Assembly (NCBI GenBank): GCA_964016885.1
Contig: OZ024742.1
Coordinates: 253,580,001 to 253,644,000, forward strand
DNA length: 64,000 nucleotides
Reading direction: 5' to 3'
Source of the DNA: Eledone cirrhosa
Lineage: Eukaryota
Below, piece after piece: positions 1 through 64,000 of the stretch. The position numbers were made by a program, and so were the translations under genes. The stretch's first letter is position 1, and each line of letters starts with the position of its first letter. Under the pieces are notes generated by a model. That model saw only the letters and a list, made by a program, of their open reading frames with translations. It did not search any database and was not told where the DNA came from.

Positions 1-77
1 TGACCATGGTGTGTCCCACCGTACCAGATGCCTTCAGCATCTCGGTAACTATTTCCGAAGGCCCAGCCGCCTTACCC
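1..77 (-). mobile_element. 5'-truncated end of an RTE LINE copy that continues off the left edge
   Basis: Nearly identical to ~55210-55285 of the intact RTE; stops abruptly at a (TA)n tract. Confidence 0.85.
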
Positions 78-204
78 GTATATATATATATATATAATAT
101 ACATTTATTCTATGTATATATGCACATATGTATGCATTCATATGAATATATGTATATATAATATATATATATATATATATACATATGATGATAATGATGA
201 TGAT

Positions 205-500
205 GTACATCATCATCATCATTACTATTCTATGTTTTACACTTATTTTCCATGCTTGCATGGGTTAGATGAGTTGTCACGTTCTGAAACTAGACAGGCA
301 GGCCAGACAACAGTATCGTGCTCATGCATTCAACTTTGGCATGGTTTCTATGGCTGGATGCTCTTTATAATGCCACTTCACAGCATGTTCTGAGTACATT
401 TTTTCACGGCACCACTACTATTACCTGGCAGGGTGACCTGGGTGGGGTTTTTCTTTTTCATAGCATCAACACTATTGCTTTCCAGTGTGGACTGGGCGAC
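205..500 (-). mobile_element. Degenerate RTE-tail-bearing SINE or RTE 3' UTR remnant
   Basis: (CAT)n, then TTTTCCATGCTTGCATGGGTTAGA and TTTCTATGGCTGGATGC, matching the RTE 3' UTR motifs at 53280-53440. Confidence 0.6.
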
Positions 501-1160
501 CGTACTACTACATTTTCACATTAGGGCTCTTTATCCAAAGACAGGCTGGGAGGAGAGGGTAGGGATTGGGGAGATGAGAGAAAAGTATAGACTGTCTGGT
601 CTGATACTAGCCCATGGGGGAGTTTGGGGTTTAAAGGAAGTGAATGACATCTCGTGATATTGTGGGGTGAACATGGCTTTCCATGTTGGTATGTTTGTGC
701 GAGGCAGTGGGGAATTCAGGGATAAATTTGGCAGTGCGAGTTTTTGGAAAGAGCAAGAAGGGAGAATCAATGGTTCATAGGGTAGTTTTGGAAAGAAGGA
801 GAGAAAGAGTGGGCAAGCAGCATCGGGCAGTACAGTGAAGATACATCCACCTTTGGATAAAAGTAAATGGAGATGGAGGGGAGACTATGTTGGAGGCTAT
901 GCTCAGAGAAGGGGAGATTATATATGCAAGGGGATTACTAGCAAGGAGTAGGTCATGGACAGGGCTGCCTAAATGTTGTTTCCAACTTTCTGTTTTTTAC
1001 AACAATCTTCAACATGTTCATTTAATCCTTGCTTGTGTAGAGATGATGGGAGCTTTCTGTGGTATTGGCATACCACCACCTGGCTAGTGCTTGTATCATT
1101 TCCACCATGAGATATAGCTTTTTGAGGTCAGCTTTAACCAATTTGTCCTATTGCCCAGTT

Positions 1161-1222
<62 letters not shown>

Positions 1223-1267
1223 GAAAGTAAGGATTTTATTATATCTCACATGGGTAAAATTATAGGA

Positions 1268-1774
1268 AAAAGAAGTTGAAAATGTAACTGGAGTCTTTAG
1301 AGTTATTTATAACTTTATTTAAAGTAATTTATAACATTACCGGTTTCACATGTTTCCTGACTTTCAAAAGTTCAGAAAAATGGAGAGATGGGTGGCTACA
1401 CTGACTTGTAACTCACACTTAATCTAACTGATATTATTATGTGTGTGCATGCATGCACACATGCACACACTCACACATGCACACACACAGTCACATGCAA
1501 TTCTTGTTTATTTTGCTGATTGGATCAGTATTATTTTGTTGTCATTACGATGGTAATTTTAAAGGTAATAATTATTATTTCCATTACTATCACCATAGTA
1601 ATAACATCAATTAGGTGTGATGTTATTACTATGGTGATGGTAATGTCAGTATAGCCACACATCCCTCCATCTCTCTTAACTTTTCTAAATCATGAAACTT
1701 GTGAAACCGGTAAAACTATAAATTTATTGTAAATAAACCTCTTTAAAGACTCCAATTACATTTTAAACTTCTTT

Positions 1775-1775
<1 letters not shown>
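1268..1775. repeat. Inverted repeat (arms ~1268-1405 and ~1645-1775), probable Penelope-like pseudo-LTR relic
   Basis: Arms are diverged reverse complements; both contain GTGAAACCGGTA; an internal hairpin lies at ~1581-1645. Confidence 0.6.
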
Positions 1776-1809
<34 letters not shown>

Positions 1810-2602
1810 AGATGAGGTCAAACTACTCCTAATTAGTGAATGGTAACTGTCTGGGTTGACGAAATATAGATTTCCCGTTTTGTCTTAATGCACAAGGATG
1901 TCATTGGTGCTTCTGTACTCCAATATTTTGCTACGGAGTTGTTGTTGGAATCGATTATGTCTAGGTTTGAATTTCTCTACTACCCTAAGTATTGAGTACT
2001 CTGGTGCGTTATGGTCCACCTGGTATCTTACCACACCCTATTTGTTATATATATATATATATATATTATATACACATCACATGTTTAGAAAATCGTAGTG
2101 GGATTTGAAGATTGAATATAATCAGTAACTTAACCATCATTTTTTACTTCAGATTAATAACAATGGATAAGCTCCTCGAACAGAAAACAATGGATATCAG
2201 CATGCTATTTTTTCCTGTTCTAGGGGCTTATGTATTCTGCCATTACTAGACTATTTTCTCTAAAAAAAAAAAATATGGGAAAGTTACTAATTCAATTCAA
2301 TATATCTATCTTTCTATTGATCTCTCTCTTCACAGACACGCATGCACACACTCATACATACATATACATATACACACACACACACATATATATATATAAT
2401 GTATATATATATCATATATTTAGAATTGCTGTTGGCCTGTTTGTATCCCTCCACTTAGTTGTTATAATGCATGTGCTTTCACAGTTGAAAATATGGCTGC
2501 ATGGCTGATGGTTGGAGTTATAAGGTGTTGCCTACTGAAGAGATCCCTACATTTAAATGATGCATTTTATCTAATAATGGTAATCTGGTATTATTTCTTC
2601 CT

Positions 2603-2790
2603 GGTGAATTGGCAGTATCGGTAGAGGGTCGGACGCCATGCTTTGACGCATAGAGTTACGGCCCTTTCCATTCTGAGTTCAAATCCCGGTGAGGTTAACT
2701 TTGCCTTTCATCCTTACGGGGTCGATAAAATAAAGTACCAGTAATACACTGGGTATTTGATGGCCTTGTGCCAAAAGTACAAACAATTAT
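2603..2790 (+). mobile_element. tRNA-derived SINE family B (Meta-domain-like central region) with TSD
   Basis: A-box-like TGGCAGTATCGG; B-box GAGTTCAAATCC; GCCTTTCATCCTTACGGGGTCGATAAAATAAAGTACCAG; TSD ATTATTTCTTCCTGGTG at 2590-2606 and 2786-2802. Confidence 0.85.
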
Positions 2791-3651
2791 TTCTTCCTGG
2801 TGCAAACCATATCTGTCAAGTCTTTAAGAATTGCAATTTACCCTTTTGATGTAAGTTCATTGCTCGTAATCCCACTTTTTTTATGTCTTTTATATTTGTG
2901 TTCTGTGCAAGGCATTAGATATATTTGGTTCAGTAATATAATATGGTATGTATGCCCTCTGACTAGTGGTCAAATCTCAGAGGGTTAGAGTAGAAAATAA
3001 AAAAATACTAACAAATGACAGATAAAAGATAATAAATTAAAAATTAAGTGAGAGGGGAAGAGATACAGGACAGGAGACAGAGAGTGGCGGTGGTGATGTG
3101 TGGTAAATGTCTGGCATGCTGATTGCCTTATTTTAATGGGGGTGATGTGGCTTTAGGGAGTGAGAGTGAAAGAAAGGTTAGGAGATTTATGATGTTGATT
3201 TAGTTGATTTGGTCAGTTGACAGCTAATAAAAGTGGGGTGGTATGTAGTCAGTATATTAAAATCCAGGTGGTTCTGCTTGAATTCTGAAATTGCTGAATC
3301 GAATCATGTTGGTTTTTTATTTTCTAACCCTCTGAGATGTGACCACTATGTATGTATGTATTTAATGTTTCATTTCATGTTAGTATTATCTCTATCCTCA
3401 CCAAGTATTTACACATACACTTACTCACCACTGTAACTTTAATCACCACAACCACCACCACCACCACCACCACCACCACCACTATTATCAGCGATCGTAT
3501 TCTGTAATTATTATTTTTTTTACTTATTTTTTACATCTTTATCATCTTCATTCTAATTTCTTTACTTCTTCATTATTATCTTTTATTATTGATGTTATTA
3601 TTTTGATACTCCATTGTATCTATAAATACCAATGCTATATGTAAAACCTCC

Positions 3652-3764
3652 AGTATTCCGATGATTTGATCAGAGGTAAACATTGTATTTAAGGTCGAGT
3701 GATGCAACTTCGAGTGATTAGTGGTCTTTAGACTCACCTGATCAATGAAACAATTGTGAATACT
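3652..3764 (+). ncRNA. Degenerate type I hammerhead ribozyme with long stem II
   Basis: AGTATT-[CCGATGA]-TTTGATCAG..CTGATCAAT-GAAA-CAATTG-TG-AATACT; two non-consensus catalytic positions; AATAAA just downstream. Confidence 0.55.
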
Positions 3765-3962
3765 AGAAATAAAACCCTTTTTGTACAGCTGACCATGTTA
3801 TTCTTCAATCTTTCACTATATATATATATATATATAGAAACAACACATCACTCGATTGCAAGCCCAATGCTCTAACCACTAAGCCATGTGCCTCCATATA
3901 TATATATACATACATACATACATACATACATACATACATACATACATACATACATACATACA

Positions 3963-4041
<79 letters not shown>

Positions 4042-4087
4042 CGTAAAATAAGAAAATTATAAAATTAACTTACTTACTAAAATTTCA

Positions 4088-4168
4088 CTCCAACTAATTA
4101 GTTTCTGAAAGGGAATAAACATAGTTTCCGAAGAATCGTACGGAGAAGCCCTTCGTCATCAGGGAAGT
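4088..4168 (-). ncRNA. Candidate type I hammerhead ribozyme
   Basis: Minus strand reads ACTTCC-CTGATGA-CGAAG..CTTCG-GAAA-CTA..TAG-TT-GGAGT; stem I is imperfect. Confidence 0.55.
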
Positions 4169-4560
4169 CTATTCTCAGCTAAGTTTCCAGGCAATACGTG
4201 GACACAGGGAACTTATACAAAAATAATTCAGTGGATGGAAAAAAGCAAAGCGTGGACTAAATTCCAAGCCATTGGAAAAAATCACTGCCTACTGCGTCGG
4301 TGGCAAACTCAAAAGAATCAGTCACGTGACATCGAGGTCAATCAGTGAAGTGCGGTTTGTTAAGAAGACAGCAGTCGGACTGTTACTATAGTAGCAGTTT
4401 TGGCCAATTTTTGCTCGACAAATAATTTGGAGATAATTATAAAGAATTAATATATCCAATATTATTGTTCTGCATCCTCATGCATTGAACCACAAAGTTA
4501 CTAAGACAAAACCTATATATTTGCTAGCATAAGTATGCATCTGTGTATATATATGTTACT

Positions 4561-4622
<62 letters not shown>

Positions 4623-4626
<4 letters not shown>

Positions 4627-4978
4627 GTTAGAGCATTGGGCTTGCAATCGAAAGGTTGTGAGTTCAATTCCCAGACCGAGTGGTGTGTTGTTTCCTTGAA
4701 CAAGACACTTTATTTCACATTGCTCCAGTTTACTCAGCTGTAGAAATGAGATGATAGGACTGGGGCGGCAAAGTGGTTGTGGAGGTACCATGGCAGAAAA
4801 GGCACCCACCCAGCCCACACTGTAAAGTGGACGTGTAGACACCATGGAAAAAAGCACCCAACACTCACTATAAATGAGGTTGGTGTTAGTAAAAGCATCC
4901 AGCTGTAGAAATCAAGCCAGAATCAGTTCCCATCCTGCCCTTACAAGCAGGGAAAAGCGGACGTAAAATGATGATGAT
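4623..4978 (+). mobile_element. tRNA-derived CORE-SINE (family A) with RTE-type 3' tail
   Basis: A box GTGGTTAGAGC; B box GAGTTCAATTC; CORE-like CCTTGAACAAGACACTT..CAGTTTACTCAGCTGTAGAAATG; tail ..GCGGACGTAAAAT(GAT)n; inserted in (TA)n. Confidence 0.85.
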
Positions 4979-5706
4979 ATATATATATATATATATATGT
5001 GTGAGTGTGTGTATATATATATATATACATTTACCATTATCACCATTTAACATCTATTTTCCATGCTTGCATACTGAAACTAGACTGGTCAGGTGACAAC
5101 ATCTAGCACCTATGTTTCATTTTTGGATACCTTTCCTAACGTTAACCACTTTACAACATGTACTGGGGGTATTTTATCATGTCTCAGGCACTACTACCTT
5201 ATAATGTAGACTGCGAGCATTTTGTCCAATTTAGAATATGTACACCATATCCCTACATGTTGAAGAAGGCCTAAAAGGGTTAATGTCAGGAAGGACATCA
5301 AACTGTAAAATGTTGCCTTAAAAATCCTGTCCAATTCATGCCAGCATGGAAAAGTGGATGTAAAAATGGTGATGTTGATGATATATATGAAATTTAAAGA
5401 TATAATCACCACAATGCAGGTAATAGAGACATGCATTGTTTGATTTCCAATTGTTCCTGTCTCAAGGGGTACTTGAACTTATTCAACAATTATCTATAGT
5501 TATCAAATATTATTGTAGTTATTTGCATTGTGGTGACTATAGTTTCAAATCATCCATTCCTTTGTAATTTAACCAAATATTTACAAACACATGCACATAT
5601 ATATATATATATATAGATACACACACACACATATATGTATATATATATATATACACACACACACATATATATACACACACATACACACACATATATATAT
5701 ATATAG

Positions 5707-5741
<35 letters not shown>

Positions 5742-6139
5742 CATACTTACATACATATACATTGAATATATATAAATGTTTAAAGACTCATATATATCAG
5801 CTAGTTACCTCTACATTTATATAGACATTTACTTACACTTTTTCTTTTACAATTTGTTCTTTGGTTTCAGGGAGGGAAGGAAAAATTGATTATTTATAAC
5901 AACTTGGTTATATATCACAATTACACTAAAGTAAAATAGAAATCAATTTGGCTAAATAAGAGAGTTGGGACTTCATTCTTTGCTTTACATTGTTCAATAA
6001 TCTTCAAATTAAAGTAAATAACTGTGGAATAATATACTTGCGATTTCAATGATTAGTTTCTTTAAGTGATGTGCTTATCACAGACAAGATAATAGTTATT
6101 TGTAGTGTCTAAAAAAAAACAATCTTGCACATGAATAGA

Positions 6140-6590
6140 TATCATCCTCCTCCTCGTCATCTTTTTATGTCAGATTTTTTCATGCCTGTTGTGTTCCTTT
6201 GTTATCTCCTATATGATGTTTAGCACTTTGAGATCAGCTCTTACCATTTCTACCCAGGTTTTCATTGGTCTTATTTTACTGCAGTTTCCTTTCAATGGGA
6301 TCTTTTGGTATTTCTTCACCCAATGTTCATCATCCATACACATTATATCTCCATAGAAACTCAATCTTCTTACTTGCACGCTATATTTGATTCATCTTAT
6401 GCTCAGTTTATTTCTCATCTCATCTGTGCTTCCTTATTTATGTACATCCATATTATCCCTCCGTTGAAGCATGCTCACTTCATTTCTCTCCAGTCTTCAC
6501 ATATCCTCAACATTTATTGCCTATGTTTCACTACTATGCCACATTACACTTTTTATGTACAAGTAGATATATTTATATGATTACTACTCT
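6140..6590 (-). mobile_element. Highly degenerate RTE 3' fragment
   Basis: Resembles the C-terminal RTE region at 60130-60650, with many stops. Confidence 0.55.
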
Positions 6591-6824
6591 TAACTCTTTT
6601 GATACCAAACTGTCTGAAACTACCCACAGTTCTGCAATATAAGGTTGTTTGTTTTACCATGTTTATATTTATTTAAAAAAATTTCCATTGCAATTTTATG
6701 AAAGAATGTTCCAGACAGCAACTTAGAAAATAGAGAGTTTTTTATATTACTAAATCTTGATTATTTAAGAACAGCTAAATAGAAATTCAAAATATTTGCA
6801 TGAAAATAGCAACAATTTGTGTGT

Positions 6825-7250
6825 GAAGGGTGAAGGGTAGATTGCATGATGCTTGTGTGTAATCTGCAATGCTAGATGGCAGTGAAACATGGGCCTTGAG
6901 AGAAAAAGACTAGTGAAGGCTAAAATGAAATGAGTCGAGTATGCTCCAATGGATGTGTAATGCTAATGTGCATGACAGCATAATCAAACAGAAAAAAACT
7001 TGAAATAATAGGAATTGGAAAGAGAGAAGACTGCATTGATATGGATATGTGATGTGTATGGAAGATAACAGCTGCATTAAAGATGCAGAGAAGCCCCAGT
7101 GGCTGAAACTCATGGAAGAGGCAGACCCAGGATGTCTTGGGATGAGGTTGTAAAGATCAACCTTAAAAACCTAAACCTCACAATAGAGATGACAAAGGAT
7201 CATGAGGGCTGGTACTATGCTGTGCTGGTGAAGACCCAGGCAAGAGCATG
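6825..7250 (+). mobile_element. Degenerate RTE 3' fragment
   Basis: Encodes GSETWAL..LQWMCN..RLH*YGYV..GRGRPRMSWDEVV, homologous to the C-terminus of the 1076-aa ORF. Confidence 0.75.
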
Positions 7251-7760
7251 GCATGTGAACTATCTTATTCCCATCTTATCCCCCCTTCCACTAGAACTCC
7301 CTAGCAGTTATCCTCACCTTGATTACACCCCCAACCATCTATGCCCCTCCAGTATCATTCCTTAGCTGCTTTCCCCTCTAAAATTTTTAGATAACCTGGC
7401 TATCACACACAAGAAGCTATTCTCTCTACTCCTATGCATCCCTCCCATTCACCTCTCACCTCAATCTCCACTTAGGTGTTCTCACCACCACATCCCCTCT
7501 TCCTTTGCTATCAAAAGTCACCTCATTTTCCTTTCCCACTCATCACCCTGTGAAATCACATCACACATGCCATAACTTCTCCTATCGATCCTATACAACC
7601 GCCCACAGAGCAGTGAGGGCTATTCTATTAGGATAAGGACCAACAACCTCTTTAGTATTAGTGCCAGGAAAATATACCTGGTACATTTTGTAAGGTGGTT
7701 GGCAACAGGAAGGGAACCCCGCTGTAGAAACCTTGCCTAAAAAGGGTTGAGAAAACCCTT

Positions 7761-7807
7761 CACTAGCTAGGTTGTTGCACTGTGACAGTGCAACAACCTA
7801 GCTAGTG
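7761..7807. repeat. Perfect 47-bp palindrome
   Basis: CACTAGCTAGGTTGTTGCACTGT-G-ACAGTGCAACAACCTAGCTAGTG (23-bp arms, 1-nt loop). Confidence 0.9.
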
Positions 7808-8539
7808 TTGATGATCTACGCGATAAATGTAACCAGTAACACTGTAAAGTGGTTGGTGATAAGAAGGGCATCCAACCTTTAAAAGCTTACATAACAAAGG
7901 TTTGGGGTGACCCTCAGTTGTGTCAAAGACATGACAACATTTCCTGTGAATTCAATAGAACATGAGACCGTACATAACTAAGACACAGATCCCTGGCTTG
8001 TCTGGAAAGTCAGTAGCCACGTTTCTGCATCGATTTTGTTTATATGGACACACCCAAGCCCTGCTAGTGGGGAAAGTAATGACAACGGCGATTATAATGA
8101 GTGGGGGTAGCAACTGGGTAGTGAAATGGGAGGGATAGAGGTAGGCTGAGGTGTGTATGAATGAGGTGTATATGTATGAGGTGGGGGGTGGGGGTGAGAG
8201 GTGAAGTTTGATGTGTGAGTGGGAAAAAAAGGGAATTTAATTTGCAGAGTTTGGTAGAGGTGAGGGAAAGGAAAAGTGTGTACACGTTAGTGTGTGAGTG
8301 TGTGTGTATATATGTCCATGTGTGTTATAAGAAGTGGTTGACTGGTTACATATCTAGCAATATAACTCTTTACTTTTTATGCTAGTGTTTTGAACATTGT
8401 TAAAGTTTATTAAATAACATATTAATGGAAGCTTTTTTCAATAAATGTAAATAACTTAGTGTTTTCATTACCATATTTTAAATAAAAACGATTACCAATG
8501 ATTTGCAAATCATTTTGAAAATAATCAAACTTTGGAGGT

Positions 8540-11030
8540 ATTTAATAATGTAACTAACTTAACTTTTTCATTAGTAAGCTTTTTGATAAAATTATGGCAG
8601 GAAGTTTTGAAATGACTATAAACTATACTATGAAATCCATGATGTTTTCTTGAAGACAAAATTGTTTTCTTTTTGTATTTTGATGATGCAATGGATTGGA
8701 GGTTTGAATGTACGAGTAAGATACAATTCTTAAACAATTTTGCTGAGCTTTTGTGGGTTGTTGTATGAACAGCATTTCGATATTGAAGCAGAACATTGTT
8801 AATGCATTTATTGAGAGACTTGACATCAAAAGGTTTCATAACTTTGATTACCGCCTTCAGTGTTCCTACAAACTTTTCTGGCTTCTCCACTAAATGTTGG
8901 ATTGTGTGGAGCAGTAAAAACATGTCAACACTCTTCAACCAGTCTTCAACACACAAGATGGCAAAATGAGTTTCATTGTCAGTAACCAAAGCAAGTGAAA
9001 CTCCCTTGTGACTGAATGTCTTCCACAACGCAAGCATCATGAATTCAGCATTTGGTGTTTTTGTGAGTTAGACGCTGGTCATCAGGAATAGTCATAAATC
9101 ATCATGATCTCATAGTATTGCTGGAGAAATGGACCACAGTAGTCAGCATGAACACCTTGCCAAGGTTGATAATTTGTTGGTCATGGTTTCCCCTCTGAAG
9201 TCTTAGTTTTTTCACTTTGGCATGCTGAGTAATTGTTTGCAATTAATAATATATCTACATTTATATCTGGCCTCTGATGGGACAATGATTTCACTTAATA
9301 CTAAGATGGCAGGCATGAAGATCTTCAAGTACCAATTTACACAGTGTAGGTGGAAAATAATGTGGTCATTCGGGTAAAGGATACCACCGGGGGTAAAAGT
9401 CTGGAAATTTCTTCTTCAATCAGAAGTTCCAACTTGTTTTCAAAATGTTCATAATGCTATTATAGTATTTTAGGGTTTCATGACAAAGATCAACATGCTG
9501 AACTGGAAGTGGTTGTGTCAAAAGTGACTTTGACTCTACTTGTGGAGGATCCATATTCAAATATCATGATAAAAAATCAATATGGGTTATGTTTTTGTTA
9601 TTTAAAAGAACGATATTATATTTTAATCTCTGAGCGCAACAGCCCATCTCTGCATCATGGCAGTCGATTTCTTTACCAATTACTTATCTGGATTGAAAAT
9701 AAACATAAGAGCCTTATGGTCGGTAGTGATGGAAAACGGAACATTCAACAGAAACTTATGTTATAGTCAAGTATACAGCTAACACCTCAAGCACTGTTTG
9801 AGTGTACTCCTTTTCGGCTGATGTTAAACGTTGAGATATACACATTATTGGATGCCCATTATGTTTTAGGACTGCACCGATACCATGTTTGGATGCATCT
9901 ATTATGATATTTGTCTTCACTTTCATGTAAAACGGTTTAACCACAGCATAGGAAGCCAAAACGAAAGAAGTTCTTGTAGACCTGTCTCTTGTTCACCCTT
10001 CCATTGGAATTTCATTATAACGGTAGTGCTTTGCTTGGAAAATTAGGAATGAAACATGAGTAATACTCTATAGCTACAAAAACTGAATGAATTTTTGCAA
10101 AAGTACGAGGGTATTTTGCTTCCATGCATGAAGCATCTAGTCAAATTTCACGACCAGCAAACAACTGATTTCTGTTTCCCTGAATTGGTATTTAGATACA
10201 TTTATTTCAAATTATTTTTCTACGAATTGCCAAGGTATCTCTTTTAGACTTTTGTGGCTATACTTATCCTTGGAAAAGAGGATTATGCCATCCTGGTAAG
10301 AAACGATCCCTGGAATGCTCTTTGTGATGTCATTTTCAAGTATCCGAATATAGGTAATTAATTCATGATGCCTTGAGTATTTCTTTAACCTTTTCCACTC
10401 AATACATTTACGAAATTTACACTCATATCTTAGGTGTCTATTACCACAAGGTATCTATTACAACAAAAATTGAATGAACCACTTCCTTTGTTTGTCCCTT
10501 TTGAGTTATCTTGTCCAGTCTTGTTCTCCTTTAAGCTCTGACCTCGCGATTGATTCTTTTGGAATAGGATGTTTGGCTCACATGATTTTCCACACATACT
10601 TCGCTTTCTTGCAGTCTTGGAATGTCGAATTTTCATAGAGAACAGCTGGTCATTAATCTCAGCAATAAGACTACCATGGAGCAACATGTCTAGCTGGTCT
10701 ATAAATTCACATTGGATTGCCTGATGTTGTAATTTCAAGATGAATTCATGAGAGGTACATAGATTTAGCACACACTAATGAGTTGAATTTTGCACTCTCA
10801 GTTGCCTGAAACTTTGTCGGTTGCAAAGAACTTCTTGTATTTCTGTTAAGGATGTTGACTTCACATCTTTTGGATAGATCAAGGTTTTCACGGGTGAAAG
10901 TGCTTCCTTTCCAATTACAATTAAGAAAGAATCTTTGATAGCCATTTCCGAAAGATTTTCTCTTGCCTCTATCCAAAGGTCAAAACAATCCAAGTAGCCC
11001 TGAACATCTTCAGTCCTGACTGTGTGTTTT
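8540..11030 (-). mobile_element. Decayed Ty3/Gypsy LTR retrotransposon internal region (gag, RT, RNase H, integrase)
   Basis: Gag-like FILKLQHQAIQCEF..LIA; RNase H IIIDASKHGIGAVLKHNGHPIMCISQRLTSAEKEY; integrase-like LVTDNETHFA..LLQYRNAVHTTT; RNase H precedes integrase; frameshifted. Confidence 0.8.
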
Positions 11031-11464
11031 GACAAACATGTAGGTGTTTTAAGATGTGTCTGGGATGTTCTATTATGTAGTAAGAATGGGTGTGGGTATG
11101 TGATAAATATGACAATTGAATGAGGATGTGATAAATATGACAATCATGAGTAAAATATATGCCCAGAAAATGTTTTGAATTGAGCACATCACAAATATGT
11201 ATTGAGATATCAGGATATATATAAACAGCATAATAGAAGACAAATAATGTTTCAATCTTGCCTATCATTGACATATTGAAGAACTTGTTATTGAAATCAA
11301 ACATGCCAAAACTGGCTCAGGTTCTATGAAACAAATCGACCCATTTTATGGGTTTCCTATGGAAATTCAATTATATATAGGGTCTTATGTAACCAGGCCA
11401 TTGAAATATGTATTCAAATATATATATATGTATATATTAATAAATGAATGAATGGCGAATTCTT

Positions 11465-12530
11465 TATTTGCAAAGATCAGTTGGAAGAATTGTTATCCTA
11501 TTCCATGTAGTGGCCCTCCCTGGGGTGACTGTAGAGGCCAATCTCGAACCCGCAGGTTCTGGCAGAGTTGGGGAAAGTGTGTACTTGGTTAGTTGGTTGT
11601 TGGATGGCAGACAGCTTCTTTGATTTTTGTCTTAGCTGTTGCCTTCCTGTCCACCTTAAAGCTGTTTTGATGGTCACTCTCTATCAGTCTTCTGCCAGGT
11701 GTTCCCTTTCTTTGTGATCAGTATTGCCTTGGATCAGCTGGTGCTTGAGTTAGTCCTTGAAGCATTTTCAGGGTGCCCCTTGGTTTCACTTGCTTTGACA
11801 TAGTTTGCCATAGAAAACTGCATTTGGCATCCTAGAGTTGTTTATGCGCAAGATATGACCTACAAGCTCTCTCAACATCACTATGGTCTCAATGCTTGTG
11901 ATATCGACCCTCTTGAGAACTTCCTCATTTGTTACGGATGCCCATGAGGGAGTGAAGGCATCGCTGATTCAATCTTTCTAGTAGCTTAATCTGCTTCTGA
12001 TACAGGACCCAGCTTTCAGCTCCGTAGAGGAGGGTAGTGATTACAATAGACTCTGATCTTTGTGGTGAGGCATGGAGAGTGGTTTCTGCCACACGTTTCT
12101 GCAAGCCTTCGAATGAATTGCTGGGCTTGGCAAAGTGGTTGTCAATGTCCTTTACTGAGGTAGCATCATTAACATTAATTAATGACGCTTTGCAAGTATG
12201 TGAAGTGCTCCCATGCACTGAGGGGTTGCCCATCGATGTTAATCTTTGGAGGGTGGTACCCTTCATTTGCTGGATTCTGGGGGAGGGTTGTGGCATGACT
12301 TCAGTTTTCTTGAGGCTGATGGTCAAGACAAAGGCTTTGGCTGCCCGAGAAAAGCAGCTGACAGGTACCTGGAGATCTGGCTCTGTGTGTACCAGCAGGG
12401 CACAGTCATTTGCAAACTGCAGATTCAGGATCAACTCCTCCGATGTTTTGGTGCAGGTGAGCAGTTGTCGCAAGTTGAAACACACTCCCATCAGTGCGGA
12501 ACCAGATGTAAATGTTCCTCCAAAAGATAT
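11465..12530 (-). mobile_element. 5'-truncated RTE-BovB-like LINE fragment (different family from the intact RTE)
   Basis: LQFANDCAL (YADD-like), ISLKKTEVM, LLYGAESW..LERLNQRCLHSLMGI; no PHD insert; disrupted. Confidence 0.8.
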
Positions 12531-12668
12531 AATAACAGAACACACTCACTGTTTGGTTGGTTTTCGCTTCTGCATCTTTTATATCTCCATAGTTAATTTA
12601 TTTGACAATCAATGTTAATCATTAACTGACCATTGGTTAAAAATACAGATATATATATAATATATATA

Positions 12669-13741
12669 TACTAGCTGGCCTGTCCGGCTGGCACCTGGCT
12701 AGGTATACCTGTCCTCACCACTCCACTGCAAAGATACCACACACCTTCCCGTGTCACATTGCCCTTCCGACTCTCTCTCTCTCTCTCTCTCTCTGAATAA
12801 CTAACACTTTAATTATATCTCTCTCTCTCTAATGGCCTATCTCTCTCTTTTCCCCTCCTCCTGTTTTTCTGTCTCTCTCTGTAGATGTGTGTGTGTAGTT
12901 TTCCTAATCTTTCTCTAAACCTCTCTCTTTCTCTCTCTCTCTATGTGTATATATTGAAGGGAGATTTTAAAACAGTGTTGTCATATAGAGAGTGAAGAGC
13001 GACAGAGATAGTAAAGCAGTTAAATTATAGCGAGGGGAAATGATCTTACATACATACATGGTGGCTGACAACTCGTTTTCGAGTACGGCCACTACTTTAT
13101 ATCCATGTAGGAGAACCCCTACCGATGCGCTGAACAAGTGTGACTTTTTAGTCCAGCCAGCGACTTGAAAACTCTGGTACAAACACTACACTTGTGACAA
13201 TTATTGACACATAGTGCTGGGCACATGGTACCATGTGACAAGTGCAGAGAGATCTCCAAATATAAAGCAATGCTTGTGCCGTGAAGCTTTATAGTGAGCA
13301 AAGGTACTGCACAAAGCCAGTCCCACTCTCTTAACCAAGATGATATTTACCAAAAAGAAGAACAAGTCAACATCATTGGATACCATCAGGGTTGCAGGTG
13401 TTATATCAGAGTTTTCCTTCTCCTAGAATTCTGCCTTGATTTTGGTGATTTTGGATGGCCATTGACTCTTAAGAGCTCCTTTGCCCTTTGACAGGTTTTG
13501 TTTTTTAGTCCTGCAGGATGTCCAAAGTCACCCTCCTCACCAAGAAACCTTGGTCGGATTGCCAGTTTAGTCGCCAACGACCCCGACCATGGGACAGGTT
13601 GTACTGAAATACATATTACCAGTAGTACCAACTGGTGACGACGCTCAGCTTTATAATATTATAGATATAGTCTAACAAAGTTTCTTTTGTTGCACTCTGC
13701 AACATCATCAACATACATACATACATACATACATACATACA

Positions 13742-13773
<32 letters not shown>

Positions 13774-14305
13774 AAGTATAGATATGTGTGTATGTGTGTT
13801 TGTGTATGTATGTGTGTGTCTGTGTGTTTTGTTTTGATGTTATCCGGCAATTGGCGAAATCAGGTATGAAAGTATGTGTGTGAGTGTGTGTGTGTGCGTG
13901 TTACTTATGCAAGCGACGACAGAAAAAGTGTGTGGGATACATACATTATTATATTTGTCTGTATTTTCGTTCTGCAACCATTATATTATGATATTTGTAT
14001 CCAAATGATTTTAGATGTATGTATTACCAGCTTTCCCGTCCCTCTGTTTCTCTTTCCCTGTCTCTCCCTCTCTCTCTTTAGATATGTGTGTGTGTAGTTT
14101 TCCTAATCTGTCTATTTCACTCACTGTCTCTCTAAGAGGGTTGCCTTTTGATGTATGTATAACCTGCTTGTGTGTTGACCGAATTTGAAGGAAGTTATCC
14201 TTTTGAAATAAACATACATACGACGCTCCGGAAAGTAAAAGAGTGTTGTCATATAGAGAGTGAAGAGAGAGAGAGAGAGTAAAGCCGTTAAATTATAGAG
14301 AGGGT

Positions 14306-14365
<60 letters not shown>

Positions 14366-14540
14366 GCTCAGCTTTATAATATTTGAGAGTGAAGAGCGCC
14401 AGAGAGAGTAAAGCAGTTAAATTATAGAGAGGGGGAATGATCTATTATAGAGAGAGGAAAGAGCGACGGAGAGAGTAAAGCTAAGAAACATACATAATAC
14501 ATACATACGATGCTCAGCTTTATAATATTATAGATATAGT
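12669..14540 (+). mobile_element. Non-autonomous Helitron-like element with reiterated 3' modules
   Basis: 5' TACTAGCTGGCC followed by a GC-rich hairpin; repeated 3' motif GACGCTCAGCTTTATAATATT(ATAGATATAG) at ~13640, ~14363 and ~14510; internal (CT)n/(GA)n/(CATA)n. Confidence 0.45.
13118..13637 (-). mobile_element. Short retroposon, probably an internally deleted RTE derivative, nested in the Helitron-like element
   Basis: 3' part encodes C2H2-like CSVCTRVFKSLAGLKSH; central part is shared with 47380-47490. Confidence 0.45.
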
Positions 14541-15074
14541 CTAACAAAGTTTTTTTGTTGCACATCTGCAACATCATCAGTGGTACGATTATCATGTTCC
14601 CACCTATTGTGTTGTATTGTAATGTTCACGCCATTTTAATTTAATTAATTTATTTATTTATTTTGTCTCCATCTTTGCGCATGTGTTTGCGTGTGTGTAT
14701 AATGTTTGGTGTGTGTGTTCGCGTGTGGGTGTATGTGTTTTGGCTTTTGTTTTTGTTTTTGTATTCTATCTTTGTTTACTAGTGTGTGTTTATAAGTGTT
14801 TGTTGTTATTGTACTTGTGTATATATTTCTTTCTTTCTTTATTTATTTATATTTCTCTTAAGTCAGTATTGTTTGTTTCGGTAAGGTTATTGTTGTTATT
14901 CCATTTGTTTTTTCTGTTTAACTTTGGTTTTCTAGGCTCTATTTCGCTTGCTTCTCTGCCTACTTGTTGGGTCATTTCTATGTTTAGATATTATTTTAAT
15001 TTCTATGTTGTCTATATTACTGTCATGTCTTTGTCTGGCATGTTCGTATAGTACAGAACCATTTTTTTGTCTAT

Positions 15075-15700
15075 TTAATTCCCCCAGTGTTGGTCTATTC
15101 TTTCTCCTATGCTTCGAGCTGTCTCACCTATGTATGTCGTTGTCATGTTTCTGCAAGTACCCTCTGTACATATTATGCTATAGACTACATTTCTAGTTTT
15201 ACAGTTTATCTGGAGGTTCACTTTACATATAACACATTTCTTATTAGTACAGTAGGTTTTCTTAAAGGGGTATGTTTTGCTGATCAGGAATTTCATGGTA
15301 GTTCCTAGCTTTTCTACCGCTTTAATCTTTAAGTGGGTCTTTCTTAGGGACTTTCTACATTGGTTAGCTAATTTCCCCATAGAGGTAGCATCCACGAACA
15401 TGACACTCTGGTATCTCCGGTTGTCGTACCATGAGGTGGCTTTCCCTATCTTATGTTTAGTCCTGTCTAAGCTATTCCATGATTTGCTCCTGTATAATGA
15501 GCAAATTCCTTTCATGTCCGTTTCTATGAGGGTCTTATACTTCTCCGTGGCTCCTTTGTATACTCCGATTCTGTCTCTTTGGTTGTAGCCAGAGAACTGC
15601 TTGCGGTTGATGAAGTGTTGGATGTGTCTTTCCATTTCAGTTGGGTCGCACACGTGGGGCACGTTCTCCATCACTCGTACCATGTTTGCGATCAGAATAT
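15075..15700 (-). pseudogene. Penelope-like element C-terminal fragment (end of RT, Cys-rich linker, GIY-YIG endonuclease)
   Basis: CTNKKCVIC..CKTRNVVYSIIC..YIGETARSIGERIDQH is a GIY-YIG motif; the ORF is 5'-truncated. Confidence 0.85.
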
Positions 15701-15803
15701 TAAACCAAAGAGATATGGTTTTAGGAAGCCGTAGCTATGCAAACACCGGGGTGGGTGGGTGGATAACGCCCTCTGGTGATGTCCAGCAGAAGCAAGGGGG
15801 ACA

Positions 15804-15847
15804 ACCGTCTATGCATTTCAGGCTTAACTGGCCTTCGTCAGGACGGT
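15804..15847 (-). ncRNA. Minimal type I hammerhead ribozyme, intact consensus
   Basis: ACCGTC-CTGACGA-AGGC(CAGTTAA)GCCT-GAAA-TGCA-TA-GACGGT; palindromic stem III ATGCAT. Confidence 0.88.
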
Positions 15848-16021
15848 CCCTCCCACCGCTTGCGACTGCTGGACTAGGAGACAGGCGAGAATATAAACTT
15901 TTCTCGTCTGTGTAAATGAGGTGATTAATCTCATTGGCATATGAAGCTGCATAAGTTGGCTCAACTTATAATAAAAAAGAAATAGTTTCGCTTCAAGCAT
16001 AGCTTTATACAATATGTTTGG

Positions 16022-16065
16022 ACCGTCCTGACGAAGTCCAGTTAAGCCTGAAATGCATAGACGGT
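16022..16065 (+). ncRNA. Minimal type I hammerhead ribozyme, copy 2
   Basis: ACCGTC-CTGACGA-AGTC(CAGTTAA)GCCT-GAAA-TGCA-TA-GACGGT; one stem II mismatch. Confidence 0.8.
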
Positions 16066-16262
16066 TGATACGAAATATTTATACATATTGTATAAAGCTA
16101 TGCTTGAAGCGAAATCCTATTTCTTTTTTATTATTTTATTATAAGTTGAGCCAACTTATGTAGCTTCATATGCAAATGAGATTAATCACCTCATTTACAC
16201 AGACGAGAAAAGTATATATTCTCGCCTGTCTCCTAGTCCAGCAGTCGCAAGGGGTGGGAGGG

Positions 16263-16306
16263 ACCGTCCTGACGAAGGCCAGTTAAGCCCGAAATGCATA
16301 GACAGT
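16263..16306 (+). ncRNA. Minimal type I hammerhead ribozyme, copy 3
   Basis: ACCGTC-CTGACGA-AGGC(CAGTTAA)GCCC-GAAA-TGCA-TA-GACAGT; one mismatch each in stems I and II. Confidence 0.75.
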
Positions 16307-16431
16307 TGTCCCCCTTGCTTCTGCTGCACATCACCAGAGGGCGTTAGCCTCCCGGTGTTTGCATAGCTACGGCTTCCTAAAACCGTATCTCTTTGGAGAT
16401 ACGAAATATTTATATATAAATATGTATATAC

Positions 16432-17760
16432 AAATTCCAAACATGGAAGCATGGCCTAGAATCAAAAGGTCTTAAAGTTAACTTGTCTAAGACTAAAGTT
16501 CTAGTTTGTAGAAAGGAAAATAGGACACAGGTGACCTCAGGGAAATGGCCATGCTCAGTGTATAGGAAAGGAGTAGGCAGAAATCAATTTTATGTCCCAA
16601 ATGCAAACTATGGGTACATAAAAGATGTAGTGGGATCACAGGTAAATTATCTAAGAACGTAGACTTTATATGTGGCCGATGCTCAGGTGCAATAAATAGC
16701 AAGCGTCCACAGGATGCTAGCTCCTTCTATTGTCCAGATGGTTCTATAGAAATAGTGGGCACTTTCCGTTACCTGGGTGACAAAATCAGCAGTGGTGGAG
16801 GGTGTTCTGAAAGTACAGTAGCCAAAGTCAGAACGGGATGGAAAAAGTTCAGAGAGCTTATACCGCTGTTGGTCACAAAAGGTTTCTCTCTAAAAATGAA
16901 AGGCAGATTGTATGATGCCTATATACAAACAGCAATGCTACATGGCAGTGAGACATGGGCATTACGTGCAGAAGACCTGCGCAGACTGGAAAGGAACGAA
17001 GCATGCATGTTCCGTTGTATGTGTAATAGTAATATACGTGAACGGCAAGGCATAAATGAACTAAGTGATAAATTAGGAATAAGAGGGATCAGATGCTATT
17101 TACTTGAGAGAAGACTACGTTAGTATGGCCACGTGATGCGCATGAGAGACGACAGCTGTATAGAAAAAGTGCAGGGCGATCAAAATTGATGGTAGTTACG
17201 GAGTAAGTAGACCCAGAAAAACCTGGGACGATCTGAAAAATTCCGACCTTACACACTTGCACCTCTCTAAAACAATGTCACTGGACCGAGATCTTTGGCG
17301 CTACGCAGTAATACAGAAGACCCGCCTTGCCTATGTACAAAGCGAAATCTACAGTCGGTAGGCACCTCTTAACCAAATATACACCCCAATCCACTACCCC
17401 TACCCTATCCTCCCACTCCCACCAACACCACCCTCTCTCTGTAAAGTTGGTACCACAACATCCAGTCCAAATCAATGAGATAATGAAATCGAGATCGTGT
17501 AGGTGTCACGACAAGAAAACACACAGTCCACGCTGTAATGTGGCCGTGTAGGTAACACTGTAAAATGTTCCCAGTTCCGCACTGTAAATGTGGTTGGTGT
17601 TGGAAGGGCATCCAGCTGTAGAAAACCTGCCAGATAGTCCTATATGAGCGAGACATGGTAATCTGACCAACCTTGCCTCAAGTGGGACAACTCCCGTTTA
17701 ACCCATGCTAGCATGGAAGATGGACGTTAAACGAAGATGATGATGATGATGATGATGATA
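16432..17760 (+). mobile_element. 5'-truncated copy of the PHD-bearing RTE family including 3' UTR and (GAT)n tail
   Basis: Colinear with 53280-54575 (reverse); FRYLGDKISSGGGCSES..; frameshifts and stops. Confidence 0.92.
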
Positions 17761-17814
17761 TACATATATATAAACATCTCTCTCTCTATCTCTCTATCAC
17801 CAATTGTTTAATGT

Positions 17815-18160
17815 CCACCATCATCATCATCATCATCATCATTGTTTAATGTCCATCTTCCACATTAGAATGGGTTGGACGGTTTTGTCCCACTTGAGGC
17901 GAGATTGGTTGGGAGACTATGTCTCACTCGTACTGAACTGTTTCTCGTAGGTTTCTACGGCTGAATATCCTTCCTAACACCAATCACATTGACAGTGTGG
18001 ATTGGTAGTCTTTTTACCTTGTCTTATGCACAACCACTTTACAGTGTGTACTGGGTGTTTTTTGTTGTCATCTACATGACCACTTTACAGTGGATGGAAA
18101 TTGGAGGTTGGAGTAGGTGGGGTGGTGTGTATATTGGGTTAAGAGGAGCCTAAAACGATT
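17815..18160 (-). mobile_element. RTE-tail SINE or 3' UTR remnant
   Basis: (CAT)n, TTTAATGTCCATCTTCCAC, CCTTCCTAACACCAATCAC; similar copies at 20130-20425, 26905-27175, 35230-35550, 37383-37645 and 42925-43205. Confidence 0.7.
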
Positions 18161-18919
18161 ATACACACGCACACACACATACATATATTTGTATATAATC
18201 GATTTAGTGCTACAATATATTCTTTAAGGTGGTTAGCATTATGAAGGGCATATAGACATAGACACCATGTCAAATATGGTGTATATGAGCAAGATGAGCT
18301 TTTTCCACCCCATCTAATCTAGGACCATGACAAGCCATTTCTCTCATACAATTATGGAATGCAGACATAAAATGATAAAGATAACTGTTCTGTAGAATAA
18401 ATGTCTATGTATGCAAAAGCATATATTTGAAGGTGTGGATTTTTATGTGTGATAACCTGACTCTTAGTTGTGTAAGCTCATACATCTGAGTCTATTTGTG
18501 TGTGCATATGTGTGTGTTCATTTGTATGTTCATATGTATGTGTGCTTGCATATATGTATATAATTTCTATCTCTGTTTTTCTGCCAATGATTTCCAATGC
18601 AATTTGCAGTTCTTTAAATCTAAAATTCCTCACTGCACTGCTTCTATCCTAATTCCAATAGTTTTACAGAATGTTACTCTCAGCAATGAGAATTAAACGA
18701 TACCATAACATAAGCAGAAATTATAAAAAATGGAAGATACTTATAATTGTTCTCTTAAAAATCCTCTCATTGCTCAAAACAGATAATAATAAACTTTGTT
18801 TGGTTTGGTTTGTATTAAAATTTTTATGACGCTCTTGATAGACTTTTTTTTTTGCTTGGTTGACTCCCATTACGCTTCTATAAGTTTGCAATTTTGAATA
18901 GCAGTTGGAGTGCAAGACG

Positions 18920-19011
<92 letters not shown>

Positions 19012-19228
19012 TTTGTTATCATTTACGTGTGTCAGTGCTGGTTTTAGAAGAAGAAATGAAACAAAAAGCAAAGCAAATGTTTGCTTGCATATCGGGGGTG
19101 TAATTTAGCTTTCTGTAATAGGTGGGAATCTGTCAATGAAGAAAGTTATATTACATTACGATTATGATCCAAAGTATTACTAAACTTTCTGTCTCTCTCT
19201 CTCTCACTCTCGCATATCATATATATAA

Positions 19229-19270
<42 letters not shown>

Positions 19271-19589
19271 ATCACTCCCTCTTCCTCCCCCTCCACCATT
19301 TCTGATAACAAAAGAAGCAGCCATGAAAGATGCAGTGTAGTGTGAAGATGATATGAGAGAATGTGAGCTCTCTGTTTAACATATATCACAGTTGGAAGTT
19401 TCTTATGCAGTGAAGCATGAAAAAAATATGGCTTTTATTTTATTTCGCTTTATTTTTGATGCTAATATCTAAAATTTATTTTCTAAATCTATAATTCAGT
19501 GAAGATACTTCATTTTATTATTATTAATATTATTACTATTACCATTATTATTATTGTTATTATTATTATTATTATTATCATCATCATCA

Positions 19590-19632
<43 letters not shown>

Positions 19633-21048
19633 TTTATTATATATTTTTGGGGAATTTCATTTTGTTTCTAGGTTTGTATGTCAGAGATATTCAGCAAATT
19701 CTTCCAAGCTGATCAATAATTGAAAGCAATATTATTTTTATACGGCTAAATAATAAAACTACTACTGATTGTTTATCGCCCATAATCAGATACGGTGTTG
19801 CCCTTGAAGATGGAGGTTAAGAAGCAAAATGATTCACAACAATCGATCTGAGATCAATTCATATCGATTCCTAAACAGCTGCAGTCTATTTTATATTATT
19901 AAGTTTGATAAACAAATAAAAGCAATATTAACAGCCACTTGTTTTTATTAGACTGATGATATCACAGTCACATGATCAAGCCTTCACACCATGTGACTAC
20001 TGTCCAATTTGTACATCTAGTAAAGACATATATATCTATCTACCATTGTGAGGCATAGCTCCACTGAAACAAGTTGTGTTGCATGTTGCATGTTGCTGTT
20101 GTTGTTATTCTTGTGAAGCCAGAGACTTCATCATCATCATCATCCTTATCATCATCATCGTTTAATGTCGATCTTCCACACTAACATGGGTAGGATGGTC
20201 TGACCCATTGGGAGAGAATCAGGTCAGAGGACCATGTTTCGCTCACCTGGGGCTGATTTTGGCTTGGTTTCTACAGCTGGATTCCTTTGATAATGCCAAC
20301 CACATTTACAGTATGCACTAGGTGCTTTTTGCTGTGTCATCTACACGACCACTTTACAGCGTGGACTGGGCACTTTTTGTCATGACGCCGACACGAACAC
20401 TTTACAGCATGGACTGGACACTTTTTCTAGATATTGGTACTAGGTGAACAATTTTGAAGAAGGGTAAAGTCGATAATATAGACCCCGAGTACATAACTGG
20501 CACTATATTTTCTCAGCCCTGGAAGGATGAAAGGCGACATAGATGAATGTGAATTTCTGTGTGTCCCCATAACTTTCTGACTTTAACAAAATATTGTTCT
20601 TAACCATTCAAGTCAATAAACTACAAAGTCAAATGTCATTGCAAGTGAAAGATAGATAGAGAGAGGGGGGAGAGAATAGACAATAGATTGGAAGAGAAAG
20701 AGAGTGGGAGGGGGAGAGTGGACAATAGATTGGAAGGGAAAGAGAGAGAGGAGAGAGTGGGAGAGGGAGTGGGAGAGAGAGTGGGAGAAAGAGATGGAGA
20801 GAGAGAGCGATAAGGAGAAAGAGAGAATGAGGGGGAGAGAGAAAAGGGTTGAATAGAAGGTTGAAAGAAATCTTTTGTTTTTCTTTGCAGTAGGTTTTAA
20901 TAGTGGTTCTTTCTCAAATTCATGAAATTCAACTGTTTTCTGTTGAAAGGCCTTTTATTCATTTTTTGTTTCAATAGCAGCCATATTGTTTGATTTTTCT
21001 TGTTTTCTGCAACTACTACTATTAGTAGTAGTCTGCAACTACTACTAT

Positions 21049-21104
<56 letters not shown>

Positions 21105-21134
21105 ATAATAATAATAACAACAAAAATAATAATA

Positions 21135-21570
21135 ATAATAATTGTTTCTACTTTTGGCACAAGGCCAGCAATTTGAACAGAAGTGGGAATTTGATTAAAT
21201 CACCCCCAGTGCTTACTGGTACTTTATTTTATCGACTCTGTAAAATGAAAGGCAAAGCAAACCTCAACGGAATTTAAACTCAGAATGTAAAGGGGTGTAA
21301 CTATATGCCACAAAGCAAGTTGTTCAAAGCCCTACGGATACTGCTAATAATAAAAATAATAATGGTTTCTGATTTAGGCATAAAGCCAACAATTTGGGGA
21401 CAGGGGAAAGTCAATTAAATCGACCCCAGTACATTACTTGTGCTTTATTTTATTGCCCCATAAGAATGAAAGGCAAAATTTACCTTAGCAGGATTCAAAT
21501 GCAGAGACGTAAGAGCCGTAACTATATGCCCCAAAGCATGTTGTCCAAAGTTCTACTGATACTGTCAATA
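21135..21570 (-). mobile_element. Two tandem family-B SINEs (~21135-21345 and ~21358-21570)
   Basis: Each starts on the plus strand with AAT(T/G)GTTTCT..GGCA(C/T)AA..CCA and contains TGAAAGGCAAA. Confidence 0.8.
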
Positions 21571-21581
21571 ATGATAATAAT

Positions 21582-22251
21582 AGGGTGAAACACCATATTG
21601 ACAAGGAGGAGGCTAGCCCACTCTGTAGGATCTGTGGAAAGAGGAAACTGTGGCTCACATCGTATCCAAGTGTAAACAGCTAGTCCAGACTCACTATAAA
21701 GGATGGAGGCACGGTATAATAAAAAAAGTGATTCACTGACATTTATGCAAACTAAATAATTTACCACATTCTGAGAAGTTGTAATAGCATAAGCCAGAGT
21801 TGGTGAGAGAAAATGATCGAATGAAGGTGATATGGGATTTCAAGATACAGACAGACAAAAAAAAGGACACAATAGGCCTGACCTGGTGGTTTTTGACAAG
21901 GAAAAAAAATTGTGCCTGGTTGTAAATGTAGCCTACACCTTTGACACAAGAGTGCAAGAAAAGGAGGAGAAAATTAACCGATACCAGGATTTAAAGTGGG
22001 AATTAAAAAGGATTTGGGACTGTCATGAGGTCAAGGTCATCCCGATTGTCATACGAGCACTAGGTTTGAAGAGTTTTCAAGGATGGTTAAAGAACATTAG
22101 TCCAACTCCCTTTTTGGGGACACTTCAAAAGGCATGCTTGCTGGGAACAGCAAGAACCCTCCGATATGTTCCGAATATCTGAGGTTGCAGGTAGCGGGTT
22201 GGTGTTCATTTGAACAAACTTTCCAGTTAAATAACATCAATGACAAACTCC
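21582..22251 (+). mobile_element. R4/Dong-like non-LTR retrotransposon 3' fragment 1 (zinc knuckle + restriction-like endonuclease)
   Basis: LCRICGKEETVAHIVSKC; HNRPDLVVFDK..KEEKINRYQDLKWEL; followed by a long (AAT)n. Confidence 0.8.
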
Positions 22252-22320
<69 letters not shown>

Positions 22321-22321
<1 letters not shown>

Positions 22322-22900
22322 TGAGGCTGTAACTGAAGGAGAAAAAGTAACAATTCTCTGGGACTTTCCTGTACATACTGACAGGACCATAAAAGCAAAT
22401 AAACCTGACATCATTGTAAAAGATCAACATAACAAGGTCTGTTTAGTGATAGATATGAGCATCCCATGTGATCACAATATCGCAGCAAAAGAATTTGACA
22501 AGCTACGAAAATATAAAGATCTGCTTATTGAAATTGAGAAAATGTGGCACCTCAAGGCCGTTACAATACCAGTGATTGTGGGAGGACTGGGAATGATCAA
22601 GAAAGGAACAGAACAATATTTGCAAATGATTCCTGGTTTAACCTCTTTGCACGAGGTGCAAAAAGTTGTTTTGACTGGTACTGCACACATATTGAGAAGA
22701 GCACTATCTCTGTAAGATTGATATCCCTCCTTGTATTTACATATGCATATGCACATGTGTATATATGTATACTGTTTTTTTTTTTTAATTATAATCAATG
22801 TGCTGTATTAACTGGCTTACCAATGCACACTGTGAATTTATTTGCCCTAGGTGTCAGGAAGACACTCGGCATATATCTCAGAAACAATAATGAAAGAAAA
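22321..22900 (+). mobile_element. R4/Dong-like 3' fragment 2
   Basis: ILWDFPVHTDRTIKANKPDIIV..IDMSIP..KEFDKLRKYKDL..IPVIVGGLG; (AAT)n on both sides. Confidence 0.85.
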
Positions 22901-22994
22901 TAAAAATAATTATAATAATAATAATAATAAGAAGAAGAAGAAGAAGAATTGTTTCTACTTTTGGCACAAGGCCAGCAATTACCCAGTGCAAATA

Positions 22995-23365
22995 ATCATC
23001 ATCATCATCATCATTTCATTTTATGTCCGCTTTTCCCTGCTTGCAAGGGTGGGACGGGAACTGATTCTGGCTTGATTTCTACAGCTGGATGCCCTTCCTA
23101 ACACCAACCTCATTTACAGTGAGTGCTGGGTGCTTTTATTTTTCTGTGGCGCCTACACGTCCACTTTACAGTGTGGGCTGGGGGCTTTTTTGCCATGGCA
23201 CCTCCACGACCACTTTGCAGTGGAATGATATGGACCCCAGTCCCTATCATCTCATTGCTACAGCTGAGTAAACTGGAGCAATGTGAAATAAAGTGTCTTA
23301 CTCAAGGAAACAACGCATCACCTGGTCTGAGAATTGAATTCACAACCTTTCAATTGCAAGGCCAA
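22995..23365 (-). mobile_element. CORE-SINE family A
   Basis: Reverse complement of the 4623-4978 type. Confidence 0.85.
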
Positions 23366-23496
23366 TAATAATTGTTTCTACTTTTGGCACAAGGCCAGCA
23401 ATTATCCCAGTACATTACTGGTACTTTATTTTATCGACCCCGTAAGGATGAAAGGCAAAGTAAACTTCGGCGGGAATTGACTAATAATAATAATAA

Positions 23497-24572
23497 TGAT
23501 GATCAAACTCGTTTTGAAACACGAAAGTATCAAAAGATCATACTCCATTACAAAAGATGCACAAAGATACAGTAATGGACTACAAATTTCAGAAGTTCCA
23601 TTTACTGCTGAAATGAAAAACACAGAAAAAGCAAAGCAGGTAAAAGTAACTGCAAAGAAAGAACTGCTACAGAAACTGGCTATGAAATGGCAAGAAAAGC
23701 CTCTGTATGGAAAATACCCAGAAAGAGCTAACAATCCTGATGTTGACAAAACTTTAACCCATCAGTGGTTGGCATCCTCTGGACTGAAATCGGAGACTGA
23801 AGGACTAATCAGCACAAGATCAGTGTCTTCCAACAACAAAAAATTACCAAGCCAAAATAATAAAAAATGGATGCAACCCATTATGCCGTGTATGTAAAAA
23901 ACAACCAGAGACCATTGATCATATAATTTCAATGTGCAGCCCTATAACTCCAACCGAATTCCTAAACAGGCATGACAGAGCTGCACAATACATACATTGG
24001 ATAATGTGTAAGCATTTTGACCTGCCCCATTAAAAGAATTGGTGGGAGCATCAACCACCTCCCATACTTGAAAAAGATCACATCTCAATCTTGTGGAACT
24101 TTAGTATCCAAACAGACCAAAAAATAGATGCAAATAGACCTGATATAATACTGAAGGACTAATTGATATGTCCGTTCCAATAGACAAGAATGTATCTATA
24201 AAAACATTTGAAAAATTGAGCAAGTATAAGGACCTGGAGATAGAAATTGGAAAAATATGGAAATTGAGAACTAAAACAATACCAGTGGTTGTAGGCGCTC
24301 TAGGAATGATACCTAAGGGGTCTAATGATTACTTATCGCAAATCCCAGGAAACCCGCATATAGGAGAAATACAAAAGATAGTACTAATGGGAACTGCCCA
24401 TATACTAAGGAAGATTCTGTCAATATAAATACATCACAAGTGTAAACACCTAGAGATGCATGTGTGTGTATGTATGTTCTTTCTTGAACATAGCGGACCT
24501 TGTTGTCTCTTGAGGTCACTGGTTGTGACTTGGTGATAACTCGTATGAACATAAAGCAAGATAAATGCAACT
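23497..24572 (+). mobile_element. R4/Dong-like 3' fragment 3
   Basis: WQEKPLYGKYP..THQWLASSGLKSETEGLI; CRVCKKQPETIDHIISMC..RHD; NRPDII; KTFEKLSKYKDL; (AAT)n on both sides. Confidence 0.85.
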
Positions 24573-24595
24573 GTAATAATAATAATAATAATAAT

Positions 24596-24740
24596 AATTG
24601 CTTCTACTTTAGACACAAGGCCAGCAATTTGAAGGGAAGAGGAAAGTCGATTAAATTGACTCCAGTGCATACTTTATTTTATTGACCCTGTAAGGATCAC
24701 AAGCAAACTAATTTTGGTGAGATTTAAACTCAGAATACAG
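24596..24740 (-). mobile_element. Family-B SINE, degenerate
   Basis: AATTGCTTCTACTTTAGACACAAGGCCAGC..TTTATTGACCCTGTAAGGAT; further fragments at 22948-22990 and 23369-23480. Confidence 0.75.
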
Positions 24741-25357
24741 TGACCTGGAAGAAACAGAGATCATTTAATTTCTGCCAATAGTAGAAGAATGCTCTTCTTA
24801 GTAAAGAATAAAACCACAACTTTCAAGAGTGCTAGCTCAATACCAGCAGAGCACACAAGAAATAAAGAAACTCTTAATGAATCATAAATTAGAAGCCCAA
24901 CGATCACAGTTGTATGAAGAAGGTTAAGAAATGACCAGTTTATGAAAGGTTAAAAAAAAACAGAAATAAAAAATAAAATGGAAAAAAAAATTGTCTCTAT
25001 AGACAGAGATGTTCAAAGTGCAACATCAGTCATTTTATAGAAAAACTACCAAACAAACGAAACACTGAAAATTGTAACAAACAAATACATTTGTTTTCAT
25101 GTTTTATAATGACTTATTCCTCTCTCATACTTTTTTCTTTTGTCTCAACACACTAACACACACATACACACATATATATCTATATATAGAGAGAGAAAAG
25201 TTACAGAATATGTGATGAGAGAGATTTGAGAATTTAATAACCATCCAGTTACAAAACTGAGGAATGAATAACTTACATGACTAATAATACGATTGATATG
25301 AATCTCAGTTGGTGTATGTTTTTCATTAGCAGCATGATACTCCCATGGAATAAATAT

Positions 25358-25412
<55 letters not shown>

Positions 25413-25699
25413 CATATATGAGCCAGACACAGTCACCCAACCCAACTTGCCTCTAAATGGGACAAACCTGTCTAACCCATGCTGGCATGGAAGATGGACA
25501 TTAAATGATGATGATGATGATGATGATGATAATATATATATATATATACATATCAACAAAGTCATCATCATTGTACAACGTCCATTTTCCACGCTAGCAT
25601 GGGTTACACATAAATATATATACTTACAGTAAATATTGATGCAATTCAATTCAAGCTCCCTATGTACTTTTTCCACATAGGAATGATGGAGTATATTTA

Positions 25700-26056
25700 G
25701 AATAAGAAAATGTGGAATAGTTGCAGCTGTTAAAGTACTTTATTAATAAAGCTGTAACCAGTGCCATGATCTCACCAAACAGCTTCATTACATAATAAGG
25801 TTACGTTCTTGAGGAAATCCAAACTATAACGACAAGAGAATGGACAAAGTTGATGTTTTTGAAGCCTTCGCCAATTCCCTTATCATTTTAGTTTGGATTG
25901 CCTTGAGAACGTAACCTTATTATGTAATAAACCTGTCTGATGAGATCATGGCACTAGTTATGCAGAATTGTGTGGCCACTGTTATCATTGAAATATGTAT
26001 CACAGCCTTACTAACAAAGGACTTTAACATCTGCAACTACTTCGCATTTTCTTATT
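25700..26056. repeat. Inverted repeat, probable Penelope-like relic, with a weak hammerhead-like motif at 25933-26005
   Basis: Arms ~25700-25830 and ~25888-26056; right arm reads CTGT-CTGATGA..GAAA-TATGTA-TC-ACAG with poor stem II. Confidence 0.55.
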
Positions 26057-26219
26057 CTTTCCCTCTCTCTCTATATATATGTCCTACCGATGCTAGCATG
26101 GAAAGATGATGATGATGATGATCATGATGATGATATATACATGTATAATATATATATTATATATACTATACATGTAAATAAATATATAGAGAAATATATA
26201 TATATATATATATATAACA

Positions 26220-26905
26220 TTATGGAACAAAGCTTACAAAGCTTATTGAATAGAATGGATACAGCTTCAGTTATTTCCTCACTCACTCAATAATATAATT
26301 AATCCAAATTATTAAAATTCAAATGCAACCAATTAAAGTGTATACTTAAATGTTAATCAGCAAGGAAGATGACTTTGTGTGGGTAGGTAATTTGAGTTAC
26401 TTGGATTGATATACCAGTTCCTATGATTCCAATCTGCCGGCACTGGTTTGAACGGAACTGCCATGTGCAGTATTTAGGCAGGAACCACTTCGGCAGTGGG
26501 GTTTCACTTCCCTGGCCTAGAAAGTTATCTAGTATACCAGTTTGGTGGACACAAATGCTGTAGTAGTAACATTCAATCTTTCTGTGATGTGATTTAAACT
26601 GAAAAAAATGACCTTGTCAGAAGCATTCTACTCGGGTGCTTTCATATAGAAAACAAAGACAGAGTAGCAAACAATAAATTAAATTGAACTGGAATAAACA
26701 AAGTGAGCAAGTTCAACTTACAATTTAAATGCTGGTTAGTCCTCTGGGAGTTAGAAATAATTATGGAATGAAGTTTATCAAATAGAATGGACACAGCTTC
26801 GGTCATTTCCTCACTCCACACAATAATTTAATTAAATCTGAATTATTAGAATTCCAACCCAACCAATTAGAGTGTACACATAAAGGTTAATCAGTGAGAA
26901 AGACA
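26220..26905. repeat. Pair of ~150-bp diverged direct repeats flanking ~390 bp
   Basis: 26220-26375 resembles 26760-26905 (GAATGGA.ACAGCTTC.GT.ATTTCCTCACTC..CAACCAATTA.AGTGTA). Confidence 0.65.
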
Positions 26906-27953
26906 GTCCACACTGTAAAGTTGTTGTGTCGGTGTCACAACAAAAAGCACTTAGTCCACACAGTAAAGTGATCATTATGATGACACAATAAAAGGCACTC
27001 AGTACACACTGTAAATTTGATTGGCATTATGAAGGGCATCTAGCCATAGAAACCAAGCCTAAATAAGTTCTGTGTGAGCGGGAGTCAGTCATCTGCTCTG
27101 GCCTGGCTCATCTGGACAACTCATCTAACCCAACTAGTGTGGAAAATGGGCATTAAAAGATGATGGTGATAATGATATAATATATATATATAATGTATAT
27201 ATTATATATTATATATATATTATATATAACTCAGCCATCTGGCAATAACTCATTATAATACCAACACTCTACTTTCTTAAGTATTGAGTACTAAGCTGAA
27301 CAATAGTTTTATTAGTGAAATTGGTAATTCCCAATCTTTATACAATAGTTGGGTCTTTGAACAACAATTTCGTGATGGTGCTCTGAAAATGCACCTTATA
27401 CAGACAGTAAGGTGGTTTTCATCACAAAAGGCACACAACTATAGAAACCACACCTAAAAATATTGAAAGGATACTTTAGGTGTGTCAATAATACAGCAAC
27501 ATCTCTATGTTTGATCTACACAATAAAAGTACCCAGTACACGTTGTAAAGTGGTTGGTGTTAGGAAGAACATCCAGCCATAGAAAGCTTGCCAAACAAAA
27601 AGTTGGGAGGAACCTTCAGGTGTTTCAAAGACATGACAACCTCCCTAGTGTTGGTGCTAGGATTAAATGCATTTGGTTGAACGCAGAATCATATATAAGC
27701 AAGATGCAAATCCCCAGCTTGCCTGAGATGTCAGTGGACCTGTTTCAATATAAACCCAGTGTGCAAAGACCCTTCCAACTCATGCTAACAGGGAAAATGG
27801 ACATTAAATGATGATGATGGTGATATATACGTGTATATATATATATGCAAAAGTTCTATTTAAAATTGTTGGGATACAACAAGTAAATATTTTTATAACT
27901 GATATAAAGCACTCGACAAGTATTTGGAGTAGATATACGATATTAATAATAAT

Positions 27954-28016
<63 letters not shown>

Positions 28017-28029
28017 GTATATATATAAA

Positions 28030-28313
28030 TGGAGGCAAAAGGTTGTGAGTTCAATTCTCAGACCAGGTGATGTGTTGTTTCCTTGAGCAAGACACTTTAT
28101 TTCACATTGCTCCAGTTTACTCAGCTGTAGAAATGAGATGATAGGACTGGGGTCCATATCATTCCACTGCAAAGTGGTCGTGGAGGTGCCACTGCAAAAA
28201 AGCACCTAGCACTCACTGTAAATGAGGTTGGTGTTAGGAAGGGCATCAAGCCAGAATCAGTTCCCGTCCCACCCTTGCAAGCAGGGAAAAGCGGACGTAA
28301 AATGAAATGATGA
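28030..28313 (+). mobile_element. CORE-SINE family A with a deletion in the tRNA head
   Basis: Matches the family consensus; (GAT)n tail; flanked by (TA)n. Confidence 0.85.
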
Positions 28314-28382
28314 TATATATATTATATACGTATATATATATATCATCATCATCTTCGTTTAACGTCTATTTTCCACGCTAGC

Positions 28383-28420
<38 letters not shown>

Positions 28421-28452
28421 ACATATATATATGAATATATGTGCATGTGTCT

Positions 28453-28483
<31 letters not shown>

Positions 28484-28511
28484 CATATATATATGAATAT
28501 ATGTGCATGTG

Positions 28512-28559
<48 letters not shown>

Positions 28560-29040
28560 TATATATATATCTGTATATATGTATATATATTTATATATAT
28601 ATATGAATGTAAGTATGTATGTCTATTTTCCTTAATCTGCTTATAGAAACAAACAAAACCAATTCCCATGTAAAACATATAGGATTCAAAAATGATTAAT
28701 GGAGCTAGAGACAGCGGAAAGAAACATGACCAACATTAATCTTTAATCCACCTTGATTTATCTAATCTAGACGATTTATAGTTGTGTTCTTTTTTTATTA
28801 ATTCAGTTTTTATTTCTTTGTGTTTATTCATTTTCTTTTTGTTTTGATTAAGCGAATGCGAGTACAAAACAGATATGGGTAGTGAGTTAAAAAAACAAAC
28901 ACATAAATGAACAGAAATACAGGATAGAAATGAATATAATATAAGCGTTTGTATGTATGTGCATGTGAATATATGTATAAATACATATATTTTACTAAAT
29001 CTCCTAATATGTGTATGTATATATATATATAATGAATCAC

Positions 29041-29085
<45 letters not shown>

Positions 29086-29120
29086 ATATGTATATATATA
29101 TATGTGTGTGTTTGTGTATA

Positions 29121-29515
29121 TACGAGGGCAATCCCAAAAGTAAGGTCTCCTTCTGATATTGCAACTTTTCCGTTAAAATCCTGTGGATGGTGCTTTGGGA
29201 AACCTCAGGAACCAAAATGCAGAGAGCATCCAGAGTGATCCGCCGATCTTTACGCATGTTTTCCTCGGAAGGAGACCTTACTTTTGGGATAGCCCTCTAT
29301 ATAATAACTGTGCGAAATTCGCACTTGGCAGTAGCGTTCAACGGGAGCTCCATTCTCAATGGCCGCCAAGCCAAGATTGAGCATCCCAGCAAAGCACGCA
29401 TGCTTGTTTGGGAGGGAAGGAAGCATCAATCACAACAGTGTTGCCAACAGCTGTACGAACAGTTTCTCTGCGTCCCCATCAATTTGGAGACCTTACTTTT
29501 GGGATTACCCTTGTA
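29121..29515. mobile_element. Internally deleted mariner (Tc1/mariner) derivative with three TIR copies
   Basis: TIR TACGAGGGCAATCCCAAAAGTAAGGTCTCC at 29121-29150; inverted copies at 29271-29300 and 29486-29515; TA flanks; minus-strand DRRITLDAL..VSQSTIHRILTEKL resembles a mariner HTH. Confidence 0.8.
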
Positions 29516-29548
29516 TATGTACATATATATATAAAATAGATATATATA

Positions 29549-29850
29549 GGGTGGCACTTGGCTTAGTGGTTAGAGCATTGACCTTGCAATCGAAAGATTG
29601 TGAGTTCAATTCTCAGACCAGGCGATGTGTTGTTTCCTTGAGCAAGACACTTTATTTCACATTGCTCCAGTTTACTCAGCTGTAGAAATGAGATGATAGG
29701 GACTGTAAAGTAGACGTGTAGGTGCCACAGCAAAAAAGCATCCAGCACTCACTGTAAATGAGGTTGGTGTTAGGAAGGGCATCCAGCTGTAGAAATCAAG
29801 CCAGAATCAGTTCCCGTCCCACCCTTGGGTGAAATGATGAATTATGATGA
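29549..29850 (+). mobile_element. CORE-SINE family A
   Basis: Full head GGCTTAGTGGTTAGAGC..GAGTTCAATTC, CORE region and tail. Confidence 0.85.
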
Positions 29851-30334
29851 TACATTTATTTGGTGAATCAGTAGATTTGTGATTTACTGAGGAAGGTACC
29901 AATATTGTCACTCTATGCTACTAAGAACATAACTAGGTTTCACGTTGAGGTTTTTATTGATTAGGGTCAGTTACGAATGTTTCACAGATGGTTGCCTCAG
30001 GATCCATATTAGTGTTATCGATTTGATTACATGTACATATGTGTGTGTGTGTTGTGCATCTGTGTGTGTGTATGTAATTATGTACTAGTAAATTACCTGT
30101 AGAAAATGATGGATGGGAGTTATAGTAAAAATATATTCATCGAATCCTTCATTTTCCTCTGGTCACAAGCCTTATTTTCGTTAATTCAAGAAATATCCAT
30201 TAAATTATGATAACTTTCTTCTACCTATTTACCTACTTATTTATCTATCTATATGATGATGATGATAATGATATATATATATATATGTTAAAATACAAAT
30301 ATTAATAAAATAGATGTTCTTTTGATCAATTAAA

Positions 30335-30385
30335 TTTTATTATACATATTTCAGAGGTTCAACAGTACGTCCTCGTCAGACAAAA
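30335..30385 (-). ncRNA. Candidate minimal type I hammerhead ribozyme at the end of an AT-rich Penelope-like relic (~30335-31050)
   Basis: TTTTGT-CTGACGA-GGA..TCT-GAAA-TATGTA-TA-ATAAAA; stem II is short. Confidence 0.6.
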
Positions 30386-31417
30386 TATAATGATACATGA
30401 CATACCCTGAGATGTTAAATGGTTAAGATTTAATCAAGGTAGTGATTAACCTAAGAGAAAACTCAACATTTATACCCTAATAATGAGAAAATGCGAAAAG
30501 GTAATAAATTCAATAGAGAATGTGTGAGTAAGAAAAACGTTGGTTAATGTCACAGCTATAAAGATTTTAAAATGTAGGATACTACAAGTTATGGTTATCT
30601 AGGAAAACGTCTCATGAATTATAACTGTTTATGAAGGTCGCTGAAAGAGGATTTAAAGAGAGGGAAAGATAAAGGGGAGTAATATATGCAGAAAGAGATT
30701 TTTTTTCCTCTAAAAGCTAAACGGTTAAGTTTCAAAATATTTAATTTAAGTTATTTTAAGGGTGAAGAATCAAGATTGTAGGGTTTTTTTAAGTTGATGG
30801 TTATTTATATTTATTAATTTTATAAATTCTATAAATGTGTTAACATTTCTAAACTTCTGAATTTTATGAGGATAAAATTTAAAGGCTGGCCAGCGAAAGG
30901 AAAATTTACACCGTTGAATATTTTTCATAAATGTAATCTTTAACGAAAATTACCTATAAAAATGTCAACATTTTCGGTATGTAAAGCTTATTTTTAGAAA
31001 TATCTAAAAATTAATTGTAAAGTAGTTAGTGTAATGATTAACGCAGAGTTTTCAGCAGCTTATATATATATATATGTGTGGAATTATAGTAATAAATTAA
31101 TATTTGTTATATTATATTAAATCTCTATATTAGTTCGCCTTAAAGTACATCAAATAAATATGCTATTATACAAATATCTATATTTGCACAAACTATATAT
31201 TTGTACAAACTATACGTTAAACTAAACGGTAATTATGTTATAATACAGTATAGATATGTATGCAAAAAAAAATCAAAAGCTGAGATATACGTAACTAATA
31301 ATAAGATTATGTTATTATACAGATACACTTATTTGCAAAAATAACGATTAGGTATATGGAGATATATTAAATATTAATGAGCCAGTATATTTTAGGTAAA
31401 TGATAACGAATATAAAA

Positions 31418-31601
31418 TAATCGTTTCTACTTTAGGCACAAGGCCAGCAATTACCCAGTGCATTACTGGTACTCTATTTTATCGACTGGGTAAGGATGAA
31501 AGGCAAAGTCAACCTCGGCGGGATTTGAACTCAGATCGTAAAGGGACGTAACTATGCTGGAAAGCATGGCGTCCGACACTCTACCGATACTGCCAATCCA
31601 C
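31418..31601 (-). mobile_element. Family-B SINE with TSD
   Basis: Consensus match; flanking direct repeat TATAAAATAAT. Confidence 0.85.
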
Positions 31602-32619
31602 TATAAAATAATAGATTCAAACATGCTAAAGTTAAATAGATACATATATATAAAAGAGTGTAAAGGCATGAATTATTCACAGTTCAAAATAAATAATCTA
31701 AAAATTAAAAAGTTATCTAAAAATTAGGTATAGAGAGATACAGAGAGATATATATAGATATATATTAAGTATTAGTGATACAGTATACTTTTGGTAAATG
31801 ATAACCATTATAATCTTATATAATAGATTTCAACGTGCTACAGTTAAATACATACATATATATAAGAAAAATAATAATAAATGCATGGATAATTCAGAGT
31901 TTAAAATAAGGTCCGTAAAAATTTACAGTTTGGATATTTGCACTATATTTGAATCATGGATAGAATACTTGGCAACTTGATACCACTTAAAGCCAAGGAA
32001 ACTCACAAAACTGACAGGTTCAGCTCAACTTACAGGATAAAGTATTATGCACTGGTTGATAAGGAGGACAGGACCAGGTATGCAGATACTAATGTATCCA
32101 AATTTAGAAAACTCTCAGATCAAACCAAGGACATCAAAATGGAGTGGAAACTTTTCAGTTTGGCAGTTTCTCCTTCAACTATTTAATGCTGCAGGTGAAA
32201 ACATTTTGGTATAGTGCCAGGTGGCAAGAGGAGCCCATGGTTCAATCCAAGCAAAGAAGAAGGCTTGGAAATAAGTCTTTTTTGCACTTGTGGCACAAGC
32301 ATGTTCAAAACGTCACAGTAGAGACAGTACAGACATTTAAAATTGAGACATGGGCAGAGTTTGGGATTAAACTGGAATCTGTCTTTAGATAAGCAAATAA
32401 AGTATTCTGACTTTGCAATAAGAAGTCCCCTCCACTCTTACTATCAGGAACACATCAGGGGTTATTCTTACTTTAGAAAGGTGCATCCTTGAAAGATGGA
32501 GAGAATATTTTGTTGATATCCTAACTCGATACAACATCTTCTGAGGTACATGAGGTGCATCTAGGAGTAATGACTAAGCTCTCAAAAGCTGAGGTCATCA
32601 GAGCAATCAAAGTGCTCAA

Positions 32620-33790
32620 ATAAGGCAAATGAAAACTGCTTACATTAATAAAAACTCAAACAATCCATGGTTTATTATCAACTCTATTATAAAGAATTTT
32701 AGAATGTCCCGGCTTTCTGCGAATGAGACCATCTTCAACAAACATGCAGGCTACTATAACAAAGTATTCAGAAGGAGCAGATTCAATAATACAATCAAAT
32801 GTTTTATCTCAGACATGAGTAAACCACAGCTATTTGGAAAGGGTTTAAACTTGAGATTAAAGAAGCACAGCCATATGAATACAGATAATGCAGGAGTAAT
32901 GGAAACACATGATCAAATGAACTCGGAAACTAACAGAACTACAAATGATAAACAACTAGAAACCAACAATACCACCATACCAAAATGACATCGTTCCATA
33001 ACACATCTCTGTTATAACCCTCCATACAGTATCCAGGTCAAAACGAAAATCTCCAACTTTTCTTTAAATTCATAGATAAAAACTTTCCTCCTTCTCATAG
33101 ATACCATAAGATCCTGAACAAATGAACCATAGGTTCCCTTATTCTACTAATATAAATCTTGAGAACTTCATTACTAGATTAAATCTTAAACATTTTTACA
33201 CCTATAACAAAACAACCCTCCAACACATGAATAGATAGATGGAACCAACATAAAAAGAAATGGTTACAACTTCACCCAACCTTGCAATAACAACAACAAA
33301 CACATATAACTAACTCAGTAAGCACTCAAATTAATTTTATTCACACCCCTTACAACACCCCTCACACACACCAACATCTTGAGCAAAACCAAACACACAT
33401 AAAAATTGTAACTGTAGACAACCAGAAAAATAACCTTCAAAGAGAAATATCTATACAGAAATATGATAGATGAGTGTGAGATTAATTTGACCTCAAGTAT
33501 GTATAAATATATTGGAGCAACCTCAATTGAAAAGAAAAGCCACTATATGTGCATCATACTCATTAAAGAGCCCAAACTTACAAAAATCAACTGAGTTTGT
33601 GAGAAGATCTGGCAATTAAACATTGAAATTGACTACAAAATTTTGTGGTCAATTGTTCAATCAGCAAGACCTAATTAGGGAGAGTGAAGGTAACTTGATC
33701 TATGCTCAGTCAAACTGGATATAATAATTAGAAACAACCTATGAAACTCCAAACATGACTTGGTCTTCAATTGTCAACATTAAAAGATTC
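32620..33790 (+). pseudogene. Decayed Penelope-like element (RT C-terminus to GIY-YIG)
   Basis: YINKNSNNP..SRLSANETIFN; YNPPYSIQVKTKI; DKNFPPSHRYHKILN; CNCRQ; YKYIGATS, spread across frameshifts. Confidence 0.75.
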
Positions 33791-34318
33791 TCTAAAAATA
33801 ACACTTACTTGTCAATATCTTGACACTTAGCTTATCTACATCTCCCACTAACCAACCTTATATGCACATTACCTTGGCAACACAACCACATAGAACACAG
33901 GAGTAACTTTGCAGATTAGATAATATTCACACTAATTAATAAATTCTCCTTAAATATACCTATATACAATACAAACTCAGACTGTCCACATTTACGATTA
34001 GCATAACATCTATAACACCCCACATCTACACTGAGTTACTATCATATTTGTAAAATCCCCCATACAAATTTAATTTATGATGATCAAAGTACTATTTCAA
34101 GATTCATTTCAAAGTTCTGCAGAACAACACAACACAGAGTCCCACCGACGCCTATAAATATCTTCAACTGACATCAAAACAATGTTAACCTTCTACACCA
34201 TTCTTAAAATGACCACTCTGCTCCCTCATAAATATCTTAACAAAATGATGGGACCTCAATAAATTAGCCTGTTACAATCAGTCATTAACAGCAGACAGCA
34301 TAAATAGGGACTTGTAAC

Positions 34319-37221
34319 TAAGGCTGCCAAAACCTTTTTCTCATTAGTATCAAATATTTGTTTAAAAGGCACCAAAATATACAAAAATGTATCAAATCCA
34401 ATTGCATCAATATTAAATCCCACAAATGTTAAAAAAAGAAAATATCTTACATTTACTTTATATATCTTAATTAAAAAGAAATGTCTTCTTCTTCCAGACT
34501 TTTCTTGCTATACCAGTTTCTTTCTTGCAGTTTGAAACAAAGTTGCTGATGTAGATACCATGTAGTGCAGTCAAAATTTGACAGAAGAAACTTTGATCTT
34601 AGCAGGCCATTAAATGTGGATGTTTTTAAAGAACTGCAATTTTTTTTTGTTTTCATGTTGTTAAGAAAGGAAAAAAATGTATTTGTCACTGCTAAAGAAT
34701 ATGGCAAGAAAAGAAGTTGCATCATAAACGTTAGGGTAGCAATATGTCAACACATTTTTCTTCAAAAACAAGAAGCCAGTATTTTTCAAACTCATTTTGT
34801 GCATTAAAAGATGTATCTTGTAGAGTCAATTTTCTTTATTCTCTATTTATTTGTTCATATTGGTCTTCATGCATGAAGCTGGAACATTTCATTGTCAATG
34901 GTAGATTTGGTTTACATTTAATAACATTGATTGTGTCTATAGATTCAAGTAGCTCTAAATTTGTAAACATATCAGAGGATAAGAAGCATTGTATCATTTG
35001 TTTTGAAAGGCACACATAGAAACTCAATATGTTTACTCAAAATTCTTGTAACTCTTTTTAGGAAATGGCGGCATATTTTTCTATCAAAATATTTTCTAAT
35101 GTGGCACCGTAATTGATGTCTTCTATTTTACGTAGAAGGATCATTCATATTTACTTTACTGATATCATTCAGTTTTAATAACTCTCTTTTGATGAAGTTA
35201 CTGAGAATAGTTTTTATTCCAGTGTTAATGTCATCATCCTCATCATTATCATCGTCGATTAACGTCTATCTTCCATGCTAGCATGGGTTAGACAGATCCC
35301 ATTTAGAGGCAAGTTAGGTCGAGTGACCGTGACTCACTCATATAGGAGTGTTTCTGGCTGGTTTTCTATAGCTGGATGCCCTACCTAACGCCCACCACAT
35401 TGACAGTGTGTGCTGGGTGCTTTTTGCTGTGTCTTTTATGCAACCACTTTACAATGTGGGCTTGGCGCTTTTTTTTGTGTCTCTTACATGTCCACTTTAC
35501 AGTGTGGGGAGGGTGCTTTTTTCCGTGTCTTTTACACGTCCACTTTACAGTAATTTATGAGTACTAAATGTTTCTGTCTGGTACTCCAAACTGAAGTTGT
35601 CAATGTCTGGCAAAATATAAGCAAAAAAGAAGCTAGATACATTTTTACCATGGGGGCTTTGTAATTCCCTTAATACTTTGGAAGTCATCATGGGGATACC
35701 ATCTTCCAATGCTGCCATTATGGAATATGACAAAAGCACTGGCTACTGTGACAAAATTAATTGTATGACTTTGTACAGCTGATATTTGTAATGTTTTGAA
35801 ATTCCTTATATTTAGCTAGAAATTTTGGACTGTTACTCTGGTACGAAAAAAAATTTTTGCCAATTCTTCCAAATAATATGGTAGATCATTGCAGGAATTA
35901 GAAGTGCACAGATATAAGGAATGCAAACACAAGGGTGTATGAATATATTAGAATTTTTCTGTTTCAATATATGTTGAACTCCCCCTCTGCTTCCCATCAT
36001 AACATTGACATTACCAATTAAGTTTTCAAGGGAGATATTATTTTCAATGAAAAATGATTATAGACAGACTTTAATTTCCAGAAGCGTCAAAAACTCATCC
36101 AAAATCTTTTGAATTTCAGAGTTGTGATATCTCAATACTAAAACAAGATGCTTGTTGGTAGAAATATCCATGTTTCATCCATAATAAGGGAGAACTCTGC
36201 TGAATTTAGCTTAGACAATATAGCATTGAAAGCATGGGGACTAATCACATTTGAAAAAAATGCAAGTTCCTTTAGTTCTTGAGCACTTGATGTCTTTGGC
36301 AACTTTTGAACCAGAACATACGTTGTCAATAAGGCCAGGCAAATGATTCAAAATAGCAATAAGTAGGTTGTGCTCAGCAATAAATCCACACAGTTTCAGC
36401 TAAGCTGATGCTATTTTCGTTAAGTGAGCAAAACATTAAGCAGTCTTTATGAAATATGTCACCTTCACTGTTTTGCTCCATACACATTCTTTTGGTGTTT
36501 TTCTGTCTCTTCATGCCTTACTATTTGACTTCAGCTACTAGCTGTCTCACAATTGCATAATTTACAGTAGTAGCCTTTAGTTGCATTCTTTTTACTCAAT
36601 TGTTTAATAATTTTGATGGAATGTTTCTTATGTAGAACATGGATTTCAGTTTTTTTCTTCTGGGGAGTGTCACTTTTGTCACTATGAGAATGATATTCTA
36701 TATTCATGAGGGGGTTCAAAATGTTTCTCAAAAAAGCAAAACAGTTCAGATATTGAAAGATGACACCACCAAAACACACTGCATTCTGTGTCACAACTTT
36801 TAAAACTGAGCTGATATGGTTGTCTTCATCTTAATCTATCTATGTCCTTGCATATTGTCAGTGGAACGTATTCAAGTAAAACGTGCACTGATCGATTGTG
36901 AGCTACCAGGATAATATAGATGATGGTTGGCTACAGATATGAAATACTATGCAGAAGAGTTATTGATGTCAAGTGAGATCTGATGGGTAAATACACTTAA
37001 TGGATAGCTTCTTGACATAAAAGTTGTCATAGCTGGTGAATGGTACATCATTAAATGGTGAGTTTAGAATATAAATTAAGCCAAATTAAGCCAAATTCGA
37101 AAACAAGTACAACTTTTAAAATGTACCAACAAATTCAGATATTGTACCAAACATACAGAAAATTAAAGTTAAGCGCAAATAGTACCAAATTTGTACAAAT
37201 GTACCAAATTTGGCAGCACTG
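34319..37221 (-). mobile_element. Decayed hAT DNA transposon with both ends and an 8-bp TSD
   Basis: TSD CTTGTAAC at 34311-34318 and 37222-37229; TIRs TAAGGCTGCCAAA / CAGTGCTGCCAAA; subterminal GTACCAAA repeats; BED-like YYCKLCNC; FSLIMDET catalytic-D motif. Confidence 0.85.
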
Positions 37222-37653
37222 CTTGTAACCACTCCCTAGAAACTTAATGATTAATTCACTCCAACGGTTGGTTGACTGGCCACACTCAAGCCATCTTACA
37301 ACCTCTGAATGGCAATTGTTAATTCTCTCAGGAAATCTATAGGAATTCACAGAGATACATGTGTGCATGTATACATATATATCATCATCATCTAACCTAG
37401 CATGGATTAGACGGGAATTGTCCCACTTGAGGCAAGATTGATTGGGTGATTAATAGGACTGTATTTGGTAGGTTTTCTACGGCTGGATGCCCTGCCTAAG
37501 ACCAACCACATTTACAGTGTGGACTGGGAGCCTTTTTACCGTGTCTCCTACACAACCACTTTACAGTGGATGGAAATGGGAGGTTGGAGTAGGTGGTGGG
37601 GGGTAGGGTGTATATTGGGTTAAGAGGAGCCTAAAACGATTATACACACACAC

Positions 37654-37953
37654 ACTGCAAAGTGGTCATGGTCCCACTGCAAAGTGGTCGTGGAGGTGCC
37701 ACGGCAAAAAAGCACCCAGCCCACACTGTAAAGTGGACGTGTAGGCGCCACGGAAAAAAGCACCCAGCACTCATTGTAAATGAGGTTGGTGTTAGGAAGG
37801 GCATCCAGCTGTAGAAATCAAGCCAGAATCAGTTCCCGTATGAGCAAGGCATGGTCAGCCGACTGGACACTGCCCAGAACAGGACAACCCACCTAACCCA
37901 TGCTAGCATGGAAGAACAGACGTAAAACGGTGATGATGATGATGATTATGATG
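37654..37953 (+). mobile_element. Chimeric SINE 3' half (family A body joined to an RTE-a-type terminus)
   Basis: Family A sequence to GAATCAGTTCCCGT, then ..CCCATGCTAGCATGGAAG..(GAT)n. Confidence 0.65.
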
Positions 37954-37977
37954 ACACACACACACGTACACACACAT

Positions 37978-39462
37978 AGGTGTTTTTTGTCGTGACATCT
38001 ACACAACCTCTTTAGTTTGGACTGGATATACTGTTGTACCAACATAACTTTACGGAGAAAGGGTGGTGTTGGTGGGAGTGGAAGGATAGAGTAGGGGTAG
38101 TGGGTTGAGGTGTATATTTGGTTAGGAGGGCCCTACTGACTGTAGGTTAACTTTACATGTAGGGAAGGTGGGTCTTCTGTATTACTGTGTGGCACCAAAT
38201 ATCTCAATCCAGTGACATTGTCTTAGAGAGGTGTAGGTGTTCAAGGTCAGATTTTATCAAGTCGTCCGAGGTTTTTCTGGGTCTACTTACTCCGTAACTT
38301 CCATCAATTTTGATCGCCCTGCACTTTTTTATACAACTGTCATCTTTCATGTGCATCACATGACCACACCAATGTAATCTTCTCTAAAGTAAACAACATC
38401 TGATCCCTCTTATTTCCAACTTCTCCCTTAGTTTGTTTATGATTTGCCATTCATGTATATTACTATTACACATCCAATGGAGCATCCATGCTTCGTTCCT
38501 TTCCAATCTGCACAGGTGCTCTGTAAACAATATCCATGTCTTGCTGCCATGTAACATTGCTGTTTGTATACAAGCATCATACAATCTACCTTTCATTTTT
38601 AGAGAGAAACCTTTTGTGACCAACAGCGGTATTAGCTCTCTGAGCCTTTTCATCCCATTCTAGCTCTGGCTACTGTACTTTCAGAGCACCCTCCACCAGT
38701 TCTGATTTTGTCACCCAGGTAATGGAAAGTGTCCACTATTTCTATAGAACCATCTGGGCAGAAGGAACTAGTATCCTGTGGGCACCTGCTACGTATTGCA
38801 CCTGAGCATCGGCCACATATATAATCTACGTTCTTAGATAACTTACCTGTGATCCCACTACAATTTTTATGTACCCACAGCTTACATTTGGGGCATAGAA
38901 TGGAATTTCTACCTACTCCTTTCCTACACACTGAGCATGGCCATTTCCCAGAGGGCAACTGTGCCCTATTTTCTTTTGTACATGCTAGAACTTTAGTCTT
39001 AGACAAGTTAATTTTAAGGCCTTTTGATTCTAGGCCATGCTTCTATGTTCAGCTCTGAGAGATAGATCATCTGCATATAGAAGTTTCCATGGGCAACCGG
39101 TCTTAAATTCCTCTGTTATAGCTTGAAGGGCAATAATATACAGGAAGGGGCTTATGACAGAGCCTTGATGAACACCTACTTTTATGCTAAATTCTTCACT
39201 ATATTCATTGTTAATTCTAACCTTGCTGGCTTGTATAGCTCTCACAAGCCATTCATCTACTCCTGGTTTTCTAAGAGCCCACCAGATAATGGAGTAGAGG
39301 ACTCTATCGAAGGCTTTCTCCAAGTCAACAAAAGCTAAGTAGAGGGGTTTACTTTTAGCTAGGTATTCCTCCTGTAGTTGCCGTACAAGGAAATGAGCAT
39401 CTGTGGTACTTTTACCTGGCACAAACCAAAACTGCATTTCCTCTAGATCAATTCAGTCTCCG
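37978..39462 (-). mobile_element. Truncated copy of the PHD-bearing RTE family
   Basis: FVDLEKAFDRV, LLYADD, WPCSVCRKGVGRNSILCPKCKLWVHKNC..CGRC; frameshifted. Confidence 0.92.
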
Positions 39463-39479
39463 ATTAGTTGTGCAATATA

Positions 39480-40910
39480 TATATAAATGCAGATGGATTC
39501 AGTAAGAAACTGGTGAGACCATTATTCACCAGAGTATCCAATACTAGGGGTAGTAGAATATGGTTATATGAATTTTCTGTTGATGTTGGCAATTGTGGTT
39601 GTGTATATTTTCTTTTATTTGTTGGTGGTAGTGCTGTGTGGATGTGTTTGTGTTTGTTGTATGGTGTCTGCATTTTCTGTTGTGTTTGTGTGATGTCAGA
39701 GGTTTTTTTTCTTTTGATTTGTGTTTGTGCTTTAGTTTTTTGGCCCTTTGCAGTTGTCCTTTATTTTTGCTTTGAAAAGACGTCGTCTTCTCTGTGCCTG
39801 TTTCAGATGTTGGTGGGTGTGTGCTTCTGTTTGTGTATGTGTTTCTTGTTGTTGGAGGGGGTGCTACCTTCCTTTTTGGTGGTGGTGTTTGAGTTTGTCA
39901 TTGTCGTTGTTGGTAGTGGTTTAGCTACTGATACTGAGGGTGCTGTTGATTTAGTTGTAGCTGCTAGTGATTGACTTATTGGAGCTATGGTATTTTTGTC
40001 CCTGTATTAGTGCTGGCAGCAAATTTTCAGCTGAGCGCAAAAGGCTTGCAGATGAGTGGATTCTCCACAAACGAAGCAGTGAGGCCATTTTCTTCTGTAA
40101 CGACCTCTATCATGTATCCGTCTGGTAGTTTCACATGGTCTGGGATATTTTTTATATTTTCAGGTTTGATTTGGAGGAAAATCTCCAAACCAGTCCTAGA
40201 CCATTTCTCCCTCTTTGTAAATTTTACATTGAGGAGGACATCAGGGTCCTCTGCAGCCAGCATAGGTCCAGTCCTGGTGGGATACTGGGCACGTGTACTC
40301 TTACACTCCTCCCCCCAATGTAAGATGTGTACATTCTGATGTGGTCCAACTTTCAGGGGATCACCAAATGATTGATAGCAATGGCCTCAGTTTTCAAGAG
40401 CACTGAGATGCTCCCAAATTGCTAGGCTCTTGTTATGTCAATATCGTTTGAGATGCACTTTAATGTTACCTCCACTTGTGGTTGAGAAGTCATCACTGCT
40501 TTATGAGAGTGCATCTGTATTTGAGAGTTCTTCTTTCAGTTGCTGCCAGCACCTCTGCAGGAACGTTTAAGTTGGCCCAGATGTTTTCCTCTAGTTACGA
40601 TTTTTGCTGCCTGGCCAAACATTCTTCCTAATCGGAAATGTCCTTCATAATTAGTTTGTTGTTCACAGTGTTGCTGCTGGTGTTCTCAGCATTATTTTTG
40701 CTGGCATTTTTCTTTTCACTGTGGCTATTGCTGTTAGTGTTGTTGTTGTTCATGTTGTTGTTGATTGAGCTGCTGGGTGACATTTGTTTTGCTACTGTTG
40801 TCACAGTTACTATTCCTGCTGCTGTTTTCCTTTCCTTTCTTACTGTTGTTGTAGGTATTGTTGTTGTTGTTGTTGTTAGTGTTGGGATTCTTGTCGCTAT
40901 TCTTCTCATT
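39480..40910 (-). pseudogene. Decayed LINE ORF1/gag-like gene (Tx1/L1-like) with CCHC knuckle
   Basis: Minus strand ~40037-40078 reads CFVCGESTHLQAFC, frameshifted from IPDHVKLPDGYMIEVVTE; Thr/Asn-rich low-complexity flanks. Confidence 0.55.
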
Positions 40911-41099
40911 CATATTGTTTATTTTGTAGTTGGTGCTACTGTTGTTGTCACTGTTGCTGTTGTTGTTGTTACAGCTGTTCTTGTTATCACAATTGAGAAA
41001 ATGATTTCATCCCTTGTTTACTGTATAAATATGGTTTTTAACTTATTTATTCTTGAGGTTGTCTGCCTGTTGACAGCCAATAGCACACTCATTTCTTTA

Positions 41100-42815
41100 C
41101 TTTCTCTGTTGAAAACCAGAATGTACCATCTCGACCATCTCTAACATCAAATTCCATAACAACTATGGAATTTACACCTGCAATGCTGCGACATCACCTT
41201 AAGAATAAACGCATCTATGCCTCAAATGTGGTGGGTACTTCCTTTTGCACCAGCTTTCTTTCTTCTTTCAATACTGTCTCAACAATGGTGCTACTCCGGA
41301 GCAGTGGAAAACTGCCAGTGTCATTCCCTTGTTCAAAAAGGGTGACCGCACGTCACCTGTCAACTATCATCCAGTCAGTTTTACTAGCTGTATTGCCAAA
41401 CTGATGGAATCCTGTGTCAGAGAAACACTTTGGAACTTCTGGAGCTCTCACAGCCTCATCCGGTCCTCACAATTTAGATTTATCCCTAACTCCAGCTGCT
41501 GTGATAAGCTTATCGAGTTCCTTGAAGACATTACCTGGATCACTGACAGCGGCTCATGGGTGGATGTTGTTTACCTTGACTTCGCTAAGGCTTTTAATTC
41601 TGTGCCACACAAAAGACTTATGGCGAAACTCTCTGCAATGGGTGTGAAGGATGATCTTTTTAACTGGTTGAAATCCTTCATTCTCAGCCGAAAAGAGGTA
41701 GTCATGGTTCTAGGACAGCATTCTTCACCATATGAGATGTCATCTGGTGTACCACATGGATCTGTTCTTGGTCCCCTTTTGTTTGTTGCATACATTAATG
41801 ACATAGATGCCAACTTAAAGAATGCCACAGTACTGAAATATACAGATGACATCAAGCTGCACCTTGAAATCAAAAGGACAGATCCTGAAATCTATAACTC
41901 TTTCCTACAATCAGACCTGGACACAATGCAGCAATGGATCACTGACTGGCAACTGAAGCTGGCTGTGGACAAGTGTACCACCATGCATTTTGGGTGGAAA
42001 AATCCAACGTCCACATACTCCCTCGACAACACTGATATCAAGAAGTCCTCTTGTGAACATGACCTGGGCATTACTGTCAGCAGCGATTTGCGTTGGACAA
42101 AGCACATCTCTAAAATTGTCAAGAAGGCCGAGGGTGTCTTGGCATCACTCAGCAAGACCTTTGTTAGCCGCTCTCCAGCCATCTATTTAAAGCTGTATAC
42201 AGCTATGGTACGACCACACTTGGAATTCGCATCATCAGTCTGGAACCCCTATCTTGCTCAGAACATTGACCTCCTGGAAACTGTTCAGAGACGTGTAACC
42301 AAGCGCATACCCTCCATCAGACACCTACCATACTCTGAACGCCTTGATTCCCTGGGCATGGATTCATTGAAGCTCCGACATCTGGCAATGGACTTGGTAA
42401 ACACCCACAAAATTATTAACCATCTCGCCAACAACAACCCTGAGCACCTTTTTGATCTCCATGTGTCTAACACACGTGGACATGCCTACAAAGTCAGAAA
42501 ACAGCACAGATCCCATGACTTTTGGAAACATTTTTTCGCGCTTAGAGTTACTGAAGCATGGAACAAACTGCCTGCGTCAGTTGTTAGCTGCCGAGACACT
42601 GCATCCTTTAAAACCCTCATGCTTCCCGAAATTCGCCAAAACTACACCTGATGTCCCCCTTACATACACATACACACGTTTTTATCTTGACACATGCAAT
42701 GTTCATTTTCCTGACGTTTGTACATTACCCTATGTACTATACATACACTTTTGATGAGTTGTAGTGCACCTGAGCACTGTACTCAATATTTTCATTGTTA
42801 TTATCATTATTATTA
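41100..42815 (+). mobile_element. 5'-truncated CR1-group (CR1/Zenon/L2-like) LINE; RT region open over 41245-42651
   Basis: WKTASVIPLFKKG, YLDFAKAFNSVPH, SGVPHGSVLGPLLF, KYTDD, RPHLEFASSVWNP; 3' stem-loop AGTGCACCTGAGCACT and (TTA)n tail; no endonuclease domain. Confidence 0.9.
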
Positions 42816-43607
42816 AATAAACAGTATCAGAGTTGTATCATGACATTTCCATGTTTGAGTTTGACAATTAAAATACAGTTTATAAATAAAAGTTTGCAGG
42901 CAGACAACCCCCGTAGGGGTGTCTCATCATCATCATTGTCGATTAATGTCTATCTTCCATGCTAGCATGGGTTAGACGGGTTTGTCCCATTTAGAGGCAA
43001 GTTGAGTCGGGTGACCATGTCTCGCTCATATAAGAGAGTTTCTGGCAGCTTCATGCCCTTCCTAACGACAACCACATTGACAGTATGTGCTGGGTGCTTT
43101 TTGCCGTGTCTTTTAAACATCCACTTTACAGAATGGGTTGGGTGTTTTGGGGCTGGTTTTCTACGGCTGGATGCCCTTCTTAATGCCAACCACATTTACA
43201 GTGTCACCGACACAACACAGTGCAGACTAGGGAGGGGGGAGGGACTTGGGGGAAAAATATGTGGATAGGGTAGTAGGGGAGGTATGGTTATCGTTAAGGG
43301 AAGTGAATGTTGTCTATCAACACAAAATACTTTACCTGCAGGAAGCAGGTAAACTTAACTAAACTTTTATTAAGTTTAAAACTTAAATAAAAGATTAGAT
43401 TAAGCAAAAAAAGGATAACATACTTTGTATATACTGAGGGTGGGGAGTGAATTATATCACCATTAGTGCTTGACTGGTATTTTATTTTATTGACCTAGAA
43501 GGATGAAAACCAAAGTTGGCCCGAGCCAGATTTGAACTCAGAAAGTTTATTTCCTTTCATCTCACACAACTCTGCCAATCAACTGTCGTTTTAATAAACA
43601 TAATAAT

Positions 43608-43776
43608 AATAATTGCTTCTACTTTTGGCACAAGGCCAGCAATTACTCCAGTGCATTACTGGTACTTTATTTTATCGACCCTGTAAGGATGAAAGGCAAA
43701 GTTAACCTTGGCTGGATTTGAACTCAGACCATAATGGCGTCCGACCCTCTACCGATACTGCCAATCCACCGCCCTT
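43608..43776 (-). mobile_element. Family-B SINE in an (AAT)n site; an older copy lies at ~43455-43570
   Basis: Consensus match, ending ..GCCAATCCACCGCCC. Confidence 0.85.
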
Positions 43777-44279
43777 AATAATAATAATAATGAAATCCAA
43801 TCCCTTACCTTATAGCTGTAAAGTGAGGTATGGACAACAAATCAATAAGGAGTGAAAGAAGAGAGAGGAAAGAGGTTATTGATTTTGCCTGCAAACTGCA
43901 AAATATGCAAATTCTTTCCATTTTTTGAAACATTTTATCCTAAATATGTTTTATCATTATAAATCTTAAGGGAGGGGAAACTAAATTAATTTATTATGAC
44001 AGCCATTTATTTATATTTCAATGATGTTTCCCTTTCCACCTACAGCTGCACTCCTCATATTTCAATTAACATGGCTTGAAAAACATTAGTATATTTGTTT
44101 TTTCATTTACTATTCCTATGTGAATAAAAAGTATATGGTAATTCATGAAAAACAAATTTTGTAGCAGTAAAAAAATAAGAAAATCATGAGCTAAGGCACA
44201 TATAATTTCAAATGATTTCTTTTTACTTAGTTTGCTGAAATTAAAATATAACTTGGAGTTAAAATTCAAAATTGTGGGT

Positions 44280-44592
44280 TTTAACACTTTTGATACCCAA
44301 CCTCATAAAACCTCTCTGGTTCTAAGTTACAAAACTGTTTGTTTTAAGATGTTTATAAATATATCTAAAAACCTTCCATCATAAATTTATGTAAACATCT
44401 TTGTTAAGGTATGTTCCAAACACCAGCTTAATGAGAAAGTTAGTTATAATACTAAATCCCTCCAAATTCTTGATTATTTTCAAAATTATTTGAACATCTT
44501 AGTCAGTGTCTTTCATTAGAAATAGGATAAGAAAAGGGTTAAATATAGGCAGCATCATTCATTAGAAATATGGTAATGAAAGGGCTAAACAT
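44280..44592 (+). mobile_element. Small TTAA-ended (piggyBac-like) MITE; related copies at ~6590-6830, ~49870-50155 and ~50745-51055
   Basis: Left TTAACACTTTTGATACC, right AAAAGGGTTAA; shared internal GTTCCAAA.AC..G.TTAAT..GA.AAGTTAGTT..ACTAAATCCCTC. Confidence 0.55.
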
Positions 44593-45189
44593 ATCAGTAT
44601 TATTCATTAGAAATATGCTTAAAGGATTTTTTAAAGTTTGAGTGTTGGTTGAAACTTAGAAAAAAATAGAGGTGTTAATCATCTGTGTTTCCATTATTGA
44701 ATATTTTCTGTCAACTACAACTCCTAGCAGAGGAAAGAGCTGATTGTGAGATCGAACTAAGGAAACAATGTTTCCATAGGTCTTTCCATTGTTGGTTGAA
44801 ACTCCTGGCAGAAGAAAGGAGCTGATCATCAGATCAAACCATTGAATCAATGTTGTTACTGGGATTTTCACTATTGATATTACCTGTTGGTTTGAAACTC
44901 CTGGCAGAAGGAGATAGAATTTGAACTCAGAACACACAGAGCCACATCAGATACTGCAAAGCATTCTCTCTAATGTCATAACAACATCAATCCACTGTCC
45001 CTAACCTGAACTGGACTGATATTATTTATTAACCCTAGAATGTTGAAAGACAAACTGGACCTTGATTGAGATTTGAACTCAGAACACAACGAGTCAGGAG
45101 ATATACTGGAGATATACAGGAGATATACAGGAGATATACTGGAGCACTCTAAAACTGCTAATTTAGTCCTGGAACTTGTGATTTAGATA

Positions 45190-45376
45190 TAATTGTTTCT
45201 ACTTTTAGCACAAGACTAGAAATTACCCAGTACATTACTGGTACTTTATTTTATCGACCGCGTAAGGATGAAAGGCAAAGTTAACCTCGGCGGGATTTGA
45301 ACTCAGATCGTAAAAGGACGTAACTATGCTGGAAAGCATGTCCGACTCTCTACCGATACTGCCAATTCACCGCCCT
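45190..45376 (-). mobile_element. Family-B SINE with TSD
   Basis: Flanking direct repeat TTAGATATAAT. Confidence 0.85.
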
Positions 45377-45429
45377 TAGATATAATGTACCTAGAATATT
45401 ATCTTTGAATTAGAGGTTCAATTAGAGGC

Positions 45430-45615
45430 TTAGTATATATAGTGTTCAGCTCATGATTGTAAGGTTGTGATTTCTATTTCTGGCAGTGCAATGTCTCCTT
45501 GAGCAAGACACTTTATTTCATGTTGCTCTAGTTCACGTAGCTAAAAAAATGAGTTGTACATATCATTCAAAGGTCCAGCCCTGTCGCATATTGTGTTACC
45601 TGAGTTAGACTATGA
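45430..45615 (+). mobile_element. Older CORE-SINE subfamily; a similar copy lies at ~48170-48470
   Basis: CCTTGAGCAAGACACTTTATTTCATGTTGCTC with a diverged head and a different 3' body. Confidence 0.7.
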
Positions 45616-45728
45616 ATTATGTTATATATATATATGTCTGTGGAATACACATCCCTTTACATTTTAATAGATAGATAGATAAGTGGATGATAGAGAACAA
45701 TATAACACTTATATATATGTATAAATCA

Positions 45729-46130
45729 CTAAGCACAACTGATGCTGCACACCAGGTCTGAACATGGAAGGGCAGAACTGCCACTGTCATCTCTCTCACC
45801 CTCCCCATCTCTCTGTATTATGAGCAAATGTGCTGGCCTCTCCACGGCCCCGGCAGACAGAATGGAGAAGGCATTTCCCTGGAGGCTGGTAAGGGAGATG
45901 CACTGGAAAAGCCATTCCATCTCGCGAGGCTCACACCAGTGGCTAGCCAGCTCAGGGCCTATGGTGGTAAGTAGGGAGGTAGCCCTAGGGCCAAGAGCAC
46001 CAGAAGTCTCCACTGCTAGGGGCACAACCGCAAAACTGTCGGAGAGCGACCGATACTTGGAGAGTTTGCTCTCCTTAGCCCGAAGTACAGCAGAACCTGG
46101 GTTAGTCGCAGACTGCACCAGGTTGCAAAA
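45729..46130 (-). mobile_element. CRE-clade-like non-LTR retrotransposon 3' fragment (end of restriction-like endonuclease)
   Basis: AKESKLSKYRSLSDSFAVVPLAVETSGALGPRATSLL..WLFQCISLTSLQGNAFSIL. Confidence 0.7.
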
Positions 46131-46695
46131 CTGACAGAGGATCTATCACTATCATTATCACCTAGAATAGCATTATTGAACATAACCTTCTGTTTATAAG
46201 ATTGTAAAGAGTGATTTGTTCTTATTTCTAGCTATTTGAATGATCACATGTAAGCTTGTAATGAAATATTTGATATTCCAAGTGTAAATAATTTAATTAA
46301 CCAAGCTGATAATTAAAATCAAAGATAGAGAAAAAAGTTATGATATAAGCTATAGATTAATTAGCAGAGGGTGGAGGAAGTGTTTAAGTTTAAGGTGACC
46401 TTGTCTTCAAAAAACAAGACAATAGGTTAAGACTGTTTGAATGTAAAGTATTTTCAATGCAACTGCTATGGATATCAAGGTATTATTATACCGGTTTCAC
46501 TCACGAAGCATTCCTACATTACTCACGATATAACCAAGCAGCATAAAGATGAAAATGGCATGTACAATGGCTTAAGTGAGTGCCTAATACATTTGAATTA
46601 CTTTGACTTTATTGTTTTTAGAGAAATGTATGTATATATATATATATATATGTGAATAAATGAATATGTATAGATATATATGTGTATATATGTGC

Positions 46696-46832
<137 letters not shown>

Positions 46833-47236
46833 GCTTAATGGAGAATGTCATATAGAATTGAAAATATAATCAACTTCGTGACATGCAATTATTTTTATCT
46901 TAAAATTAGATTTGAGAAATTTCCAGTAAAAGCAAGGTGAAATTTCTTGTTAAAATGGAGATGGTGAAAAGCTAACAGTAGTGTTTTACACACACACACA
47001 CACATATATATATATGTATATATACATATGCATATATAGATACATGTATACATCCTATATACATTCACATCTATACAAATGTATGTACCTAAATACATAC
47101 ATGAATAAGTAGATAAAGGAACATAGTCTATATATCCATATCTACACACACATACACACACACACACTCTCTCTCTCACACACACACATATATATATATA
47201 TACATAGATATATACACATATACATGCACACATATA

Positions 47237-47368
<132 letters not shown>

Positions 47369-47539
47369 CACATAAAACCTGCGGCTCAGTAGTTACCGAT
47401 GATGTTGATCTTTTCTTCTTTTCGGGTTATAGCTACTGTCGCTCAGAGAGTGGGATTGGCTCAGTGCACAGTCTTTCGTCACTTTAAAAAATATCTTCAT
47501 GCACAGGTATTGCATGATAGAATTAATTAAATATTATTA

Positions 47540-47636
47540 ATAATTGTTTCTACTTTTGGCACAAGGCCAGCAATTATTCCAGAGCATTACTGGTACTTTA
47601 TTTTATCAACCCCGTAAGGATGAAAGGCAAAGTTAA
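47540..47636 (-). mobile_element. 5'-truncated family-B SINE with TSD
   Basis: Flanking repeat ATTAAATATTATTAATAAT. Confidence 0.8.
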
Positions 47637-47865
47637 TACCATTATTAAATATTATTAATAATGGTATATTGTGCAATGGCCATACTCGATAACGAGGGGG
47701 CAACCATCATATATATATATACATATGTAAACATATATATATATATATATACCAACTAGATTATCTTTATAAATATCTATTTATACATATGTTTTCACCT
47801 CATTGTTTTAGATGTTAGATTCTAGAAACAGTAAAGATGCATAATCACAAACGCATACATATATG

Positions 47866-47921
<56 letters not shown>

Positions 47922-48559
47922 CAAATATAGAGATGCATATATTGACATACTCATACATATGTAGAAATGCATATATATACACACAATCACACATCATGCA
48001 TATATGGACATACATATATTTCTACACATATGTACACACACATATATATATATATGTACACACACATACATATGTATATATATATGCATATGTACATGCA
48101 GCCACATATAGATGCATAAACTCATACTTATACACACGCATTTATGAACAAATGCCTAAATGTTAAGAGAAGGTGCTTGGCTTAGTGGTTAAGATGTTTG
48201 GATCATTATTGTAAAGTAGAGAGTTCAGTCTGTAGTAGAATATTGTGTTCTTGAGCAAGACAGTTTATTTCATGTTGCTCCAATCAACTCAGTTGGACAA
48301 AATAAGTTATACCAGTATTTAAAATGACTAGCCATGTCTTGCTGAATCTTCCTGAAACTAAATTGAGGATGTATTTGTCTTTGGAATGCTCAGTCACTTA
48401 GATGGTTATCACACAAGCTCGCTGTTCCATTGTCCAAACCACTGGAACTCTTGTCATTGGAACGAACTGTGATAACAACTACATACACACATACGAGATA
48501 CGTATACATACATAGACATGCAGGCAGATATAAATATTATGACATGTTTATCTACTTCA

Positions 48560-49425
48560 TGTATCTGGTTTAAAATAAGTACATCATAACTGTACATGTT
48601 TAAAAAGGTAACCAACACAGTTAGCATCACAAAGGACATCCAGCTGTGTATTTGGTTTACAATGAGTACACCATAACTCTACATGTTTAAAAAGGTAACC
48701 AACACAGTTAGCATCACAAAGGACATCCAGCTGTGTATTTGGTTTACAATGAGTACACCATAACTCTACATGTTTAAAAAGGTAACCAACACACTTAGCA
48801 TAACAAAGGACATCCAGCTGTGTATTTGGTTTACAATGAGTACACCATAACTCTACATGTTTAAAAAGGTAACCAACACAGTTAGCATCACAAAGGACAT
48901 CCAGCTGTGTATTTGGTTTACAATGAGTACACCATAACTCTACATGTTTAAAAAGGTAACCAACACAGTTAGCATCACAAAGGACATCCAGCTGTGTATT
49001 TGGTTTACAATGAGTACACCATAACTCTACATGTTTAAAAAGGTAACCAACACAGTTAGCATAACAAAGGACATCCAGCTGTGTATTTGGTTTACAATGA
49101 GTACACCATAACCCTACGTTTTTAAAAAGGTAACTAACATGGTTGGGACTAGGAAGTGCATCTAATAGTGTATCTGGTTTAAAATAGGTTCACCATAACC
49201 CTAAGTGTTTAATGGAGCAACTATCAAGGTTGGAATCATGAAGAGCACCCAAATGTGTATCTGGTTTAGAATAGGTACATGTTTAAAGAGGTAGCTAACA
49301 GAGTTGACACCAGGAAGGGCAAAAGGCTATTTACCCAGTTTAGAATAAGTACACCATAAACCTAGATGTTTAAAGAAGTAAGTAACATAGTAGGCACTAC
49401 AAAGGGCAAAAGGCTGTGTGTATCC
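48560..49425. repeat. 87-bp minisatellite: about 6 near-identical units (48585-49106) plus degenerate flanking units
   Basis: Unit starts at 48585, 48672, 48759, 48846, 48933, 49020 and 49107. Confidence 0.95.
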
Positions 49426-49673
49426 ACTAGTAGTATTAGTAGCAGTGGTGGTGAGGGTAGTGGTGGTAATAGTAGCAGTAGCAGTAGTGGTTGTGGTAGT
49501 ACTAGTAGTAGTAGTGGTGGTGGTGGTAATAGTAGTAATAGTAGTGGTGGTGGTGGTAATAGTAGTGGTGGTGGTGGTAACCTATAGAGATTAAGCCAGT
49601 TATATAAATTTATAAACATAACCAGAGAAGTTGGATGGATGGCAATTCAAAACAGTTTTATTTTTTATATGTA

Positions 49674-49855
49674 ATATTGTTTTTACTTTTGGCACAAAGC
49701 CAGCAATTATTCCAGTGCATTACTGGTACTTTATTTTATCGACCCCGTAAGAATGAAAGGCAAAGTTAACCTCGGCGCTATTTGAACTCAGACCATAAAG
49801 GGTCGTAACTCTTTGCTGCAAAGCATAGCGTCCGACCCTCTACCGATACTGCCAA
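49674..49855 (-). mobile_element. Family-B SINE
   Basis: Consensus match. Confidence 0.85.
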
Positions 49856-51009
49856 ATATAATCAGTTATTTACACTTTTCATACCAATCTGGCTCAAACC
49901 AGCTCTGGCTCTATGAAACAAAACATTTTAATACCAACCTGGTCAAAATCAGCTTTGGTTCTATGAAATAAAATTATCAATTTTAAAAGGTTCTAATTTA
50001 GATTAAAACATTCCAGCATGATTTTATATATGAAACGTATGTTAAGTTGCGATCTTATTAATGAAATAATTGATAATTTTAGTAAATCCTTGAAAATTCT
50101 TCATTAACTATTTGAAATAGAGTATCTTATTAGAAATTCTATTGCAAAAGGATTTGATTCACCCAAAAGTTTATGCTGATAAAAATATAAATACTAATTT
50201 TTAAAAAATGTCTTTTATCAATCAACAATACACATTTAGCACAAATACTATACCAAACATCTTCATCATCAATATTTTCCATCCATACATCTTATAAGAA
50301 ATATTGTTTCCTGACTTTCTTAGCAGCAACATATCAATTATTTGGTCAGCATTTTACCTCAATATTTAGTAATGACACTGTTTAAGCCCATTTGACTGAT
50401 TGCACTTCTCAAATATTTCTTTGTTGGACTGTGAATGTTGAAGGAGAACTGTAGAGGACATAATGTGGCAGGAAAGGTTGCCAAGATATGAAGCCATTTT
50501 GTTGAAGACTGGCAGTATGCCATGAAAATCATTCTTGTAAACAGTTTTAATAACACCAATTGCAGCTGCATGTGAACCTAATATGACCCAGGCATTTGAA
50601 ACATAGCCAAGAAGAATAACTTGAAAAACAGCAAGAAGTCTTTAAGTATTTGCTTGATTTATCTCCCTGAAGTAGCACCCTGTTGACTTAAGTAAGGAAA
50701 GGAAACATTGGAAAGTGTAGTTTTAAATATAGTCCTAAACCATTAAAATACCAAACAACCTAAAATTGCTCCTAGTTCTATGATATAAATTCTTGATAAT
50801 TTTCAAAATTATCTGAAAATCATAGGTAGTGACTTTTTATTAAAAATATAGCAACTAAAGTGTTTTAAATTGTTTATATCTATCTAAATATCTCCCATCA
50901 GAATTTTATGCAAGGGACTTTGTTAAGTTATGTTCCAAATACTGGTTTAATAACGAGAAAGTTAGTTGTATTACTAAATCCCTCGAAATGCTTGATTATT
51001 TGAAAACAA

Positions 51010-51295
51010 TAGGCAATGTCTTTCATTAGAAATAAGATAACGAAAGGGTTAAAGATAAAGGCAGTGTCTTTCATTAGAAATAAGATAATGAAAGGGTTAA
51101 ATATATAGGCAGTGTCTTTCATTAGAAATATGGTAATGAATGGTTTGAGGACATAGGTAATGCTTTTTATTAGAAATATGGTAATGAAATGTTTGAGGAC
51201 ATATGAAGTGTCTTTCATTAGAAATATGATAATAAAAGGGTTAAAGACATAAGTACTGTCTTTCATTAGAAATATGGTAACAAAAGGATTTAAAC
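51010..51295. repeat. 48-bp tandem repeat (about 6 units) built from the right end of the TTAA MITE
   Basis: Unit GCAGTGTCTTTCATTAGAAATA.G.TAATGAAAGGGTTAAA.A.ATAG; the same sequence ends the 44280 element. Confidence 0.9.
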
Positions 51296-52309
51296 AATGG
51301 GTTTAGTAATGAATGAAGTGCCTCACGCTAAACAACTACAACAAATTATACAATAACTACAACAACTGCAACAACCCCTTTCCTAGTTAACACAGGAATT
51401 GCCATCAATGAACTTGGAGGTGTTATGAATGATCAAGGGGTGTGAAAGTTGATTGTACTGTGAATCCCAGCTGGTTGGGATTGGCTGTTTAACCACATCA
51501 TAGGATGATGATGACAACAACAACTAAAACAACTACTACAACAACTACAATAATAACTGCAACATCAACAACTACAACTACAACAATAACTACAACAACA
51601 ATAACATCAACATTCTATCACAACAAGAACAATAATAAAAAAAAAGTACCTGACATCATTCATGTGAGAAGGGTATACCATTGACTCTTATAACAAACAA
51701 CATATGTAAGACAGCTTAAGACCATTTTTGGTTGCGCTGACATTGGTTAGAATGGCGCCAGAGAAGATTCCGAAAAATCCAATTATTTTATCTGGCATGA
51801 CCAGCTTTGAACAAGAAACTGTCTATTGCTTGCAACAGTTGCACATCTGCAGTGTTTGATGCACATTTCATATCTTACATGTGAACATTAACTGTTTTAT
51901 TTATTATATATTATATATCTTTAGTAAGCTTTTGGCTATTTTAATTCTGTTTCAAATATTTCTTTCCTTATATCCCATATCGTTTTACCCTCTCACTCTC
52001 TCTCCCTTTATCTAACCACCCCTACTAGTGCCATTTATTTCTTTTGTGTGTTTGCTTCTCTGAGCTAATAAACACGTCATCTGCAAAGCTGTTTACTAAA
52101 GACAAGAAAGGAAGGAAGTAAAAGGAAGTGGATGAGGGTGGTGGATGAGGAGAGGAAGGAATGGAGAAGAAAAAATTATAAAAGGGAAAGTTTGCAACTG
52201 TCTTGGCATTGAAACTTGCATGGTTAATGCATGTTTCATATTTTTTATGTTTTCTCTATAAAAATATATTGTAACTTTTTTTTTCCTTTTTTTCACTATA
52301 TACATATGT

Positions 52310-52341
<32 letters not shown>

Positions 52342-52810
52342 ACACATATATATATATTGAAATTGAACAGAGACAATATAGGGTTTAGCATGTGACAACA
52401 TTTCTAGTACTGGTGCTACAATAAAATGCATCCACTACATCCTGTAAAGTGATAGTGATGACATCACTATAAAATGCACCCAGTGGAATCTGTTAGATGG
52501 TAGCATTGGCACTACAATAAAATGCACCCAGTACAATCTGTTAAGTGGTAGTGTTGGCACTATAATAAAATGCACCCAGTCCACTCTATAAGTTGATCAT
52601 GCTGGGGATACTAAGAACACACCCAGCACACTTTGTTAGGTGGTTGGTTTTATGAAGAGTACCCAGTCATGGGAACCATGTGAAATAACATAACAAACAA
52701 GATTGATTGCTCACTCCAGCCCCTCTGGCTTCAGACATTGATAAAACCTCCATCCAATGCCAGCATGGAAAGAGGGAATAAATTGATAATGATGATATAT
52801 ATATACATAT

Positions 52811-52884
<74 letters not shown>

Positions 52885-52981
52885 AGTTAAGAACTCAGAG
52901 TAGTCTCTTACAATTACATGTATGTTTATATTAGTGTTCATCTCTCTTGTTTATTCAATTATATTATATATATATATATAT

Positions 52982-53253
52982 ATGTTGTTTCCTTGAGCAA
53001 GACACTTTATTTCACATTGCTCCAGTTTACTCAGCTGTAGAAATGAGATGATAGGGACTGGGGTCCATATCACTCCACTGCAAAGTGGTCGTGGAGGTGC
53101 CACGGCAAAAAAGCACCCAGCACTCACTGTAAATGAGGTTGGTGTTAGGAAGGGCATCCAGCTGTAGAAATCAAGCCAGAATCAGTTCCTGTCCTACCCT
53201 TGCAAGCAGGGAAAAAGCGGACGTAAAATGAAATGATGATGATGAAATGATGA
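52982..53253 (+). mobile_element. 5'-truncated CORE-SINE family A
   Basis: Starts at the CORE region; (GAT)n tail. Confidence 0.85.
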
Positions 53254-53275
53254 TATATATATATATATATATATA

Positions 53276-56200
53276 TCATCATCATCATCATCATCAACGT
53301 TTAACGTCCGTGTTCCACGCTTGCATGGGTTTGGACGGGGGTAGTCCCACTTGAGGCAAGAGTGATTGTCTTGCTCGCATAGGACTGTCTGGCAGGTTTT
53401 CTACAGTTGGATGCCCTTCCTAACACCAACCACATTTACAGTGTGGGTCTGGGAGGTTTTTACCGTGTTGCCTACACGGCCACATTACAGCGTGGACTGT
53501 GTGTTTTTTTGTCGTGACACCTACACGATCTCATTTGTTTCGGCCTCGATGGCGCGGCACCAACATAACTTTACATAGAACGGGGTGGTGTGGATCGGGT
53601 GGGGGTGGTGGTGGTGGGACGGGGTGTATTTTGTTAGAGATGCCTACTGGCTGGAGTAGGTTTTACTATATATTTAGGTAAGGCGGGTCTTCTCTGTTAC
53701 TGAGTACCGCCAAAGGTCTCGGTCCAGTGACATTGTCTTGGAGAGGTGTAAGTGTGTGATGTCGGAGTTTATCAGCTCGTCCCAGGTTTTTCTAGGTCTG
53801 CCTATTCCGTGACTACCGTCTATCTTTATTGCCCTGCACTTTGTTATACAGCTATCGACTTTCATGCGCATCACGTGTCCATACCAACGTAGTCTTCTCT
53901 CGAGTAAACAACATCTGATCCCTCTTATCTCTAATTTTTTCCTTAGTTCGTTTATGCTTTGCCGTTCACGTATATTACTGTTACACATCCAGCGGAGCAT
54001 GCAAGCTTCGTTCCTCTCTAGTCTGCGTATATCCTCTGCACACAATGCCCAGGTCTCACTGCCATGCAGCATTGCTGTTCGTATGCAGGCATCGTACAAC
54101 CTGCCTTTCATTTTTAGTGAGAACCCTTTAGCAGCTAATAGTGGTATAAGCTCTCTGAACTTTTTCCAACCAGTTCTGACTCTAGCTACAGTACTTTCAG
54201 AGCACCCTCCCCCACTGCTGATTTTATCGCCCAGGTAACGGAAGCTGTCCACTATTTCTATAGAACCCTCTGCGCAATTGAAAGAGCTAGTAGTTTGTGG
54301 GCACTTGCTGCTACTTATTGCACCAGAGCACCGGCCACATGTAAAATCTATGTTCTTAGTTAGCTTACCTGTGATCCCACTACATCTTTTATGCACCCAT
54401 ACTTTGCATTTAGGACATAAAATGGAGTTTCTACCTACGCCTTTCCTACACACCGAGCACGACCATTTCCCAGAAGGGACCGCCGCCTTGTTTTCTTTCC
54501 TACAAACTAGTACTTTGGTCTTAGCCAGGTTAATTTTAAGTCCTTTTGACTCTAGGCCGTGCTTCCATGTTTGGAATTTCTTCTCTAGCTCGGCCATTGA
54601 TTCCGCTATGAGTGTCAGGTCGTCTGCGTATAGGAGTTCCCATGGGCAGCCTGTCTTGAACTCCTCTGTTATAGCCTGAAGGGCAATAATAAATAGTAGT
54701 GGACTGAGAACAGAGCCCTGATGGACGCCAACTTTTACGCTAAACTCTTCACTATATTCGTTGTTAATTCTAACCTTGCTGACTGTTTCTTTATACATGG
54801 CTTGTATAGCCCTCACAAGCCATTCGTCAACGCCTAGTTTTCTAAGAGCCCACCAGATAATGGAGCGGGGGACTCTGTCGAAGGCTTTCTCCAAGTCGAC
54901 AAAAGCTAAGTAGAGGGGTTTACCTTTAGCTAGGTACTTCTCCTGTAGTTGTCGTACTATGAAAAGAGCGTCTGTGGTACTTTTGCCTGACACAAACCCG
55001 AACTGCATTTCATCTAGGTCAATTCTCTCTCTGATTAGTTGCGCTATTACTCTTTCCGTGACCTTCATGACCTGGTCGATTAATTTAATGCCTCTATAGT
55101 TACTCCTATCTAGGGCGTCTCCTTTACCCTTATAACAGTTAACGATGATGCTGCTATGCCAGTCCTTCGGAACAACCCCATTCTGTACGACTTGGTTAAC
55201 TATGCGGGTGACCATGGTGTGTCCCACCGTGCCAGATGCCTTCAGCATCTCAGCAACTATTTCCGAAGGCCCAGCCGCCTTACCAGTCTTCATATCCTTG
55301 ATTGCCTTACTTATTATACTCCCCTCGACTAACACTGCTGGTCCCTCTATTGGGTCGATATGGGGGAGACTGCCTTTCTCCCAATTATTCTCCTCATTTA
55401 GAAGCCTTTCATAGTGACACTTCCAAGCTACCTTCTTATCAGCGTCGGTGATGGCAAGTGTGCCATCGTCGTTTAGTACACACTTCTCCCCGACAATATC
55501 ACGGTTTTCCTTGACGCATTGCCTAGCAATCCTGAACACCTCACGTTTTTGGTCATCGCGTTGTAGAACATGCTTGAACTTTCTTTCCTCAGCTTCCCTT
55601 CTTGCTAAGTACACTTGTCTCCTAGCTTCCCTCCTGGCCACTTGATAGTCCTCTCTACTTCCCCCATCCCGCCATACTTTCCAAGCCTGCTTTTTGGCCT
55701 TAATTGACCCCTCCACCTTACTGTTCCACCACCATGTTACTCTCCTCCTGCCTACAGGCCTGCTCCAGCCACAGACCTCGTCTGTCGCCAACAGCAGGTT
55801 TGCTTTCAGAAATTCCCACTCTCCCTCTATATTGTCCGACTCTAAATGTTCTTCCTTACTGTCGAAAGCATCAAGTAATATGCTTTGAAATTTATTCCTG
55901 GCTGTGGGGTCCTTTAGCTTCCATATTTTCCTCCTGAGGATAGTCCTCTTCTGTTGTCGAGTACGTCTCGTCCTGACTATGAGGTCGCTAATTATCAGTC
56001 TATGTTGGGAGGTGCATTCTTCATGGGGGAGAGATTTAGTGTTAACAACAGACACTCTGTCACGTCTTCTGGTAAGGATATAATCTACCTGGCTTGTGTG
56101 TTCCCCGGATCTATAGGTGATCAGGTGATTGTCACGTTTTTTGAAGTTAGTGTTACAGATAGTTAGGTTATTTGCATCACAGAATTCCAGGATTCTGGAG

Positions 56201-57010
56201 CCTTCCTCATTTCTAGTACCAAACCCATAGCCTCCATGGATTTCGTCGTAGCCGTCACAATGTTGTCCAACGTGACCATTTAGGTCGCCTGCGATAATTA
56301 TATAGTCACTGTCGGATATTTGGGAGGTAGTTAGCATCAGTGTCTCATAGAATCTGTCTTTTATAGTGCCGGGCAGTCCGGATTGGGGTGCGTACGCAGA
56401 TATTACTGTCACCGTAGTTCTATTGAGGACAAGTCGTATTTTAATTATTCTGTCGTTCACTCTATTTACGTCTATTATCTTATCTGCCCACTTTTCTGCT
56501 ACCATGATTCCTACTCCACCCAGCCCATCGTCGTTTCCCACCCAGAAAAGCTTATAACATCGTTTTTTACCCTCAATGAACCTAGCAGACCCACCCCTCC
56601 ACCTGGTCTCTTGAATACAACAAACATCGACCTCCTTACGTTCAAGCATTTCTACAACCTCGTTAGCGCGACCCTTTAGGGTGCCTACATTTATGGTACC
56701 AACTCTGAAGTTTTGGATTGCGTTTGGGGGTTGGGGGCGGTGAGGGGCGGGGGGCGATGGGGTTATGTTAGCCGTCCGCGGTCGAAACAATGAGGAGTGC
56801 TCGCATTCTCGTCCAAGGGGTGAATTTGTCTTTATCTTTGGCATTGTCGCTGAGCGTCCAGATTTTTCTCTCTCACCTCCACTCTCCAGGATTCCGCAGT
56901 CCATCCATCCATCATATATCGTATATCGAAAGGCAACCAGGCAAGCGATAGTATAGGCCTCTGGTTTCTGATTGGTCCGCGTAATAATACTGGTGATGCG
57001 TGGGGGCTCT
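53276..57010 (-). mobile_element. Apparently full-length RTE-clade LINE (RTE-a), about 3.7 kb
   Basis: Single intact ORF, short 5' region, ~380-nt 3' UTR and (GAT)n tail; (TA)n on both sides. Confidence 0.93.
53674..56904 (-). CDS. RTE polyprotein: APE endonuclease, reverse transcriptase and embedded PHD-type finger (1076 aa; true start may be the downstream MPKIK)
   Basis: APE: TINVGTL, CIQETRW, SAYAPQ, GDLNGHVG, VDYIL, SQH. RT: KGKGD..NYRGI, QFGF, FVDLEKAFD, GVHQGSVLSP, LLYADD, FRYLG. No stops or frameshifts. Confidence 0.95.
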   Translation of the reverse strand: MDCGILESGGEREKSGRSATMPKIKTNSPLGRECEHSSLFRPRTANITPSPPAPHRPQPPNAIQNFRVGTINVGTLKGRANEVVEMLERKEVDVCCIQETRWRGGSARFIEGKKRCYKLFWVGNDDGLGGVGIMVAEKWADKIIDVNRVNDRIIKIRLVLNRTTVTVISAYAPQSGLPGTIKDRFYETLMLTTSQISDSDYIIIAGDLNGHVGQHCDGYDEIHGGYGFGTRNEEGSRILEFCDANNLTICNTNFKKRDNHLITYRSGEHTSQVDYILTRRRDRVSVVNTKSLPHEECTSQHRLIISDLIVRTRRTRQQKRTILRRKIWKLKDPTARNKFQSILLDAFDSKEEHLESDNIEGEWEFLKANLLLATDEVCGWSRPVGRRRVTWWWNSKVEGSIKAKKQAWKVWRDGGSREDYQVARREARRQVYLARREAEERKFKHVLQRDDQKREVFRIARQCVKENRDIVGEKCVLNDDGTLAITDADKKVAWKCHYERLLNEENNWEKGSLPHIDPIEGPAVLVEGSIISKAIKDMKTGKAAGPSEIVAEMLKASGTVGHTMVTRIVNQVVQNGVVPKDWHSSIIVNCYKGKGDALDRSNYRGIKLIDQVMKVTERVIAQLIRERIDLDEMQFGFVSGKSTTDALFIVRQLQEKYLAKGKPLYLAFVDLEKAFDRVPRSIIWWALRKLGVDEWLVRAIQAMYKETVSKVRINNEYSEEFSVKVGVHQGSVLSPLLFIIALQAITEEFKTGCPWELLYADDLTLIAESMAELEKKFQTWKHGLESKGLKINLAKTKVLVCRKENKAAVPSGKWSCSVCRKGVGRNSILCPKCKVWVHKRCSGITGKLTKNIDFTCGRCSGAISSSKCPQTTSSFNCAEGSIEIVDSFRYLGDKISSGGGCSESTVARVRTGWKKFRELIPLLAAKGFSLKMKGRLYDACIRTAMLHGSETWALCAEDIRRLERNEACMLRWMCNSNIRERQSINELRKKLEIRGIRCCLLERRLRWYGHVMRMKVDSCITKCRAIKIDGSHGIGRPRKTWDELINSDITHLHLSKTMSLDRDLWRYSVTEKTRLT

Positions 57011-57331
57011 GTATATATATATATATATTTACTTCAATGTTTACATATTGGAGGCTCATTCTTTAGTGACTACAATCCCACACAAAGCCAACAGAAGGTA
57101 TATATATCTTATTATATAAAATATATAAAACACATGGCAAAATGGCATACTCCTTCCTATGTACTCAGAGTTTCCCAGAGCAAGCTGCTCTTATTGCTGC
57201 TTCGTTCAACTTTCCATTATTACTGACATATGAAGCAGTAATAACATCAGCTTGCCTCAGGAAATTCTAAGTATCTATGAAAATATGTGCCAGTTTGCTA
57301 TGTGTTTTATACCATATATATATATATATAC

Positions 57332-57406
<75 letters not shown>

Positions 57407-57427
57407 TTGGTGCTCTGAAAGAGTGAT

Positions 57428-57767
57428 GTATATGTGAATGTATATATAGTGTATTTGGTAATACACTGTATGCTTAATTAAAAGCATGTTGAAGACCTTA
57501 CGCTATTGTTTTAAAGTAGTGACTATGTCACTTACTTCTTTTTTCAGGAATCCAACATTCATAATTTTCAACAGGCAAAGGGAGTGCTAAGCTCTGAGGA
57601 ATACCAACAGTATGAAACAGAGATCTGTCAGCTTATCTCCCTTTGTTTATTGAAAAGAGAAGTAAGTGACATAGTTACTACTTTAAAACAGTAGCGTAAG
57701 GTCTTCAAAATGCTTTTAATTAAACATACAGTGTATTGCAAAATACACTATATATACATTCATATAT
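57428..57767. repeat. ~340-bp fold-back element (arms ~57428-57546 and ~57651-57767) enclosing a hammerhead
   Basis: Arms are near-perfect reverse complements; flanked by (TA)n. Confidence 0.9.
57588..57635 (+). ncRNA. Type I hammerhead ribozyme, fully canonical; predicted cleavage after C57629
   Basis: TAAGCT-CTGAGGA-ATAC(CAACA)GTAT-GAAA-CAG(AGAT)CTG-TC-AGCTTA; stem I extends via 57565-57584 pairing with 57637-57656. Confidence 0.9.
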
Positions 57768-57779
57768 ATATATATAACG

Positions 57780-57910
57780 AAGAAGGTGTGGTAAGGAACC
57801 AGATGGACCATAATGTACCAGAGTACTTAATACTTAGGGTAGTAAAGTGGGTAATAGGAAAATGTTAGACCCCTTCGGCAGAGCTCAAGCCGTTTCGACG
57901 GCTATTTCTG
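57780..57910 (-). repeat. Dispersed short repeat family (also ~1973-2045, ~27265-27292, ~60960-61095), possibly a Penelope-like terminus
   Basis: Shared CTACTACCCTAAGTATTGAGTACTCTGGTGCGTTATGGTCCA.CTGGT..CTTACCACA, ending at (TA)n. Confidence 0.6.
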
Positions 57911-57924
57911 TATATATATATATA

Positions 57925-58250
57925 TCATCATCATCATCATTTTATGTCCGCTTTTCCCTGTTTGCAAGGGTTGGATGGGAATTGATTCTGGCTTGATTTC
58001 TACAGCTGGATGCCCTTCCTAACACCAACCTTATTTACAGTGAGTGGTGGGTGCTCTTTTTGCCGTGGCACTTCCACGACCACTTTGCAGTGGAATGATA
58101 TGGACCCCAGTCACTATCATCTCATTTCTACAGCTTATGTGAAATAAAGTGTCTTGCTCAAGGTAACAACACATCACCCAGTCTGTGAATTGAACTCACA
58201 ACCTTTCGATTGCAAGGCCAATGCTCTAACCACTAAGCCATGTGCCTCCA
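57925..58250 (-). mobile_element. Full-length CORE-SINE family A
   Basis: Head to (GAT)n tail present; inserted in (TA)n. Confidence 0.88.
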
Positions 58251-58261
58251 TATATATATAT

Positions 58262-58738
58262 AGCCTATTTGTTCATCTACTACCACCAACCCTAAGGATT
58301 TATACTGCCCCTTTTCATTCTTAACAATGGTCAATTTCAACCTGGTTATAAAACCTTACTTATTCATATGTATGTTTTTTTTGTATTCTTCAATAAACAA
58401 AACTCATTATTTCTGAAGACGGCTGGTAGTGAAGACGTATGTATTTTTTTCTCACTATGATATTTTGTAATATGTTTTACATAGATCAATAATTGAATGA
58501 ACATACAGAGGACTACCCCCCAGAAACGATCGTAAAATAATGTGTTTTACTATGAATTAACAGTTTTGTGTTTAATTTCATTGTTTTAATATTTCTATTT
58601 TGACTCTGTATCCAATTGAATTATATCGTTGATAAAAATTTTGTATTTTAAACTTTGCTTCACAACATCTTCTACATACGGATTACATTGAGTTCTTTAT
58701 ATGGTTTAGACCCTACCGTTGAGTGGTAGATTTATCTC

Positions 58739-58779
<41 letters not shown>

Positions 58780-59220
58780 ATGCTTTGGGAGGGTCATGTT
58801 GCCAATAAGAAACACAAGCACAAGTTGCTTTCACTCCAATTTATCAGAAATAATGAGTTTTGTTTATTGAAGAATACAATAAAAACATACATATGAATAA
58901 GTAAGGTTTTATAACCAGGTTGAAATTGACCATTGTTAAGAATGGAAAGGGGCAGTATAAATCCTTAAGGTTGGTGGTAGTAGATGAATAAATAGGCCAT
59001 CAGTGGATAAGGTATCAAATGTCTTTTAAGAAAAGAAATGAAAGTTGTTAGTGTAAATGAGTTTAGGCATATTGTATATAAAAGTATTGATGGTCAAAGA
59101 AGATTACGGTTGGAGGAGAAGGGGTACTGAGATTAGTACATCAAGTAGAATGGAATAGAACAATCTTAAAAAGTTAGTTATTTCTTTGTTGGAAGGAATA
59201 ATTTGTTCTAAAAATATATA
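58262..59220. mobile_element. Penelope-like pseudo-LTR relic with inverted copy (58262-58416 versus 58843-58998)
   Basis: ~155-bp near-perfect inverted repeat ending exactly at the hammerhead core TTTCTGA; related tandem copies at 62835-63284. Confidence 0.65.
58405..58542 (+). ncRNA. Type I hammerhead ribozyme with ~100-nt stem II region
   Basis: CATTATTT-CTGAAGA-CGGCTGGTAGT..ACTACCCCCCA-GAAA-CGATCG-TA-AAATAATG; 8-bp stem I; palindromic stem III; stem II closing pair is mismatched. Confidence 0.75.
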
Positions 59221-59760
59221 ATATAAAAAAAATATATATATATACACATGTATAGTTACACATGTTTATATATAGGCATACATTTATGCATATACATACA
59301 TATACACACACAGATATACATATTCACACACACCTATACTCACACATTTATTCACCTATATCTTTTTCTATATTTGTTTAGTTGTATTTATAATATTTGA
59401 ATGCCCTTCTAATTTTATTGTTACATACTAAAATTAATTCTTGTCTTTTATTTAATAGAGTGTCCTTCGATTTAGTAATTTCAAAAATTTCTTGGGAACA
59501 TAGTCCGCACTCCCTTCTATTGCCCTGATAAGAAAGAGTTCACTTAAGAATCTTCCAAGTTAGGTTATATTTAATATTCTTCGTTTTACAATTATTAACT
59601 GCTTCTGCTAAAGAAGTGGGATTTGCTAATTTTGTGTTTCGGAAACTGTGGGTGTGTGCATAAAATCACGATTTAAATGGATTAGAAGTGGATCCTATAT
59701 AGGATTGATTAGAGTCTTTAGTGGTGATTACACATTTATATACTATATTATTAATATAGT

Positions 59761-60087
59761 AGGAGGCTTAGTGGTTAGAGCATTGGCCTTGCAATATAAA
59801 GGTTGTGAGTTCAATTCTCAGACCGGGTGATGTGTTGTTTCCTTGAGCAAGACACTTTATTTCACATTGCTCCAGTTTACTCAGCTGTAGAAATGAGATG
59901 ATAGGGACTGGGGTCCATATCATTCCATTGCAAAGTGGTCGTGGAGGTGCCACGGCAAAAAAGCAACCAGCACTCACTGTAAATGAGGTTGGTGTTAGGA
60001 AGGGCATCCAGCTGTAGAAATCAAGCCAGAATCAGTTCCCAACCACCTTTGCAAGCAGGGAAAAGCGGACGTAAAATGATGATGATA
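59761..60087 (+). mobile_element. CORE-SINE family A
   Basis: Consensus match. Confidence 0.88.
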
Positions 60088-60099
60088 TGTAATATATAT

Positions 60100-60652
60100 A
60101 TCATCATCATCATCATCATCATCATCATTTTACGTCCGCTTTTCCCTGCTTGCAAGGGTTGGACGGGTCCTATTCAGCACAGCATCTCTCCACTTGTCAT
60201 GGTCCTTCGTCATCTCCTCGGTGAGTTTCAGCGATCTGAGGTCTGCTCTCATTACCTCCGCCCATGTTTTACGTGGTCTACCTGTACTGCGTCTTCCATC
60301 TACCGGGATTTCTTGGCACTTCTTTACCCAGCGGTCATCCTCGATGCGCATCACATGTCCATACCATCTCAGCCTTCTCTTCTGCACACCACAACTTATC
60401 CCTCTTATACCCAGTTTCTTTCTCAACTCGTCTATGCTTGGTCGTTCACGTACATTGACATTGCACATCCAACGGAGCATACTTCCTTCATTTCTCTCCA
60501 GCCATCGCATATCCTCTGCAGTTGCTGCCCATGTCTCACTAACATGCAGCATCGCGCGTCTCACACAGGCATCATATAACCGTCCTTTCGTACGCAGCGA
60601 GAAACCCTTCTTTGTCAACAAAGGAAGCAGCTCACTAAACTTCTTCCAACCT
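60100..60652 (-). mobile_element. 5'-truncated young RTE of a second subfamily (RTE-b) with almost no 3' UTR
   Basis: Open frame GWKKFSELLPLL..LRWYGHVMR..GRPRKTW..RTRPTLASREKRT*, immediately followed by AAT(GAT)n. Confidence 0.9.
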
Positions 60653-60866
60653 GAGATGCGAGAAAAACCACAAACCCGCCAGCTCAACTCTACTTTTGAA
60701 AAGCACAAGAACTGCGAAACCGGTAAAGGAACCAAATAAATATATTTAAAAAAAAAAAGACTCCAGTTGCATTTTCGATTTCATCTTTTTTCCTTATATT
60801 TTCATTCGCGTAGGGCACCTCGTTTTTTTTTTTTTTCATTTTGTAAAAAACCTCACTATATATAGT

Positions 60867-61014
60867 AACAAGTAGGACCCCGACGGCTGAGCTCAAGCTG
60901 TTTCGACGGCTAATTCTGGACTAAAAAAAAAAAAATTTTTTTTTAAATTATTTTTTTTAGTCCAGAATTAGCCGTCGAAACGGTTTGAGCTCAACCGTCA
61001 GGGTCCTACTTGTT
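60867..61014. repeat. Fold-back inverted repeat (~63-bp arms, A/T spacer)
   Basis: AACAAGTAGGACCC..TTCTGGACTAAAAAAAA versus TTTTTTTTAGTCCAGAA..GGGTCCTACTTGTT. Confidence 0.85.
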
Positions 61015-61107
61015 CCTATTACCCACTCTACTACCCTAAGTATTGAGTACTTTGGTGCGTTATGGTCCATCTGGTTCCTTACCACATTTCCTTTGTTATA
61101 TATATAT

Positions 61108-61443
61108 AATCATTATCATTTTATTTTATGTCCGCTTTTTCCCTGGTTGCAAGGGTGGGACGGGAACTGATTCTGGCTTGATTTCTACAGCTGGATGCCC
61201 TTCCTAACACCAACCTCATTTACAGTGAGTGCTGGGTGCTTTTTTGCCGTGGCACCTCCATGACCACTTTGCAGTGGAATGATATGGACCCCAGTCCCTA
61301 TCACCTCATTTCTACAGCTGAGTAAACTGGAGCAATGTGAAATAAAGTGTCTTGCTCAAGGAAACAACACATCACCCGGTCTGAGAATTGAAATCACAAC
61401 CTTTCGATTGCAAGGCCAATGCTCTAACCACTAAGCCATGTGC

Positions 61444-61446
<3 letters not shown>
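61108..61446 (-). mobile_element. Full-length CORE-SINE family A
   Basis: Consensus match. Confidence 0.88.
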
Positions 61447-61538
<92 letters not shown>

Positions 61539-61962
61539 GGGCCACCCCTTATCAAAATAATAGATATGAATGTAGATTATGTTCCCAAGAACTTTTTGAA
61601 ATAATGAAATCTAAGGATATCCTATCAAATAAGCGACAGAAATTAATAATATCGTGTAATCACAAACTGAGAAAAACCTTTAAATATTATAAACCTAATT
61701 AATATACATCTTAGAAATTAATATATAAACTGTTTTTAATTTAGTTAACCTATAATTAATATTCTACTACTGATGAACTACATAATTTTACTTTCTTTCT
61801 TACAACTATCATTTCCTAAAACTGATACCATTAAGTAAACATATATAATGCTTTAATTTCAGGTTATGACTCTATGTTCCTTGAAATCTCTTTATTATAA
61901 ATTTAACTCCCCCCCCCCCCCCAATAATCATATGTATGTGTATGTGTATATATATATGTATA

Positions 61963-61995
<33 letters not shown>

Positions 61996-62392
61996 GTGTG
62001 TATGTGTATGTGTGTGTATATATATGTATATTCGGTGAAGTTGGCACCCTTAACTCACAGTTGGGTGCGGATGCATTCATGTATATATGTGTGTGTCCGC
62101 ATGTATCTGTGTGTTTCTAAATATATTGTTAATAACTCCCTCTGGTCGAGCAATCTTTGAGGTGTGGTTACAACTGGAAAGCTTCCATTACTCATACTTC
62201 TAGCCTTCTTCACCACCTCTTCTGCGGCCTCGATATGAATACCCCCTCCGCCTCTGTGGTATTTTCTTCGTGGTTATAAGAGGCTTAGCTCTGTTTCTCG
62301 ACCGTTATATCGCGTGACTATCTCCCCCTCCGCCTTTTGGGATTCTTTCTCACGTCGTGTAGACGCGTTCTTGAGACTAGTAAAATGAGGTA

Positions 62393-62482
62393 TCCTCTTG
62401 ATAAGTCGGCAGACCTCGCAGGGACTCTATATCTTTATGATATATTGTTTTTGTTTATGCCACGAAACTACGTAGTCGAGGA
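62393..62482 (+). ncRNA. Degenerate type I hammerhead ribozyme with long stem II
   Basis: TCCTC-[TTGATAA]-GT(C)GGCA..TGCCAC-GAAA-CTACGTAG-TC-GAGGA; two transitions in the CUGANGA box. Confidence 0.6.
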
Positions 62483-62554
62483 ATTTAGGAGCAGTTTAGG
62501 TATGATACATTTTATTACTAATTATATCTAAATGTTTCTTCTCTCTTCATAATG

Positions 62555-62585
<31 letters not shown>

Positions 62586-63284
62586 TTTATATTCTTTTAA
62601 TTCCCCCTCATCTTTAACAGCACTCTTCAACTACATCTAACCCTTATTTATCATATCTATATGCATTAGTATAATTTTATCAATATAAATATACCCATCA
62701 ATTAAATTAATTTATATTCTTTTCATAGATGTATTTTTTCACTAACACTCTTATCGTAAAATTTTAGTTTCCTTAGATATTAGCATTGGCATTACTATTT
62801 TATAACAGCAACTGTTCATATACTTTTTACTGACCTGACCTATTTTCACCCCTAAAATAACCTCATTCTTCATACTCCATTCAAAACTGAAACCTACCTT
62901 CATCTACCCCTAAAACAAACTTCAATTACTATTTTTTACCATTTGGCCAATTATTAACTTTCTATTGGTTAATTCTAAACCTGTTACCAAGCAGACAGAC
63001 TATATCAAATGTTTGTTGGTTTTATTCAATGAGCAAATATAATTATTTCTGAGGTCAGCATACGACCTATTTTCATCCCTAAAATAATCTTTCATTCATA
63101 ATATTCTTTTCCATCCAAAACTGAAATCTACCTTCCTCTACCCATAAATTAAGGTTCTTTTACTACTAGATCACTATCTTGACCCTCACTATCTTTCTAT
63201 TGGTCAATTCAAAATCCTGTTCCCAAACAGACCTATTGTATTAAATCTTTGTTTTTTTCAATAAACAAATATCATTATTTCTGA

Positions 63285-63470
63285 CGGTGGACTGGCAGTA
63301 TCGGTAGAGGGTCTGACGCCATGCTTTGCAGCAAAGAGTTACGCCCCTTTATGGTTTGAGTTCAAATCCCGCCGAGGTTAACTTTGCCTTTCATCCTTAC
63401 GGGGTCGATAAAATAAAGTACCAGTAATGCACTGGATAATTGCTGGCCTTGTGCCAAAAGTAGAAACAAT
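63285..63470 (+). mobile_element. Family-B SINE with an 11-bp TSD
   Basis: TSD ATTATTTCTGA at 63274-63284 and 63469-63479. Confidence 0.9.
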
Positions 63471-63571
63471 TATTTCTGAAGACAGCATATATATGTGTAG
63501 GTATGTATATTCCCTCTGATAGTTTGTATAAATATTGTATAAATATTGTATAAATATTGTACATTATTGTA

Positions 63572-64000
63572 CAGCCACAAACCTCATCCGTCGCCTAAAA
63601 AATAACTTACTAGAGGCGACGGATGAGGTTTGTGGCTGGAGTAAGACCTCAAGCAGGAGGAGAGTGACTTGGTGGTGGAACAATAAGGTAGATGAAGCAG
63701 TCAAGGCCAAGAGACAGGCATGGAAAGAATGGAAGAACGGGGGGAGCAGGGTACATTACATAGAGACCAAGAGGGAAGCTAGGCGACAAGTATACTTAGC
63801 TAGGAGGGAAGCAGAGGATAGAAAATTCAAGCATGTTTTACAACGTGAGGACCAGAAACAGGAGGTATTCAAGATTGCGAGGCAGTGTGTCAGAGATAGT
63901 TGTGATGTCATTGGAGAGAAGTGTATCCGGAATGATAAAGGTGAGCTTGCCCTCACAAGTGCTGAGAAGAAAGATGCATGGAAGAGTCATTATGATAGAT
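63572..64000 (+). mobile_element. 5'-truncated RTE copy running off the right edge, with a short inverted duplication at its 5' junction
   Basis: NNLLEATDEVCGWS..RRRVTWWWNNKV..REARRQVYLARREAE..; 63572-63596 is the reverse complement of 63614-63638. Confidence 0.9.

Follow-up and report, generated by a model that had tools for sequence, protein, structure and literature searches.

Within the window, the whole 64,000-nucleotide stretch of Eledone cirrhosa DNA that was analysed (contig OZ024742.1, positions 253,580,001 to 253,644,000), the fold-back at 57401-57775 reads from its sequence as two back-to-back partial copies of a 317-nt repeat that carries a hammerhead ribozyme. This fold-back is the usual insertion form of the family, with an inner junction that differs nearly every time. 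The window copy is very probably a two-armed retrozyme copy inserted in (TA)n by a Penelope-like reverse transcriptase (RT) that primed on both sides of a break. Monomer positions are counted from the first base 3′ of the cut site (m1). The features of the locus are as follows.

57337-57400, no strand: left (TA)n tract, inferred target site
57401-57546, minus strand: inverted arm running from m168 back to m22 and starting at the long end E2 (L001 1355-1501, 95% identical to the L032 monomer)
57401-57429, minus strand: "tail" of about 29 nt at one end only (m168 to m140), with two peaks of 3′ ends in the family
57545-57548, no strand: inner arm junction, unique to the locus (one genome match at ≤2 mismatches)
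57548-57768, plus strand: forward arm from m237 to the short end E1 at m139-142, ribozyme and cut site included (L001 1503-1723, 93%)
57565-57656, plus strand: type I hammerhead whose stem I is extended by pairing of 57565-57584 with 57637-57656
57574-57579, plus strand: three hypervariable A/G positions (G at 57574 and 57575, A at 57579), each facing a U that is unchanged
57594-57629, plus strand: catalytic core with stems II and III, predicted cut after C57629
57730-57749, plus strand: short hairpin just upstream of E1, retained with changed sequence in a 310-nt sister family
57765-57776, no strand: right (TA)n tract, read from the sequence

The hammerhead was first read directly and with a structure scanner. 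Stem I has 6 bp (57588-57593/57630-57635) and is followed by the CUGAGGA box (57594-57600), a stem II of 4 bp (57601-57604/57610-57613) with the 5-nt loop CAACA, the GAAA motif (57614-57617) and a stem III of 4 bp (57617-57620/57625-57628) with the 4-nt loop AGAU; C17 is 57629. The scanner recovered this hammerhead at stems of 6, 4 and at least 4 bp, and 30 locally shuffled windows yielded no match whatever the stringency. The catalytic nucleotides, the 6-bp stem I, the 4-bp stem II and the closed stem III described by the first-pass annotation are thus all present. Outside stem I, a 3×1 internal loop leads to an extension of about 20 bp, which corresponds to the continuation of some 20 positions claimed there; this extension is a family-wide trait, whereas the long arms are not. 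The contrast drawn with the dimer-dependent minimal motif also holds, stem III having 4 bp vs 1-2 bp in such motifs.

The Rfam search that had been proposed as a check was negative. No hammerhead family was returned at the gathering score, nor at E≤10 over 4.7 kb, nor for the 106-nt core; the miRNA matches obtained are generic hairpins that score under the gathering threshold and were rejected. At the base of stem II, the window copy and subfamily A have an A-U pair and subfamily B a G-C pair; canonical hammerheads typically have G10.1-C11.1 at this place (PMC4209133). The active fold lies 0.7 kcal/mol above the minimum free energy and makes up about 3.5% of the secondary-structure ensemble, calculated without tertiary contacts, and both values are equal with or without the long arms. 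The geometry in the window fits a predicted contact between loops 1 and 2.

Comparison between copies shows that the ribozyme is conserved as a structure: A-U is replaced by G-C at the base of stem II in the second subfamily, N7 varies freely (G, T, A or C), and in more distant subfamilies stems I and II are altered on both strands. In a set of 12 hand-picked copies, 11 of 19 pairs have changed on both sides. The corresponding score was reached by none of 500 shuffles, and slid controls drop from 0.417 to at most 0.156; this figure is not a probability because the 12 rows are related sequences, in which stem III is invariant. Judged on sequence, the hammerhead is real and maintained as a structure, and self-cleavage is predicted.

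The stem I extension is altered in a particular manner on its 5′ strand. A>G changes reach 10.5% (138/1314) there vs 1.0% in the rest of the monomer, and T>C changes on the partner strand amount to 1.5%. The A>G changes are concentrated at the three sites listed above, and all eight A/G combinations are present among 56 copies. Of ten within-locus pairs, five have matching patterns (14% expected); L027 and L101 show a difference at a true A/G site. These hot-spots look like candidate scars of A-to-I editing, the RNA being edited before reverse transcription. Alternatively, they could be G-U-tolerated variants of several source copies that were mixed by template switching.

The 36-nt core has 302 matches in the genome at ≤1 mismatch, and a 23-nt motif common to a wider clade has 1959. 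In the reference locus L032 the monomer measures 317 nt between two head-to-tail cores; it has no ORF and a GC content of about 33%. Direct-repeat pairs of cores occur in L032, L107 and L149, and in other copies what lies upstream of the ribozyme leads back into the sequence that follows it. By its sequence features the family is a metazoan non-LTR retrozyme, and it would be expressed as linear and circular monomer RNA. It shares with the retrozymes of Cervera and de la Pena 2020 (PMC7229834) the type I hammerhead, the low-GC ORF-less head-to-tail monomer of about 300 nt and the dispersed copies. RNA and circles were shown for their retrozymes and mobilisation by Penelope-like elements (PLEs) was proposed, whereas the 317-nt family is known here from DNA alone. 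Conversely, the word "inverted" does not occur in the main text of that paper, whose passages on these elements describe no two-armed insertion or fixed tail, and the 317-nt family has both. The first-pass annotation had suspected a small non-autonomous retroelement of the retrozyme or Penelope kind that carries a type I hammerhead, and this monomer family bears it out.

The retrozymes of Xenopus (Li, Clavereau and Pollet 2026, bioRxiv 10.64898/2026.07.22.740005) are likewise non-autonomous PLE derivatives, with dispersed monomers and rarer dimers or multimers. In the available part of that preprint, local tandem amplification is suggested, and cleavage was seen in one of nine predicted retrozymes tested. 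Two consecutive intact units, its mark of an "active" retrozyme, are found at other loci of our family and are lacking in the window copy. Family copies mostly hold one or two units, and the arms reach only about 2.1 monomers. Many family variants were present in the assembled contigs of three sequencing runs from one sample; none spans the window stretch and they lack the start and end sites, and the runs, being of unknown type, say nothing on expression. Among the open papers listed on retrozyme and Penelope tails or on Octopus hammerheads, we found no earlier description of the family.

The window copy itself was then measured. Its palindromic arms (57426-57546/57651-57771) are 121 bp long with 9 differences, two of which are family-wide polymorphic sites; an alternative repeat search gave 130 nt at 90%. 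These lengths are close to the inverted arms of about 115 bp claimed before. For the whole region the folding energy is −201 kcal/mol (z = −27). No ORF of ≥120 aa overlaps the fold-back and (TA)n lies on either side, as had also been stated. The forward arm (221 nt) holds the single hammerhead core of this copy. The loop of the E1 hairpin is GCA in the forward arm and ACC in the inverted arm (57448-57467). The inner junction would be a 2-nt microhomology with one later change.

The claim that did not survive is that the rod of about 340 bp is the element. The ribozyme sits in the 317-nt monomer and the arm junction of the window has one match in the 3.0-Gb genome at ≤2 mismatches; the rod is therefore not the replicating unit, and the spreading unit is the tandem monomer. 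It is thus extremely improbable that the ribozyme-capped rod is a distinct small mobile element in itself, even though other ribozyme-capped fold-backs exist: a seamless join through stem I gives 15 genome matches, and at L173, L174, L175 and L150 the arms are about as long as in the window. However, four of these 15 matches are one duplicated locus and two are another, and the seamless rods use a different junction, one to be expected from any self-complementary stem I. The four long-armed rods differ in junction, in loop variant (ACC, GCA, GCC) and in the arrangement of their ends, and the junction of the window together with its arms does not recur at several loci. Moreover, self-cleavage would cost a rod RNA its covalently attached upstream arm. 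The ribozyme-capped rods look like repeated accidents of one mechanism. The first-pass annotation had foreseen that the rod might prove a one-off inversion, the other copies lacking the hairpin and being simply ends of a full Penelope element. Half of this is what we see: the other copies do without the hairpin of the window, their inner junction differing almost everywhere, but they are not ends of a full Penelope (no ORF link), and the inversion is not a one-off.

The surroundings of the fold-back contain several other repeats. An uninterrupted frame of 1119 aa with an APE endonuclease, an RT and a PHD-like finger (53674-57033, minus strand) is a young non-LTR retrotransposon that ends 370 bp from the fold-back, with no link seen between the two. 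A decayed inverted repeat with 102-nt arms at 73% (57102-57333) lies directly left of the (TA)n tract. A very abundant (TA)n-associated repeat is present at 57777-57910 and at 60862-60999, and at 60882-60999 it forms a palindrome with 52-nt arms. Elsewhere in the window, 15800-16300 holds a minimal hammerhead of another family, with its core at 15841 on the minus strand, a 7-bp stem I and a short palindromic stem III; partial copies of it lie in inverted orientation near 16030-16060 and 16270-16300. A weak hammerhead-like match with stems of 7, 3 and 3 bp is found at 30379 on the minus strand.

The insertion form was established on 82 family loci, from which 14 were dropped (same place or adjacent duplicate), leaving 68 mapped loci. 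All 68 were selected by a match to an intact core; the arms were called automatically on a permissive alignment, and a few are merged or split. A mixed alignment with families C and D was out of register and does not enter the counts. Two outward-pointing arms were observed in 50 of the 68 loci. The 3′ ends of the segments cluster at m141-150 (40/138) and m161-170 (41/138), and the 5′ ends are dispersed along the monomer. At 32 two-armed loci both outer ends fall at these fixed sites, E1 and E2, about 29 nt apart: 29 combine one E1 with one E2 (p = 1e-6), the remaining three have two short ends and none has two long ends. L015 and L016, which look like one duplicated insertion, are both included in these counts. 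At the other 18 two-armed loci at least one outer end lies elsewhere. Most family ends are bordered by (TA)n, and a target duplication is unreadable inside such a microsatellite. Unequal ends and a variable inner junction led us to drop an identification as MITE.

The same arrangement is described for PLEs. According to Craig 2021 (PMC8557442), in the part available, an inverted 5′-truncated copy with a tail of 30-40 bp at one end is their pattern, and (TA)n is their target; in Frangieh 2024 (PMC11167929), two internal RT starts delimit the tail, and the enzyme acts in vitro chiefly on uncut RNA. The 317-nt family shows the inverted 5′-truncated copy with a tail at one end, of about 29 nt vs the 30-40 described. 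It thus resembles the EN+ Neptune-type PLEs (PMC8557442, PMC11167929) in these traits, in the (TA)n target, in internal RT starts and in a hammerhead upstream of the starts. It differs from them by the shorter tail, by the lack of an ORF, and by its canonical hammerhead of 6, 4 and 4 bp, where PLEs have the minimal motif (Cervera 2014, PMC4209133).

The polymorphic hairpin loop is identical in the opposite arms at 28 of 30 loci vs 39% expected, which indicates that a single template or source locus usually gave rise to both arms. Two loci depart from this, among them the window copy with ACC in the left arm and GCA in the right, so that a single template fails to explain this copy. Divergence is 6.4% within a locus and 7.2% between loci, a comparison of little power. 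Matching arms, and junctions within the self-complementary stem I, are also predicted if the palindrome arose by DNA snap-back, a cDNA or genomic strand copying itself, instead of two priming events. We consider this very improbable: neither arm of the window contains the other, m140-168 being found in the left alone and m237-m21 in the right alone, which counts against snap-back at this locus. Mutually non-contained arms are likewise read at L029, L046 and L049, the window arms differ at two polymorphic sites, and snap-back does not predict the strict pairing of E1 with E2. Two priming events remain our preferred reading.

We then searched for the element that could supply the RT. Neptune-type PLEs gave 26,491 first-look candidates in the genome, with open frames of ≤1141 aa among the 150 scored. 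An abundant long-ORF element has a 1141-aa ORF with DKS, PPxRP, RYxDD, Cx4CxxC linker and YIGET motifs, a set which we take to be that of a PLE. The L083 protein has no significant Pfam or PDB match, and its PLE identity consequently rests on the motifs. All three long copies examined (L083, L084 and L085) have the inverted layout in (TA)n with one end 45-59 nt longer, a tail to be compared with 29 nt in the 317-nt family. Between this dominant PLE (30 loci) and the 317-nt monomer only TA-rich matches are common. Lacking common sequence, the dominant PLE is a control for the footprint and not a proven partner. A tblastn search of its ORF against the collected loci found no second family below 60% identity, and in the loci mapped no ORF is joined to the older sister family or to other subfamilies. 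The mobilising enzyme is likely a Penelope-like RT, assigned by the insertion footprint only, since no autonomous element with the monomer sequence was found.

This bears on whether a full-length PLE is the origin of the copies, which would then be its terminal repeats in truncated form and no separate non-autonomous family. Such repeats would leave the footprint of autonomous PLEs, and in the available part of Li 2026 the Xenopus retrozymes are homologous to PLE terminal repeats (pLTRs); in our family no homologous pLTR was found for the one PLE family examined (30 loci), and the link is the insertion footprint. Past the tail, the sequence re-enters the monomer or meets microsatellite or unique flank, and the first 100 of 587 matches, inspected by eye, show no recurrent other continuation. 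As no ORF is joined in the mapped loci and neither the ribozyme nor the 3′ end of the dominant PLE is that of the family, we regard the terminal-repeat origin as very improbable.

PLE-like sequences are also found in the window. A fragment of a Neptune-type ORF (Cx4CxxC, YIGET) lies at 15075-15734 on the minus strand, with its 3′ region at 14560-15075. The frame at 32593-32988, which resembles the RT thumb region of a Naiad-type PLE, has no Pfam match. Another two-armed element, with 182-nt arms at 91% identity, occupies 58235-59025; on the minus strand, the end that precedes (TA)n at about 58775-58800 is similar to the dominant PLE at its short end, and the element is likely a non-autonomous or decayed relative. 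Pieces of this element adjoin the family copies L006 and L029.

A sequence of events can be proposed for the retrozyme copy. Tandem copies would be transcribed and the hammerhead would cut after C57629, giving monomers that may circularise. A Neptune-type endonuclease would cleave AT-rich DNA, and the RT would start at two internal points of the RNA, m139 for one side of the break and m168 for the opposite side. Both cDNAs would then extend towards each other and be joined wherever they stop. In the window, one cDNA would have halted on entering the stem I duplex (m22) while the other passed the ribozyme to m237; by geometry, these two stop points place the hammerhead at the apex of the 121-bp palindrome.

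The arms also inform on the template. The cut site is crossed by 98 of the 138 segments, and 42 are longer than one monomer (maximum 663 nt). In a core-independent sample inspected by eye (100 of the 1959 motif matches), 69 arms cross the cut site and 31 stop within 35 nt after it, three of them within 2 nt. Cleaved linear templates would make 5′ ends accumulate at the cut site; no such accumulation was seen (5/138 ends in m311-m10). Reading through the cut site implies that the template had an intact junction, in a circle or an uncut multimer. We give the circle an even chance, the uncut multimer somewhat less than that, and any other template a small one. The frequent stops in the stem I strand would fit the left arm of the window, which ends at m22.

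Sister families share this organisation. The family of L146 (G000:C1:171903500-171908500) has a 310-nt monomer that is 65% identical to the 317-nt monomer, and its tail sequence is conserved between the two. This locus contains nine forward and two reverse cores, in two opposed arms in (TA)n with long arrays. Its stem III has 2 bp and a palindromic loop, in contrast to the 4 bp of the 317-nt family. Eight units compared differ by 0-1 bases, making it much younger than the 317-nt family; such near-identity is compatible with rolling-circle copying but is not proof of it. An older sister family (L116-L145) has a degenerate core, mostly UUGAUAA, and agrees with the 317-nt family in circular permutation, tail and inversions.

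As a hairpin, the fold-back is nothing unusual among such elements. What the family supplies is a set of testable coordinates for retrozyme insertion: the RT starts at m139-142 and m168, the read-through of the cut site, the stops in stem I and the candidate editing scars. Cervera 2020 (PMC7229834) and Li 2026, in the text available, propose mobilisation by PLEs without showing a mechanism, and the in vitro system of Frangieh 2024 (PMC11167929) could test these start coordinates. Taken in full, the proposal is that a Penelope RT primed both sides of the break and copied one ADAR-edited, ribozyme-closed RNA circle from starts 29 nt apart, which we advance tentatively, at rather less than even odds. 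If true, it would be evidence from the genome that retrozyme mobilisation includes the circRNA step that has been proposed. The older clade would add a series of sister families with a constant RT start region, among which the hammerhead shifted between a stem III of the dimer type and one of the monomer type.
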